Below, in pieces: positions 1 to 64,000 of a stretch of 64,000 nt of DNA. The number at the start of each line of letters is the position of its first letter. Positions within the stretch are counted from its first letter, which is position 1. Made by a program: the position numbers and the translations under genes. The DNA is from Escherichia coli. GTDB taxonomy: Bacteria; Pseudomonadota; Gammaproteobacteria; Enterobacterales; Enterobacteriaceae. The stretch is taken from assembly GCF_003790525.1 (NCBI RefSeq), contig NZ_CP033635.1; one strand, written 5' to 3'. The notes below the pieces were generated by a model. It worked only from the letters and a program-made list of their open reading frames with translations. It did no database searches and had not been told where the DNA came from.

Positions 1-237
1 CAGATATTGCAGGCTCATCGGATCAACCACCAGGCCAACGCCCTGTTTTTCGATGGTCATATCGCCTTCGTTCACCTGATCATCAAAGGTGAAACCATAC
101 TGGAAGCCGCTGCAACCGCCACCGGTGATATACACGCGTAATTTCAGATTCGGGTTATCTTCGTCAGCGATCAGGCTTTTAACTTTGTTGGCTGCTGCGT
201 CGGTAAACTCCAGCGGCAGTGCTACGTCATCACTCAT
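1..237 (-). CDS. erpA: Iron-sulfur cluster insertion protein ErpA; C-terminal part cut off by window edge
   Basis: Minus-strand frame from ATG at 235-237 translates [26 protein letters not shown]...[11 protein letters not shown] and runs off the window start. Confidence 0.85.
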
Positions 238-318
238 ATTTTGCTCCAAACGACATCGGCAATTGGGCAAATTCTAACCCAATAATAATCGCCATTATCT
301 AATACCCTGGTATTTCGT

Positions 319-1758
<1,440 letters not shown>

Positions 1759-1964
1759 TCATACAAATAAGATGACGGCATTTTACTCGCACGTTCCATG
1801 AAAATCCTTTGCAAAGCGTAATGTTTCAAATGCACAAAACTTTTATACTCTAAGAAATCAGGATTGCACCAGTACAAGCAGCCTGATGTTTGACGAGTAT
1901 TTAACTTGTTATGAATAACATAGAATAGCAGCCATTCACTTTTTCTACGAATCAGGAACCCTCC

Positions 1965-3245
1965 ATGAGTAAGTCTGAAAATCTTTACAGCGCAGCGCGC
2001 GAGCTGATCCCTGGCGGTGTGAACTCCCCTGTTCGCGCCTTTACTGGCGTGGGCGGCACTCCACTGTTTATCGAAAAAGCGGACGGCGCTTATCTGTACG
2101 ATGTTGATGGCAAAGCCTATATCGATTATGTCGGTTCCTGGGGGCCGATGGTGCTGGGCCATAACCATCCGGCGATCCGCAATGCCGTGATTGAAGCCGC
2201 CGAGCGTGGTTTAAGCTTTGGTGCACCAACCGAAATGGAAGTGAAAATGGCGCAACTGGTGACCGAACTGGTCCCGACCATGGATATGGTGCGCATGGTG
2301 AACTCCGGCACTGAAGCGACGATGAGCGCCATCCGCCTGGCCCGTGGTTTTACCGGTCGCGACAAAATTATTAAATTTGAAGGTTGTTACCACGGTCACG
2401 CTGACTGCCTGCTGGTGAAAGCCGGTTCTGGCGCACTCACGTTAGGCCAGCCAAATTCGCCGGGCGTTCCGGCAGATTTCGCCAAACATACCTTAACCTG
2501 TACTTATAACGATCTGGCCTCTGTACGCGCCGCGTTTGAGCAATACCCGCAAGAGATTGCCTGTATTATCGTCGAGCCGGTGGCAGGCAATATGAACTGC
2601 GTTCCACCGCTGCCAGAGTTCCTGCCAGGTCTGCGCGCGCTGTGCGACGAATTTGGCGCGTTGCTGATCATCGATGAAGTGATGACCGGTTTCCGCGTAG
2701 CGCTAGCTGGCGCACAGGATTATTACGGCGTAGTGCCAGATTTAACCTGCCTCGGCAAAATCATCGGCGGTGGAATGCCGGTAGGCGCATTCGGTGGTCG
2801 TCGTGATGTAATGGATGCGCTGGCCCCGACTGGTCCGGTATATCAGGCGGGTACGCTTTCCGGTAACCCGATTGCGATGGCAGCCGGTTTCGCCTGTCTG
2901 AATGAAGTCGCACAGCCGGGCGTTCACGAAACGCTGGATGAGCTGACAACACGTCTGGCAGAAGGTCTGCTGGAAGCGGCAGAAGAAGCCGGAATTCCGC
3001 TGGTGGTAAACCACGTTGGCGGCATGTTCGGTATTTTCTTTACCGACGCCGAGTCCGTGACGTGCTATCAGGATGTGATGGCCTGTGACGTGGAACGCTT
3101 TAAGCGTTTCTTCCATATGATGCTGGACGAAGGTGTTTACCTGGCACCGTCAGCGTTTGAAGCGGGCTTTATGTCCGTGGCGCATAGCATGGAAGATATC
3201 AATAACACCATCGATGCTGCACGTCGGGTGTTTGCGAAGTTGTAA
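1965..3245 (+). CDS. hemL: Glutamate-1-semialdehyde 2,1-aminomutase
   Basis: 426-aa ORF starting [26 protein letters not shown], aminotransferase class III. Confidence 0.95.
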
Positions 3246-3252
3246 TGATTTT

Positions 3253-3273
3253 GCCTCGCCCACCGGGCGAGGC
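3253..3273. terminator. GC-rich hairpin between convergent hemL and fhuB
   Basis: gcctcgccc / gggcgaggc inverted repeat followed by attctatt. Confidence 0.5.
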
Positions 3274-3279
3274 ATTCTA

Positions 3280-5262
3280 TTAACGGCTCTGCTTTCTCAA
3301 CAAATAGATAAAATATGGCGCGCCGATAAAGGTCGACAGCAGCCCCGCCGGGATCTGGAATGGAAACAATACCATCCGCCCACACCAGTCAGCGAACACC
3401 AGCAGTAAACCACCCACCAGCGCCGAAATTACGATGTGTGGCATCGTCCGTCGAAAGCCCATCATCCGCGCAATATGCGGTGCCATTAAACCAACAAAAC
3501 TCAACGGTCCAATGGTCATTGTCGCAGTCGCTGTCAGGCAAGCCGCTAACAGCAGCAGCGCAATTCGCGTCGGCGTCAGCGCCATTCCTACGGCTCGTGC
3601 GGTATCACCGCCCAGCGGTAAAATGGTCAGCCAGCGGCGGCACAGCGGGGTAATCGCCAGCAAAATTACCATCACAATTCCCGTGCGCCAGACCTGCGCC
3701 TCGGTCGCGTTGTAGGTCGAACCGGAAATCCAGGTCAGAACTTGCGCCATTCGCGGGTCACCACTTGCCTGCAACATCATCAAAAGCATGGTGAACGCGG
3801 TACTTAACGCCATCCCCGCCAGTAACATGCGGTGTGGGGAAAATCCACCGCGTCCGGCGGCGATCATAATGATCAACAGCGTCACCGCCGCCCCGAGGCT
3901 GCCCGCGGGTAACAGCCAGCCAAAGGCATTACCCGGCACCAAAAACAGCATCAACACCACACCAAACGCCGCGCCGGAACTAATCCCCAGCACTTCCGGG
4001 CTTGCCATCGGGTTTCCGGTCAGCCGCTGAATAATACAGCCCGCCACTGCCAGCATGATGCCCGCAAACAGTGCCGCCATAATTCGCGGCCAGCGCCAGG
4101 GCATTAAATCATCGAGCAGCGCCCCGCTCGCCCACGTCCAGCCGTGCGCATCACGACCAAACGACAGCGCCACCACCACAGCCATCAACAGCAGCACGCC
4201 GCCCGCGAGGGCAAACGCCAGCACGTGTTGGCGTTCAGTCTCGACACGATCGTTGACCTTCATATCCGGCGCGCTAATGCTGCGTAAACGCGGCAGCAAC
4301 CACAGTAGCAGCGGCGCACCGATCAACGCAGTGACCGAACCGGTGGACACTTCCATCCACACGCGAGTCAGCCAGAGGATGATTTGATCGGAAAGCCAGA
4401 GGATCAGCGCACCAATCAGCGACGCCAGCATCAACCTTGGTAGCAGACGCCGCGCCCCCAGCATTTTCGCCAGCAGTGGCGCGAACAAACCGATAAAGCC
4501 GATAATCCCCACCGCGTTCACCAGCAGCGCACTGATGACAATCGCCAGCGACAACGCCGCCAGACGCGCCAGCGACAAGGCCAGCCCGAGATTGCGCGCC
4601 ACTCCATCATCAAGCCCCATCAGAGTTAACGGGCGAAGTAGCAATAACGTCAGCATCACGCCGCCCAGCAGCTGCGGCCATAAACGCTCAACGCCGCCCC
4701 AGTCGGTTTGCGTCAGCGTTCCGGTGCTCCACAGGAACATGCTTTGCAGTTGGTCATGATGGAAGATAACCAGTAACTGATTGATTGCGCCGCAATAAAG
4801 GCTCACTACCAGCCCCGCGAGGATCAGCGTTACCGGCGAAAGCCGTTTCCCCCACGCGACGCCAAAGACGATTAAGCCAACCACACAAGCCCCTGCCAAT
4901 GCAGCAAACTGGCTCGCCATAGCACCTGGGATCGCCCAGAGCGTGGTGACGGTAATCCCCAGTTGCGCGCCTGTTGCAACGCCCAACGTCGTCGGTTCCG
5001 CCAGCGGGTTACGCAGCACTTGCTGAAACAGCACGCCCACCAGCCCCAGGCCCGCGCCCACCAGCAGCGAAATCGCCAGACGCGGCAACAAGCTGTAGTG
5101 AAAAATCATCTGCTCGATGACGTCAATATCCGGCGACCAGGCGGCCTGCGCCCACTGGCTGCGCGGCAGCGCCTGCGAGAAGTTCATCCAGGTCAACGCC
5201 GCAGCAGCAACCACCAGCAGCACCAGCAATAACACCGGAAAAAGCGCAATTCGTTTACTCAC
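3280..5262 (-). CDS. fhuB: Ferric hydroxamate ABC transporter permease FhuB
   Basis: 660-aa duplicated-permease ORF; GTG start overlaps fhuD stop (GTGA). Confidence 0.9.
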   Translation of the reverse strand: MSKRIALFPVLLLVLLVVAAAALTWMNFSQALPRSQWAQAAWSPDIDVIEQMIFHYSLLPRLAISLLVGAGLGLVGVLFQQVLRNPLAEPTTLGVATGAQLGITVTTLWAIPGAMASQFAALAGACVVGLIVFGVAWGKRLSPVTLILAGLVVSLYCGAINQLLVIFHHDQLQSMFLWSTGTLTQTDWGGVERLWPQLLGGVMLTLLLLRPLTLMGLDDGVARNLGLALSLARLAALSLAIVISALLVNAVGIIGFIGLFAPLLAKMLGARRLLPRLMLASLIGALILWLSDQIILWLTRVWMEVSTGSVTALIGAPLLLWLLPRLRSISAPDMKVNDRVETERQHVLAFALAGGVLLLMAVVVALSFGRDAHGWTWASGALLDDLMPWRWPRIMAALFAGIMLAVAGCIIQRLTGNPMASPEVLGISSGAAFGVVLMLFLVPGNAFGWLLPAGSLGAAVTLLIIMIAAGRGGFSPHRMLLAGMALSTAFTMLLMMLQASGDPRMAQVLTWISGSTYNATEAQVWRTGIVMVILLAITPLCRRWLTILPLGGDTARAVGMALTPTRIALLLLAACLTATATMTIGPLSFVGLMAPHIARMMGFRRTMPHIVISALVGGLLLVFADWCGRMVLFPFQIPAGLLSTFIGAPYFIYLLRKQSR

Positions 5263-6149
5263 GCTTTACCTCCGATGGCGTTATCCAGAATACGCACAAA
5301 GTGCATTGCAGAAAGCGTCGCACCATAGAACCAGACCGCCGGAACGCGCTGAAAGCGTCCGGCGCGGACAAACGGCATGGCCTGCCACAGCGGGGTTGCC
5401 ATTAGGGTGTCCATGTCTTTGCTGTTGTCGTGATCAAAACAGAGCACATCAACGTCTTTATACGCTGCCAGACGATCGATACTGACAGCGGTACTGCCCC
5501 AGAAGTTGGTTTCCCCTTGCCAGGCATTTGGGATGCCGTACTCATCAAGAATTTCCTGGAACAGGCTGTTTGGACCGAAGACCAACATATGGCGCGGATC
5601 GATAAGTGTCGTCAGCAATAACGGGCGTGCACCACGCTTCACAAAGCGGGGTTTCATGCTGCGGATAAAGTCTTCATAGTGCGCTAAATGCGTTTCTGCT
5701 GCGCTTTGCAGGTTAAGTAAATCTGCCATTTCCGTCAGTGATTTACGCGCCATCGCCAGCGGCTGTTTGCCATCGCTGAAGTTAAATCCGCGCCCCGGCG
5801 CAATGCGTGCCAGCATTTCTGGTGAAGGGCCATATCCTGCCGACCAGACCATAAACGATGGTTTCATTTCGGTCAGCAGTTCAAGGTTAGGTTCTGTGCG
5901 CAAACCGACGTCGATCACTGAGTCCGGCAATGGTGGTTCGCTGACCCACAGGCGATAGTTGATGGTATCCGCCACGCCGTAAGGCACGATGCCGAGCGCC
6001 AGCAGTAATTCCACCGGCAACCACTCCAGCGCCACAATACGATTGGGATCAATAGCCGCCGCGTGGGCGGTATTCATCTGCCATAACAACGGAGAAAGCG
6101 CCATCGCCGTTAACAGTCGACGGCGCGAAATAAGAGGTAAGCCGCTCAT
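5259..6149 (-). CDS. fhuD: Ferric hydroxamate periplasmic binding protein FhuD
   Basis: ORF MSGLPLISRRRLL...; ATG overlaps fhuC stop (ATGA); start chosen at second Met to give 296 aa. Confidence 0.88.
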   Translation of the reverse strand: MSGLPLISRRRLLTAMALSPLLWQMNTAHAAAIDPNRIVALEWLPVELLLALGIVPYGVADTINYRLWVSEPPLPDSVIDVGLRTEPNLELLTEMKPSFMVWSAGYGPSPEMLARIAPGRGFNFSDGKQPLAMARKSLTEMADLLNLQSAAETHLAHYEDFIRSMKPRFVKRGARPLLLTTLIDPRHMLVFGPNSLFQEILDEYGIPNAWQGETNFWGSTAVSIDRLAAYKDVDVLCFDHDNSKDMDTLMATPLWQAMPFVRAGRFQRVPAVWFYGATLSAMHFVRILDNAIGGKA

Positions 6150-6946
6150 CAATAAACAAAACTCACAGGTGCAGCACCCGCCGGATGCGGCAAAATACCC
6201 ATCGGGATGCCATAAATCATTTCAAGGGTTTCGCCGCGCATAATTTCCGCAGGCGTTCCCTGAGCAATCATTTCACCACCGCGCAGGGCGACCAGATAAT
6301 CACAGTAGCGTGCCGCCATATTGATATCGTGCAACACGGCAATGACCGTCAGGCCACGCTCCTGACTTAAACGGTGCACCAGCGCCAGCACATCAACCTG
6401 GTGGGCGATATCCAGCGCCGAGGTCGGTTCGTCGAGCAACAGACAACGGCTATCCTGTGCCACCAGCATAGCGATCCACGCCCGCTGACGTTCGCCGCCA
6501 GAGAGACTATCGACCAGCCGATGCGCCAGCGGTTTTAAGCCAACCAGCGAAATCGCCTCTTCGACCTTTTCGCGATCTGCCGCACCAAAGCGCCCCAGTG
6601 CGCCATGCCACGGGTAACGACCAATCGCCACCAGTTCACGCACGGTCATCCCTTCTGCCGGAGGAAGCTGCTGCGGCAAATAAGCCACTTTGCGGGCAAA
6701 CGCTTTGCTGCTCCAGCTTTCCAGCGGCTGGGCATCAAGGAGAATCTCCCCTTCCGACGGTGGCTGGTGACGACCAAGCATTTTGAGCAGAGTGGATTTA
6801 CCAGAACCGTTGTGACCAATCAGACCGGTCACTTTCCCGGCAGGAAAGGTTAACGACAGCGGATGCAAAAGCGTGCGCCCGGGCACACGAAAGGAGATAT
6901 TACGCAGTGCAAAAGTGGTATCGGAATGATTCGTGTATTCCTGCAT
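6149..6946 (-). CDS. fhuC: Ferric hydroxamate ABC transporter ATPase FhuC
   Basis: Walker A GHNGSGKST and LSGGERQR signature; start trimmed to MQEYTNHSDTTF (265 aa). Confidence 0.9.
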   Translation of the reverse strand: MQEYTNHSDTTFALRNISFRVPGRTLLHPLSLTFPAGKVTGLIGHNGSGKSTLLKMLGRHQPPSEGEILLDAQPLESWSSKAFARKVAYLPQQLPPAEGMTVRELVAIGRYPWHGALGRFGAADREKVEEAISLVGLKPLAHRLVDSLSGGERQRAWIAMLVAQDSRCLLLDEPTSALDIAHQVDVLALVHRLSQERGLTVIAVLHDINMAARYCDYLVALRGGEMIAQGTPAEIMRGETLEMIYGIPMGILPHPAGAAPVSFVY

Positions 6947-6996
6947 AACAGCCAACTTGTGAAACGGGCACGGAAATCCGTGCCCCAAAAGAGAAA

Positions 6997-9255
6997 TTAG
7001 AAACGGAAGGTTGCGGTTGCAACGACCTGACGTTCTGCGCCCCAGAAGCAGCCATAGGTGTTAAAGCAGCTGGCGACGTATTCACGATCGAACAGGTTGT
7101 TGACATGCAGCGCCACGTTGGAGCCAGCCATGCCGACTCGCGCCAGATCATAACGCACTAACGCATCCACGACCGTATAACTTCCCACTTTAAAGGAGTT
7201 AGCCGGATCACCATAGCTGGAGCCAGTATAACGACCACCGGTGCCCAGCGTCAGACCTGAAAGCGGACCGTCAAAGAAGGTATAGTCAGCCCACAGCGAA
7301 GCCATGTGTTTTGGCACCTGTGCAGGCGTATTGCCTTTATAGGTAGTGTCGGTGGTGTATTCCGCATCGGTGTAAGTATAAGAACCTACTACGTTAACAC
7401 TCGCCGACAGCGCCGCTTTTGCTTCCAGTTCTACACCACGAGCGCGAATCTCACCGCCTTCAATCGAGAAATTGGGATTATTCGGATCCGCCATCAGGTT
7501 GTTGGTTTTGGTAAGCTGATACAGTGCGCCCGTCAGCACAATTGGGCGATCTTCCGGCACATATTTCACACCAACTTCATACTGTTTGCCTTTCGAAGGT
7601 GCAAACAGATCACCGTTTGCATCTGTCAAAGATGCTGGCTCAAACGACTCACTGTAGCTGAAGTAAGGCGTTACCCCGTTGTCGAACAGGTAGTTTACGC
7701 CACCACGCCAGGTGAACTGTTTGTCATCACGATCGGATTTATTACCGTAATCACGGTTGAAAGATGACTGTTCCGCCCAGTCATAGCGACCACCCAGAGT
7801 CACCAGCACCTTATCCCACTGCGCCTGATCCTGAACATACAGACCGGTTTGTTTCTGTTTAAGCAAAACGCGGTATGGGCCAGACGGATCCGGGTGAGCA
7901 CCAAAATCAAAGTCACTACGGTCTAAATTATAGATATCAGACGGTGCAACGGAACCGGCGTAACCGAACCAGGAGTCAATATCATTACGCATACGCATAA
8001 AGTCAACGCCGGTCAGCAGAGTGTGTTCAACCGAGCCGGTTGCGAATTTACTTTGCAACTGAGTATCAACAGAGAAGTTTTCTAATTTCTCATTATCGAT
8101 AACGTACTGACGAGTCAGTGTATGATTCCATTCTGACTGCGGGATACTTAAACATGGACTCGCCTTGAGTGCATCGTCGTCTTTGGTATACAGCGGATCC
8201 GAGCACATGCCGTAGCCATATACGCTCTTTTGCGAGACTTTATTTTGCGCAAAGCGCAGGTTCTGACGCACAGTAAAGGTGTCGTTAAATTCGTGATCGA
8301 AGCTGTAGCCCACCATCTTCTCATTACGAGAATAGGTGTTGTTCTTCGCCCCTTCATTAAAGTCTGTCGGCAGACGCTTACCGTTCGGCAGCGGCTCAAC
8401 GGTTCCCTCTTTCGGCAACCAGCCGTAATAACCGGTTTCCGGTTCGTTCTGGAAGTAAGAAAGGAAAGTGAAATTGGTTTTATCATCCGGGCGCCAGGTG
8501 AACGCTGGAGCAATAGCATAACGCTGCTCTTCTGCCCCCTTCTGCTGAGCATTGGCTGAACGCGCAATACCAGTCAGACGATAAGAGTAAACGCCGTCAT
8601 CATCCAGCGCATCACTGAAGTCAAAACCAGTCTGGAACAGGCTGTCAGTACCGGCTTTAAACTGAATTTCTTTCAGCGGTTCTGTAGTCGGGCGCTTGCT
8701 GACCATGTTCAACAGGCCGCCAGGGCTGCTTTTCCCGTACAGCACGGATACCGGACCACGCATGATTTCAGCGCGCTCCAGCATATACGGATCGATAACT
8801 GCATCGTTATAGAAGTTGCCCTGCATCTTCAGGCCATTCAGATAGTTGTTCTGGCTTTGGCCGTCAGCGGCAAATCCGCGGATGATCAGGTAATCGTAAG
8901 TGTTGGATGCGCCACGAGTTCCCACGGCAACGCCAGGAGTGTAGCTAAGAGCTTCTTTTACCGACTTCGGCTGATGCAGCGCCATCTCTTCGGCGGTCAC
9001 AACAGAAATAGACTGTGGCACTTTTTGAATCGGCGTATCGGTTTTAGTGCCGGTAGCGGACTGTCGCGCCGCAATAGTTGCAGCTGGCCCCCATGCGCTT
9101 TCTTGCGGCGCAGGTGCAGCGGTAACGGTGATAGTGTCTTCTTTCGGTTCAACCGCTGCCTGTGCATAAACAGACATGCCGCTAACCGCTGTGGCTACTA
9201 CAACTGCGATTTTACGCAGTGAGTGTTTTGGCTGAGCAGTTTTGGAACGCGCCAT
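6997..9255 (-). CDS. fhuA: TonB-dependent ferrichrome outer membrane receptor FhuA (divergent allele, 752 aa)
   Basis: N-terminus MARSKTAQPKHSLRKIAVVVATAVSGMSVYAQA and C-terminal TonB-dependent receptor motif ...ATATFRF. Confidence 0.9.
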   Translation of the reverse strand: MARSKTAQPKHSLRKIAVVVATAVSGMSVYAQAAVEPKEDTITVTAAPAPQESAWGPAATIAARQSATGTKTDTPIQKVPQSISVVTAEEMALHQPKSVKEALSYTPGVAVGTRGASNTYDYLIIRGFAADGQSQNNYLNGLKMQGNFYNDAVIDPYMLERAEIMRGPVSVLYGKSSPGGLLNMVSKRPTTEPLKEIQFKAGTDSLFQTGFDFSDALDDDGVYSYRLTGIARSANAQQKGAEEQRYAIAPAFTWRPDDKTNFTFLSYFQNEPETGYYGWLPKEGTVEPLPNGKRLPTDFNEGAKNNTYSRNEKMVGYSFDHEFNDTFTVRQNLRFAQNKVSQKSVYGYGMCSDPLYTKDDDALKASPCLSIPQSEWNHTLTRQYVIDNEKLENFSVDTQLQSKFATGSVEHTLLTGVDFMRMRNDIDSWFGYAGSVAPSDIYNLDRSDFDFGAHPDPSGPYRVLLKQKQTGLYVQDQAQWDKVLVTLGGRYDWAEQSSFNRDYGNKSDRDDKQFTWRGGVNYLFDNGVTPYFSYSESFEPASLTDANGDLFAPSKGKQYEVGVKYVPEDRPIVLTGALYQLTKTNNLMADPNNPNFSIEGGEIRARGVELEAKAALSASVNVVGSYTYTDAEYTTDTTYKGNTPAQVPKHMASLWADYTFFDGPLSGLTLGTGGRYTGSSYGDPANSFKVGSYTVVDALVRYDLARVGMAGSNVALHVNNLFDREYVASCFNTYGCFWGAERQVVATATFRF

Positions 9256-9294
9256 TGGTATATCTCTGATGTAAAGTGAATGATAACGTAAACG

Positions 9295-9327
9295 AGAATG
9301 ATTATTATAAAGATAAGATAATATTCG
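9295..9327. promoter_or_regulatory. Candidate Fur box in fhuA promoter region
   Basis: GAGAATGATTATTATAAAGATAAGATAATATTC; first 19 nt match Fur consensus GATAATGATAATCATTATC at 13/19 positions. Confidence 0.5.
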
Positions 9328-9474
9328 AAACGCTGGCGGGTTCGCAAGCGGTACGCAATCTGAGCGTTCCTGAAGGGTTAATAAACAACCAGATGAAAAG
9401 AAAGGGTTAATACTTTAGGTGGGATGTTATTTTACCGGATGGCTACTCGCCATCCGGTATGTCACGCTTAGACG

Positions 9475-12009
9475 TTAATTACTACCAAACATATCCTTGA
9501 TCCAACCGGCTACACCGTCGCTGTCTTTCTGCTCTTGCTGAGCAGGTTGCTGTTGCGGCTGTTGCTGCGGCTGAGAAGACTGATCAAACGGATTGCCTGA
9601 CGGCTGCTGCTGCATCTCACTCTGCTGGCACAGCGATTGCGGATCGCTGGTCCAGACCGGCAAGACACGCATACCACCGCTGCAAACAAAGTTGCCGTCG
9701 TAGTCCACGCCCATATCTGCAATATCTTCCGGCGGAACAAGATTCAGCGGTGTTGGCGTCTGGTTAGCCAGATAACGCTGATAAATCGACATTGCCCCGC
9801 TGGCTCCATACAGTTTGGTCGGTTGGTTGTTATCACGGCCTACCCAGGTGATGGTCACCGTGCTGCCGTCAATGCCCGCAAACCAGGTATCTACGTTATT
9901 GTTGGTAGTTCCTGTTTTCCCTGCCAGATGCAGGTTCGGGTATTTCGCCCCAAGCTGACGCCCCGTACCACGTTGTACCACCTGCTGCATGGTCCATAGT
10001 GTCAGATACGCCGCCTGCGCCGGAACCGCGCGTTCCGCCTGCGGGAAGCTCTGATACAGCACTTTGCCATCTTCCGCAATTACCGAACGCAGCGCAGAAA
10101 GCGGTGCACGGTTACCGCCGCTGGCGATAGTCTGGAATGCCTGCGCCACTTCGATTGGCGTTAAGTTCAACGCCCCCAGCAGCATCGCCGGAACCGGATG
10201 CAGCTGATCTTTCGGCACGCCCAGTTTAATCCAGGTCTCCGTAACCGCAGGCAGCCCCAGCGCCATCCCCAGATTCACCGTCGGCACGTTCATCGAACGG
10301 GTCAACGCATCCACCAGCATCACTCTGCCACTTTCGCTATAACGACGGTCATCGTTCTGCGGTGACCAGACCTGGCCATTCGGCTGACGCAGCGCGATGG
10401 GCGCATCGGCAATCCACGTGTTCAGGCGATAGATTTTCGGCTGGCTTAAGGCAGTCAGATAAGTCGCTGGTTTTGCGAGGGAACCAATCGAACGACGCGC
10501 CTGCATCGCACGGTTGTAGCCCGCAAACTGCGGCTCAGAACCACCGACCATCGCACGAACTTCACCGCTAAAGCGGTCAACAACCACAATCGCGGTTTCA
10601 AGATCGCTCAACTTACGCTGTTTTTTCAGTGCCGGAATGCCTTCCACGGCGGCTTTTTCTGCCGCGTCCTGGGCCACCGAGTCAAAGGTAGTGAAGATCT
10701 TCACGCCGGAGAGATCTTTTACCTTATCGCCTAATTTAGCCTGAAGCTCCTGGCGCACCAGTTGCATAAAGGCTGGCTGAGGAGAGATCACCCCACCGCG
10801 CGGCTGAACACCCAGCGGACGTGCACTCAACATGTCATAGAGTTCTTGATCAATAATCTGTTGCTGTTGCAGCAGACGCAGTACCAGGTTACGTCGCTCC
10901 AGCGCCAGTTTCGGGTTACGCCACGGGTTGTAGATGGACGCCCCTTTCACCATACCCACCAACAGCGCCTGCTGATCGAGGCTCAATTCTTCTACCGGGC
11001 GACCAAAGTAATACAAGCTCGCCAGCGGGAAGCCGCGGATTTCGTTGTCGCCGCTCTGACCGAGATACACCTCGTTCATATACAGCTCAAGAATACGGTC
11101 TTTGCTGTAACGCGCGTCCATGATCAGCGCCATGTAGGCTTCGTTCGCTTTACGCCAGTAAGAACGCTCGCTGGAGAGGAACAGGTTTTTAACCAACTGT
11201 TGCGTCAGCGTACTCGCCCCCTGCACCGTGCGTCCGGCAGTCAGGTTTGCCAGCACCGCACGTCCGATTGAGTAGAGACTGATCCCATCATGCTCGTAGA
11301 AATGACGGTCTTCTGTCGCCAGCAAAGTATCCACCAGCAAATCCGGGAAACCACTGCGCGGCACAAACAGACGCTGCTCACCGTTTGGTGAAGAGATCAT
11401 AGTGATCAGGCGCGGATCAAGACGGAAGAAACCGAACTGACGGTTGTTCTCCATATTGACGATCGTCGCCAGATGATCGCCATCAAAGGTCAGACGTGCA
11501 CGCACCTGCCCTTCTTTACTGTCCGGGAAATCAAACGGACGGCGGATCATCTCAATGCTGTTGGCCTGCACGGTAAATTCGCCAGGACGGGTCATTTTCG
11601 ACACCTGACGATACTGGGTCGCCTCCAGCAGATTCACCATCTCGTTCTTGCTGATGGTCATGTCTGGCTCAAGGTTGACCATCCGGCCATAAACTGCCGC
11701 GGGCAGTTGCCAGACCTTGCCATCAATACGGCTGCGAATTTTTTGATCGAGATAAACGCCGTAAATGGCGATCAGCACGGCAAAAACGATAGCCAGTTTT
11801 AGCAGCAGCCATAGCCAGCCGCGTTTGCCACGAGGCTTACGCCCTTTGCCTTTGCCCTTACCTTTGCGCGGCATCGGTTCTTCATCCTCATAGTCATCAT
11901 AATCGTCGTAATCATCGTCATCTTCGTAACGACGACGGCTTACCTTTTGTTTGACCGGACGCGTCGGTTTCCCTTTGCGTCCAATTGGCTCGCGGTCATT
12001 CCCGGCCAT
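9475..12009 (-). CDS. mrcB: Penicillin-binding protein 1B (bifunctional transglycosylase/transpeptidase)
   Basis: [16 protein letters not shown]...[15 protein letters not shown]... 844 aa from the Met chosen; track ORF extends 5 codons upstream. Confidence 0.9.
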
Positions 12010-12102
12010 GCTTTTTCTCCGCAATATTCAGGCGCAAAAGCCCGATTTTCTGTTCTTCTGTTGCAAGACAGAAGAAGATATCTCTCAAATTTACTTTGAT
12101 CT

Positions 12103-14532
12103 TCACGAATACTTTTTCGTTCGTCGCGTTGGTGCGGTGTTTGCCGGGTCGTCCGGCCAGACATGTTTGGGATAACGCCCTTTCATCTCTTTTTGCACCT
12201 CACGGTACGCTCCTTTCCAGAAGGCGCTCAAATCACGCGTGATTTGCAGCGGCCTTTGGGCAGGGGAAAGTAACTCCAGCACCAGCGGCACGCGCCCCTG
12301 GGCGATCGTCGGATTGGTGGCCGCGCCAAACATCTCCTGCATTCTCACCGCCAGCGCGGGCGGGTTATCTTCATGATAACGAATGGCGATCCGGCTTCCC
12401 GTCGGCACAGTGTAATGCGCAGGCAATTCACTATCCAGACGTTGCTGCATTACCCAATCAAGTAATCCACGCAGTGCCTGATAAATATCGAGTGATTTCA
12501 AGCCGCGTAGCGAATGTACGCCTGTCATATGCGGCAGTAGCCACGTTTCCAGCGTCGCCAACAAACTCTCATCATCAACCGCTGGCCAGTCATATTCCGG
12601 CAACCACTTTGCGGCGCATAACAAACGCAAGCGTAGCTGTTCCGCTTCCGCCGTCCAGTTGAGCACGCTTAAACCTTTATCACGAATGCCGTTAAGCATC
12701 GCCTGATGCAACTCGTCTTCCGAGGGTTTCGCCAGTGGCTGCACTTTCACCATCAACTGACCGATTTGCAGCCGACGCCAGGCTTTCAGCGTACCTTGCG
12801 CGTCATCCCACTCCACGGTGTCCGATTGCTGTACCAGCTGCGGGCAGCGTTGTACTAACTCATCAATATCGACCGGTAGCGCCAGTAAAATCCGCGCATC
12901 CGGCGAGGCGCTGCCCTGCAATAATAACGGTGCGATCAACCATTCGTGGCGGCTTAGCGCATCGTCGGCATCGAGCATCGCCCCCATGCCGTTCGCCAGT
13001 TGATAGCGTTCATCTTGCCCACGGCGACGAGCAATGCGATCGGCATACGCTCTGGCAAGTAGCGGCGCGATAAGCGAACTGTCTGCCTCACCGCCGCGTA
13101 CGTTTAAGCGTTTTAACAGTTGCTGACTACGTTGCTGCCAGGCGGGTTGATTGCGCGAAAACGCCACGCCCAGGTCACTATTGCCCATCCGTGGCGGCTC
13201 TTCGAGAATGGCGGCAATTTTTGCCGCGGTAGCAGCTTCGTCGTCGCTCTTCGCGCTCACCAGCATTGCCGCTAAACGCGGATCGTTCCCCAGCGCTGCC
13301 ATTTTTTGCCCTTGCGCACTAAGCCGTTCACCGTCCAGCGCCCCCAGCATCCGTAACAGGCGTTTCGCGGCCAGTAGATTCACCGTTGGCGGTTGATCCA
13401 GCCAGCTCATCTGCGCCGGATCGCTGCATCCCCATTGCAGTAATTCCATCAGCAAACAGGAAAGATCGCTTTGTAATATTTCCGGTTCACTTTGCGCCGC
13501 GGCGCGTTCTGCTTGTTCTTTGGCGATTAAATGCAGGCAGATACCCGGATCCAGACGCCCGGCACGCCCGGCACGCTGCGTCATCGACGCCTGACTAACG
13601 CGTTGAGTAACCAGCCGCGTAAGCCCTGTACGCGGATCAAAACGCGCCACACGTTCCTGAGCACAATCCACCACCAGACGAATACCTTCGATGGTTAAAC
13701 TGGTTTCAGCAATATTGGTCGCCAGCACCACTTTGCGCATCCCTTGCGGTGCCGGGAGGATCGCTTTTCGCTGATCGTTCAGCGACAACGCGCCATACAG
13801 CGGGCAGAGCAACACATCACTGCCGATGCGCGAAGCCAGTTGTTCCTGCACACGCTGAATTTCTCCGACGCCAGGTAAAAATAACAGTAATGATCCGCTT
13901 TCCTGACGCAGCATTTCGGCGGTGGCTACCGCAACGGCTTCGTCAAAACGCTGATGCGCGGGCAGTGGTAAATAACGGCGTTCAACCGGAAACGAGCGCC
14001 CTTCTGAGATGATGACGGGCGCTTCTGGCAGCATTTGCTGCAAGCGGTCGTTGTCCAGCGTAGCCGACATAATCAGCAGTTTAAGGTCATCACGCAGACC
14101 TTGTTGCACATCGAGTAACAGCGCCAACGCCAAATCCGCCTGCAAACTGCGCTCATGAAACTCATCGAGGATCACCAATCCAACACCGCTCAGTTCCGGG
14201 TCACGCTGGATCATGCGCGTCAGCACGCCTTCGGTAACCACTTCCAGGCGGGTATTCGGCCCGACGCAGTTTTGCGCACGCATCCGGTAGCCAACGGTAT
14301 CGCCTGGCTTTTCGTTAAGCAGCTCCGCCAGCCGTTGCGCAACGTTACGCGCCGCCAGACGACGCGGCTCCAGCAGGATAACTTTCCCGTTAATGCCTGG
14401 ATGCGCCAGCAGTTGCAGCGGCAGCCAGGTTGATTTCCCGGCCCCGGTCGGCGCACTTAATAACACCTGCGATGCACCATCGAGGGCAGCAAGTAACTCA
14501 GGTAAGACGGCAGCAACGGGCAACGACGACAC
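12103..14532 (-). CDS. hrpB: ATP-dependent RNA helicase HrpB (DEAH-box)
   Basis: Walker A APTGAGKST and DEFH box; start assigned to GTG (VSSLPVAAV) giving 809 aa. Confidence 0.85.
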   Translation of the reverse strand: MSSLPVAAVLPELLAALDGASQVLLSAPTGAGKSTWLPLQLLAHPGINGKVILLEPRRLAARNVAQRLAELLNEKPGDTVGYRMRAQNCVGPNTRLEVVTEGVLTRMIQRDPELSGVGLVILDEFHERSLQADLALALLLDVQQGLRDDLKLLIMSATLDNDRLQQMLPEAPVIISEGRSFPVERRYLPLPAHQRFDEAVAVATAEMLRQESGSLLLFLPGVGEIQRVQEQLASRIGSDVLLCPLYGALSLNDQRKAILPAPQGMRKVVLATNIAETSLTIEGIRLVVDCAQERVARFDPRTGLTRLVTQRVSQASMTQRAGRAGRLDPGICLHLIAKEQAERAAAQSEPEILQSDLSCLLMELLQWGCSDPAQMSWLDQPPTVNLLAAKRLLRMLGALDGERLSAQGQKMAALGNDPRLAAMLVSAKSDDEAATAAKIAAILEEPPRMGNSDLGVAFSRNQPAWQQRSQQLLKRLNVRGGEADSSLIAPLLARAYADRIARRRGQDERYQLANGMGAMLDADDALSRHEWLIAPLLLQGSASPDARILLALPVDIDELVQRCPQLVQQSDTVEWDDAQGTLKAWRRLQIGQLMVKVQPLAKPSEDELHQAMLNGIRDKGLSVLNWTAEAEQLRLRLLCAAKWLPEYDWPAVDDESLLATLETWLLPHMTGVHSLRGLKSLDIYQALRGLLDWVMQQRLDSELPAHYTVPTGSRIAIRYHEDNPPALAVRMQEMFGAATNPTIAQGRVPLVLELLSPAQRPLQITRDLSAFWKGAYREVQKEMKGRYPKHVWPDDPANTAPTRRTKKYS

Positions 14533-14605
14533 AAAACGCTCCAGAGGGTTAACATTCTTCGCGCCACATTGTAGCATCGCGGTAATTCATAACCGAGTGC
14601 CTCAC

Positions 14606-15855
<1,250 letters not shown>

Positions 15856-16032
15856 TAGAGTAAGTAACTGGTTAATTTACATTCTGGTCGCGTGCGCAAA
15901 TACGCTTTTCCTCACACAGTTGTCAAGTGTTACGTTTAGATAATTGCTATCCGGAAAAGCATCTGCTATTTATAGCGGCCTCATTTTTCCCCCGAACATG
16001 GGGATCGATAGTGCGTGTTAAGGAGAAGCAAC

Positions 16033-16488
16033 ATGCAAGAAGGGCAAAACCGTAAAACATCGTCCCTGAGTATTCTCGCCATCGCTGGGGTGGAGCCATA
16101 TCAGGAGAAGCCGGGCGAAGAGTATATGAATGAAGCCCAGCTGGCGCACTTCCGTCGTATTCTGGAAGCATGGCGTAATCAACTCAGGGATGAAGTCGAT
16201 CGCACCGTTACACATATGCAGGATGAAGCAGCCAACTTCCCGGACCCGGTAGACCGTGCAGCCCAGGAAGAAGAGTTCAGCCTCGAACTGCGTAACCGCG
16301 ATCGCGAGCGTAAGCTGATCAAAAAGATCGAGAAGACGCTGAAAAAAGTGGAAGACGAAGATTTCGGCTACTGCGAATCCTGCGGTGTTGAAATTGGTAT
16401 TCGCCGTCTGGAAGCGCGCCCGACAGCCGATCTGTGCATCGACTGCAAAACGCTGGCTGAAATTCGCGAAAAACAGATGGCTGGCTAA
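16033..16488 (+). CDS. dksA: RNA polymerase-binding transcription factor DksA
   Basis: [23 protein letters not shown]... with C4 zinc finger CESCGVEI...CIDC; 151 aa. Confidence 0.92.
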
Positions 16489-16516
16489 TTACAGCCGTTC
16501 CATCACGTTTACCACA

Positions 16517-16544
16517 GGCGGGAAATGCTCCCGCCTTATTTTTT
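16517..16544 (+). terminator. Intrinsic terminator after dksA
   Basis: ggcggga-aatgc-tcccgcc stem-loop followed by ttatttttt. Confidence 0.7.
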
Positions 16545-16554
16545 GTTCAAAGAG

Positions 16555-17451
16555 ATGACAGACACACACTATATTGGCCGCTTCGCCCCCTCTCCTTCCG
16601 GCGAGCTTCATTTTGGTTCTCTGATTGCCGCGCTTGGCAGCTATTTGCAGGCTCGCGCCCGGCAAGGTCGCTGGCTGGTACGCATAGAAGATATCGACCC
16701 GCCTCGTGAAGTTCCCGGTGCCGCAGAGACTATCCTGCGCCAGCTGGAACATTACGGCCTGCACTGGGACGGCGACGTTCTCTGGCAATCGCAACGTCAC
16801 CACGCCTATCGCGAAGCACTCGCCTGGTTATATGAGCAAGGACTAAGTTATTACTGCACCTGCACGCGTGCGCGTATTCAAAGCATTGGCGGTATTTACG
16901 ACGGTCATTGCCGGGATTTGCATCATGGACCAGACAACGCGGCTGTGCGAATTCGGCAGTTGCATCCGGTCACGCAGTTTACTGATCAACTACGCGGAAT
17001 TATTCACGCCGACGAAAAACTGGCGCAAGAAGATTTTATTATTCATCGTCGTGATGGTTTGTTTGCCTATAACCTGGCGGTGGTGGTCGATGATCACTTC
17101 CAGGGCGTCACAGAAATTGTTCGTGGGGCAGATTTGATTGAACCGACAGTGCGACAAATCTCGCTGTACCAGCTTTTTGGCTGGAAAGTGCCAGATTACA
17201 TTCATTTACCGCTGGCGCTTAACACACAAGGCGCTAAACTTTCCAAGCAGAATCATGCGCCTGCGTTGCCGAAAGGCGATCCGCGCCCGGTGTTAATCGC
17301 GGCACTTCATTTTCTGGGTCAGCAGGTAGAAACACACTGGCAGGATTTCAGCGTCGAGCAAATCCTTCAGTCAGCCGTCAAAAACTGGACGCTGACTGCC
17401 GTGCCTGAGTCGGCAATTGTAAATTCAACATTCTCAAATGCGTCATGCTGA
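16555..17451 (+). CDS. gluQ: Glutamyl-queuosine tRNA(Asp) synthetase (GluRS paralog)
   Basis: [26 protein letters not shown] (class I HIGH-like motif); upstream ATG at 16525 lies inside the dksA terminator loop so the downstream Met is preferred. Confidence 0.8.
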
Positions 17452-17510
17452 GCTATGATTAGCCGCTATTTTTTTGTCCTGAATGATGTTTGACACTACC
17501 GAGGTGTACT

Positions 17511-18908
17511 ATTTTTACCCGAGTCGCTAATTTTTGCCGCAAGGTGCTAAGCCGCGAGGAAAGCGAGGCTGAACAGGCAGTCGCCCGTCCACAGGTGACG
17601 GTGATCCCGCGTGAGCAGCATGCTATTTCCCGCAAAGATATCAGTGAAAATGCCCTGAAGGTAATGTACAGGCTCAATAAAGCGGGATACGAAGCCTGGC
17701 TGGTTGGCGGCGGCGTGCGCGACCTGTTACTTGGCAAAAAGCCGAAAGATTTTGACGTGACCACCAACGCCACGCCAGAGCAGGTGCGCAAACTGTTCCG
17801 TAACTGCCGCCTGGTGGGTCGCCGTTTCCGTCTGGCTCATGTGATGTTTGGCCCGGAGATTATCGAAGTTGCGACCTTCCGTGGACATCACGAAGGTAAC
17901 GTCAGCGATCGCACGACCTCCCAACGCGGGCAAAACGGTATGTTGCTGCGCGACAACATTTTCGGCTCCATCGAAGAAGACGCCCAGCGCCGCGATTTCA
18001 CTATCAACAGCCTGTATTACAGCGTGGCAGATTTTACCGTCCGTGATTACGTTGGCGGCATGAAGGATCTGAAAGACGGCGTTATCCGTCTGATTGGTAA
18101 CCCGGAAACGCGCTACCGTGAAGATCCGGTACGGATGCTTCGCGCGGTTCGTTTTGCCGCCAAATTGGGCATGCGCATCAGCCCGGAAACTGCCGAGCCG
18201 ATCCCACGCCTGGCAACCTTACTGAACGATATCCCACCGGCACGTCTGTTTGAAGAATCGCTGAAACTGTTGCAAGCGGGCTACGGTTACGAAACTTATA
18301 AGCTGCTGTGTGAATATCATCTGTTCCAGCCGCTGTTTCCGACCATTACCCGCTACTTCACGGAAAATGGCGACAGCCCGATGGAGCGGATCATTGAACA
18401 GGTGCTGAAGAATACCGATACGCGTATCCATAACGATATGCGCGTGAACCCGGCGTTCCTGTTTGCCGCCATGTTCTGGTACCCATTGCTGGAGACGGCA
18501 CAGAAGATCGCCCAGGAAAGCGGCCTGACCTATCACGACGCTTTCGCACTGGCGATGAACGACGTGCTGGACGAAGCCTGCCGTTCACTGGCGATCCCGA
18601 AACGTCTGACTACGCTAACTCGCGATATCTGGCAGTTGCAGTTGCGTATGTCCCGTCGTCAGGGAAAACGCGCATGGAAACTGCTGGAGCATCCTAAGTT
18701 CCGTGCGGCATACGACCTGTTGGCCTTACGAGCCGAAGTTGAGCGTAACGCTGAACTGCAACGTCTGGTGAAATGGTGGGGTGAGTTCCAGGTTTCCGCG
18801 CCGCCAGACCAAAAAGGGATGCTTAACGAACTGGATGAAGAACCGTCACCGCGTCGTCGTACTCGTCGTCCACGCAAACGCGCACCGCGTCGTGAGGGTA
18901 CCGCATGA
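17511..18908 (+). CDS. pcnB: Poly(A) polymerase I
   Basis: Nucleotidyltransferase ORF; start assigned to the known non-canonical AUU codon ([12 protein letters not shown]); track ORF begins at an upstream TTG. Confidence 0.8.
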
Positions 18909-19384
18909 CAGTGGCGTATATTGCCATAGGCAGCAATCTGGCCTCTCCGCTGGAGCAGGTCAATGCTGCTCTGAAAGCATTAGGCGATATTCCAGAAAGC
19001 CGCATTCTTGCTGTTTCTTCGTTTTACCGCACCCCACCGCTGGGGCCGCAAGATCAACCCGATTACTTAAATGCAGCCGTCGCGCTGGAAACCACTCTTG
19101 CCCCTGAAGAGCTACTCAATCACACACAACGTATCGAATTGCAGCAAGGTCGCGTCCGTAAAGCTGAACGCTGGGGACCGCGCACGCTGGATCTCGACAT
19201 CATGCTGTTTGGTAATGAAGTAATAAATACCGAACGTCTGACCGTTCCGCACTACGATATGAAAAATCGTGGCTTTATGCTGTGGCCACTGTTTGAAATT
19301 GCGCCGGAGTTAGTGTTTCCTGATGGGGAGACGTTGCGTCAAATCTTACATACAAGAGCATTTGAAAAATTAAGCAAATGGTAA
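18905..19384 (+). CDS. folK: 6-hydroxymethyl-7,8-dihydropterin pyrophosphokinase
   Basis: 159-aa [22 protein letters not shown]; start overlaps pcnB stop (ATGA). Confidence 0.92.
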
Positions 19385-19544
19385 TTTATTTATATTACGA
19401 ATATAAATATTTTCTGAAAATCACACCGACTCTCTTTCCTTAATAACGATTTTAGTTTAAAAATTTTTTATAGAAACATAATATAAATTCCCGCTGAGAA
19501 ATATCAATCCCATCGCCATACCCTAACTAATTGCACTTGTGAAC

Positions 19545-19579
19545 TTAAATTTACTTAATCTTGAATTAAGTAAATTTAA
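19545..19579. promoter_or_regulatory. Perfect 15-bp inverted repeat in AT-rich yadN upstream region
   Basis: TTAAATTTACTTAAT-cttga-ATTAAGTAAATTTAA, about 175 bp upstream of the yadN start. Confidence 0.45.
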
Positions 19580-19754
19580 TTTGTTCAAAAGCTTCTAAAG
19601 TGCACAATAGGCAACCTAATGAACAATGGTTGTAAATTTTGGTAACAAACATCATTGCTCATTAATATCTAACATTTGTTTCTTATATTCGTGTCATGAA
19701 TAGTTACTCTTCAAACATGTAGTCTGACTAATGGAATTTTATTCAAGGATTTTT

Positions 19755-20339
19755 ATGTCTAAAAAATTAGGTTTTGCCCTGTCTGGTCTTATGCTGGCAA
19801 TGGTTGCAGGTAATGCTTCTGCTGCACTGGACGGTGGCCAATTAAATATCAGTGGTCTGGTAGTTGATAACACCTGTGAAACCCGTGTTGATGGTGGCAA
19901 CAAAGATGGCCTGGTGCTTCTGCAAACTGCAACTGTTGCTGAAATCAGTGCTGGCGTACTGAATGACACCGTAGGTGCTAAAGCTAAACCTTTCAGCATC
20001 ACCGTTGACTGCAGCAATGCAAACCCGAATCCTGGTAGCACCGCAAAAATGACCTTCGGTTCCGTGTTCTTTGGCAACAGCAAAGGGACTCTGAACAACG
20101 ATATGTCTATTAACACGCCTTCTGACGGCGTAAATATTGCCCTGCACAATATTGATGGTTCCACTATCAAACAGGTTCAAATTAACAACCCAGGCGATAT
20201 TTACACAAAAACGCTGGACGCTACGACTAAATCTGCAACCTATGATTTTAAAGCATCCTATGTCCGTGCTGAAGCAAGCCAGGCACCAACTGCTGGTTAT
20301 GTTAAAACCAACACTGCATATACCATTACTTACCAGTAA
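19755..20339 (+). CDS. yadN: Fimbrial major subunit-like protein YadN (chaperone-usher pilin)
   Basis: 194-aa ORF with signal peptide [23 protein letters not shown] and pilin-like C-terminus ...AYTITYQ. Confidence 0.85.
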
Positions 20340-20371
20340 TCCTTCGTTAGATTCATAAACTGAATATCTAT

Positions 20372-20406
20372 GGGAGTAACTTTCTTAATAGTGGAATGTT
20401 ACTCCC
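20372..20406 (+). terminator. Stem-loop after yadN (possible attenuator)
   Basis: gggagtaac / gttactccc 9-bp stem, 17-nt loop, followed by tattttaatt. Confidence 0.5.
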
Positions 20407-20436
20407 TATTTTAATTAACTCTGTCGGGAATGGTTT

Positions 20437-21177
20437 ATGTTTTTAAACGCTAAACATACTGCAGCTGTATGCTTCGCCACTTGTATGAGCTTAAGCGCAT
20501 CGGCAATAGCAGATATCGTAATTTCAGGAACTCGCGTAATTTATAAAAGTAATGAAAAAAGCGTTAATGTTCGGCTGGAAAATAAGGGGAATAATCCGTT
20601 ACTCGTTCAGAGCTGGCTGGATACTGGCGACGATAGTGCTGAACCAGGGAGTATTACTGTCCCATTTACCGCCACCCCTCCTGTTTCGCGAATTGATGCC
20701 AAACGTGGTCAAACTATTAAATTGATGTACACGGCTTCCTCACCGCTGCCAAAAGACCGAGAAAGTGTTTTCTGGTTTAACGTACTCGAGGTTCCACCCA
20801 AACCTGACGCAGATAAAGTCGCCAACCAGAGTCTTCTGCAATTGGCATTCCGTACGCGTATCAAATTATTTTATCGCCCGGAAGGTTTAAACGGACTGCC
20901 ATCAGATGCACCCGCAGCACTGAAATGGTCATGGGCAACCTCTGCTGGAAAAACTGCATTGCGCGTCGCAAATCCGACACCGTATCACGTCTCATTCAGT
21001 AGTGGTGATTTAGTCGCCAATGGCAAAACCTACCCCCTGGATGTAAAAATGGTAGCCCCGCTGAGTGAAGAAACCTTCGATATAAAAGGCATGAGTGGTA
21101 AAGCAAGTTCTGCCAAAGTGCATTTCTTCGCCATAAATGACTTTGGTGGTGCAATTGAAGGCAATGCCAGCCTGTAA
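20437..21177 (+). CDS. yadV: Periplasmic fimbrial chaperone (PapD-like)
   Basis: 246-aa ORF with signal peptide and pilus chaperone fold motifs (RVIY, LVQSWLD). Confidence 0.85.
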   Translation: MFLNAKHTAAVCFATCMSLSASAIADIVISGTRVIYKSNEKSVNVRLENKGNNPLLVQSWLDTGDDSAEPGSITVPFTATPPVSRIDAKRGQTIKLMYTASSPLPKDRESVFWFNVLEVPPKPDADKVANQSLLQLAFRTRIKLFYRPEGLNGLPSDAPAALKWSWATSAGKTALRVANPTPYHVSFSSGDLVANGKTYPLDVKMVAPLSEETFDIKGMSGKASSAKVHFFAINDFGGAIEGNASL

Positions 21178-21211
21178 CTAAATCAGGAATAAACGCAGCA
21201 GGAAGCACAAC

Positions 21212-23812
21212 GTGTCCCGAAAAATCATAAAAACGCATAATAACAAACTTACATATATAGCCTCGTTTTGCGCATTGCTATTAAGCCCCTGTGCCATAAG
21301 CGCTGAACACGTTGAATATGATAATACCTTTTTGATGGGGCAAGATGCTTTTAACATCGACCTTAGTCGGTATACCGAAGGTAACCCTACCTTGCCCGGC
21401 GTGTATGACGTCAGTGTTTATATCAATGATCAACCGGTTATCAACCAAAGCATTTCCTTTATTACCCTCGAAGGTAAGAAGAATGCGCAGGCTTGTATCA
21501 CCCTGAAGAATTTATTGCAGTTTCACATTAATAAACCAGATATAAATGCCGAGAATTCCATCCTTCTACAGCGCGAAGGCGAACTCGGAGATTGTCTTGA
21601 TTTAGCAAATATCATTCCTCAGGCCTCGGTTCATTATGACGTCAACGATCAACGACTGGACATCAATGTTCCTCAAGCCTGGGTAATGAAGAATTACCAA
21701 AACTATGTTGACTCTTCACTGTGGGAAAACGGTATTAACGCCGCAATGCTAGCCTACAACGTCAACGCATATCACAGCGAAATTCCGGACAGAAAAAACG
21801 ACAGTGTTTACGCCGCATTTAACGGCGGTATAAATCTGGGGGCATGGCGACTTCGCGCAACCGGCAACTACAACTGGATGACCAATGTAGGCAGTGATTA
21901 CGATTTTCAGAATCGCTATTTGCAGCGCGACCTGGCCTCTTTGCGTTCACAGTTAATAGTGGGTGAGTCATACACAACTGGGGAAACCTTTGATGCTGTC
22001 AGTATTCGCGGTATTCGTTTATACAGCGACAGCCGAATGCTACCGCCTGCGTTAGCTAGTTTTGCGCCTATTATTCATGGTGTCGCTAACACCAACGCAA
22101 AAGTCACCATTACCCAGGGCGGGTATAAAATATATGAAACTACTGTACCGCCGGGAGCATTTGTTATTGATGATTTAAGCCCATCAGGCTACGGCAGCGA
22201 TCTCATTATCACAATCGAAGAATCTGATGGCATAAAACGAACTTTTTCCCAGCCATTTTCTTCGGTAATTCAGATGCAACGCCCTGGTGTTGGAAGATGG
22301 GACATCAGTGCTGGTCAGGTATTAAAAGACGATATTCAAAATGAGCCAAATTTGTTCCAGGCCAGCTACTACTATGGTCTGAACAACTATCTTACAGGTT
22401 ATACCGGTATTCAAATTACCGATAATAACTATACTGCCGGGCTGTTGGGCCTTGGCCTGAATACCGCGTACGGTGCGTTTTCAGTCGATGTAACCCACTC
22501 GGATGTGCAAATTCCGGACGATAAAACCTACCGCGGGCAAAGTTATCGCATCTCCTGGAATAAGTTATTTGAAGATACCAGAACCTCGCTCAATATCGCC
22601 GCTTACCGTTATTCAACCCAGAATTATCTGGGGCTTAACGATGCACTGACATTGATCGATGAAGTAAAACATCCGGAACAGGACCTGGAACCTAAAAATA
22701 TGCGTAACTATTCACGCATGAAAAATCAGGTTACGGTTAGTATTAACCAACCCCTCAAGTTTGAAAAGAAAGACTATGGCTCATTCTATCTTGCCGGAAG
22801 TTGGTCTGACTATTGGGCGGACGGACAAAATAATACTAACTACTCCATTGGTTATAGTAACAGCGCATCGTGGGGAAGCTACAGCATTAGTGCCCAACGG
22901 TCCTGGAGCCAGGACGGCGGTAATGAAGACAGCATCTATCTAAGCTTTAGCATTCCTATCGAAAAGTTACTGGGTTCAGAACATCGCGACTCTGGTTTTC
23001 AGAGCATTGATACTCAGTTAAATAGTGATTTCAACGGCAGCAATCAACTCAGTATCAGCAGTAGTGGTTATAGCACCGAAAACCATATCAGTTATAGCGT
23101 CAATACAGGCTATTCGATGATGAAATCCAGTGATGATTTGGGCTATATCGGCGGATATGCAAGCTATGAATCTCCCTGGGGAACTCTTTCCAGTTCAGTT
23201 TCCGCAAGCAGTGATAATAGCCGTCAAATCTCATTTAATACCGACGGCGGATTTGTTTTACATAGCGGCGGCCTGACCTTCAGTAATGACAGCTTTAGCG
23301 ACTCAGACACTCTGGCCGTTGTACAAGCGCCAGGAGCTAAAGGGGCGCGTATTAACTATGGTAATAGTACGATAGATCGTTGGGGATATGGTGTTACTAA
23401 CGCGCTCTCCCCTTATCATGAAAACCGAATTGCACTCGATATTAACGGTCTGGAAAATGACGTTGAATTGAAAAGTACCAGTGCTATTACTGTCCCCCGC
23501 CAAGGGTCTGTTGTCTTTGCTGGTTTTGAAACAGTTCAGGGACAATCAGCGATTATGAACATCAAGCGAACTGACGGTAAAAACATTCCGTTTGCCGCAG
23601 ATATTTATGACGAGAACGGAAATATTATTGGCAATGTAGGGCAAGGTGGTCAGGCCTTTGTTCGAGGTATAGAACAACAAGGTAACATACGTATCAACTG
23701 GCTTGACGACGGTAAACCTGTCACTTGCCTTGCTCATTACCAGCAGAGCACAGCACCAGAAAAAATAGCGCAAACTATTATTCTGAATGGAATTAGTTGT
23801 CAGATTCAGTAA
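21212..23812 (+). CDS. htrE: Outer membrane fimbrial usher HtrE
   Basis: 866-aa ORF, GTG start, usher-family features; follows the chaperone gene. Confidence 0.88.
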   Translation: MSRKIIKTHNNKLTYIASFCALLLSPCAISAEHVEYDNTFLMGQDAFNIDLSRYTEGNPTLPGVYDVSVYINDQPVINQSISFITLEGKKNAQACITLKNLLQFHINKPDINAENSILLQREGELGDCLDLANIIPQASVHYDVNDQRLDINVPQAWVMKNYQNYVDSSLWENGINAAMLAYNVNAYHSEIPDRKNDSVYAAFNGGINLGAWRLRATGNYNWMTNVGSDYDFQNRYLQRDLASLRSQLIVGESYTTGETFDAVSIRGIRLYSDSRMLPPALASFAPIIHGVANTNAKVTITQGGYKIYETTVPPGAFVIDDLSPSGYGSDLIITIEESDGIKRTFSQPFSSVIQMQRPGVGRWDISAGQVLKDDIQNEPNLFQASYYYGLNNYLTGYTGIQITDNNYTAGLLGLGLNTAYGAFSVDVTHSDVQIPDDKTYRGQSYRISWNKLFEDTRTSLNIAAYRYSTQNYLGLNDALTLIDEVKHPEQDLEPKNMRNYSRMKNQVTVSINQPLKFEKKDYGSFYLAGSWSDYWADGQNNTNYSIGYSNSASWGSYSISAQRSWSQDGGNEDSIYLSFSIPIEKLLGSEHRDSGFQSIDTQLNSDFNGSNQLSISSSGYSTENHISYSVNTGYSMMKSSDDLGYIGGYASYESPWGTLSSSVSASSDNSRQISFNTDGGFVLHSGGLTFSNDSFSDSDTLAVVQAPGAKGARINYGNSTIDRWGYGVTNALSPYHENRIALDINGLENDVELKSTSAITVPRQGSVVFAGFETVQGQSAIMNIKRTDGKNIPFAADIYDENGNIIGNVGQGGQAFVRGIEQQGNIRINWLDDGKPVTCLAHYQQSTAPEKIAQTIILNGISCQIQ

Positions 23813-23831
23813 CAACAGGGAATTTCACATA

Positions 23832-34318: not shown

Positions 34319-34981
34319 ATGAAAGACATAGATACACTCATCAGCAACAATGCACTATGGTCAAAAATGCTGGTGGAAGAGGATCCCGGGTTTTTTGAGA
34401 AACTGGCACAAGCGCAAAAACCGCGCTTTCTATGGATTGGATGTTCCGACAGTCGCGTTCCTGCAGAACGTTTAACCGGTCTTGAGCCGGGCGAACTCTT
34501 TGTTCACCGTAATGTTGCTAACCTGGTCATTCACACCGACCTGAACTGCCTTTCCGTGGTTCAGTATGCAGTGGATGTACTCGAAGTTGAACACATTATT
34601 ATCTGTGGCCACTACGGTTGCGGCGGCGTACAAGCCGCAGTTGAAAACCCGGAACTGGGGCTTATCAACAACTGGCTGCTGCATATCCGCGATATCTGGT
34701 TCAAACATAGCTCATTGCTCGGCGAAATGCCGCAAGAGCGCCGTCTGGATACCTTGTGTGAACTGAACGTCATGGAACAGGTGTATAACCTGGGCCACTC
34801 CACTATTATGCAATCAGCGTGGAAACGCGGGCAGAAAGTCACCATTCACGGCTGGGCCTACGGCATTCACGACGGCTTGCTGCGTGATCTGGATGTCACA
34901 GCGACTAACCGCGAAACCCTTGAGCAACGTTACCGTCACGGGATCTCCAACCTCAAGCTGAAACACGCCAACCACAAATAA
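34319..34981 (+). CDS. can: Beta-class carbonic anhydrase
   Basis: 220-aa [29 protein letters not shown]...CSDSR...HYGCGG. Confidence 0.92.
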
Positions 34982-34990
34982 AAATGCCAT

Positions 34991-35011
34991 GCCGGATGCA
35001 ACACATCCGGC
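34991..35011. terminator. Hairpin between convergent can and hpt
   Basis: gccggatg-caaca-catccggc. Confidence 0.5.
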
Positions 35012-35021
35012 AACTTCACAC

Positions 35022-35558
35022 TTACTCGTCCAGCAGAATCACTTTGCCGATATACGGCAGATGACGGTAACGCTGTGCGTAATCAATGCCGTAACCCACC
35101 ACAAACTCATCCGGGATCGAGAAACCGATAAATTCTACCGGGACGTTCACTTCACGACGGGACGGTTTATCCAGCAGCGTACAAATCGCCAGCGACTTCG
35201 GTTCGCGCAGGCTTAAGATCTCACGCACTTTCCACAGTGTATTACCCGAATCGATGATATCTTCAACAATCAGCACGTCCTTGCCACGGATATCTTCATC
35301 CAGATCTTTGAGGATTTTCACATCACGGGTGGTGGACATGCCGCTACCGTAGCTGGAGGCGGTCATAAAATCGACTTCATGAGATACCTGAACTTCACGG
35401 CACAGGTCCGCCATAAACATAAATGAGCCACGCAGCAGACCCACCAGCACCATATCGCTGCCGCTGTCTTTGTAACGCTCAGTAATCTGACGACCCAGTT
35501 CGGCGATACGCGCTTTAATCTCCGCTTCGGGGATCATTACTTCTACAGTATGTTTCAT
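35022..35558 (-). CDS. hpt: Hypoxanthine phosphoribosyltransferase
   Basis: [28 protein letters not shown]... with PRPP-binding [13 protein letters not shown]; 178 aa from the chosen Met. Confidence 0.9.
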
Positions 35559-35763
35559 ATCTCTAACCATATGATTTAAAAACAAATCACTTCGCACGGG
35601 CAGGTTTTGGCACCGCAACAAAGCGCAAGACACGCAGTATACCAGTAAAACTATTCATTCGCGGAATCTGTTAATAAAGCTCGAATTGTGATGACGATCA
35701 CACATGTTAAAACCTATAATTAATTGCTACTAAAATATTAATGAATTGAAATGGTGTCTCTTT

Positions 35764-38154
35764 ATGGCAATTAACAATACAGGCTCGCGACGATTACTCG
35801 TCACGCTAACAGCCCTTTTTGCAGCGCTTTGCGGGCTGTATCTACTCATTGGCGGAGGCTGGCTGGTCGCGATTGGCGGCTCCTGGTACTACCCTATCGC
35901 TGGCCTTGTGATGCTCGGCGTCGCCTGGATGCTGTGGCGCAGTAAACGCGCCGCGCTTTGGCTGTACGCCGCCCTGCTGCTCGGCACCATGATTTGGGGC
36001 GTCTGGGAAGTTGGTTTCGACTTCTGGGCGCTGACTCCGCGCAGCGACATTCTGGTCTTCTTCGGCATCTGGCTGATCCTGCCGTTTGTCTGGCGTCGCC
36101 TGGTCATTCCTGCCAGCGGCGCAGTTGCCGCACTGGTGGTGGCATTGCTGATTAGTGGCGGAATCCTCACCTGGGCGGGATTTAACGATCCGCAGGAAAT
36201 CAACGGCACCTTAAGCGCCGATGCCACACCTGCCGAAGCTATCTCACCGGTTGCCGATCAGGACTGGCCTGCGTATGGTCGCAATCAGGAAGGTCAACGC
36301 TTTTCACCACTGAAGCAAATTAACGCCGATAACGTTCACAACCTGAAAGAAGCCTGGGTGTTCCGTACAGGCGATGTGAAACAGCCGAACGATCCGGGCG
36401 AAATCACCAATGAAGTGACGCCGATTAAAGTGGGCGATACGCTTTACTTATGTACCGCTCACCAGCGCCTGTTTGCGCTCGATGCCGCCAGCGGCAAAGA
36501 GAAATGGCATTACGATCCTGAACTGAAAACCAACGAGTCCTTCCAGCACGTAACCTGTCGTGGCGTCTCTTATCATGAAGCCAAAGCAGAAACGGCCTCG
36601 CCAGAAGTGATGGCGGATTGCCCGCGTCGTATCATTCTTCCGGTCAATGATGGTCGCCTGATTGCGATTAACGCTGAAAACGGCAAGCTGTGCGAAACCT
36701 TCGCTAATAAAGGCGTGCTCAATCTGCAAAGCAATATGCCGGACACCAAACCGGGTCTGTATGAGCCGACTTCGCCGCCAATTATCACCGATAAAACCAT
36801 CGTGATGGCCGGTTCAGTCACCGATAACTTCTCAACCCGCGAAACGTCTGGCGTGATCCGTGGTTTTGATGTCAACACCGGGGAGCTGCTGTGGGCTTTT
36901 GATCCGGGCGCGAAAGATCCGAACGCAATCCCATCTGACGAACACACCTTTACCTTTAACTCACCAAACTCGTGGGCACCAGCGGCCTATGACGCGAAGC
37001 TGGATCTGGTGTATCTGCCGATGGGCGTGACCACGCCGGATATCTGGGGCGGTAACCGTACACCGGAACAGGAACGTTATGCCAGCTCGATTCTGGCGCT
37101 GAATGCCACTACCGGGAAACTGGCGTGGAGCTACCAGACCGTTCACCACGACCTGTGGGATATGGATCTTCCGGCACAGCCGACGCTGGCGGACATCACC
37201 GTTAATGGTCAGAAAGTGCCAGTCATTTATGCTCCGGCGAAAACCGGCAACATTTTTGTGCTCGATCGTCGTAATGGCGAACTGGTGGTTCCGGCACCGG
37301 AAAAACCGGTTCCCCAAGGTGCTGCCAAAGGCGATTACGTAACCCCAACTCAACCGTTTTCTGAACTGAGCTTCCGTCCGACGAAAGATTTGAGCGGTGC
37401 GGATATGTGGGGAGCCACCATGTTTGACCAGCTGGTGTGCCGCGTGATGTTCCACCAGATGCGCTATGAAGGCATTTTCACCCCGCCATCTGAACAGGGT
37501 ACGCTGGTCTTCCCGGGTAACCTGGGGATGTTCGAATGGGGCGGGATTTCCGTTGATCCGAATCGTGAAGTGGCGATTGCCAACCCAATGGCACTGCCGT
37601 TTGTTTCGAAACTGATCCCACGCGGTCCTGGTAACCCGATGGAACAGCCGAAAGATGCCAAAGGCACGGGTACGGAATCCGGCATTCAGCCACAGTACGG
37701 TGTACCGTATGGTGTCACGCTCAACCCGTTCCTCTCACCGTTTGGTCTGCCATGTAAACAGCCAGCATGGGGCTATATCTCGGCATTGGATCTGAAAACC
37801 AATGAAGTGGTGTGGAAGAAACGTATTGGTACGCCGCAGGACAGTATGCCATTCCCGATGCCTGTACCGGTGCCGTTCAATATGGGTATGCCGATGCTGG
37901 GCGGGCCAATCTCCACAGCGGGTAACGTACTGTTTATCGCCGCTACGGCAGATAACTACCTGCGCGCTTACAACATGAGCAACGGTGAAAAACTGTGGCA
38001 GGGCCGTTTACCAGCGGGTGGTCAGGCTACGCCAATGACCTATGAAGTGAATGGCAAGCAGTATGTGGTGATCTCCGCAGGCGGTCACGGTTCATTTGGT
38101 ACGAAGATGGGCGACTATATTGTGGCTTATGCGCTGCCGGATGATGTGAAGTAA
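35764..38154 (+). CDS. gcd: PQQ-dependent membrane glucose dehydrogenase
   Basis: ORF MAINNTGSRRLLVTLTALFAALCGLYLL...; 796 aa from the chosen Met. Confidence 0.9.
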   Translation: MAINNTGSRRLLVTLTALFAALCGLYLLIGGGWLVAIGGSWYYPIAGLVMLGVAWMLWRSKRAALWLYAALLLGTMIWGVWEVGFDFWALTPRSDILVFFGIWLILPFVWRRLVIPASGAVAALVVALLISGGILTWAGFNDPQEINGTLSADATPAEAISPVADQDWPAYGRNQEGQRFSPLKQINADNVHNLKEAWVFRTGDVKQPNDPGEITNEVTPIKVGDTLYLCTAHQRLFALDAASGKEKWHYDPELKTNESFQHVTCRGVSYHEAKAETASPEVMADCPRRIILPVNDGRLIAINAENGKLCETFANKGVLNLQSNMPDTKPGLYEPTSPPIITDKTIVMAGSVTDNFSTRETSGVIRGFDVNTGELLWAFDPGAKDPNAIPSDEHTFTFNSPNSWAPAAYDAKLDLVYLPMGVTTPDIWGGNRTPEQERYASSILALNATTGKLAWSYQTVHHDLWDMDLPAQPTLADITVNGQKVPVIYAPAKTGNIFVLDRRNGELVVPAPEKPVPQGAAKGDYVTPTQPFSELSFRPTKDLSGADMWGATMFDQLVCRVMFHQMRYEGIFTPPSEQGTLVFPGNLGMFEWGGISVDPNREVAIANPMALPFVSKLIPRGPGNPMEQPKDAKGTGTESGIQPQYGVPYGVTLNPFLSPFGLPCKQPAWGYISALDLKTNEVVWKKRIGTPQDSMPFPMPVPVPFNMGMPMLGGPISTAGNVLFIAATADNYLRAYNMSNGEKLWQGRLPAGGQATPMTYEVNGKQYVVISAGGHGSFGTKMGDYIVAYALPDDVK

Positions 38155-38159
38155 CCATA

Positions 38160-38181
38160 ATGCCCGGAGAGATCCGGGCAT
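38160..38181. terminator. Hairpin between convergent gcd and cueO
   Basis: atgcccgg-agagat-ccgggcat. Confidence 0.5.
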
Positions 38182-38200
38182 ATTTCCGAATACGGTCTTT

Positions 38201-39751
38201 TTATACCGTAAACCCTAACATCATCCCCGTATCTTCATGCTCCAGCAGATGGCAGTGCGCCATATAAGCATGTTCTTTCGGTGCATCGTGATTAAACTTC
38301 ACCAGCACTTCGCTGACATTACCTTCTACCTTAACGGTATCTTTCCAGCCTGCGCGATGAGTCGCTGGCGGTTTGCCATTTTCTGACAAGATACGGAACT
38401 GCGTACCGTGGATATGGAACGGATGCAGCATCATGTCGCCCACGCCAGAGATAACCCAACGTTCGTATTGCCCTTTCGCCGCCGCAAACATCGGCTTGTT
38501 CATATCAAACGCCTGACCGTTGATTTTATTGGCATGGTGGAAATCGAACTTCCCGCCGTGGTTCATATGATTCATATTGCCGTGCCCCATATGGCCCATC
38601 ATCTGGCTGTGATCCATCCCGGCCATCGCCTGATCGCCATATTTCTCCATCAGCATCTGCATCCCCATCATATCGAGCATTGGGTCCATAGAAAGTTGCA
38701 GCTTGCGTACCGTCAGCCCTTCCAGCGAAGGTAACGCAGGCAGGCTACTTAATGTGTCTGGCAAAGCACCAGAGGCACTAATGGCAATCGGCTGAATCCG
38801 CATTACCGGATGCGGCTTGTCAAACGGCGCAATCGCCATCCCCATCTGGCTGACCGGCAGCGTCACCAGGTCAAAGGGTTTGTTGTCGTTAACTTCCACC
38901 AGCACTTCAAAACGCTCGCCCATCAGCACTGGCAGCTCGTTCACCTTCACCGGTTCAGGTAGCAGACCACCGTCGCTGGCAATCACATACAGCGGGCGAT
39001 TGTCGCTGGTGGCGAAATTAAGCGAGCGGGCATTACAGCCATTGAGCAAACGCAGGCGAAGCCAGCCACGCGGGGCAGCGTGTTGCGGGTAGATAGCGCC
39101 GTTGGTCAGCAACGTATCACCAAACCAGCCCACGGCGGCGGTCATCACATCCAGTTGATAATCAATCTGCCCGTCAGCGTTAAATTTTTTATCCTGAACA
39201 ATCACCGGGACATCATCAATACCCCACTGTTTTGGCAGCATTAATTTCAGGATCTCGTCATCTTCAATTACCACCAGCCCAGCCAGCCCCATCGCCACCT
39301 GTCGCCCGGTCTTGCCATGTTGATGTGGATGGAACCAGCAGGTAGCGGCAGGTTGATCAACGTTCAACGTCACCGAGCGCTTGCCACCTGGCGGAATAAT
39401 TCCCTGCGGGCCGCCGTCGACTTCACCCGGTACTTCCAGCCCGTGCCAGTGCAGCGTCGTCTCTTCCGTCAGTTGGTTGTAGATATCAACCGTTACCGCT
39501 TTGCCGCGCTGTAATTTCACCGCCGGCCCCAGCAGATTGCCGTTATAGCCCCAGGTAGTTGCGGTTTTCCCGCCAAAGGTGGACTGACCTGCGCCAATAG
39601 TTAACTGAATGCGATTACGGGCATCGGTCGTGAGCAAATCAGGGATCGGTAACGTTGGGCGTTCTGCCGCAAATACTGCGCGGCTCCACAGCGGCAAAGC
39701 CGAAGCCACACCCAGCGCGACGGAATATTTTAAGAAATCACGACGTTGCAT
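38201..39751 (-). CDS. cueO: Multicopper oxidase CueO (Tat-exported)
   Basis: [31 protein letters not shown] (twin-arginine signal), Met-rich region, copper-site [13 protein letters not shown]; 516 aa. Confidence 0.9.
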
Positions 39752-39916
39752 AGTTATTTCCTTATTCTTAAGCAGGCGAAACAAAATCAAACGTTGAGCA
39801 TAGTCCTTCCCCTTACGGGAAGGTCAAGCCGCAGACACAATTTAATCGACAATAATGGTCGTCGCCTCGCTCGCAGTGTGCTAACGTTTATCTTCTTTAA
39901 GCCCCTGGTAGAAGCA

Positions 39917-40264
39917 ATGAAGACGTTTTTCAGAACAGTGTTATTCGGCAGCCTGATGGCCGTTTGCGCAAACAGTTACGCGCTCAGCGAGTCTGAAGCC
40001 GAAGATATGGCCGATTTAACGGCAGTTTTTGTCTTTCTGAAGAACGATTGTGGTTACCAGAACTTACCTAACGGGCAAATTCGTCGCGCACTGGTCTTTT
40101 TCGCCCAGCAAAACCAGTGGGATCTCAGTAATTACGACACCTTCGACATGAAAGCCCTCGGTGAAGACAGCTACCGCGATCTCAGCGGCATTGGCATTCC
40201 CGTCGCTAAAAAATGCAAAGCCCTGGCCCGCGATTCCTTAAGCCTGCTTGCCTACGTCAAATAA
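39917..40264 (+). CDS. yacC: Secreted protein YacC
   Basis: 115-aa ORF with signal peptide MKTFFRTVLFGSLMAVCANSYA. Confidence 0.8.
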   Translation: MKTFFRTVLFGSLMAVCANSYALSESEAEDMADLTAVFVFLKNDCGYQNLPNGQIRRALVFFAQQNQWDLSNYDTFDMKALGEDSYRDLSGIGIPVAKKCKALARDSLSLLAYVK

Positions 40265-40369
40265 TCCCTGATACCTTTTTGTAGAAATATTGACCGTGCA
40301 TCCGCGGTCAATGTTAGCTATTATGTTGCGCCCTTTTTTTACGGGTGTTAACAAAGGAGGTATCAACCC

Positions 40370-41236
40370 ATGGCCGAAAAAAAACAGTGGCATGAAACGC
40401 TACACGACCAGTTTGGGCAGTACTTTGCGGTAGATAACGTTCTGTATCATGAAAAGACCGATCACCAGGATCTGATCATTTTTGAGAACGCTGCATTTGG
40501 TCGCGTAATGGCGCTGGATGGCGTAGTACAAACCACCGAGCGCGACGAGTTTATCTATCATGAGATGATGACCCATGTTCCGCTACTGGCCCACGGTCAC
40601 GCGAAACATGTGCTGATTATCGGCGGCGGCGACGGTGCCATGCTGCGTGAAGTAACCCGACATAAAAACGTTGAGTCAATCACGATGGTGGAAATCGATG
40701 CGGGTGTCGTATCGTTCTGCCGTCAGTATCTGCCCAACCATAACGCCGGTAGCTACGACGATCCGCGCTTTAAACTGGTGATCGACGATGGCGTCAATTT
40801 CGTGAATCAAACCAGCCAGACCTTTGATGTCATTATCTCCGACTGCACCGATCCTATCGGTCCCGGCGAAAGTCTGTTCACCTCAGCATTTTATGAAGGC
40901 TGCAAACGTTGCCTGAATCCAGGCGGTATTTTCGTCGCACAAAACGGCGTCTGCTTTTTACAGCAGGAAGAAGCCATCGACAGCCATCGCAAACTCAGCC
41001 ATTACTTCAGCGACGTTGGCTTTTATCAGGCGGCGATCCCGACCTATTACGGCGGCATCATGACCTTTGCATGGGCGACAGATAACGATGCCTTACGCCA
41101 TCTCTCAACCGAAATTATTCAGGCGCGTTTTCTCGCTTCTGGCCTGAAATGCCGTTATTACAATCCGGCAATCCATACGGCAGCTTTTGCCTTACCTCAG
41201 TATCTGCAAGACGCACTGGCTTCACAGCCGTCCTAA
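40370..41236 (+). CDS. speE: Spermidine synthase
   Basis: 288-aa [43 protein letters not shown]. Confidence 0.95.
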
Positions 41237-41251
41237 GGAGAAGATAAGAAA

Positions 41252-42046
41252 TTGAAAAAACTGAAACTGCATGGCTTTAATAATCTGACCAAAAGTCTGA
41301 GTTTTTGTATTTACGATATCTGCTACGCCAAAACTGCCGAAGAACGCGACGGTTATATTGCTTATATCGATGAACTCTATAATGCCAACCGTCTGACCGA
41401 AATCCTGTCAGAAACCTGTTCCATTATCGGGGCCAATATTCTTAACATCGCCCGCCAGGATTACGAACCACAGGGTGCCAGCGTCACTATTCTGGTGAGT
41501 GAAGAACCGGTTGACCCGAAACTTATCGACAAAACAGAACACCCCGGCCCACTGCCAGAAACGGTCGTTGCCCATCTCGATAAAAGTCATATTTGCGTAC
41601 ATACCTACCCGGAAAGTCATCCTGAAGGCGGTTTATGTACCTTCCGCGCCGATATTGAAGTCTCCACCTGCGGCGTGATTTCCCCGCTGAAGGCGCTGAA
41701 TTACCTGATCCACCAGCTTGAGTCCGATATCGTAACCATTGATTATCGCGTGCGCGGTTTTACCCGCGACATTAACGGTATGAAGCACTTTATCGACCAT
41801 GAGATTAATTCGATTCAGAACTTTATGTCTGACGATATGAAGGCGCTGTATGACATGGTGGATGTGAACGTCTATCAGGAGAATATCTTCCATACCAAGA
41901 TGTTGCTTAAAGAGTTCGACCTTAAGCACTACATGTTCCACACCAAACCGGAAGATTTAACCGACAGCGAGCGCCAGGAAATTACCGCTGCGCTGTGGAA
42001 AGAAATGCGCGAGATTTATTACGGGCGCAATATGCCCGCTGTTTAA
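41252..42046 (+). CDS. speD: S-adenosylmethionine decarboxylase proenzyme
   Basis: 264-aa ORF (TTG start) [17 protein letters not shown]... Confidence 0.9.
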
Positions 42047-42083
42047 CGTCTCAGGCGGAGCACGGAGGCTCCGCCTGATTTAC

Positions 42084-42446
42084 TTACTTCTGCTGGACGA
42101 AATTACGGTAAGCCGCCACCACCTGAAGAAAATCCTCAACGCCGCATAGCGACAAGCTCTCTTCATCGTAGTAGTTCATCCCCTCTTCCATTTCATCGCC
42201 AGCGAATTCCAGTTGATTGGCGCGAACCATCACTTCTTCGCCGTCCATCCACAGGGTGTATTCATGCCCTGCCCGCTGCCAGGAACGTTCGCTGCCTTTG
42301 AGCGTGCGCGCTGCGTCTTCCACTTCATCAAGCAAGGCCAGGTTTTCTTTCACCTCTTCATTAAACCAGTGCCCGATGACTTCATGCCCCATGGACATGC
42401 GCACCTTTACCACTCCGGTTACATCACGCAGAAATTCGTAATCCAT
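42084..42446 (-). CDS. yacL: UPF0231 protein YacL
   Basis: [34 protein letters not shown]...; 120 aa from the chosen Met. Confidence 0.85.
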
Positions 42447-42558
42447 AGTGTGTTCCTCTGCTCCCGGCAATGCGCCGAAATCGCATTGCGCCATTGATGT
42501 AATTATCGCAGCCTTACCGGAGAAAAACAGCGGAACGGCGATGGTTTAGAAATAAAAA

Positions 42559-42586
42559 ATGCCCGGGAATCTCATTCACCGGGCAT
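42559..42586 (-). terminator. Intrinsic terminator after acnB
   Basis: atgcccgg / ccgggcat 8-bp stem with 12-nt loop, followed on the minus strand by a T-run (plus-strand aaaaa at 42554-42558). Confidence 0.6.
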
Positions 42587-42620
42587 TGTGTCGTTTATGC
42601 GCAGCGCGTGCGCTTACTTA

Positions 42621-45218
42621 TTAAACCGCAGTCTGGAAAATCACCCCATCGGCTTTTTCGGTGTACTGAGAAAGCTGGTTGAAGTTCAGATAACGGTAAG
42701 TATCAACGGCGGTTTTATCTACTTGCGCCACGTAGGTCTGGTACTCTTCCGGCGTCGGCAGTTTGCCAATCAGCGCCGCAACAGCAGCCAGTTCAGCAGA
42801 AGCCAGGAAGACATTCGCGCCAGTACCTAAACGGTTCGGGAAGTTACGGGTAGAGGTGGAAACCACCGTCGCACCGTCTGCTACACGCGCCTGGTTACCC
42901 ATACACAGGGAACAGCCAGGGATCTCGATACGAGCACCACTCTTACCGAAGACGCTGTAGTAGCCTTCTTCGGTCAGTTGCGCGGCGTCCATACGCGTTG
43001 GCGGTGCCACCCACAGGCGGGTCGGCAGTTGACCTTTGTGCGCATCCAGCAGTTTACCAGCAGCACGGAAGTGACCGATGTTAGTCATGCAAGATCCGAT
43101 AAATACTTCGTCGATCTTCTCGCCCTGTACCGCAGACAGCGGACGTGCGTCGTCCGGGTCATTCGGTGCACAGAGGATTGGCTCTTTGATATCCGCCAGA
43201 TCGATGTCGATCACTGCCGCGTATTCCGCATCTGCATCGGCTTCCAGCAGCTCAGGATTCGCCAGCCATTTTTCCATGCCCTGAATACGGCGTTCCAGGG
43301 TACGACGATCGCCGTAACCTTCCGCGATCATCCACTTCAGCAGGACGATGTTAGAGTTCAGGTATTCGATGATCGGTTCTTTGTTCAGCTTGATAGTACA
43401 ACCAGCGGCAGAACGCTCAGCGGACGCATCGGTCAGCTCAAAGGCCTGCTCAACTTTCAGATCCGGCAGACCTTCAATTTCCAGAATGCGACCAGAGAAG
43501 ATGTTTTTCTTGCCTTTCTTCTCAACGGTCAGCAGACCTTGTTTGATTGCATACAGCGGAATGGCGTGAACCAGGTCGCGCAGGGTGATGCCCGGCTGCA
43601 TTTTGCCTTTGAAGCGCACCAGAACGGATTCCGGCATATCCAGCGGCATTACGCCTGTTGCGGCTGCAAATGCCACCAGACCAGAACCCGCCGGGAAAGA
43701 GATACCGATCGGGAAACGGGTATGGGAATCACCACCGGTACCGACGGTATCCGGCAGCAGCATACGGTTCAGCCAGGAGTGGATTACGCCGTCACCCGGA
43801 CGCAGCGACACACCGCCACGGTTCATAATGAAGTCCGGCAGCGTGTGGTGCGTATTCACGTCAACTGGCTTCGGATACGCCGCGGTGTGGCAGAAAGACT
43901 GCATCACCAGGTCAGCCGAGAAGCCCAGGCACGCCAGGTCTTTCAGTTCATCACGGGTCATCGGGCCAGTGGTGTCCTGAGAACCAACAGAAGTCATTTT
44001 CGGTTCGCAGTACGCGCCCGGACGAATGCCTTTCACACCGCAGGCACGACCGACCATTTTCTGCGCCAGCGAGAAGCCGCGATCGCTCTCAGCGACATCT
44101 TTCGCCTGACGGAACACATCGCTGTGCGGCAGACCAAGTGCTTCACGCGCTTTGGTGGTCAGGCCACGCCCGATAATCAGCGGAATACGACCACCGGCAC
44201 GCACTTCATCAATCAGCACGTCGGTTTTCAGTTCGAAGGTCGCCAGCAGTTCGCCGGTTTCGTGGTTACGCACTTCACCTTTGTACGGGTAAACGTCAAT
44301 TACGTCACCCATGTTCAGGTTAGAGACGTCCACTTCAATTGGCAGTGCACCCGCATCTTCCATCGTGTTAAAGAAGATGGGTGCAATTTTACCGCCGAGG
44401 CACAAACCACCGCCGCGTTTGTTCGGCACATGTGGAATATCATCGCCCATAAACCACAGAACGGAGTTCGTGGCGGATTTACGCGATGAACCCGTACCCA
44501 CAACGTCACCGACGTACGCCAGCGGGAAACCTTTCTGTTGCAGAGCTTCAATCTGTTTGATCGGACCAACAACACCAGGCTGATCTGGCTCAATACCTTC
44601 ACGGGCGTTTTTCAGCATCGCCAGCGCGTGCAGTGGGATATCCGGGCGTGACCACGCATCCGGTGCCGGAGAAAGGTCATCGGTGTTGGTTTCGCCTGTG
44701 ACTTTGAAGACGGTAACGGTCAGTTTTTCAGCCAGTGCCGGGCGATTCAGGAACCATTCGGCATCTGCCCAGGACTGCATTACCTGCTTCGCATATTCGT
44801 TACCTGCTTTGGCTTTCTCTTCTACGTCATAGAAGTTATCGAACATCAGCAGCGTGTGAGAAAGTGCTTTGGCAGCGATCGGTGCCAGTTTGGCATCATC
44901 CAGCGCATCGATCAGCGGATGAATGTTGTAACCACCCTGCATGGTGCCCAGCAGTTCGATGGCTTTTTCCGGAGTCAGCAGTGGGGATTTGGCTTCGCCT
45001 TTCGCGACAGCAGCCAGGAAGCCTGCTTTGACATAGGCGGCTTCATCGACGCCAGGGGGAACACGGTTGGTTAACAGATCTAACAGGAATTCTTCTTCGC
45101 CCGCGGGCGGGTTTTTCAGCAGCTCTACAAGTGCGGCCATTTGGTTTGCATCCAGGGGTTTGGGCGCAATCCCCTCAGCGGCACGCTCAGCTACGTGCTT
45201 ACGGTATTCTTCTAGCAC
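42621..45218 (-). CDS. acnB: Aconitate hydratase B
   Basis: 865-aa product; start assigned to GTG ([17 protein letters not shown]); the track ORF extends 51 codons upstream. Confidence 0.93.
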
Positions 45219-45572
45219 GACGGTTCTCCTCGCTCTCATTGTCATAGTGCGGCAGGCGATTCTCTTCACGCTCCTGTGAGACAGCAGTTTGTAGGGTAAA
45301 TGCCCAGTACCGCAACGGGCAGAATAGCAGGATTTTGACGATGTGTTAATCTGTTTACAAAAAAGCAACATAAAAAAGTGGCTGAATCGTTAAGGATAGT
45401 CTAGAGAATGTTTCCCTCCGTAAAAACTTCGTTAATTCGCATGGTGATAATCACCTTTCTCAACGAATCCCAAGATTAGTCAAAATTTAAACTACGGCCT
45501 CTTTATACTCGGATTCACAGCACCTGCGGGTGGCAGTTCGCCGACCATTGCGATTTCCTTGAGATCCGAATT

Positions 45573-64000: not shown

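Follow-up and report, generated by a model that had tools for sequence, protein, structure and literature searches.

The FhuA protein of Escherichia coli is the receptor for phages T1, T5 and phi80 and for many new siphophages, as well as for colicin M, microcin J25 and albomycin. A sequence-only reading of a 64,000-nucleotide stretch of E. coli DNA (RefSeq assembly GCF_003790525.1, contig NZ_CP033635.1), referred to here as the window, described its fhuA as a divergent allele with substitutions clustered in predicted surface loops. The question raised by this locus is how such a receptor surface came about, and what it may mean for the ligands that bind it.

The gene lies on the minus strand (6997..9255) as an intact open reading frame of a 752-aa precursor, composed of a 33-aa signal peptide, a plug and a 22-strand barrel, against 747 aa for FhuA of K-12. 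The protein is 100% identical to the ‘ferrichrome porin FhuA’ of E. coli SMS-3-5 (RefSeq WP_000124395.1). It matches the NCBIfam equivalog NF007465, ‘ferrichrome porin FhuA’, over its full length, scoring 1448 bits where the cutoff is 803, and the Pfam domains PF07715 (Plug) and PF00593 (TonB-dependent receptor) are recorded for the identical protein. The gene mrcB is located upstream and fhuC, fhuD and fhuB downstream, which is the chromosomal, syntenic mrcB-fhuACDB arrangement, and the fhuA flanks are 95-100% identical to K-12. Antisense frames within fhuA (7306-7767 and 8230-8559 on the plus strand, among others) were rejected as mechanical open reading frames in a conserved coding gene. 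The mrcB-fhuA intergenic region (9256..9474, minus strand) reads as the putative fhuA promoter with a Fur-box-like AT-rich site at about 9294-9312, and the 200 nt upstream of fhuA are 97-100% identical to K-12. The candidate site agrees by eye with 14 of the 19 positions of the 19-mer consensus. A scan with a Fur-box consensus at up to three mismatches returned no match in the fhuA promoter, and its sole match, inside the yacH coding sequence, is probably due to chance.

An AlphaFold2 model built from 148 diverse sequences was used for mapping (pLDDT 91.5, pTM 0.90, 22 barrel strands). Its closeness to K-12 FhuA was assessed with Foldseek, which gave a TM of 0.98 and an rmsd of 1.6 Å to 1by5_A. 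Another model, from 33 close enterobacterial FhuAs, was dropped for mapping with a mean pLDDT of 47. Loop boundaries were taken from the retained model and cross-checked with published loop numbers. They agree with those given for K-12 (EL7, E501-S516 in mature numbering; EL8, T546-E564; the L8 deletion, D552-F558) and with the loops of Wang et al. 2018.

Alignment to the K-12 FhuA of the PDB and to a K-12-type genome copy gave 88.9% identity, with 83 substitutions, a 6-aa insertion and a 1-aa deletion, or 90 differing columns. The differences fall into blocks at precursor residues 337-392 (32 columns, including the insertion), 427-465 (20), 495-508 (9), 541-550 (8) and 592-598 (5). Outside these blocks there are isolated differences only, four in the plug and a few in the strands. 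The sequence-only reading had placed the divergence in these blocks and at window positions 7450-8250, and had stated the 752 and 747 aa lengths and the retention of both cysteines in the first block. All of this is borne out by the open reading frame and the alignments: the blocks lie where claimed, C351 and C368 are both present, and the interval coincides with the divergent cassette described below. The same reading had assigned the differences to external loops, and on the model they do fall on L4-L8. Neither identity to K-12 within the blocks nor a mapping to periplasmic turns was found.

The extracellular loops contain 53 of the 90 differing columns, all of them in L2 and L4-L8, an enrichment of 53/175 against 37/544 elsewhere (Fisher p 4e-14). 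With outer and periplasmic strand halves as a crude proxy for membrane depth, 22 columns lie in the outer halves, giving 75 of 90 in loops or outer halves together, and 11 on the periplasmic side. Ten of these 11 are conservative, as are all 10 changes in periplasmic strand halves. No differences from K-12 were present in loops L1, L3 and L9-L11.

L4 (aa 351-378; 8122..8205, minus strand, as for all loops here), the disulfide loop C351-C368, carries the 6-aa insertion (KDDDALK region) and differs from K-12 at 22 of 28 residues. Y325 of K-12 is replaced and APADKGHY has become PQSEWNHT. The same L4 is found in Escherichia sp. E1V33, and 41 of 45 residues are identical in ATCC 25922. L5 (aa 431-459; 7879..7965) is one residue shorter than in K-12 and differs at 16 of 29 residues. 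The L6 tip (aa 501-504; 7744..7755) belongs to the variable block at aa 495-508, which extends onto strands beta11 and beta12 at their outer ends. In L7 (aa 540-553; 7597..7638) QVGKDGNI of K-12 is LTDANGDL, with 8 of 14 residues changed. L8 (aa 590-596; 7468..7488) has the tip DPNNPNF in place of the K-12 DPEGSFF, four of seven residues being changed (E554N, G555N, S556P and F557N).

At the DNA level the divergence is not confined to the loops. A central cassette (7406..8255, minus strand; gene nt ~1001-1850, aa ~334-617) spans strands beta7-beta16 together with loops L4-L8. Its sliding identity to K-12 is 0.53-0.81, against 0.95-1.0 in its flanks, and it is about 72% identical overall. Within it 230 of 832 nucleotides differ, compared with 66 of 1406 outside (chi-square 238, p 1e-53). 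The cassette has a dS of 1.20, a dN of 0.18 and a dN/dS of 0.15 to K-12, with dN near 0 in the flanks. Over five gene segments in turn the dS to K-12 is 0.03, 0.53, 0.11, 1.20 and 0.08, and residues 1-95, 261-325 and 626-752 are 98-100% identical. The second of these peaks corresponds to a milder tract (8456..8955, minus strand; gene nt ~301-800) over the plug and beta1-beta3, which is 0.86-0.92 identical in DNA and almost wholly synonymous: residues 96-260 have a dS of 0.53, a dN of 0.021 and eight conservative amino-acid changes.

The codons of the cassette strands alone have a pS of 0.53 (0.53-0.61), equal to inter-genus values, and residues 511-540 combine a pS of 0.72 with a pN of 0.00. 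Because these strand codons are synonymously saturated, the cassette is an old, separately evolved replacement and not a set of loop substitutions in a K-12-like gene. The original description is therefore upheld as to clustering, which both tests support, and must be widened as to its nature, since a whole old cassette of ~850 nt is involved, strands included. Cassette classes cut across genera, and the flanks follow species. A natural recombinant exists in strain UID2309220009, which is identical to SMS-3-5 in mrcB and in fhuA nt 1-1000 and then continues with a K-12-type cassette. These alignments show fhuA of SMS-3-5 to be a mosaic gene with ordinary E. coli ends and an ordinary middle piece, into which the central cassette of an old, separate allele class has been set.

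The relatives of the cassette lie widely within the Enterobacteriaceae. Its protein is 79-86% identical to FhuA of Citrobacter, Enterobacter, Lelliottia, Silvania and Kosakonia and 74% identical to that of K-12, with Citrobacter youngae and Citrobacter sp. On2M at 86%. The K-12 cassette protein in turn shares 84-91% of its residues with Salmonella, Enterobacter and Phytobacter. L5 is identical at 38-40 of 44 residues in Citrobacter and Silvania despite saturated synonymous sites.

This greater nearness to Citrobacter than to K-12 raises the possibility that the cassette was recently imported from a Citrobacter-like donor of another genus and is now spreading, and exchange between enterobacterial species has indeed been proposed (Wang et al. 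2018). A search of 100,044 species-representative genomes, one per species, revealed no recent donor outside Escherichia: the pS to every non-Escherichia genus sampled was 0.63-0.72, at nucleotide identities of 0.74-0.79. The best match beyond E. coli was Escherichia sp. E1V33 (97% aa, pS 0.27). Inside E. coli, variants of the same cassette type (E2, defined below) are already separated by a pS of 0.28-0.32, so the class has been diversifying within Escherichia for a long time, and a recent import is an improbable account. The distribution in E. coli is broad. Of 5426 complete genomes, 181 have the SMS-3-5 allele (at 99% identity or above) and about 1070 (about 20%), including ST131 and ATCC 25922, have cassettes of its type. 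The exact protein is present on at least 1000 contigs, and the best 120 protein matches are near-identical E. coli entries.

A still less probable account is rapid positive selection by point mutation, in which phage pressure would have built up substitutions in the loops of a K-12-like gene. The enrichment of differences in extracellular loops is what it predicts, as is the tight cluster of changes at the L8 tip relative to other E2 alleles, and earlier genome scans (Chen 2006, Petersen 2007) are cited by later papers as having found fhuA to be positively selected. It is nevertheless largely refuted by the strands, whose protein is unchanged and whose synonymous sites are saturated (dS ~1.2, compared with 0.03-0.1 at the ends of the gene). 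The boundaries of the divergent blocks are also sharp, and the loop sequences recur in other genera. Comparing genera within one class, the pN/pS in loops is about 0.2, and between classes it is 0.46; even in the loops it stays below 1, so pairwise comparison gives no direct sign of positive selection. Neutral drift of unconstrained loops, free of functional meaning, is the least credible reading. Endriss and Braun 2004 is cited for the finding that loop deletions cost little function where most ligands are concerned, yet the loops are conserved within a class across genera, occur as a few discrete types with no continuum, and include L3 and L9-L11 with no difference at all.

The locus as a whole is thus explained with high confidence by an intact, syntenic fhuA that displays a known alternative surface, of the E2 type, on a mosaic gene. 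The cassette class is also present in Citrobacter, Enterobacter, Kosakonia, Atlantibacter and further Enterobacteriaceae, and homologous recombination in the conserved flanks would transfer such cassettes from one E. coli background to another. The extracellular rim is re-surfaced over about half of its extent, in the loops contacted by T5 pb5 and by other ligands of FhuA. Several discrete surface types are likely maintained in the population by frequency-dependent pressure, exerted by phages that depend on FhuA, by colicin M and by microcin J25.

The sole unusual detail of the allele is the NNPN tip of L8. The DPNNPNF tip was unique among 32 FhuAs compared from many genera and is carried by 181 of the 5426 complete genomes. 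Other E2 alleles have DPNGSLF, from which SMS-3-5 differs by 8 nt within six codons, and a tip of the form G-S-hydrophobic-aromatic is kept in all other sampled E1- and E2-class FhuAs from more than 20 genera. The first half of the change, N-N-P, resembles the L8 of the E3/S2 class, which suggests that the patch may have arisen by micro-conversion within L8. E2-like and E3-like states are intermixed at the informative sites, which are few and span about 70 nt. Infection by T5, T1 and phi80 is lost on deletion of L8 and of no other single loop, several FhuA phages being blocked, and F557 was proposed earlier as a key phage contact. It is a tentative and rather doubtful suggestion that the derived tip alone could make cells broadly resistant to those FhuA phages that depend on L8, and perhaps to colicin M, with ferrichrome uptake kept; if true, the patch would be a natural minimal escape variant.

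The transport function of the receptor is probably unaffected. The TonB-box region at the N-terminus, EDTITVTA, is the same as in K-12. R81, G99, Q100, Y116, Y313, Y315, F391 and F702, taken here as ferrichrome contacts (Ferguson/Locher 1998), all lie outside the 90 differing columns. Y244 and W246, ferrichrome-contact residues named in the literature, are likewise spared. Since the plug, the TonB box, the ferrichrome-binding residues and the periplasmic face are conserved, ferrichrome transport by the SMS-3-5 protein is most likely retained.

The consequences for other ligands are less direct. K-12 FhuA has been resolved in complex with T5 pb5 (8A8C and 8B14), with Llp (8A60), which induces a movement of EL7 and EL8, and with MccJ25 (4CU4). 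In the pb5 complex, 23 of 27 hydrogen bonds are made with EL4, EL5 and EL8 (8, 8 and 7, respectively), and a change in phage or colicin susceptibility through the SMS-3-5 loop type is plausible. Degroux et al. report that point changes and the deletion of single loops are tolerated at the pb5-FhuA interface, and that T5 resistance can have other causes in strains whose contact residues are unchanged; the receptor sequence may therefore not be the main determinant. Natural fhuA divergence is known to correlate with MccJ25 resistance. A search of the literature found no allele-swap or host-range tests of the natural E. coli FhuA classes. Knowledge of receptor contacts derived from K-12 does not apply directly to E2-type cassettes, and the surface type of a strain is relevant to host range in phage therapy and to siderophore-antibiotic or bacteriocin targeting.

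The mosaic polymorphism of FhuA, its location in the loops and its mosaic origin have already been published, and the window provides a well-characterised example. Wang et al. 2018 (Infect Immun 86:e00573-18; bioRxiv 10.1101/320069) described the clusters E1 (K-12), E2 (with an L4 insertion), E3 and E4, found indels in loops L3-L7 and L10, and proposed local recombination as well as the exchange between enterobacterial species, after speciation, noted above. Their text does not name SMS-3-5, and its FhuA is assigned to E2 here by features of the published description. A 6-aa insertion is present between the two L4 cysteines, and the L4 and L5 peptides are retained, unlike in E3. L6 and L7 match K-12 in length, with no elongation of the E3/S2 kind, and L3 and L10 are as in K-12, with none of the insertions of E4. 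The strain 789 allele, in contrast, has elongated L6 and L7 and is without L4.

Among E2 alleles, those of ATCC 25922, ST131 and O145 are 96-97% identical to SMS-3-5 in protein and, compared with E1/S1, share the L4 insertion. The long sub-variant of L4, in a protein of 752 aa, is common to SMS-3-5 and ATCC 25922, and the ST131 and O145 alleles are of 749 aa. SMS-3-5 is set apart from the remaining E2 alleles by an L8 tip of its own (NNPN as opposed to GSL), a Q-to-L change at the start of L7, and the synonymous distance given above. The resemblance to K-12 FhuA (PDB 1BY3/1BY5/2FCP/1QFF) is one of locus, operon and fold, with the signal peptide, TonB-box region, L1, L3, L9-L11 and C-terminal third identical and the plug different only at its four conservative positions; the two part in L4, L5, L7 and L8 and in the saturated synonymous sites of the cassette.

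Natural differences between Salmonella FhuA variants alter sensitivity to microcin J25 and phages, with hydroxamate uptake kept. That precedent comes from another species and another allele class (S1/S2), and the effect there is for MccJ25. The closest general parallel is with mosaic outer-membrane protein genes (Chen 2022; AEM 2025, PMC12175518), to which follow-up work has extended the model. These genes have hypervariable extracellular loop tips of a few discrete types, while their other parts are conserved under purifying selection; they sit at syntenic loci, and their trees conflict with those of the strains. All of these features are found in SMS-3-5 fhuA and none differs in kind. What is added here is that the whole beta7-beta16 segment, beyond the loop tips, is old, with synonymous divergence at the inter-genus level, and that cassettes related to the E2 type are found in Citrobacter, Kosakonia and Atlantibacter.

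The fhuA gene occupies window positions 6997-9255 on the minus strand as a 752-codon ORF, preceded by mrcB and followed by fhuC, fhuD and fhuB. It matches fhuA of E. coli SMS-3-5 (NC_010498.1, 177787-180045) at 100% identity, and RefSeq labels the product of that gene 'ferrichrome porin FhuA' (WP_000124395.1). The protein scores 1448 bits against the NCBI curated FhuA equivalog model (cutoff 803), an identical protein is recorded from at least 1000 contigs, and the region upstream of the gene is 97-100% identical to K-12. The gene is intact, syntenic and FhuA-folded. A fhuC ORF of 279 aa with a TTG start (window 6149-6988, minus strand) is no real feature but an artefact of where ORF listing places the start codon; RefSeq differs, giving a fhuC of 798 nt (265 aa) that starts 51 nt past the fhuA stop. 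A scan of the whole window for the Fur-box consensus, allowing up to three mismatches, returned one match only, GGTGATGATAATCATCATC at 46515-46533 (minus strand). This lies within the CDS of yacH, encoding a DUF3300 protein, in the lpdA-acnB interval, where GAT-rich codons probably resemble the consensus by chance.

Alignment to the solved K-12 FhuA chains and a K-12-type genomic copy gave 88.9% identity, with 83 substitutions, one 6-residue insertion and one 1-residue deletion. The differences fall mainly in five blocks (SMS-3-5 precursor residues 337-392, 427-465, 495-508, 541-550 and 592-598); beyond these there are only scattered conservative changes, of which the plug has four and the strands a few. 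The sequence-only reading had given the lengths (752 against 747 aa in K-12) and the location of the blocks almost exactly, and was also correct that both L4 cysteines (C351 and C368) are kept and that the plug and most strands are K-12-like.

An AlphaFold2 model from a shallow alignment (pLDDT 47) was left out of the structural mapping, which used a model built after 127 diverse representatives had been added (pLDDT 91.5, pTM 0.90; TM 0.98 and rmsd 1.6 A to the K-12 crystal structures). Extracellular loops, taken as its inter-strand segments, are L3 (aa 275-306), L4 (351-378), L5 (431-459), L6 (501-504), L7 (540-553), L8 (590-596), L9 (636-649), L10 (678-692) and L11 (720-742), and match the published limits of EL7 (E501-S516), EL8 (T546-E564) and the L8 deletion (D552-F558) after numbering offsets. 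The loops hold 53 of the 90 differing columns: 22 of 28 residues in L4, 16 of 29 in L5, 2 of 4 in L6, 8 of 14 in L7, 4 of 7 in L8 and 1 of 6 in L2, with none in L1, L3 or L9-L11. Outer strand halves account for 22 columns, periplasmic halves for 10 (all conservative: V/I/L, S/A, E/Q, D/E, N/Q), the plug for four and periplasmic turn T4 for one. Differences are enriched in the loops relative to the remaining mature protein (Fisher p = 4e-14) and on the outer side of the barrel relative to the periplasmic side (p = 5e-8, the half-strand split being a crude proxy for membrane depth). The blocks truly differ from K-12 and sit in external loops, not periplasmic turns.

In a sliding comparison with K-12, DNA identity is 0.95-1.0 over mrcB, fhuCDB and the ends of fhuA, and drops to 0.53-0.81 across a central cassette (gene nt ~1000 to ~1850; window 7406-8255) that spans strands beta7-beta16 and loops L4-L8. 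A second divergent tract (window 8456-8955, minus strand; gene nt ~300-800) has an identity of 0.86-0.92. Nei-Gojobori estimates for SMS-3-5 against K-12 in five segments gave dS of 0.03 for aa 1-95, 0.53 for aa 96-260, 0.11 for aa 261-325, 1.20 (dN 0.18) for aa 326-625 and 0.08 for aa 626-752. The second tract, covering the plug and beta1-beta3 within aa 96-260, carries only eight amino acid changes, all conservative, and looks like a tract that recombined separately and is under strong purifying selection. In strain UID2309220009 (locus L005, NZ_CM142667.1, 247-5244), identity to SMS-3-5 is 99-100% through mrcB and fhuA nt 1-1000, and the cassette is K-12-type (dS 1.22 against SMS-3-5), with a breakpoint near gene nt 1000. 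This strain is a natural recombinant, and the cassette has therefore been exchanged by homologous recombination.

The origin of the cassette was sought by searching its protein against one genome per bacterial species, followed by per-segment comparisons, which indicate that cassette classes cut across genera and that the gene ends track species relationships. The SMS-3-5 cassette is 74% identical at the amino acid level to K-12, 97% to Escherichia sp. E1V33, and 79-86% to Citrobacter, Lelliottia, Silvania, Enterobacter vonholyi, Kosakonia, Atlantibacter and Klebsiella indica. That of K-12 is 99% identical to E. whittamii and 84-91% to Salmonella arizonae, several Enterobacter, Leclercia and Phytobacter massiliensis. 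A third E. coli class (77% identical), found in strains 789 (locus L006) and SCPM-O-B-8794 (locus L067, 3001-5190), is divergent over nearly the whole of fhuA, plug included; ~10% of complete E. coli genomes lie in the 60-80% identity band. The protein of this class has 729 aa, without the L4 disulfide loop and with longer L6 and L7; the nearest relatives of the class are Citrobacter sp. Res13 and Superficieibacter (cassette pN 0.06). No other genus compared is a recent donor of the SMS-3-5 cassette, because synonymous divergence from each is saturated (pS 0.63-0.72); variants of the E2 type, the published cluster discussed below, differ mutually within E. coli by pS 0.28-0.32. In several other Enterobacteriaceae, naive upstream ORF extension gave FhuA 30-50 extra N-terminal residues (e.g. 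MPGMFRIICCGHNNNSRLRYHSL...; loci L018, L023, L025, L034, L041-L043, L046, L062, L068 and L071), most likely an artefact of taking the first Met where the frame stays open across the promoter.

Free drift of the loops, or a continuous arms race, is disfavoured by their conservation within a class across genera, where pN/pS is ~0.2 against 0.46 between classes; L5 of SMS-3-5 shares 38-40 of 44 residues with Citrobacter or Silvania. The pattern is that of surface types few in number, old and constrained internally. Loop substitutions gained in a burst by one lineage alone are ruled out, since with loops masked the cassette still has, in its strand and turn codons, a pS of 0.53 against K-12, the same as between genera (0.55-0.69), and nucleotide differences are concentrated in the cassette (230/832 against 66/1406 elsewhere; chi-square 238, p 1e-53). 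The loop clustering proposed in the sequence-only reading stands, but by these comparisons it arose through replacement of a cassette within a mosaic gene, strand codons having diverged as well, and not through loop-focused substitution.

A full-length fhuA query matched 5424 of 5426 complete E. coli genomes. By cassette-only search of the same 5426, 181 genomes carry the SMS-3-5 sub-allele (cassette identity >=99%), 266 (90-95%) and 623 (80-90%, including the ST131 type at 89.1%) are E2-type, 3697 (60-80%) are K-12-type, and 659 without a match have more divergent classes or no fhuA. Some 20% of these genomes therefore have an E2-type cassette, a figure that is not a population frequency because the collection is skewed to clinical lineages. 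Three fhuA matches are plasmid-borne, not chromosomal, and in one genome, strain 0H18 (NZ_CP081767.1), the gene is broken by an ISAs1-family transposase. In an ST131 genome (locus L003, NZ_OX637964.1, 1-2781), genes for a fimbrial usher and for a fimbrial protein lie immediately upstream of fhuA in the place of mrcB, and identity to window 9475-12024 drops to ~0.35 from ~125 nt 5' of the fhuA start, pointing to an insertion or a rearrangement where mrcB meets fhuA in this lineage.

The structural part of the sequence-only reading is supported, and its functional part, altered susceptibility, is plausible. The plug is nearly as in K-12 and the TonB-box region is unchanged. The ferrichrome-contact positions of the 1998 structures are all missing from the list of differences. 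Also absent from it are Y244 and W246, ferrichrome contacts named in the literature. Transport of ferrichrome and albomycin would be retained, and the outer rim of L4-L8 would present a changed surface. Of the 27 hydrogen bonds that the T5 receptor-binding protein pb5 forms with FhuA, 23 involve EL4, EL5 and EL8, so binding of K-12-adapted receptor-binding proteins to SMS-3-5 FhuA is likely to be weakened or lost. There is precedent in the correlation of microcin J25 resistance with natural fhuA divergence in E. coli and Salmonella. Against this, the pb5-FhuA interface reportedly withstands point changes and the deletion of single loops, and wild strains can be resistant to T5 for other reasons. 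No allele-swap test of the natural E. coli FhuA classes was found in the literature searched. As the FhuA types are few, old and internally conserved, the classes may be maintained by long-term frequency-dependent selection from phages and bacteriocins.

The L8 tip reads DPxGS[FLIV][FW]SVEG, or a near variant, in all other E1/E2-class FhuAs compared (>25, from many genera), and DPNNPNFSIEG in SMS-3-5 (E554N, G555N, S556P and F557N relative to K-12). Escherichia sp. E1V33 is identical to SMS-3-5 in L4 and L5, yet has the standard tip. Compared with other E2 alleles, 8 nt are changed within six codons amid otherwise similar DNA, and the carriers are exactly the 181 genomes with the SMS-3-5 sub-allele. 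The N-N-P half resembles E3/S2-type L8, and the patch may, on thin evidence, be a conversion tract. According to published work, T5 sensitivity is abolished by deletion of L8 and of no other single loop; loss of L8 also impairs the binding of T1 and phi80 as well as ferrichrome transport, and it blocks SO1-like phages. A key contact role has been put forward for F557. The L8 variant is, as a hypothesis only, the most interesting lead; were it a natural minimal escape change, the added interest would be modest.

Wang et al. 2018 (bioRxiv 10.1101/320069; Infect Immun 86:e00573-18) describe four E. coli FhuA clusters: E1, which includes K-12; E2, with an L4 insertion relative to E1/S1; E3, with L4 and L5 shortened and L6 and L7 elongated; and E4, with insertions in L3 and L10. 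They place indels at loop apexes, find fhuA incongruent with fhuCDB and housekeeping trees, and propose local recombination. Follow-up papers extended this 'mosaic evolution' to lamB, ompA, ompC, ompF and 16 more outer-membrane protein families, with hypervariable-region types limited in number. The SMS-3-5 allele agrees with E2 in every feature described, an assignment made by features because the text of the paper does not name the strain. With the divergent FhuA, the sequence-only reading thus correctly found again a known polymorphism, in a genome that was itself already published. To what was already known, the present comparison makes three small additions: that inter-genus-level synonymous divergence spans the whole beta7-beta16 segment, beyond the loop tips, that E2-type cassettes are related to those of Citrobacter, Kosakonia, Atlantibacter and others, and that the SMS-3-5 sub-allele has an unusual L8.

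Follow-up and report, generated by a model that had tools for sequence, protein, structure and literature searches.

The AT-rich stretch upstream of fhuA in an Escherichia coli genome is very probably the known Fur operator of the fhuACDB promoter

Does the AT-rich stretch that precedes fhuA in this Escherichia coli genome place the ferrichrome uptake genes under Fur control, and which part of the stretch carries the Fur sites? These questions were addressed in a single window, the whole stretch of DNA that was analyzed (64,000 nucleotides of RefSeq assembly GCF_003790525.1, contig NZ_CP033635.1, numbered from its first nucleotide). Here the fhuACDB operon lies on the minus strand, as does its upstream neighbor mrcB (9475-12024), and the 219-bp intergenic region between mrcB and fhuA (9256-9474) contains the flagged AT-rich stretch. 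The matrix, promoter, conservation and literature evidence presented below identifies this stretch, very probably, as the Fur operator already known from the fhuACDB promoter of E. coli. The genes and the stretch in question are:

6997-9255, minus strand: fhuA, the regulated gene (752 amino acids; NCBIfam FhuA equivalog, 1448 bits)
3280-6988, minus strand: fhuC, fhuD and fhuB, the remaining genes of the operon (NCBIfam equivalogs)
6149-6988, minus strand: fhuC (NCBIfam equivalog; profile match starts at ORF residue 15)
5259-6152, minus strand: fhuD (NCBIfam equivalog)
3280-5262, minus strand: fhuB (NCBIfam equivalog)
9294-9326, plus strand: the 33-mer GAGAATGATTATTATAAAGATAAGATAATATTC singled out by the preliminary description, located by its sequence and antisense to fhuA

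The equivalog matches of fhuA, fhuC, fhuD and fhuB establish that the regulated genes have a role in iron acquisition. Phages T1, T5 and phi80, colicin M and albomycin also use FhuA as their receptor. Several fhuA alleles occur among E. coli genomes, and the one found here encodes 752 amino acids as opposed to the 747 implied by the K-12 gene coordinates. A preliminary description of the locus had proposed that the 33-mer, placed at 9295-9327, is a Fur-box-like sequence upstream of fhuA. The sequence is present and does lie upstream of fhuA; its position, however, was off by one nucleotide, and the strand quoted is the antisense one, as fhuA is on the minus strand.

That proposal was built on overlapping GATAAT-type hexamers and on a match to the Fur consensus at 13 of 19 positions, and both observations were reproduced. 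Six hexamers with at least five of six matches begin within the 33-mer (at 9294, 9300, 9301, 9304, 9312 and 9317), compared with a window average of 0.42 per 33 nt, and the segment 9294-9312 matches the 19-bp consensus GATAATGATAATCATTATC at 13 of 19 positions on the plus strand and at 14 of 19 as the reverse complement. Counting consensus mismatches nevertheless proved too weak a test for Fur, as 25 other window positions match at 13 or more of 19; in total, a match of 13/19 or better occurs at 26 positions and one of 14/19 or better at 12, GAT-repeat sequences among them, and those of the other matches (at least 13/19) whose context was examined fall within genes. In comparison with the classical 19-bp "iron box" GATAATGATAATCATTATC of aerobactin iucA and other Fur-repressed promoters, the fhuA site shares the overlapping GATAAT-type hexamers and the location at an iron-uptake operon, over the core promoter, whereas its match to the box (13-14/19) is only moderate and its informative register is shifted by 3 bp.

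We scored the window with a symmetric, 19-bp Fur matrix built from 17 K-12 Fur sites, with fhuA left out. The training sites were the strongest-site coordinates given in Table 4 of Chen et al. 2007 (NAR 35:6762, PMC2189734), re-located in NC_000913.3 with the stated distance to the gene start verified for each; the independence of the matrix is imperfect in that these sites had been ranked by Chen's model, whose 24 training sites included fhuA. The highest score among the approximately 64,000 positions of the 64-kb window, 20.6 bits, is centered at 9300 (9291-9309) and falls within the range of the 17 training sites scored with the same matrix (19.1-29.3 bits), in keeping with the proposal of a Fur box. 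The exact tail probability of 20.6 bits is 6.5e-8 per position, which corresponds to approximately 0.004 expected occurrences per window. When the intergenic region was dinucleotide-shuffled 5000 times, one shuffle reached this score, and none did in 5000 shuffles of its AT-rich 60-bp core. The runner-up in the window (15.5 bits, 50701-50719) lies inside aceF, and a match of 11.8 bits (48920-48938) lies between aceF and lpdA, about 105 nt ahead of the latter gene; no evidence of function was found for either. The parts of the operator are:

9291-9309, minus strand: main Fur dimer site, a 9-1-9 inverted repeat with the sense sequence TATAATAATCATTCTCGTT (20.6 bits; center 9300, equivalent to K-12 167439)
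9297-9315, minus strand: second, weak overlapping Fur site (center 9306, 6 bp upstream of the main site; 5.0 bits)
9285-9315: 31-bp Fur site cluster known from K-12 (putative extent, based on three site centers and on the three sites in 31 bp of Chen et al. 2007)

A spacing of 6 bp is the typical geometry of Fur clusters (Chen et al. 2007, PMC2189734). Overlapping sites at 3- or 6-bp spacing were sought accordingly, and the matrix scores at centers 9294, 9300 and 9306 are -0.1, 20.6 and 5.0 bits, respectively, such that an overlapping site is present 6 bp upstream of the main site while the position 6 bp downstream is close to zero. The register in which the consensus match had been described, a 19-mer centered at 9303, receives -5.5 bits from the 9-1-9 matrix. 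The negative value is no contradiction because the classical 19-mer consists of two overlapping 7-1-7 / 9-1-9 sites whose centers lie 3 bp to either side. Read in the 7-1-7 register, the fhuA site (TAATAAT-C-ATTCTCG) agrees with TGATAATNATTATCA at 12 of 15 positions.

Published work on K-12 bears directly on this operator. The window and K-12 MG1655 share every base from 9413, 158 bp upstream of the ATG, into fhuA (window position = 176739 - K-12 coordinate), and farther upstream the two differ by six substitutions near the mrcB end. In K-12, Chen et al. 2007 (PMC2189734, Table 4) list a 31-bp fhuA Fur cluster of three sites, located at -45 relative to the ATG, with the strongest site at 167439 (19.5 bits), and purified Fur at 150 nM gel-shifted an oligonucleotide carrying the K-12 fhuA site. 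The operator described here corresponds to that cluster without any difference, having the same center (9300 = 167439) and the same -45 distance. A fhuA promoter-lacZ fusion was repressed by Fur and derepressed without it (Beauchene et al. 2015, PMC4676285), and the Fur-2 iModulon includes fhuA, fhuC and fhuD (Gao et al. 2023, PMC10164565). The fhuA promoter of Klebsiella pneumoniae CG43 was reported to be negative in a Fur titration assay, although expression rose when fur was deleted (PMC4169559). No Fur DNase footprint on fhuA was found in the readable literature, where the evidence for binding is the oligonucleotide gel shift. The matrix score, promoter position, K-12 identity and conservation were thus computed here, while Fur binding in vitro and Fur-dependent expression are drawn from the literature. 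Iron regulation of fhuA, as first suggested from the hexamers, is supported by the matrix, the promoter position, the identity to K-12, and the published binding and repression.

A scan of one genome per species yielded 67 distinct fhuA loci, of which the 60 with a match from residue 1 were analyzed over 300 nt upstream each. The best Fur-matrix match was located at -44 to -49 from the ATG in every one of these 60 Enterobacterales ortholog loci, with scores of 11.2-20.8 bits (at least 15 bits in 54), and the core of the box reads ATAATAAT-N-ATTCTCGTT or ATTATCGTT. It is the Fur-informative positions that do not vary among the 60 species. Identity to the window averages 0.88 for the main box, 0.62 for the upstream half of the 33-mer, where positions 9310-9317 are poorly conserved, and 0.51 for the remaining intergenic sequence. 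Conservation alone is not Fur-specific, because the adjoining downstream block in the 5' UTR is equally conserved and coincides with a HypT site. Of 5426 complete E. coli genomes, 5421 contain the 45-mer 9286-9330, 4134 of them as an exact match; sampled variants change the central base from C to A, which is uninformative, affect 9315-9316 outside the main site, or, in one isolate, lack 5 bp in TATTAT. In some E. coli, such as AVS0578, a fimbrial protein gene rather than mrcB lies directly upstream of fhuA, and similarity to the window ends approximately 80 bp upstream of the Fur box, indicating that a rearrangement or insertion abuts the promoter.

The placement of the operator relative to the promoter depends on the following elements:

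9342-9347, minus strand: -35 hexamer TTGCGA (consensus promoter scan; conservation)
9318-9323, minus strand: -10 hexamer TATTAT (promoter scan; conserved; 7 nt upstream of the Cappable-seq start)
9311, minus strand: main transcription start (Cappable-seq K-12 167428, mapped via the identical K-12 sequence)
9304-9309, minus strand: TATAAT, which would be the -10 hexamer for the database-derived start 9297 (inside the main Fur site)

Two start sites have to be weighed. The Cappable-seq data of Ettwiller et al. 2016 (PMC4782308, supplementary file 1) contain a strong MG1655 start at 167428 (relative read score 31.4, log2 enrichment 3.2) and a minor one at 167477, with no start at K-12 16743x-16745x in the MG1655 table. 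The other start follows from Jo et al. 2019 (PMC6397515), whose start and -10/-35 boxes come from Huerta & Collado-Vides 2003; their HypT sites are numbered +7 to +21 and -111 to -97, and therefore +1 corresponds to 9297 (K-12 167442). A consensus scan of the fhuA strand returned TTGCGA-18 bp-TATTAT as the only promoter-like site, and in the comparison of the 60 orthologous loci, at least 44 of 61 sequences hold TTGCNA and TATTAT at a constant spacing of 18 bp. The TATAAT hexamer is without a credible -35 partner, reads CATAAT in most other species, and lies at a distance from TATTAT that varies from 6 to 9 bp across species. Together, Cappable-seq and conservation across 60 species favor the start at 9311 with TATTAT as its -10 hexamer over the database-derived 9297. 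In E. coli SC407, a 5-bp deletion (ATATT) at aligned positions 9319-9323 removes most of TATTAT and leaves the Fur box and TATAAT intact, so that this isolate offers a natural test of which promoter is used for fhuA. The PfhuA expression system, for its part, uses a Vibrio cholerae promoter.

Comparison with the mapped fhuA promoter, which the preliminary description had put forward as a check, places the Fur site on the promoter with either start: the main site spans +3 to +21 relative to 9311 or -12 to +7 relative to 9297, and the 31-bp cluster spans about -4 to +27 of the start at 9311. The working fhuA promoter is probably TTGCGA/18 bp/TATTAT initiating at 9311, with Fur on +3 to +21 and not on the -10 hexamer, or else tandem promoters lie under one Fur array. 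The Fur operators of fepA, cirA, fiu, fecA and fhuE, which like fhuA encode TonB-dependent receptors, yield similar scores with the same matrix (19-24 bits) and share the same logic of repression by promoter occupancy. The fhuA main site differs from these in lying just downstream of the measured start (+3 to +21) and not over the -35 and -10 hexamers, a difference in placement that depends on which start site is accepted.

The original suggestion of a Fur box within the 33-mer holds for its downstream part, which overlaps the site at 9291-9309, and is not supported for its upstream half (9310-9326), where the matrix score is negative. This distinction bears on an alternative that we regard as unlikely, namely that the Fur array is longer, filling the whole 33-mer and beyond with GATAAT-like units from 9282 to 9322 and covering the TATTAT -10 hexamer as well. 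Such an array is suggested by the GATAAT-like hexamers at 9282, 9294, 9300, 9312 and 9317, the last of which is a perfect GATAAT (9317-9322) overlapping the -10 hexamer, and by Chen et al. 2007 (PMC2189734), who describe clusters and remark that Fur footprints often exceed single sites in length. However, matrix scores at centers 9309-9324, across the upstream half of the 33-mer, fall to between -10 and -40 bits, positions 9310-9317 vary among species, the -10 role of TATTAT accounts for its conservation, and Chen's own cluster spans only 31 bp.

A second alternative holds that the conserved block serves mainly another regulator, either HypT, a hypochlorite-responsive LysR-type regulator, or IscR as in Klebsiella. 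Two sequence elements are relevant:

9277-9291, minus strand: proximal HypT footprint sequence TTACGTTATCATTCA (Salmonella footprint, Jo et al. 2019, PMC6397515; identical here and highly conserved)
9394-9408, minus strand: distal HypT-site equivalent AACCCTTTCTTTTCA (differs at one position from AACCCTTCCTTTTCA, footprinted in Salmonella by Jo et al. 2019, PMC6397515)

The Salmonella HypT footprints include TTACGTTATCATTCA, which abuts and overlaps the box at 9291-9277, together with the distal site at 9408-9394, and IscR binds upstream of K. pneumoniae fhuA (PMC4169559). These HypT and IscR sites lie beside the main 19-mer or farther upstream and are distinct from it, Jo et al. 2019 (PMC6397515) themselves depict the Fur box as a separate element flanked by the two HypT sites, and the Zur and MntR consensus sequences have no match at the box; we consider it very improbable that the block is conserved mainly for a regulator other than Fur. 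Zur (GAAATGTTATAATATAACATTTC) and MntR operators were rejected as candidates, their best intergenic matches being 14/23 and 13/22, respectively, away from the box and equaled at 41 and 97 window positions. Farther upstream, a conserved block on the minus strand, TTAACCCTTTCTTTTCATCTGGTTGTTTATTAACCC (9375-9413), holds the distal HypT footprint equivalent and coincides with -154 to -130 from the ATG, the position of the reported type 2 IscR box of Klebsiella fhuA (PMC4169559).

The least credible alternative, that the Fur match is a mere by-product of an AT-rich core promoter with no specific Fur function, draws on the 82% A+T content of the 33-mer, on its inclusion of both TATTAT and TATAAT and on the 13/19 consensus matches elsewhere in the window, but can be dismissed on the failure of any AT-rich-core shuffle to reach 20.6 bits, a score within the range of proven sites, the gel shift and Fur-dependent expression published for K-12, whose sequence is identical, and the invariance of the Fur-informative positions in 60 species in which the T that opens TATAAT is mostly C.

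The remainder of the intergenic region was also surveyed. Directly 3' of the mrcB stop, a hairpin on the minus strand (9433-9459) has a perfect 11-bp stem, a dG of -24 kcal/mol and a z-score of -5.3, and its sequence is poorly conserved across species. In a terminator scan, no intrinsic terminator was called downstream of mrcB on the minus strand; the hairpin went uncalled because it is followed by AAAAUAAC instead of a U-run. No Rfam family matched the intergenic region or the 5' UTR, the only Rfam match in the window being the tp2 sRNA family at 53606-53719 on the plus strand (103 bits).

With the stretch read as the Fur operator of fhuACDB, a mechanism of control can be outlined. When iron is sufficient, Fe2+-Fur dimers would occupy the overlapping site cluster at approximately 9285-9315, which would cover the transcription start, the early transcribed region and the alternative TATAAT hexamer. 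Fur bound to DNA needed by RNA polymerase would then block initiation, presumably by steric exclusion. When iron is scarce, Fur would be released and the ferrichrome receptor and its ABC transporter would be made. With either start site, the DNA held by RNA polymerase in the open complex would include the operator, and repression by occupancy is therefore the natural mechanism to propose. The exact extent of Fur protection at fhuA is one that we infer.

The fhuA Fur operator is already known, and no new biology follows from its presence here. What the analysis offers as a by-product is a cleaner anatomy of the fhuA promoter, in which the sole mildly new point is the preference for a start at 9311; this start differs from the one used in some recent papers and changes the position of Fur relative to RNA polymerase. 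For the organism, the finding means that the standard iron control of ferrichrome uptake is retained in this strain.

Follow-up and report, generated by a model that had tools for sequence, protein, structure and literature searches.

The gluQ start codon of Escherichia coli lies downstream of the leaky dksA terminator whose loop holds the first in-frame ATG

The hairpin between dksA and gluQ in Escherichia coli is best read as a leaky terminator of dksA, with gluQ being translated from read-through RNA at the AUG at position 16555 and with the loop AUG not serving as a start, an interpretation to which we assign a probability of roughly 0.93 (positions refer to the plus strand of the window, i.e., the entire 64,000-nucleotide stretch of DNA that was analyzed). 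According to this model, most transcripts from the dksA promoters would end at the terminator at 16516 to 16544, leaving an RNA 3′ end at 16540, and the minority reading through would be the only gluQ mRNA, gluQ being without a promoter of its own. On this read-through RNA, the ribosome would initiate at AUG 16555, which has no SD and lies in a U/A-rich stretch just past the hairpin, probably by SD-less initiation via this spacer, and would produce a protein of 298 amino acids (aa). The loop AUG, on the other side, would be locked in a stable stem-loop, and the SD-like GGGA in the stem would be spaced too closely to it. Since the terminator stops most transcripts and gluQ has no promoter of its own, GluQ-RS expression is expected to be well below that of DksA. 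The hairpin, the read-through, and the start at the second Met have already been published, and the biology is settled; the modest additions made here are comparative, namely, the invariance of the stem, the restriction of the loop ATG to one lineage, and the lack of an SD at gluQ in all species compared.

Layout of the dksA-gluQ junction

The region from approximately 16000 to 17500 is 100% identical to the sfsA-dksA-gluQRS-pcnB locus of E. coli SMS-3-5, and the same region was found in 5,424 of 5,426 complete E. coli genomes. On the basis of the RefSeq annotation of the identical SMS-3-5 sequence (locus 1534 to 1989), the dksA coding sequence occupies 16033 to 16488, with a strong SD (AAGGAG) preceding its start and a TAA stop codon at 16486 to 16488. 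This stop codon is enclosed by a small stem-loop (AUGGCUG-gcuaauua-CAGCCGU; 16477 to 16498; MFE, −10.3 kcal/mol), which is accessory. Separated from the stop codon by 28 nucleotides (nt), the intrinsic terminator stem-loop of dksA follows at 16516 to 16536, as supported by the sequence itself, RNAfold, a terminator scan, conservation, and published mutants. It consists of a 5′ arm, AGGCGGGA (16516 to 16523), a loop, AAUGC (16524 to 16528), and a 3′ arm, UCCCGCCU (16529 to 16536), which is followed by TATTTTTTGT; the U-tract, TTATTTTTT, was placed at 16536 to 16544 on the basis of the sequence and of a mapped RNA 3′ end at 16540 (see below). Folding of the hairpin alone with RNAfold returned exactly this stem, at −14.5 kcal/mol and with the loop ATG wholly unpaired, while the terminator scan reported eight pairs (six G-C) and a loop of 5 nt. 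For the 90-nt region around the hairpin, a folding z-score of −2.55 was obtained.

The loop contains an ATG (16525 to 16527) that opens the longest gluQ open reading frame in the list of such frames (16525 to 17451; 308 aa). The next in-frame ATG is found at 16555 to 16557, with 27 bases between the two codons and 30 nt from start to start. The first-pass annotation of this DNA, which had described a terminator hairpin with the first in-frame gluQ ATG in its loop, was accurate to the base with respect to the sequence, the open reading frames, and the RNAfold structure.

The N terminus of GluQ

The gene downstream of the hairpin encodes GluQRS (YadB), the tRNA glutamyl-Q(34) synthetase, as follows from full-length matches above the curated cutoffs and from a match to solved structures. 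The GluQRS equivalog models NF004312, NF004314, and TIGR03838 matched with 622 bits (cutoff, 453), 403 bits (cutoff, 256), and 379 bits (cutoff, 276.7), respectively, with alignments beginning at residues 5, 11, and 16 of the long form. The chains in PDB entries 1nzj and 4a91, 298 residues in length, aligned to residues 11 to 308 of the long open reading frame (E = 7e-199).

Direct evidence for the N terminus is available from two sources. First, Edman degradation of GluQ-RS from Shigella flexneri yielded a single sequence, TDTQYIGRFAP, corresponding to a start at the second Met and a protein of 298 aa (PMC3542578); the protein analyzed was His tagged and expressed from a T7-driven plasmid, from the intergenic region onward. 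Second, TRAINSPOTTER (NAR 2026, PMC13245402), a nascent-chain N-terminomics study in E. coli K-12, has one gluQ entry in its Table S1. The N-terminal peptide reported there, MTDTQYIGR, corresponds to residues 11 to 19 of the 308-aa UniProt entry P27305 and carries the label “aTIS, N-terminal truncation (10 aa)”; the table holds no row for the database start of gluQ in K-12, and its Ribo-seq and Ribo-RET fields are blank for gluQ, supporting neither start (PMC13245402). No N-terminal peptide of the loop-ATG form was seen in either the Edman analysis (S. flexneri) or the N-terminomics data (K-12). One N terminus has thus been reported, and the upstream start and its extension are not kept in relatives, contrary to what characterizes dual-start genes.

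The true start of gluQ is ATG 16555, giving 298 aa, as already published. We therefore assign the gluQ (gluQRS, yadB) coding sequence to 16555 to 17451, in agreement with the PGAP annotation (WP_032189010.1), the PDB chains, both N-terminal data sets, and the NCBIfam models, and we regard the ATG at 16525 to 16527 as the spurious start of the long open reading frame, based on the list of open reading frames, the comparison between species, and the N-terminal data. The earlier suggestion that the real start would follow the hairpin, rather than lie in its loop, is confirmed by Edman degradation, N-terminomics, the 298-aa PDB chains, PGAP, and the comparative data.

Curated records are divided on this point. 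PGAP annotates the identical sequence from 16555 (298 aa, WP_032189010.1), as do other E. coli records, whereas b0144 in the K-12 MG1655 reference (927 nt, 308 aa, NP_414686.3) starts at the loop ATG, as does UniProt P27305 (308 aa). The comparison with curated GluQ lengths, which the first-pass annotation had put forward as a check, thus formally goes against the downstream start where NP_414686.3 and P27305 are concerned and in its favor with PGAP and PDB. The K-12 RefSeq and UniProt entries are 308 aa long because the loop AUG lengthens the open reading frame; they are legacy longest-ORF calls that go against all experimental data.

Termination and read-through

The hairpin has been studied in the dksA/gluQ-rs junction of S. 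flexneri 2457T by Caballero et al. (BMC Microbiol 2012, PMC3542578). In that organism, dksA and gluQ-rs are cotranscribed, as established by a full-length dksA-gluQ-rs reverse transcription-PCR (RT-PCR) product, and there is no separate gluQ-rs promoter, a lacZ fusion without the dksA promoters showing baseline activity (PMC3542578). Removal of the intergenic region led to 10-fold higher lacZ activity, and mutation of the terminator stem of this orthologue raised activity more than 2-fold (PMC3542578). In stationary phase, the RT-PCR signal of the intergenic region was up 20-fold, with the dksA and gluQ-rs signals changing 1.3-fold (PMC3542578).

In E. coli K-12, the Term-seq data of Adams et al. 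(eLife 2021, PMC7815308) contain a 3′ end at NC_000913 position 160097 (minus strand). Converted as window position = 16525 + (160112 − K-12 position), this 3′ end corresponds to 16540, a position within the U-tract that lies 5 nt past the last G-C pair, and the flanking sequence printed for it matches the window. It was represented by a mean of 3,097,035 reads in LB at an optical density (OD) of 0.4 and was seen in several growth conditions, with an intrinsic-terminator score of 7.47, where a score of at least 3 is considered suggestive (PMC7815308). The Rho score was 1.16, scored “No,” and coverage upstream and downstream of the 3′ end was 250 and 62, respectively, without bicyclomycin and 250 and 72 with it (PMC7815308); it is because of this Rho score, and because coverage barely shifts with bicyclomycin, that the 3′ end is scored as Rho independent. 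By the same coverage values, a crude measure calculated from 800-nt windows, read-through amounts to about a quarter or less of the transcripts.

In K-12, the dksA hairpin with its U-tract is a strong, Rho-independent terminator. We found each of the features of an intrinsic terminator, namely, a GC-rich stem, a U-tract, in vivo 3′ ends, Rho independence, an effect of stem mutations, and compensatory substitutions, with 3′ ends, Rho independence, and mutant effects taken from the published K-12 and S. flexneri data. Expression of gluQ through read-through of the dksA terminator, proposed earlier from the sequence, is likewise upheld by reporter fusions and RT-PCR in S. flexneri and by Term-seq and coverage in K-12. 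A leaky terminator that acts in a purely constitutive manner does not account for the 20-fold growth-phase change.

Conservation of the junction in the Enterobacteriaceae

Scanning a single genome for each species, we recovered 80 Enterobacteriaceae loci, 79 of which were usable. The hairpin, GGCGGGA(G)-loop-(C)UCCCGCC, was present between dksA and gluQ in all 79 species and is, for that reason, far beyond chance. Over 69 distinct sequences, 93.7% of the cells in the stem alignment were paired, versus 51 to 72% when the 3′ arm was slid by one to three columns. Compensatory changes were observed in three pairs, with 10 cells changed on both sides (e.g., A-U to G-C in four species), a number reached in none of 500 shuffles; most of the terminator pairs are invariant and, hence, uninformative for covariation. 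The near-invariance of the stem is accompanied by drift in the loop (with CTT, TCT, TTT, and TCAC among the variants), the tail, and the spacer. At least five T's were found in the 9 nt past CCCGCC in 70 of the 79 species, the remaining 9, mostly Enterobacter, having three or four.

An ATG was present within the hairpin in only four of the 79 cases. It was in frame with gluQ in E. coli (window and K-12) and in E. albertii and out of frame in Escherichia sp. strain MOD1-EC7003, which has a tail shorter by 1 nt, and in Kosakonia pseudosacchari. E. whittamii has ATA in place of the loop ATG, the rest of the junction being unchanged; in an atypical “E. coli” isolate, AF16, the ATG is lost as well (AATTAC), and it is likewise absent in E. 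fergusonii (PMC3542578). The distance from stem to conserved ATG varied from 12 to 29 nt, falling into mod-3 classes of 24, 29, and 26 species, and in 12 species an in-frame stop codon was found between the hairpin and the conserved ATG. Since the stem-to-ATG length spreads over all three frames, and since stops interrupt it in these 12 species, the 30 nt upstream of 16555 evolve as a noncoding spacer. We accordingly list 16525 to 16554 as a ten-codon pseudoextension, a classification that draws on spacer length and stops as well as on the points at which the PDB and family-model alignments start.

Judging from its distribution among these species, the loop ATG is a recent, lineage-specific accident in Escherichia. 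Its in-frame occurrence is compatible with chance. Multiplying 3/64 (an ATG falling within 5 nt of loop), 1/3 (frame), and approximately 0.65 (lack of a stop in nine codons), we arrived at a rough estimate of about 1% for any one hairpin of this kind. Within E. coli, the 91-nt junction was identical in 1,315 genomes and 95 to 99% identical in approximately 4,100; sampled rows from the latter band mostly had one mismatch, which in K-12 is the His/Gln codon.

Translation initiation at the two AUGs

Opening the RNA from −20 to +15 was computed to cost approximately 17.9 kcal/mol at the loop AUG versus approximately 9.8 kcal/mol at AUG 16555. The loop AUG is preceded by an SD-like GGCGGGA with an anti-SD duplex energy of −6.3 kcal/mol; this motif makes up the 5′ arm and ends approximately 2 nt from the AUG. 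At AUG 16555, the corresponding duplex reaches −1.7 kcal/mol, i.e., there is essentially no SD, and no obvious SD was seen at the S. flexneri gluQ-rs start (PMC3542578). Across species, none of the 79 gluQ starts reached −4.4 kcal/mol or lower (median, +0.6 kcal/mol), in contrast to all 79 dksA starts at the same loci (median, −9.2 kcal/mol). Inefficient initiation that takes place on the U/A-rich spacer without an SD may thus be a conserved feature and, in combination with the terminator, would keep GluQ-RS scarce.

The first-pass annotation had also described the choice of start site as structure dependent. From the energetics, it is plausible that the hairpin itself excludes the loop AUG; the choice can be explained without invoking structure, though, because species without a loop ATG use the same conserved ATG. 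A second, weak hairpin, in which the U-tract (16537 to 16544) would pair with AAGAGAUG (16550 to 16557) and mask the downstream start codon, was considered as well, but it is not conserved and was treated as incidental. The probability of the start codon being unpaired is approximately 0.1 in the E. coli MFE fold, with a median of 0.43 over the 79 species.

Alternative explanations

Among the alternatives, we considered active regulation of read-through, whether through an attenuator, through a riboswitch-like element, or through a stem-binding protein or small RNA (sRNA), with a link to growth phase or stress. The 20-fold stationary-phase rise in intergenic RT-PCR signal, for which the authors themselves raise regulation (PMC3542578), is the main reason why we keep a small probability on this idea; the near-invariance of the stem next to a drifting loop, tail, and spacer fits it as well, as does the recurrence across species of the hairpin spanning the dksA stop codon. 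The latter hairpin, which is what suggested an attenuator model, was found in most of 70 distinct junctions, with a native mean of −7.1 kcal/mol versus −5.1 kcal/mol after shuffling of the 3′ part (P = 5e-11) and versus −6.45 kcal/mol with 3′ parts swapped between species (P = 0.011), P values that are uncorrected for phylogeny. An attenuator of the 1:2/2:3/3:4 type was nevertheless rejected: for antiterminator pairing with the 5′ arm, the native spacer has no advantage over a shuffled one (−5.86 versus −6.16 kcal/mol; P = 0.82) and, in the window, reaches only −3.0 kcal/mol versus −12.9 to −14.5 kcal/mol for the terminator. Moreover, with the dksA stop codon located 28 nt before the stem, a terminating ribosome should be unable to reach the stem. 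As for a riboswitch, that same spacer, at 28 nt, has neither the length nor the constancy that an aptamer would require, and an Rfam scan of 15850 to 17600 at E ≤ 1 gave no riboswitch match at the locus, its one hit being a snoRNA fragment, matched by chance, within dksA. RNAalifold, applied to 31 diverse junctions, returned no conserved intergenic helix other than the terminator, its only further prediction being an invariant helix without covariation inside the dksA coding sequence. All in all, we consider regulated read-through unlikely.

A related possibility is that the hairpin forms a conserved cis-regulatory platform, bound by a protein or sRNA or used for standby or S1 loading, that controls both read-through and SD-less translation. 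This reading was prompted by the near-invariant GGCGGGAG/CUCCCGCC stem, the SD-less gluQ start, the degenerate U-tract in Enterobacter, and the 20-fold change mentioned above, and we deem it slightly less probable still. If it were true, a queuosine-glutamylating enzyme would be controlled in step with the DksA/ppGpp stress response. A search of the accessible literature for later work on gluQ-rs regulation returned no paper beyond the 2012 study.

That the hairpin gates two starts, with a minor 308-aa isoform being made when the stem melts (through heat or a trailing ribosome), strikes us as very improbable. It is true that the loop AUG is single stranded in the loop, with SD-like bases before it, and that the loop ATG shows essentially complete fixation within E. 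coli, the 91-nt junction being identical or one base off in approximately 5,400 genomes. However, this fixation reflects the invariance of the whole junction and not of the loop codon in particular, opening the region around the loop AUG costs approximately 18 kcal/mol, and the TRAINSPOTTER table has no peptide or ribosome-profiling signal for the long form. Furthermore, E. whittamii and AF16 no longer have the loop ATG, and MOD1-EC7003 has it in another frame, each in a junction that is otherwise unchanged.

Even less credit can be given to the idea that the hairpin is mainly an element for stability or processing of the dksA mRNA 3′ end and that gluQ is served by a promoter of its own. A promoter-like match (TTCAAA-18-TATATT) is indeed present at 16546 to 16575, and the U-tracts in the Enterobacter clade are degenerate (e.g., TTGTTACCG), but promoter-like matches occurred at chance rate (two found, 1.9 expected), and a promoter at 16546 to 16575 would start transcription downstream of the gluQ ATG. 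The baseline activity of the promoterless fusion and the full-length dksA-gluQ-rs RT-PCR product also speak against it, as do the intrinsic-terminator score of 7.47 and the position of the 3′ end within the U-tract.

Finally, we dismiss as next to impossible a 308-aa GluQ-RS with loop ATG 16525 as its sole genuine start: this would agree with the longest open reading frame, the 927-nt NP_414686.3, the 308-aa UniProt entry, the SD-like GGCGGGA upstream (−6.3 kcal/mol), and the alignment of NCBIfam NF004312 from residue 5 of the long form, but Edman degradation and N-terminomics both give the second Met, the protein crystallized (1nzj and 4a91) has 298 aa, the dominant RNA 3′ end falls 15 nt inside the 308-aa frame, 76 of 78 other species lack the extension, have it out of frame, or have stops within it, and the SD-like bases sit in the stem, only about 2 nt from the AUG.

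Relation to known systems

The closest known system is the orthologous S. flexneri 2457T dksA/gluQ-rs terminator, with a stem-loop of approximately −14.7 kcal/mol (PMC3542578). There, too, the first predicted AUG is in the loop (“AUG in the bulge”) and the second AUG lies 27 nucleotides downstream (PMC3542578), the same as in the window. The sole difference is residue 4, which is Gln (CAG) in S. flexneri and K-12 and His (CAC) in the window and which is not mechanistic. Caballero et al. (PMC3542578), in the part of that article that deals with comparable loci, point to rpsU-dnaG-rpoD (before dnaG) and recA-recX, where, like here, a leaky intrinsic terminator is followed by a poor ribosome-binding site; the recX read-through of approximately 10% given there compares with a coverage of 62/250 at dksA-gluQ. 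Unlike the S. flexneri element, the dnaG and recX loci are not homologous to the one described here, and an in-frame loop ATG that misleads annotation of the open reading frame is a feature of dksA-gluQ.

Similarly, trp-type attenuators and preQ1 riboswitches place a terminator directly before a coding sequence, in the latter case that of a gene in the queuosine-modification pathway, to which gluQ belongs as well. In contrast to such systems, dksA-gluQ has no leader peptide, aptamer, or conserved antiterminator, and its upstream element is a full protein gene. With dual-start aTIS genes, as identified by Ribo-RET and N-terminomics, it shares two in-frame ATGs, here 30 nt apart, but one N terminus is observed.

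Consequences for annotation and biology

The annotation error has been carried into other resources. In the Term-seq table, the dksA 3′ end appears under gluQ as an “internal” end located 15 nt from the “start” (PMC7815308), a classification due solely to the use of the loop ATG in the K-12 annotation, and MTDTQYIGR was labeled an alternative TIS because the database start is wrong, not because there are two proteoforms. One NCBIfam profile, too, contains part of the spurious extension. Setting b0144 to 298 aa would clear these artifacts, and annotation hygiene is the main practical value of the present analysis, the general lesson being that a longest-ORF start may fall within an upstream terminator. 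For the biology of the organism, the finding means that a leaky terminator sets a low, dksA-linked expression level of a tRNA-modification enzyme.

Secondary structure in the dksA leader and at the dksA stop codon

A scan for the terminator consensus picked out a terminator-like hairpin in the 5' UTR of dksA, consisting of CTGCTATTTATAGCGG followed by CCTCATTTTT (window 15963-15985, + strand). Term-seq, the K-12 RNA 3'-end mapping, lists an "orphan" 3' end at NC_000913 160652(-), with some 48,000 reads in one condition (PMC7815308). This position corresponds to window 15985 and coincides with the leader hairpin; together, the hairpin and the 3' end may point to transcripts that terminate early in the dksA leader, or to an RNA derived from its 5' UTR.

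At the other end of the gene, a small stem-loop (AUGGCUG/CAGCCGU; window 16477-16498, + strand; -10.3 kcal/mol) holds the dksA stop codon inside its loop. Comparable hairpins are present in most of 70 distinct dksA-gluQ junctions, across which the arm behind the stop codon follows the synonymous choice made in the final Ala-Gly codons. Its palindrome also scored in the terminator scan, as a "terminator-like" match on the minus strand.

Variation of the dksA terminator among relatives

Several Citrobacter, Phytobacter, and other species carry extra sequence, including GC-rich palindromes, between the dksA stop codon and the intrinsic dksA terminator (window 16516-16536). Such an enlarged spacer, located upstream of the hairpin, was found in loci L012, L017, L020, L025, L037, and L053 of the Enterobacteriaceae set (one genome per species); it measured 114 to 151 nt in four of them (L012, L025, L037, and L053; the median spacer is 68 nt), and in L017 and L020 the insertion was visible by sequence reading. 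In these loci, the terminator hairpin remains next to gluQ and not next to dksA.

A U-poor tail behind an intact hairpin was seen in L024, L030, L033 to L035, and L049 (Enterobacter and Yokenella), as well as in L025, L043, and L061, with only 3 to 4 T residues in 9 (e.g., TTGTTACCG). Only some 14 nt lie between the end of the stem and the gluQ ATG in the Enterobacter group. Termination may be weaker in the species with U-poor tails, or the hairpin may have another role there.

Within E. coli, the most divergent of approximately 5,400 junctions (93% identity) belongs to isolate AF16 (NZ_OZ547176.1; positions 40-160 of locus L083). Its hairpin loop reads AATTAC, without an ATG, and the sequence 3' of the dksA stop codon is altered as well; the PGAP start of gluQRS is still the conserved ATG. 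AF16 may be a mislabelled member of a cryptic Escherichia clade.

Annotation of the gluQ and pcnB starts

The 308-amino-acid form of gluQ (extension at window 16525-16554; b0144 in K-12, NC_000913.3) has been carried into three resources: the Term-seq tables label the dksA terminator "internal" to gluQ (PMC7815308), the N-terminomics study TRAINSPOTTER labels the true start (window 16555) an "alternative TIS" (PMC13245402), and the NCBIfam NF004312 alignment begins at residue 5 of the spurious extension.

For the neighboring pcnB, the annotated start (position 3012 of L001, the matching SMS-3-5 locus) is an ATT codon at window 17511-17513 (+ strand), in agreement with the known non-canonical AUU start of this gene; the ORF listing instead places the start at TTG 17490.

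A Shine-Dalgarno match is absent from the gluQ start region (window 16535-16557 and loci L002 to L080), with 0 of 79 Enterobacteriaceae species having one, versus a strong match for dksA in all 79. Since every one of these species lacks it, the absence looks conserved rather than being a peculiarity of E. coli.

Follow-up and report, generated by a model that had tools for sequence, protein, structure and literature searches.

Translation of pcnB, the gene for poly(A) polymerase I (PAP I), almost certainly starts at the AUU codon at 17511-17513 of the 64,000-nt stretch of Escherichia coli DNA analysed in the present study (hereafter the window; RefSeq assembly GCF_003790525.1, contig NZ_CP033635.1), being positioned there by a Shine-Dalgarno (SD) sequence and initiated inefficiently, which helps to keep PAP I scarce. 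This AUU start is correct but already known, and belongs to textbook knowledge. The confirmation obtained here means that the arrangement in the window is the standard one and that the ATT is rightly annotated as the start. The only new lead is a constraint at the nucleotide level that was found just after the start codon.

By direct reading of the sequence in the pcnB frame, the codons upstream of the gene are TGA (17484) TGT TTG (17490) ACA CTA CCG AGG TGT ACT ATT (17511), and from the ATT onward they run ATT TTT ACC CGA GTC GCT AAT TTT TGC CGC AAG GTG CTA AGC. The first-pass annotation of this DNA had placed the N-terminus of the protein at this ATT and had given the TTG as the only in-frame alternative upstream. 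Both statements stood, as the coordinates are exact, the RefSeq coding sequence (CDS) begins at the same ATT, and the stretch from the in-frame stop to the ATT contains no other ATG, GTG or TTG in frame. Three canonical in-frame codons that it had not listed lie downstream, namely GTG 17544 (codon 12), GTG 17595 (codon 29) and ATG 17664 (codon 52). Since a canonical TTG lies 21 nt before the ATT in the same frame, the sequence of the window alone does not force the AUU reading: the N-terminal peptide can be reached here from a canonical start (the TTG at -21), but cannot be so reached in 43 of the 80 species that were compared. The RefSeq gene is a 1398-nt CDS both in SMS-3-5 (PGAP) and in K-12 MG1655 (b0143), and it maps to a start at 17511. 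The ATT reading is not a matter of chance, because the RefSeq CDS starts there and the codon is invariant across all 80 species. The features of the region are collected in Table 1.

Table 1. Features at and around the pcnB start in the window.
Feature	Position	Strand	Basis or remark
Promoter-like site, -35 TTCTCA, 17-nt spacer, -10 TATGAT; overlaps the end of gluQ	17431-17459	+	Only sigma-70-like match in 17150-17750
In-frame stop TGA, closes the pcnB frame upstream	17484-17486	+	Sequence, ORF list
TTG, sole canonical in-frame codon upstream; rejected as start	17490-17492	+	Without SD, poorly conserved
Shine-Dalgarno GAGGTG, 4-nt spacer to ATT	17501-17506	+	Invariant in 80/80 species; duplex with 16S tail -9.8 kcal/mol
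ATT (AUU) initiation codon of pcnB	17511-17513	+	RefSeq CDS start, conservation in 80/80 species, NF008634 position 1, literature
pcnB CDS, poly(A) polymerase I, 465 codons + stop	17511-18908	+	ORF list, NF008634, Pfam, match to PDB 3AQK-3AQN
Codons 2-9 (TTT ACC CGA GTC GCT AAT TTT TGC), amino acids invariant, synonymous change nearly absent	17514-17537	+	Entropy in 78 species
Codons 41-46 (CGC AAA GAT ATC AGT GAA), second stretch of low synonymous change, complementary to codons 5-9	17631-17648	+	Alignment, entropy
ATG codon 52, start proposed by Liu & Parkinson 1989; possible minor internal start on pS1 transcripts	17664-17666	+	Described in PMC2939334; ATG in only 23/80 species

The identity of the gene was established with protein profiles. 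The product scored 997.1 bits on the NCBIfam PcnB equivalog NF008634, against a cutoff of 702, and its residues 1-464 aligned to profile positions 1-468 of 469, position 1 being the residue encoded by the ATT. In addition, PF01743, PF12627 and PF12626 (the PolyA_pol head, the RNA-binding region and the arginine-rich C-terminus) were all found above the Pfam gathering thresholds, and the PDB entries 3AQK-3AQN align to PcnB residues 28-442.

The first-pass annotation had also stated that the known arrangement is preserved here, and it had proposed a comparison with the K-12 start. On this comparison the start region proved base-for-base identical to MG1655, without a mismatch from the 3' end of gluQ up to and including pcnB codon 36. 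K-12 pcnB (b0143) has the same gluQ-pcnB-folK context and the same TTG, SD, spacer and ATT as the window; there is no difference at the start site, and only a few substitutions occur in gluQ, upstream of 17408. Furthermore, a 501-nt query across the site found a match at at least 95% identity in 5,424 of the 5,426 complete E. coli genomes. Because the start region is identical to that of K-12, the experiments made in K-12 apply directly here.

According to the papers that cite it, Binns & Masters 2002 (Mol Microbiol 44:1287; PMID 12068810) showed AUU initiation of pcnB experimentally, and passages in PMC2939334, PMC3561954, bioRxiv 063800, PMC5499595, PMC9764084 and PMC4245954 cite this work for the AUU. 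Several papers also cite it, in the passages concerned, for the limiting effect of AUU on the synthesis of PAP I. That AUU initiation of PAP I is known, as had been claimed for this DNA, is thus borne out by these citations. Nadratowska-Wesolowska et al 2010 (PMC2939334) reported that the AUU lies upstream of the promoter proposed in 1989, and they credited Binns & Masters 2002 with both the AUU start and the promoter pB. In E. coli, according to other papers, initiation at AUU has been confirmed for two genes only, infC and pcnB, and in reporter assays AUU initiates at ~1-2% of AUG. In the main texts of the literature on Ribo-RET, Onc112 and N-terminomics, neither genome-wide mapping of the PAP I start site nor N-terminal peptides of the protein were found.

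In the mechanism that we propose, the SD GAGGUG at 17501-17506 would position the ribosome at the AUU, and the initiator tRNA would read this codon so that the protein would begin Met-Phe-Thr-Arg-Val. As a near-cognate start codon, AUU would be discriminated against, presumably by IF3; initiation would therefore be inefficient and would contribute to the low amount of PAP I. Excess PAP I is toxic; a cell contains 30-50 molecules of the enzyme, and its over-expression is lethal (PMC3561954). According to the literature, the AUU limits pcnB expression, and its use is one of the means by which the cell holds down the amount of a toxic enzyme that tails RNA. The gene of IF3 itself, infC, shares with pcnB a non-canonical AUU start that limits translation. 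The infC codon, however, supports autoregulation by its own product, whereas that of pcnB is described simply as capping the output of PAP I. To our knowledge, no feedback loop is known for pcnB.

The strength of the ribosome-binding site was estimated from the duplex with the 3' tail of 16S rRNA. The duplex before the ATT ranks within the top 2% across the window, and yet the pcnB ribosome-binding site has been called poor in several papers; since the SD is strong on sequence and poor according to this literature, some aspect of efficiency is not captured here. The same calculation bears on the alternative that translation begins at the TTG at 17490, giving a 472-residue protein in which the ATT is an ordinary internal isoleucine codon. 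TTG is a standard bacterial start codon, the mechanical open reading frame begins at it, and UUG is named as the pcnB start in the introduction of PMC3561954. It has no SD upstream, however, and the duplex there amounts to -2.3 kcal/mol, which is the background level. PMC3561954 is inconsistent on this point, giving AUU in its discussion, and this could mislead readers.

For a comparative view, the pcnB loci of 80 Enterobacteriaceae species with 86-100% protein identity were examined, together with 8 more distant loci. All 80 species have both the ATT, at the codon that aligns with 17511, and the GAGGTG before it; the 4-nt spacer between the two occurs in ten forms. An in-frame TTG or ATG is found at -21 in 28 species (TTG in only 26), the ATG occurring in two subspecies of Salmonella, and to this extent the comparison would allow an upstream start. 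Against the TTG, in 43 of the 80 species the frame contains neither ATG nor GTG nor TTG from the nearest upstream stop to the ATT, and these species nevertheless keep the conserved N-terminal peptide; four species carry an in-frame stop at -15 or -18. In 18 species there is a 1-nt deletion (CTACGAGGTG for TACCGAGGTG) between the position of the TTG and the SD, so that any upstream reading frame is broken. At the protein level, no conservation is seen in the residues that separate the TTG from the ATT, in contrast to residues 2-13, in which the amino acids are invariant and the changes in DNA are synonymous only, with six different leucine codons at codon 13. The linker at codons 14-28 is variable and contains no stop and no frameshift in any of the 80 species. 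From these patterns of conservation upstream and downstream, translation begins at or before codon 2, and the ATT is the sole option for most species. As the ATT and not the TTG is also the start in the RefSeq and K-12 annotations and in the experiments that have been published, we regard a start at the TTG as extremely improbable and retain the AUU.

In Salmonella enterica subsp. diarizonae and arizonae (L022 and L023; ATT at 801), the in-frame ATG at -21 is without an SD, and annotation pipelines could easily choose this ATG as the start.

Among the 8 distant loci, the layout CGAGGTG-N4-ATT TTT was found also in Pantoea agglomerans, in Aeromonas veronii and in one further relative (L085). 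Three other distant relatives have an ATT with an SD-like motif before it, and two of these three also have an upstream in-frame ATG; in a fourth the start is ambiguous and the gene is called from GTG. The comparison of the 80 species and the 8 distant loci thus leads independently to the same ATT start. PMC3561954 also considers AUU a probable start of the homologues in many Proteobacteria. Gene callers had settled on any canonical codon present, which was TTG for Pantoea and Aeromonas and one of ATG, TTG and GTG for the further relatives; callers that disallow ATT mis-start pcnB. The PcnB homologue of Vibrio parahaemolyticus (L084, start at 401) has a plain ATG and is without the conserved N-terminal peptide, and therefore the AUU arrangement is not universal in Gammaproteobacteria.

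The AUU might also not be the sole start, if an additional shorter PAP I were made from the ATG at codon 52 (17664) on transcripts of the sigma-S promoter pS1, as has been suggested, or from the GTG at codon 29 (17595). pS1 lies downstream of the ATT, and its activity has been seen with sigma-S in vitro and, in vivo, in cells of the ppGpp0 type (PMC2939334); in wild-type cells, however, it gave no signal in either growth phase. On western blots, the antibody against PAP I detects two bands (PMC2939334). Codon 52 is leucine in 57 of the 80 species, and the SD duplexes are weak before both codons (-4.0 kcal/mol before codon 52, -5.0 before codon 29). In favour of codon 29, 73 of the 80 species have ATG there, and residue 28 or 29 is the first in the crystallised constructs (3AQK-3AQN); in L003, which represents the species E. 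coli, however, the codon is GTA and thus no start codon. Moreover, codons 2-13 are under strong selection at the protein level, and the full-length PAP I therefore matters. Overall, we consider additional starts unlikely, and a short isoform from codon 52 would be at best minor, condition-specific and confined to Escherichia.

Codon 29 (17595-17597) was considered separately as a hidden start and was rejected. Since the codon is GTG in the window, is GTA in another E. coli and has no good SD, it is read as an ordinary hydrophobic residue, probably a conserved one at the start of the folded domain.

With the AUU taken as the start, the codons that directly follow it were found to be unusually constrained. 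The mean synonymous entropy of codons 2-9 is 0.046 bits in 78 species, compared with a gene mean of 0.93, and this is the lowest 8-codon window in pcnB; in 100,000 random draws, no value as low was obtained. At codon 4, all 80 species retain the rare arginine codon CGA, whereas the remaining arginine codons show free variation. We consider the synonymous constraint at codons 2-9 to be real, and the near absence of synonymous change together with the retention of CGA points to selection on the nucleotide sequence itself. In the literature search no relevant prior report of synonymous constraint in pcnB was found, and a search of Rfam gave no family match in 17350-17800 at E <= 1.

Codons 2-9 and 41-46, the two stretches of pcnB with the strongest synonymous constraint, are paired with each other by RNAalifold, UCGCU with AGUGA and AUUUUUGC with GCAAAGAU (5 bp + 8 bp). 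In these helices (17524-17528/17643-17647 and 17530-17537/17632-17639), 99.6% of the cells are paired, there are no compensatory pairs, and shuffles score alike. The 201-nt fold gave z = -1.5, so that the folding energy is not significant, and some of the long-range pairs are broken without compensation in Pantoea and Aeromonas. An RNA helix between codons 5-9 and the region of codons 41-46 is thus at most a possibility. It may be that codons 2-9 and the complementary codons 41-46 mark an undescribed cis-acting element of the mRNA, either a long-range helix or an open A/U-rich landing site, which would set the efficiency of the AUU beyond the codon and the SD; we offer this as a tentative and rather doubtful interpretation. 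For the downstream stretch, the promoter pS1 is a rival cause of the constraint, as it overlaps the stretch; its placement near codons 41-46 follows from the PS1.rev primer, which maps to 17645-17668.

A hairpin predicted by RNAalifold, in which the SD is sequestered by codons 2-4 with the AUU in the loop, was also considered. It was rejected, as its energy is only -4.7 kcal/mol with z = -0.25, and as the 80-nt initiation region folds no better than its shuffles and is, if anything, less structured (z = +1.2); furthermore, it partly breaks in Aeromonas.

Upstream of the start, the promoter-like site in Table 1 probably corresponds to the published major promoter pB. If transcription starts from this site, a 5' UTR of ~45 nt is expected. 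Its GCTATGATTAGCCGCTATTTTTTT block is kept in Aeromonas and in the majority of the 80 species. At 17431-17480 of the window, the block GCTATGATTAGCCGCTATTTTTTTGTCC runs across the gluQ stop codon and holds the -10-like TATGAT; its conservation extends from E. coli as far as Aeromonas (L083, upstream of 401), and it is probably the core of the pB promoter with the start of the transcript.

Around 17.5 kb, the ORF list gives the gene order sfsA-dksA-gluQ-pcnB-folK on the + strand, and by the ORF list and the RefSeq feature tables the order gluQ-pcnB-folK is conserved. A tRNA-synt_1c (gluQ-like) gene is located upstream of pcnB in 4 of the 8 distant loci, those of Aeromonas and Vibrio included. 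At the other end of the gene, the folK start overlaps the pcnB stop by 4 nt (ATGA, 18905-18908), which suggests translational coupling of both genes.

Follow-up and report, generated by a model that had tools for sequence, protein, structure and literature searches.

In Escherichia coli K-12, the intergenic gap between folK and yadN is listed in a catalogue of H-NS-associated promoter islands (as 156927_379 yadN/folK; PMC3661553), and yadN was found to be bound by H-NS in three ChIP studies, those of Grainger, Kahramanoglou and Oshima (PMC5797941). Loss of hns in CFT073 derepressed yad more than 100-fold, the yad genes of EC958 and K-12 are likewise repressed by H-NS, and in ST131 yad is under H-NS control and induced by serum (PMC13245861). 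The same work reported the Yad fimbriae as a virulence factor of ExPEC that serum switches on through a mechanism beyond H-NS, described them as not phase-variable, and found that temperature and oxygen affect their expression (PMC13245861). Silencing of the orthologous regions by H-NS in K-12, CFT073 and EC958 is therefore already published, and text searches of the promoter-island paper and the 2026 paper on Yad found no mention of an inverted repeat or palindrome. In addition, over-production of SlyA raised yadN 2.4-fold, a part in regulating yad has been ascribed to ArcA, and non-coding variants 5′ of yadN associate with differences in expression among isolates (bioRxiv 10.1101/2025.06.10.658842). 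With respect to inverted repeats in general, perfect ones are reported to be over-abundant and conserved in the non-coding DNA of E. coli, the explanation offered being that template switching corrects imperfect repeats (PMC5941160).

The gap studied here comes from E. coli SMS-3-5 (100% match to NC_010498.1) and lies in a 64-kb window, by which we mean the whole stretch of DNA that was analysed. It extends from the end of the folK stop codon (19384) to the yadN ATG (19755-19757) and contains 130 A, 141 T, 59 C and 40 G, that is, 26.8% G+C over 370 bp; in a 200-bp profile its G+C content was 25-32%, as against 49-58% in pcnB and folK. The SMS-3-5 and K-12 gaps are 90% identical, and the likeness to the K-12 promoter island, and to the H-NS-silenced promoters of cryptic chaperone-usher fimbriae such as Yad, includes the locus itself, the AT-richness, and orthologs that are bound by H-NS or derepressed in its absence; it may extend to a density of overlapping promoter-like hexamers. 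A first-pass annotation of this DNA had described the gap as strongly AT-rich and typical of an H-NS-silenced fimbrial promoter, and had proposed a comparison with published H-NS ChIP data. The base composition confirms the first point, and the published data on the orthologous regions, including the three K-12 ChIP studies, support the second. It had also remarked that no regulator is encoded nearby, and indeed the SMS-3-5 yad cluster has neither regulator genes nor recombinase genes.

The same annotation had pointed to a perfect 15-bp inverted repeat, TTAAATTTACTTAAT-cttga-ATTAAGTAAATTTAA, at 19545-19579. This repeat (hereafter IR1; Table 1) is real and lies far beyond chance: in 5000 dinucleotide-preserving shuffles of the 370 bp, perfect short-loop repeats never attained 15 bp, and the longest, of 13 bp, arose twice. 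IR1 is also the longest perfect short-loop repeat within the 64-kb window, where the runners-up measure 12 bp. Its stem holds one G-C pair in 15 and is otherwise A/T, its half-site centres are about 19-20 bp apart within a total length of 35 bp, and it is extended by an outer 5-bp stem in which TGAAC (19540-19544) pairs with GTTCA (19583-19587). A 58-nt stretch containing IR1 folds at -17.3 kcal/mol as RNA (z -6.2) and at -15.4 kcal/mol as DNA (z -7.3).

Table 1. Features of the folK-yadN region of SMS-3-5, with positions in the window
Feature	Position	Strand	Remarks
folK-yadN intergenic gap, AT-rich	19385..19754	.	370 bp; yad control region, ortholog of the K-12 "promoter island"
Perfect 10-bp A/T hairpin TATTTATATT-acg-AATATAAATA, followed by TTTTCTG	19387..19409	+	directly 3′ of the folK stop
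Candidate promoter-like site TTTAAA, 17-bp spacer, TAATAT	19456..19484	+	inferred from matrix
Extended IR1 hairpin: outer stem TGAAC/GTTCA, 3-nt bulge, 15-bp stem	19540..19587	+	
IR1 left arm TTAAATTTACTTAAT	19545..19559	+	complementary to right arm at 15/15 positions
IR1 loop/spacer CTTGA	19560..19564	+	allele-variable
IR1 right arm ATTAAGTAAATTTAA	19565..19579	+	compensatory changes with left arm in other families
Candidate promoter-like site TTGTTC, 16-bp spacer, CACAAT	19581..19608	+	inferred from matrix
IR2, second conserved stem, arms TAATGAACAATG (19617-19628) and CATTGCTCATTA (19653-19664)	19617..19664	+	24 nt between arms
Candidate promoter TTAATA, 16-bp spacer, TATATT	19662..19689	+	closest to the promoter consensus in this strain
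yadN, major subunit gene of Yad fimbriae	19755..20339	+	first gene of the operon

The perfect form of IR1 was found in 107 of 5426 complete genomes, with the sequence present once per genome; the gap as such occurs in about 3500 complete genomes. In K-12-type alleles, carried by about 1268 genomes, 13 of the 15 pairs are formed, and in the commonest allele (about 1575 genomes) 12 of 15, while in ST131 and E. fergusonii the repeat is reduced to a weak 9-bp core that includes G·T pairs. Hairpin energies follow suit, at -7.6 kcal/mol for the commonest allele (z -0.9), -3.8 for ST131 and -2.7 for E. fergusonii, which gives a spread of -3 to -17 kcal/mol in stability across lineages. Pairing of the core TTTACTTAA (19551-19559) is nevertheless seen in 12/12 compared alleles, and a consensus half-site can be recognised in all of them. 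The 35-bp register is likewise fixed in most families, as seen in a gapless alignment of the 12 alleles, although the gaps of these families are just 52-63% identical; the loop itself varies, reading TTTGA in K-12, ATTGA in SX48 and TTCAT in CFT073. Between families, identity is 0.60-0.76 within IR1, compared to a mean of 0.52 for the gap and 0.12-0.35 for the neighbouring segments, and the YadN proteins are 87-92% identical. All sampled alleles of the CFT073 family, whose overall identity is 82-97%, keep a 13-bp perfect core, and the CUWW06 family (69% identical) carries a 16-bp perfect version. In E. albertii, Salmonella and Pseudocitrobacter, where loci were located through protein clusters and the contigs encoding them, the syntenic pcnB-folK-fimbrial gaps could not be aligned and no homologous repeat was found. 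A scan of species-representative genomes gave one locus, from E. coli. The hairpin-forming sequence is variable, and the perfect repeat of SMS-3-5 is the tidy form that it takes in one strain.

Comparison of the alleles revealed how the two arms change. At pair 5/31, SMS-3-5 and CUWW06 have A-T, the CFT073 family has T-A, and K-12, ST131 and E. fergusonii have a T·T mismatch, while pair 12/24 is A-T in the CFT073 family and T-A in most alleles. The K-12 and SMS-3-5 types differ at two adjacent left-arm bases (TT versus AA) and share the same right arm; this "AA" state at pairs 4/32 and 5/31 is shared by the SMS-3-5 type and CUWW06, a distant family. Changes in the CFT073 family run in parallel in the two arms, from CTTAA to CTAAT and from TTAAG to TTTAG. 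Moreover, the outer G·A mismatch of CFT073 appears as G-C in SCU484, where the right arm has changed, and as T-A in 2009C-3133, where the left arm has changed, and the stems of both strains are perfect over 16 bp. Altogether, 6 of 18 IR1 pairs have changed on both sides. Over 12 alleles, 79% of cells are paired, compared to 74% in shuffles (0/500 reach 79%) and 31-53% with slid partners, and the covariation score is 0.203 compared to 0.143 after shuffling (0/500), although these alleles are few and related, and in trials of the tool related sequences could beat every shuffle without any structure. The arms thus change in concert with pairing kept, as base-pairing predicts and as a fixed protein half-site does not. 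As judged from these alleles, the arms evolve toward complementarity and not toward a fixed protein-binding half-site.

These findings bear directly on the suggestion of the first-pass annotation that IR1 is a site for a dimeric or global regulator, which was not supported: the perfect form is restricted to the 107 genomes, the arms co-vary, and no motif was recognised by eye. Stated more broadly, this explanation holds that the IR1 duplex, located 5′ of a core promoter, is recognised by a dimeric regulator, serves RNA polymerase alpha subunits as a UP-like element, or binds nucleoid proteins as a nucleation site for H-NS. Like palindromic operators of the SlyA/MarR type (TTAGCAAGCTAA) and the CRP and FNR boxes, IR1 is exactly symmetric about its dyad, lies upstream and is of fixed length, with the TTTACTTAA half-site recognisable throughout, and the candidate promoter TTGTTC-16-CACAAT, seen in 10/11 alleles, follows directly downstream. 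The K-12 region is bound by H-NS, and SlyA and ArcA are linked to yad control; we also count in favour the TAAATT/AATTTA of both arms, which we take to resemble the core of the high-affinity H-NS motif. On the other hand, the half-sites co-vary, the majority alleles break the symmetry, and 35 bp exceeds the typical operator length. A fixed protein would select neither the parallel half-site change of the CFT073 family nor repair in either direction. By eye, no known motif was recognised, including the SlyA sequence TTAGCAAGCTAA and TTAN6TAA, and the same visual comparison gave no convincing match to the consensus sequences of CRP, FNR, ArgR, TyrR, CpxR, OmpR, RcsAB, Fur and ArcA. In addition, no regulator gene is local to the cluster, and yadN was not flagged as adjoining a LeuO SELEX site (PMC5797941). 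Taken together, we regard a protein site in duplex DNA as unlikely.

Preserved complementarity of the arms without preservation of the half-site makes it most likely that IR1 acts as secondary structure in a single-stranded nucleic acid. Our preferred reading, to which we would assign a probability of roughly 0.4, is that IR1 is a hairpin-forming quasi-palindrome, probably a plus-strand stem-loop in untranslated RNA 5′ of yadN, that has been perfected by a template switch. The perfect 15 bp of SMS-3-5 would then probably be a lineage state of the kind that template-switch correction makes, the direction of the switch being deduced from allele comparison alone. In this respect IR1 resembles the quasi-palindromes described by van Noort et al. 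(2003), by the Lovett laboratory and by Lavi et al. (2018; PMC5941160), which have imperfect relatives and in which mismatches are converted to the complement in either direction. The resemblance ends with the conservation of the IR1 arms above their flanks, which is unexplained by switching alone.

This last difference also bears on a purely neutral explanation, in which IR1 is functionless, template switching keeps its arms alike and occasionally makes them perfect, and point mutations degrade them again. The states of IR1 span the whole range from perfect (the 107 genomes) to nearly lost (ST131 and E. fergusonii), mid-stem mismatches are tolerated in the commonest alleles, and mismatches have been resolved toward either arm depending on the lineage, as template switching predicts. 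Furthermore, AT-rich DNA readily yields inverted repeats, and the general model for those of E. coli is published (PMC5941160). However, degradation and repair of this kind do not readily account for an arm sequence whose own conservation exceeds that of the remaining gap, nor for the 13-bp perfect core in every sampled CFT073-family allele and the perfect 16-bp version in CUWW06. We therefore consider a neutral origin and maintenance of IR1 somewhat doubtful. Should the stems prove inert, the locus would still be a clean natural example of quasi-palindrome correction, with the same mismatch repaired either way.

Returning to the plus-strand stem-loop, the distribution of wobble pairs gives a weak hint of the strand concerned. 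Within the 9-bp core, all cells that are not Watson-Crick are G·U on the plus strand, and in the whole IR1 helix there are 13 G·U against 4 A·C, although this asymmetry may go back to some 3-4 independent A-to-G changes among related alleles and has no counterpart in IR2. In most of the mismatch-carrying alleles, folding is more favourable for the plus than for the minus strand. RNAalifold, applied to 11 alleles from 19530 to the ATG, returned the IR1 core and a small Shine-Dalgarno hairpin as the sole consensus helices. Plus-strand RNA covering the folK-yadN gap would be either a long yad leader, starting from a conserved promoter-like site about 265 nt 5′ of the ATG, or read-through from folK. 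Within such a leader IR1 may act together with IR2, and the differences in stem stability between lineages would modulate the fate of the transcript; an effect on yad expression, and the plus strand as the relevant one, are presumed in this scheme.

IR2 is a second stem with a record of compensatory change. Over 11 alleles, 82% of its cells are paired, and one pair was seen as G-C, C-G and A-U; its local fold in SMS-3-5, K-12 and E. fergusonii measures -11 to -15 kcal/mol. Given a loop of about 24 nt, IR2 can be neither a cruciform nor a compact operator. Structured leaders of bacterial mRNAs include stabilising hairpins at the 5′ end and A/U-rich RNA thermometers. Like these, the yad region has co-varying A/U-rich stem-loops, G·U pairs on the plus strand, and two conserved helices before the start codon. 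Unlike them, neither IR1 nor IR2 sequesters the ribosome-binding site, transcription across IR1 is presumed, and no Rfam family was found in a scan of 19200-19900 at permissive E-values, the best score being 21.6 bits against a threshold of 54.3. We also considered a fuller version of the preferred reading, in which IR1 and IR2 both belong to a hitherto undescribed structured yad leader whose A/U-rich stems, through their stability, set the survival or elongation of the transcript according to temperature or host cues such as serum; in this complete form we think it rather improbable.

Which promoter serves yadN determines whether IR1 could be transcribed from it. Our crude sigma-70 matrix, built on approximate frequencies, gives many plus-strand sites, and a consensus promoter scan of the gap returned 4 sites compared to 3.0 ± 1.6 in shuffles. 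At the upstream candidate (19456-19484), a -10-like hexamer occupies the aligned position in 7-8 of 11 alleles and is TATAAT in the CFT073 family; if this site is a promoter, both IR1 and IR2 would fall within a leader of about 265 nt. The most widely conserved -10-like hexamer (19603-19608, 10/11 alleles) belongs to the candidate at 19581-19608 and lies in a block, 19600-19610, that is conserved across families. Use of this site would put IR1 at about -70 to -36 and IR2 at the 5′ end of the mRNA. The best consensus match in this strain, at 19662-19689, has a -10 that is not conserved in other alleles, with CCTATT found there in K-12. The literature searched contained no base-resolution yadN transcription start, 3′ end, footprint, ChIP-exo or regulator site; the Term-seq supplementary text tables of Adams 2021 are without folK and yadN entries, and in the Reg-Seq preprint yadN appears in the gene list and no result is given for it.

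Some observations count against a leader that contains IR1. Both the site at 19662-19689 and the -10 at 19603-19608 are downstream of IR1, so that a start at either promoter would leave IR1 untranscribed barring folK read-through. The strength of the hairpin is not conserved, being weak in the commonest allele, ST131 and E. fergusonii, yet yad is regulated in ST131. Finally, IR1 is about 175 nt from the ribosome-binding site and has no obvious route to the control of translation.

If the fuller leader reading is true, the variation in stem stability (-3 to -17 kcal/mol) would account for the cis-variation in yadN expression that has been published for different strains. The two conserved and co-varying stems, with a strength that depends sharply on lineage, are in any event concrete and cheap targets for mutagenesis.

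Pairing within single strands could also take place in DNA. According to this explanation, the A/T repeat extrudes as a supercoil-dependent cruciform that absorbs torsion or attracts nucleoid proteins and in this way couples silencing to the environment. The complementarity is conserved, a perfect 15-bp A/T arm with a 5-nt loop in AT-rich flanks appears suited to extrusion, with a DNA hairpin of -15.4 kcal/mol, and Yad is reported to be temperature- and oxygen-responsive (PMC13245861). However, the mismatched and G·T versions present in most genomes would extrude less readily, and IR2 with its 24-nt spacer is left unexplained. The IR1 arms are, in addition, short for cruciform extrusion in vivo, and we consider this explanation very unlikely.

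Other candidates were rejected. A fimS-like invertible switch does not fit arms that are just 5 bp apart, a cluster with no recombinase, and fimbriae that are not phase-variable. IR1 is not a REP/BIME-type element or the end of a mobile element, being A/T-only and present in one copy per genome, and a CsrA target was dismissed since loss of csrA leaves yadN expression unchanged.

Lastly, IR1 could act as a terminator or insulator, in which the hairpin and the TTTGTT that follows it block read-through from the constitutive pcnB-folK operon into yad. Like intrinsic terminators, IR1 combines a hairpin with a T-rich run (UUUGUUC after the stem in the SMS-3-5 and K-12 family) and follows a gene that has the same orientation, lying 160 nt past the folK stop. 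Unlike them, its stem is nearly pure A/T with the single G-C pair, the terminator scan made no call at IR1, and the U-rich tail is not conserved: the CFT073 family, with AUUGCAU, and other families lack it. We judge a role in termination highly improbable, and a separate hairpin with a T-run is present directly after the folK stop (Table 1). The right arm of that hairpin together with its T-run (19399-19420) forms the most conserved block of the gap across families, with an identity of 0.75-0.88.

The 370-bp folK-yadN gap (19385-19754), the control region of the yad fimbrial operon, lies in a window that matches E. coli SMS-3-5 (NC_010498.1) at 100%. Its strong AT-richness, pointed out in the first-pass annotation, was confirmed (26.8% G+C versus 49-58% in the adjoining genes), and, as also stated there, none of the genes of the yad cluster encodes a regulator. 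The perfect 15-bp inverted repeat with its cttga loop at 19545-19579 (IR1) was found exactly as described, and an outer stem, TGAAC/GTTCA, extends it beyond a 3-nt bulge. IR1 exceeds chance expectation: when the gap was shuffled 5000 times with dinucleotides preserved, no 15-bp perfect short-loop repeat arose (maximum 13 bp, twice), and IR1 is the longest such repeat within the 64-kb window. The folding energy of a 58-nt stretch containing IR1 is -17.3 kcal/mol for RNA (z -6.2) and -15.4 kcal/mol for DNA (z -7.3).

Features of the folK-yadN region (plus strand of the window; block values are identities between gap families)
Feature	Position	Sequence or remark
pcnB, folK	folK end 19384	plus strand
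folK-proximal hairpin with T-run	19387-19420	TATTTATATT-acg-AATATAAATA, then TTTTCTG; perfect 10-bp A/T hairpin directly 3' of the folK stop
Conserved block	19399-19420	0.75-0.88; right arm and T-run of the folK-proximal hairpin
Conserved block	19515-19525	
IR1 left arm	19545-19559	TTAAATTTACTTAAT
IR1 loop	between 19559 and 19565	cttga
IR1 right arm	19565-19579	ATTAAGTAAATTTAA
Conserved block	IR1	0.60-0.76
Conserved block	19600-19667	broad; includes IR2
IR2 left arm	19617-19628	TAATGAACAATG
IR2 right arm	19653-19664	CATTGCTCATTA; 24-nt spacer between arms
Conserved block	ribosome-binding region	
yadN	start 19755	followed by chaperone, usher, four subunit genes and panB

The K-12 gap, which is 90% identical to that of the window, is among the catalogued "promoter islands" associated with H-NS (PMC3661553), and yadN is on the H-NS-bound lists of three K-12 ChIP studies (PMC5797941). 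In a 2026 study, a yad promoter fusion was derepressed more than 100-fold in a CFT073 hns mutant, and yad of EC958 was also repressed by H-NS (PMC13245861). Given these results on orthologs, the proposal that the yad promoter region is silenced by H-NS was correct and already known; the gap belongs to the class of H-NS-silenced promoter islands, its composition coming from this analysis and H-NS occupancy from the literature on orthologs. Over-production of SlyA raises yadN 2.4-fold, and yadN carries no flag for an adjoining LeuO site (PMC5797941). Serum induces yad via an unidentified mechanism, yad does not undergo phase variation, and earlier work ties it to temperature, oxygen and ArcA (PMC13245861 and work cited there). 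Neither the promoter-island paper nor the 2026 Yad paper mentions an inverted repeat or palindrome.

With the 56 bp around IR1 as query, we screened 5426 complete E. coli genomes, and we compared hairpin strength among alleles in 57-nt RNA folds. The strength of the IR1 hairpin is not conserved.

IR1 alleles: occurrence, arm pairing and predicted RNA hairpin strength
Allele	Genomes	Pairs	kcal/mol	z
SMS-3-5	107	15/15 (perfect)	-16.6	-5.8
SCU484			-14.9	-5.9
K-12	about 1268	13/15; left arm TTATTTTTACTTAAT	-13.6	-3.9
2009C-3133			-12.5	-5.5
CFT073			-9.8	-2.7
BL21/L022	about 1575	12/15; additional mid-stem G·A mismatch	-7.6	-0.9
ST131 (EC958)			-3.8	0.1
E. fergusonii			-2.7	0.6

Over the whole gap, the alleles form deeply divergent families (SMS-3-5/K-12; CFT073, in 561 genomes; ST131/EC958; L020 type; CUWW06; E. 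fergusonii). Since identity among them is only 52-63% (69% for CUWW06 versus the SMS-3-5/K-12 family) whereas their YadN proteins are 87-92% identical, the yad regulatory region is hypervariable, consistent with the published association of yadN expression differences among isolates with upstream non-coding variants, with which a reporter fusion agreed (bioRxiv 10.1101/2025.06.10.658842). Comparison of the window with six loci (L002, L007, L011, L013, L020 and L032) likewise gave at least five or six divergent families at 52-69% identity; folK is annotated beside the gap in every family, and the gap alleles have probably been exchanged by recombination. A homologous repeat is absent from the syntenic gaps of E. 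albertii, Salmonella and Pseudocitrobacter, and IR1 is confined to yad alleles of E. coli and E. fergusonii.

The 35-bp IR1 register can be aligned across 12 distinct alleles with no gap. In the CFT073 family (TTAATTTTACTAATT-ttcat-ATTTAGTAAAATTAA, 14/15 pairs), both sides have changed relative to SMS-3-5 at register positions 5/31 (T-A for A-T) and 12/24 (A-T for T-A). At 5/31, K-12, ST131 and E. fergusonii have an unpaired T·T, so that one lineage resolved the mismatch through its left arm and another through its right. Similarly, where CFT073 has an outer G·A mismatch, SCU484 has G-C and 2009C-3133 has T-A; both of these stems are perfect over 16 bp, as is that of CUWW06, which has a 7-nt loop. 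In ST131, the GTDB representative, L021, L020 and E. fergusonii, IR1 is reduced to a core of about 9 bp, within which A-to-G changes yield G·T pairs. Read on the plus strand, the non-Watson-Crick cells (single pairs in single alleles) comprise 13 G·U and 4 A·C, those of the core being all G·U, a pattern that represents perhaps three or four independent events. Among these 12 few and related alleles, 79.2% of cells are paired versus 74.3% in shuffles, and the covariation score is 0.203 versus 0.143 (0/500 shuffles in each case); sliding the partners leaves 31-53% of cells paired, and 6 of the 18 pairs have changed on both sides. EC958 (ST131) has no stable IR1; a perfect 14-bp spacer-less palindrome, ATTTAAATTTAAAT (minus strand), lies directly downstream of its degenerate core, about 160-175 nt upstream of yadN.

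These arm changes are as base-pairing would predict, unlike the identical half-sites expected of a fixed dimeric protein, and the half-sites of IR1 are not conserved. The earlier reading of IR1 as a dimeric-regulator site was therefore not supported, and a DNA-level protein or UP-like site is unlikely; the repeat itself and its H-NS context stood. IR1 has the sequence characteristics of quasi-palindromes under correction. The main rival to the reading favored below, a functionless quasi-palindrome upheld by template switching alone, accommodates the wide range of IR1 states and the mismatches in the majority alleles; it accounts less readily for arms of elevated sequence conservation, and we consider it doubtful.

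Mean identity between gap families is 0.52, with five peaks, one of which includes a second inverted repeat, IR2. This repeat is kept across all E. coli allele families and E. fergusonii (there perfect, 11 bp) and has folding energies of -11 to -15 kcal/mol for the alleles of SMS-3-5, K-12 and E. fergusonii. In 11 alleles, 82% of its cells are paired (18-61% with slid partners), and one pair takes the forms G-C (6), C-G (3) and A-U (1). This conservation and pair exchange suggest that IR2 forms a conserved stem in RNA, some 90-140 nt ahead of the yadN ATG. When RNAalifold was applied from 19530 to the ATG, no helix was retained but the IR1 core and an invariant small hairpin over the Shine-Dalgarno/start region. 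A tiny ORF (ATG AAC AAT GGT TGT AAA TTT TGG TAA, 19619-19645), with no obvious Shine-Dalgarno sequence, overlaps the left IR2 arm; its start, M-(M/I)-N-x-C, recurs in the CFT073, E. fergusonii, ST131 and L012 families, which may merely reflect the conserved arm.

We tentatively favor, at a probability of a little under 40%, a stem-loop that would act in single-stranded nucleic acid, most likely the plus-strand RNA of the untranslated stretch upstream of yadN, because of the G·U bias of IR1, the long loop of IR2, which fits only RNA, and the promoter-like sites upstream of IR1. The perfect SMS-3-5 repeat is in keeping with a published model that explains perfect repeats by template-switch correction of imperfect ones (PMC5941160). 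A cruciform is improbable and a terminator very improbable; IR1 lacks the characteristics of an intrinsic terminator, and likewise those of an invertible switch, and it matched no Rfam family. IR1 is thus an element of an ordinary sort, and its region was known before; what is modestly interesting, and testable, is that a virulence-associated fimbrial operon is preceded by two co-varying stems whose strength varies greatly.

A search of the literature gave no transcription start or 3' end for the gap. With a crude matrix, position-conserved -10-like hexamers ended at about 19413, 19482-19484, 19576 (TTTACT-15-TAAATT, within IR1) and 19608 (TTGTTC-16-CACAAT, in 10/11 alleles). Initiation from the 19482-19484 site would place both IR1 and IR2 within a leader of ~265 nt; initiation from that at 19608 would leave IR1 as upstream DNA at about -70 to -36 and put IR2 at the mRNA 5' end. 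A consensus scan of the plus strand gave one candidate promoter, TTAATA-16-TATATT (19662-19689), whose -10 is unconserved. Its TATATT (19684-19689; CCTATT in K-12) creates the best consensus match of the gap on that strand in SMS-3-5 alone, and is a candidate for a cis-variant that alters yad expression. The strongest match in the gap, TTGATA-16-TATATT (10/12; 19480-19507, minus strand), is directed back into folK and is probably a spurious site typical of promoter islands, since the CFT073 family carries a deletion of its -35 region. Next to folK, GAATATAAATATTTTCTGAAAA, the right arm and T-run of the hairpin there, is the most conserved gap block, while the left arm is unconserved beyond the SMS-3-5/K-12 family; the element could be a folK terminator, a 3'-end element or a -10-like TATAAAT.

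Some genomes, such as L004 (NZ_AP021895.1) and L005 (NZ_CM176579.1), carry IS1 in the gap (equivalent to window positions about 19517 and about 19422, respectively) and have lost the entire yad operon up to panB; a fimbrial gene remnant persists in L005. In L022-L025, which have the BL21/L022-type gap allele, YadN belongs to one protein cluster, P0029 (window-equivalent 19755-20339), of 170 aa versus 194 aa; its gene is 72 nt shorter than that of K-12, and the protein has only a faint precomputed match to Pfam Fimbrial.

Follow-up and report, generated by a model that had tools for sequence, protein, structure and literature searches.

The yad locus and its operon

The stretch of Escherichia coli DNA considered here, referred to as the window, is 64,000 nucleotides long and carries the yad fimbrial operon on its plus strand, between folK and panB (Table 1). 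The operon encodes the major Yad fimbrial subunit (yadN), a periplasmic chaperone (yadV), an usher, three minor pilins and the adhesin yadC. The yadN gene consists of 194 codons and a TAA stop at 20337-20339, and its 585 nt match the length of the annotated alleles. A further in-frame ATG lies upstream at 19731 and is the start given in the ORF list. The yadN and yadV genes are separated by a gap of 97 nt, and this gap contains the RNA hairpin with which we are concerned. An earlier note on this DNA had placed the hairpin between yadN and the chaperone gene, and the identities of the flanking genes from Pfam and RefSeq agree with it: RefSeq E. coli genomes with identical DNA label the pair yadN and fimbrial chaperone.

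Table 1. Features of the yad locus, in window coordinates.
Feature	Position	Strand	Details
folK	18905-19384		Pfam matches and ORF list
folK-yadN gap			370 nt, AT-rich; between folK and yadN
yadN, major Yad fimbrial subunit gene	19755..20339	+	Pfam Fimbrial PF00419, E 5.6e-12
yadN hairpin, 5' arm	20372..20385	+	GGGAGUAAC; 9 perfect pairs, unpaired U81, UUCU upper stem
yadN hairpin, loop	20386..20392	+	UAAUAGU, 7 nt; MFE and centroid structures the same
yadN hairpin, 3' arm	20393..20406	+	GGAA, unpaired U97, GUUACUCCC
U/A-rich tail	20407..20418	+	DNA TATTTTAATTAA, RNA UAUUUUAAUUAA; candidate termination tract
yadV Shine-Dalgarno-like sequence and ATG	20426..20439	+	GGGAAUGG; from sequence and allele alignment
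yadV/ecpD-type periplasmic chaperone gene	20437..21177	+	PapD_N 2.7e-44, PapD_C 1.6e-18
Usher gene	21212-23812	+	Pfam Usher/PapC_N/PapC_C
Minor pilin gene	23787-24398	+	Pfam Fimbrial
Minor pilin gene	24404-25018	+	Pfam Fimbrial
Minor pilin gene	25045-25641	+	Pfam Fimbrial
Adhesin gene yadC	25677-26966	+	Pfam Fimbrial match
panB			3' of yadC, from locus order

The genes that follow yadV (21212..26966) have short intergenic gaps or overlap. A consensus scan, which cannot exclude a promoter, found no sigma-70-like site in 20340-20436, and the K-12 RefSeq record annotates no feature, ncRNA included, in its yadN-yadV gap. In the ribosome-binding region of yadV, the pattern GG.A..GGTTTATG is unchanged in all of the alleles aligned. 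The operon as a whole (19000-27000) forms an AT-rich island, with a G+C content of 0.39-0.45 vs 0.52-0.55 in the folK and panB flanks, which is consistent with the published binding and silencing of the locus by H-NS. In both CFT073 and MG1655, yad is bound by H-NS and shows low RNA polymerase occupancy (PMC9765446 supplement). The operon is silenced by H-NS under laboratory conditions, and in hns mutants the expression of all its genes goes up together (PMC13245861).

Two other inverted repeats at the edges of the operon are recorded here as observations in their own right. An AT-only palindrome lies in the folK-yadN gap, 175 nt upstream of the yadN ATG, with arms at 19545-19559 and 19565-19579 (15 bp, perfect; extended to 19542-19582, 18 bp at 94%). 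As RNA, it folds at -16.6 with a z of -5.97. It is kept at 173-180 nt in K-12 and in the allele representatives L002-L005 and L008, and in L003/L004 both arms are changed, from CTTAA/TTAAG to CTAA/TTAG. L006, L007, L010, L013 and L014 have no perfect inverted repeat of 8 bp or more at this position. The palindrome could serve as a site for a regulator, or as a hairpin in the 5' UTR comparable to the papA 5' stem-loop. At the other end of the operon, a GC-rich perfect hairpin of 12 bp (TATCGCACCGCC/GGCGGTGCGATA, 26973-27003, dG -23, z -6.1) begins 7 nt past the yadC stop. It is followed by CGGATAAATC instead of a T-run, and is thus not a canonical intrinsic terminator.

Structure of the hairpin downstream of yadN

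The hairpin begins 32 nt past the yadN stop codon and ends 30 nt ahead of the ATG of the chaperone gene. Its core is a perfect stem of 9 bp, formed by GGGAGTAAC (20372-20380) and GTTACTCCC (20398-20406), exactly to the base as first described; the full structure is larger. An inverted-repeat search extends the arms to 20372-20384 and 20394-20406 (13 nt, 92% complementary), and RNAfold predicts the 9 bp, a U81.U97 mismatch (last two digits of the window positions) and then 4 bp (U82-A96, U83-A95, C84-G94 and U85-G93), which gives 13 pairs. The 55-nt hairpin segment has a dG of -18.4 kcal/mol compared with a shuffle mean of -7.6 +/- 2.2 (z = -4.87), and none of 200 shuffles folds as well.

In two respects the element is built like an intrinsic terminator, since it is a stable stem-loop with a G+C-rich base (GGGAG/CUCCC) and it lies downstream of a coding region in the sense orientation, on the coding strand of yadN. 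The T-rich stretch that had been noted after the stem is also present: 8 of the 12 nucleotides of the tail are T, 5 of them among the first 8, and the second position is an A. The tail is, in addition, a candidate single-stranded AU-rich site of the RNase E type. The opposite strand folds at -15.9 and is then followed by AUAGAU rather than a U-run; with neither a U-tail nor a convergent gene, a minus-strand function was rejected. A second small hairpin just past the stop codon is predicted in several alleles and was likewise set aside, as its z is -0.58 in the window and marginal elsewhere.

A bare 9-bp stem would be unremarkable in this DNA, as a search for perfect inverted repeats with arms of 9 bp or more and loops of 3-20 nt gives 48 k-mer matches in the window, representing about 22 distinct sites (dinucleotide shuffles give 4.7 +/- 2.8 matches). 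The significance of the hairpin rests rather on its extension, its place in the 97-nt gap, its strand-specific U-rich tail and, above all, its conservation. The sequence is also found only once, both in the window (a single match at up to 3 mismatches) and in each of 204 genomes, and a repeated palindrome of the REP/BIME type, which would belong to a multi-copy dispersed family, was therefore rejected. A search of Rfam at a permissive threshold gave as its best match an unrelated family, at 22 bits vs a gathering score of 47 (E 0.83), which is no better than chance.

Conservation across yad alleles

The locus was compared across 5426 complete E. coli genomes, of which 5056 match it. The allele of yadN and its gap found in the window (19755-20436) is rare: only 204 of the 5426 genomes, ST648-type strains included, match it with an identity of at least 90%. 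In about 4850 further genomes the identity over the junction is only 60-80%, and the yad locus falls into several discrete allele classes. One representative was fetched for each identity class and its pilin-chaperone gap was folded. A significant hairpin is found in all 12 of the allele representatives with an intact pilin gene, 14-35 nt past the pilin stop, with z values from -3.0 to -6.5. The structure is thus maintained over the sequence in 12 of 12 alleles, as in a polarity hairpin of the pap type.

The lower stem is formed by CAGGGAATAA/TTATTCCCTG in K-12-type alleles and by GGGAGTAA/TTACTCCC in the window and in L002, which is 88% identical to it; an A-U to G-C double change separates the two forms. 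Single changes in L006, L007 and L003/L005 turn lower-stem pairs into G.U pairs, so that pairing is kept. As a MAFFT alignment of the whole gap moves the 5' arm of the window by one column, the trimmed hairpins were re-aligned instead. Over the 7 lower-stem pairs that can be aligned, 94.6% of cells pair, compared with 45-64% when the partners are slid by 1-3 columns. Formal covariation is modest, because few independent events have been sampled, and it consists of double changes at 2 pairs that represent one evolutionary event common to two related alleles.

The upper stems cannot be aligned and differ in both sequence and length, yet they are self-complementary in each allele. Compared with L002, the 5' arm of the window differs by an indel of 8 nt, and of the 3 substitutions near it, 2 make new pairs with the unchanged 3' arm. 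Two allele families have different hairpins altogether. In L010/L011 an unrelated hairpin, ACAAGGGNGCGACA/TGTCGCCCCCTTGT, occupies the same position at around -20 kcal/mol with no U-run, and in the O157-type alleles L013/L014 a further unrelated hairpin, ATAAGGTTTGCC/GGCAAACCTTAT, is followed by TTTT(T) and has the look of a classic terminator. Three unrelated hairpin families are therefore found at this position within the E. coli genome set. Of 9 aligned yadN-type sequences, 6 retain the tail segment TTTTAATTAACTCT, a seventh is one base off and the rest vary. Most alleles have a U-run directly 3' of the stem, which in the K-12 allele is UUUU.

The conserved pairing, the self-complementary upper stems and the two unrelated stems at the same place together provide good evidence that a hairpin at the post-yadN position is selected as RNA. 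An improbable alternative is that the element is a palindrome acting at the level of DNA, either as a protein site or as a recombination joint of allelic cassettes, or is simply a neutral leftover. The locus is indeed AT-rich and bound by H-NS (PMC9765446 supplement), the yadN alleles are mosaic and highly divergent, and perfect inverted repeats of this size are common in the window. However, the changes in L006, L007 and L003 that preserve pairing through G.U suit RNA and not DNA symmetry. Hairpins of unrelated sequence occupy this position in other alleles, the tail is specific to one strand, and the single-copy sequence belongs to no repeat family.

Predicted strength as an intrinsic terminator

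Terminator strength was assessed with a d'Aubenton-Carafa-type discriminant, the scores of which serve here for relative ranking only. On this scale, three controls score +36 (trp attenuator), +29 (rrnB T1) and +22 (T7 Te). The regions downstream of the major subunit genes then follow in the order yraH (+18), ecpA (+8), papA (+4.5), elfA (-13), yad in its K-12 allele (-16), yad in this window (-18) and fimA (-59). By the same score the yad hairpin comes 39th among the 728 terminator candidates of the window, a set in which many sites fall within ORFs; about 12 sites score above zero. The low value reflects the U-tract, which is interrupted by the A at position 2 (T-score 2.81 vs 4-5 at strong sites), together with the long AU-rich stem. 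A simple consensus terminator scan did not call the site, and this is explained by its rules, which tolerate neither a mismatch nor a loop longer than 8 nt, rather than by the structure being absent. By sequence criteria, then, the yad element would be a marginal or weak intrinsic terminator.

The best sites of the intrinsic-terminator type in the window are found elsewhere, at 49007-49024, 47349-47365, 42560-42585 and 16517-16535. The first three score on both strands and are bidirectional. The last lies just past an ORF that ends at 16488, a putative dksA judging by the order of genes expected in E. coli.

Hairpins in other fimbrial operons

A close parallel is found in the pap operon, as had been proposed. 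In CFT073 the papA-papH gap of 69 nt has the same layout, with a hairpin (14 bp, z -4.55) and a U-rich tail directly after the major subunit gene. Partial termination has been described between papA and papH (PMC6524683), as has protection of the papA mRNA 3' end (PMC6524683, PMC5927463). The two elements share no sequence homology, and that of pap has a 3-nt loop, no mismatch and a score on the positive side of the scale. They also differ in their setting: papA mRNA also arises when RNase E cleaves papBA, with a 5' stem-loop, whereas yadN is the first gene of its own operon and no such RNase E processing is known for it.

A stable stem in the same position and orientation is also found in three K-12 operons, namely in the gaps yraH-yraI (14 bp, perfect, with UUUU), ecpA-ecpB (a GC-rich stem of 7-8 bp with UUUAUU) and elfA-elfD (a GC-rich stem of 9 bp). 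These stems are short, GC-rich and nearer to canonical terminators, whereas the yad stem is long and AU-rich and has an internal mismatch. The sfmA-sfmC gap is complex, and the 34-nt yehD-yehC gap holds no hairpin. A post-subunit hairpin is thus not a universal feature of K-12 chaperone-usher operons.

The comparison with fim, which had been made in the same breath as that with pap, is weak. Unlike the gaps that follow yadN, papA, yraH and ecpA, the gap between fimA and fimI in K-12 lacks both a U-run and a significant fold (z +0.2 / -0.5), and its hairpin amounts to just 5 bp. RefSeq annotates a small RNA of 35 nt, fimR2, in this gap (L015 1675-1709). FimR2 is processed by RNase E from this gap and requires its stem-loop for stability (PMC9723502). 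It resembles the yad element in coming from the gap after a major pilin gene and in its length of 35 nt, but its 5' part is single-stranded over 17 nt and its stem has 5 bp, whereas nearly all of the yad element is stem.

Stabilizing hairpins are also known from operons whose segments decay at different rates, including cfaAB, malEFG with its REP elements and puf (PMC5927463). As in yad, a stable structure lies 3' of a gene whose product is needed in excess. Elements of the REP type belong to multi-copy families, in contrast to the yad hairpin, which is specific to its locus.

Proposed role of the hairpin

The reading that we put forward, with somewhat less than even confidence, is that the hairpin acts as a leaky Rho-independent terminator that also shields the 3' end, and so raises the level of yadN mRNA over that of the assembly genes. 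Some of the RNA polymerases would halt in the U-rich tail that immediately follows the stem (UAUUUUAAUU), which would release a short mRNA containing only yadN, and the same hairpin would then guard the 3' end of this message against 3'-to-5' exonucleases. The remaining polymerases would read through into the genes for the chaperone, usher, minor pilins and adhesin. The first gene to have its mRNA level lowered would be yadV, and the genes from the usher to yadC would also depend on read-through. The outcome would be more message for the bulk subunit than for the assembly machinery. We infer that termination takes place, that it is partial and that it alters protein ratios. The lack of a promoter-like site ahead of yadV in the consensus scan and the joint rise of the yad genes in hns mutants suggest that any termination would be incomplete and leave substantial read-through. 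The O157-type alleles, whose hairpins look like classic terminators, favor the leaky-terminator account.

The main alternative, which we consider rather unlikely, is that the hairpin is a stabilizer only and terminates nothing. The operon would be transcribed as one RNA and cut by RNase E, either in the single-stranded AU-rich tract past the hairpin or elsewhere downstream, and 3' exonucleases would stall at the stem, such that the yadN segment would outlive the rest. Differential decay of this kind is described for cfaAB, for malEFG and for the 3' end of papA. The stability of the stem in the face of its weak terminator-like features is in keeping with such a role, and the strong hairpin of L010/L011, with no U-run at all, fits a stabilizer better than a terminator. 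The tail reads AU/UUU (GU/UUU in K-12) and so fits the loose RNase E motif RN/WUU (PMC5927463), although this motif carries very little information in AT-rich sequence, and the fimA-fimI gap provides a precedent for processing by RNase E (PMC9723502). Against a pure stabilizer, most alleles place a U-run directly after the stem, and those of the O157 type look like classic terminators. Partial termination and stabilization alone would have the same result, an excess of yadN message.

It is quite improbable that the 3' UTR of yadN gives rise to a small RNA built around the hairpin, an analogue of FimR2 acting in trans when Yad is expressed. In such a scheme, to which we attach the same small likelihood, termination or RNase E would release the hairpin and thereby couple Yad to surface or motility programs. 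The attraction of the idea lies in the equivalent fim gap, where K-12 RefSeq places the 35-nt FimR2, a product of RNase E whose stability depends on its stem-loop (PMC9723502), and in the identical length and strongly conserved structure of the yad hairpin. However, the yad element has no similarity to FimR2 (local alignment scores 8, whereas shuffles average 10.7), no Rfam match and no annotation in the K-12 record. It also has no conserved single-stranded seed, as both the loop and the stretch that precedes the hairpin differ freely from allele to allele, and a GGA motif in the loop is not conserved. We know of no small RNA reported from yad.

Least probable of all is control of yadV translation, in which the UCCC of the 3' arm would have two alternative partners, the 5' arm and the GGGA of the yadV ribosome-binding region, the hairpin keeping this anti-Shine-Dalgarno sequence occupied and so setting the translation rate: the CAGGGA of the K-12-type 5' arm does recur in the yadV Shine-Dalgarno region, and the predicted fold of L009 pairs UCCCUG with CAGGGA (its 5' arm lies inside an extended yadN reading frame and was hence left out of the folded segment), but any arm that contains UCC pairs with any Shine-Dalgarno sequence, the 3' arm and the Shine-Dalgarno sequence do not covary across alleles, and the alternative helix in the window, of just 4 bp, is far less stable than the hairpin.

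The interpretation in the earlier note, over-expression of the major subunit by partial termination or mRNA stabilization, thus stands in kind as regards structure, position, conservation and the layout shared with pap, and it falls short in the detail of fim and in the marginal terminator score of -18. That the yad hairpin leads to over-expression of the subunit remains, for us, an inference from these features.

Yad expression and strain variation

A 2026 study of Yad found unequal qRT-PCR fold changes across the yad genes, and it makes no mention of a terminator or stem-loop in its account of Yad expression (PMC13245861). The operon is absent from the E. coli operon-decay supplements of Dar & Sorek, the supplement of Hustmyer et al. 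holds only ChIP values for H-NS and RNA polymerase, and where yadN and terminators occur together in the literature, the only relevant paper concerns the inhibition of Rho in general. Within the field, the yad hairpin represents an ordinary and previously undescribed example of a well-known device. It introduces no new principle, as the same device is textbook knowledge for pap, and a review of the Salmonella fimbrial clusters states the principle of subunit excess for fimbrial clusters generally (PMC3373541).

Recent work connects the Yad fimbria with bloodstream as well as urinary infections caused by extraintestinal E. coli (PMC13245861). If our reading is right, the hairpin would set the ratio of the YadN subunit to the chaperone, usher and adhesin. 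Its predicted strength as a terminator varies by allele, being weak in the window and in K-12 and canonical in the O157-type alleles, and such differences could contribute both to strain variation in Yad expression and to the unequal induction seen by qRT-PCR.

Individual strains also depart from the common arrangement of the locus. In E1316 (L009 256-876), yadN is annotated 36 nt longer and runs into the 5' arm of the hairpin. In 2017-02-2CC (L014 1129-1867) the chaperone gene is frameshifted, and in JX21CE35 (L012 437-1134) an IS1 element is found in place of yadN.
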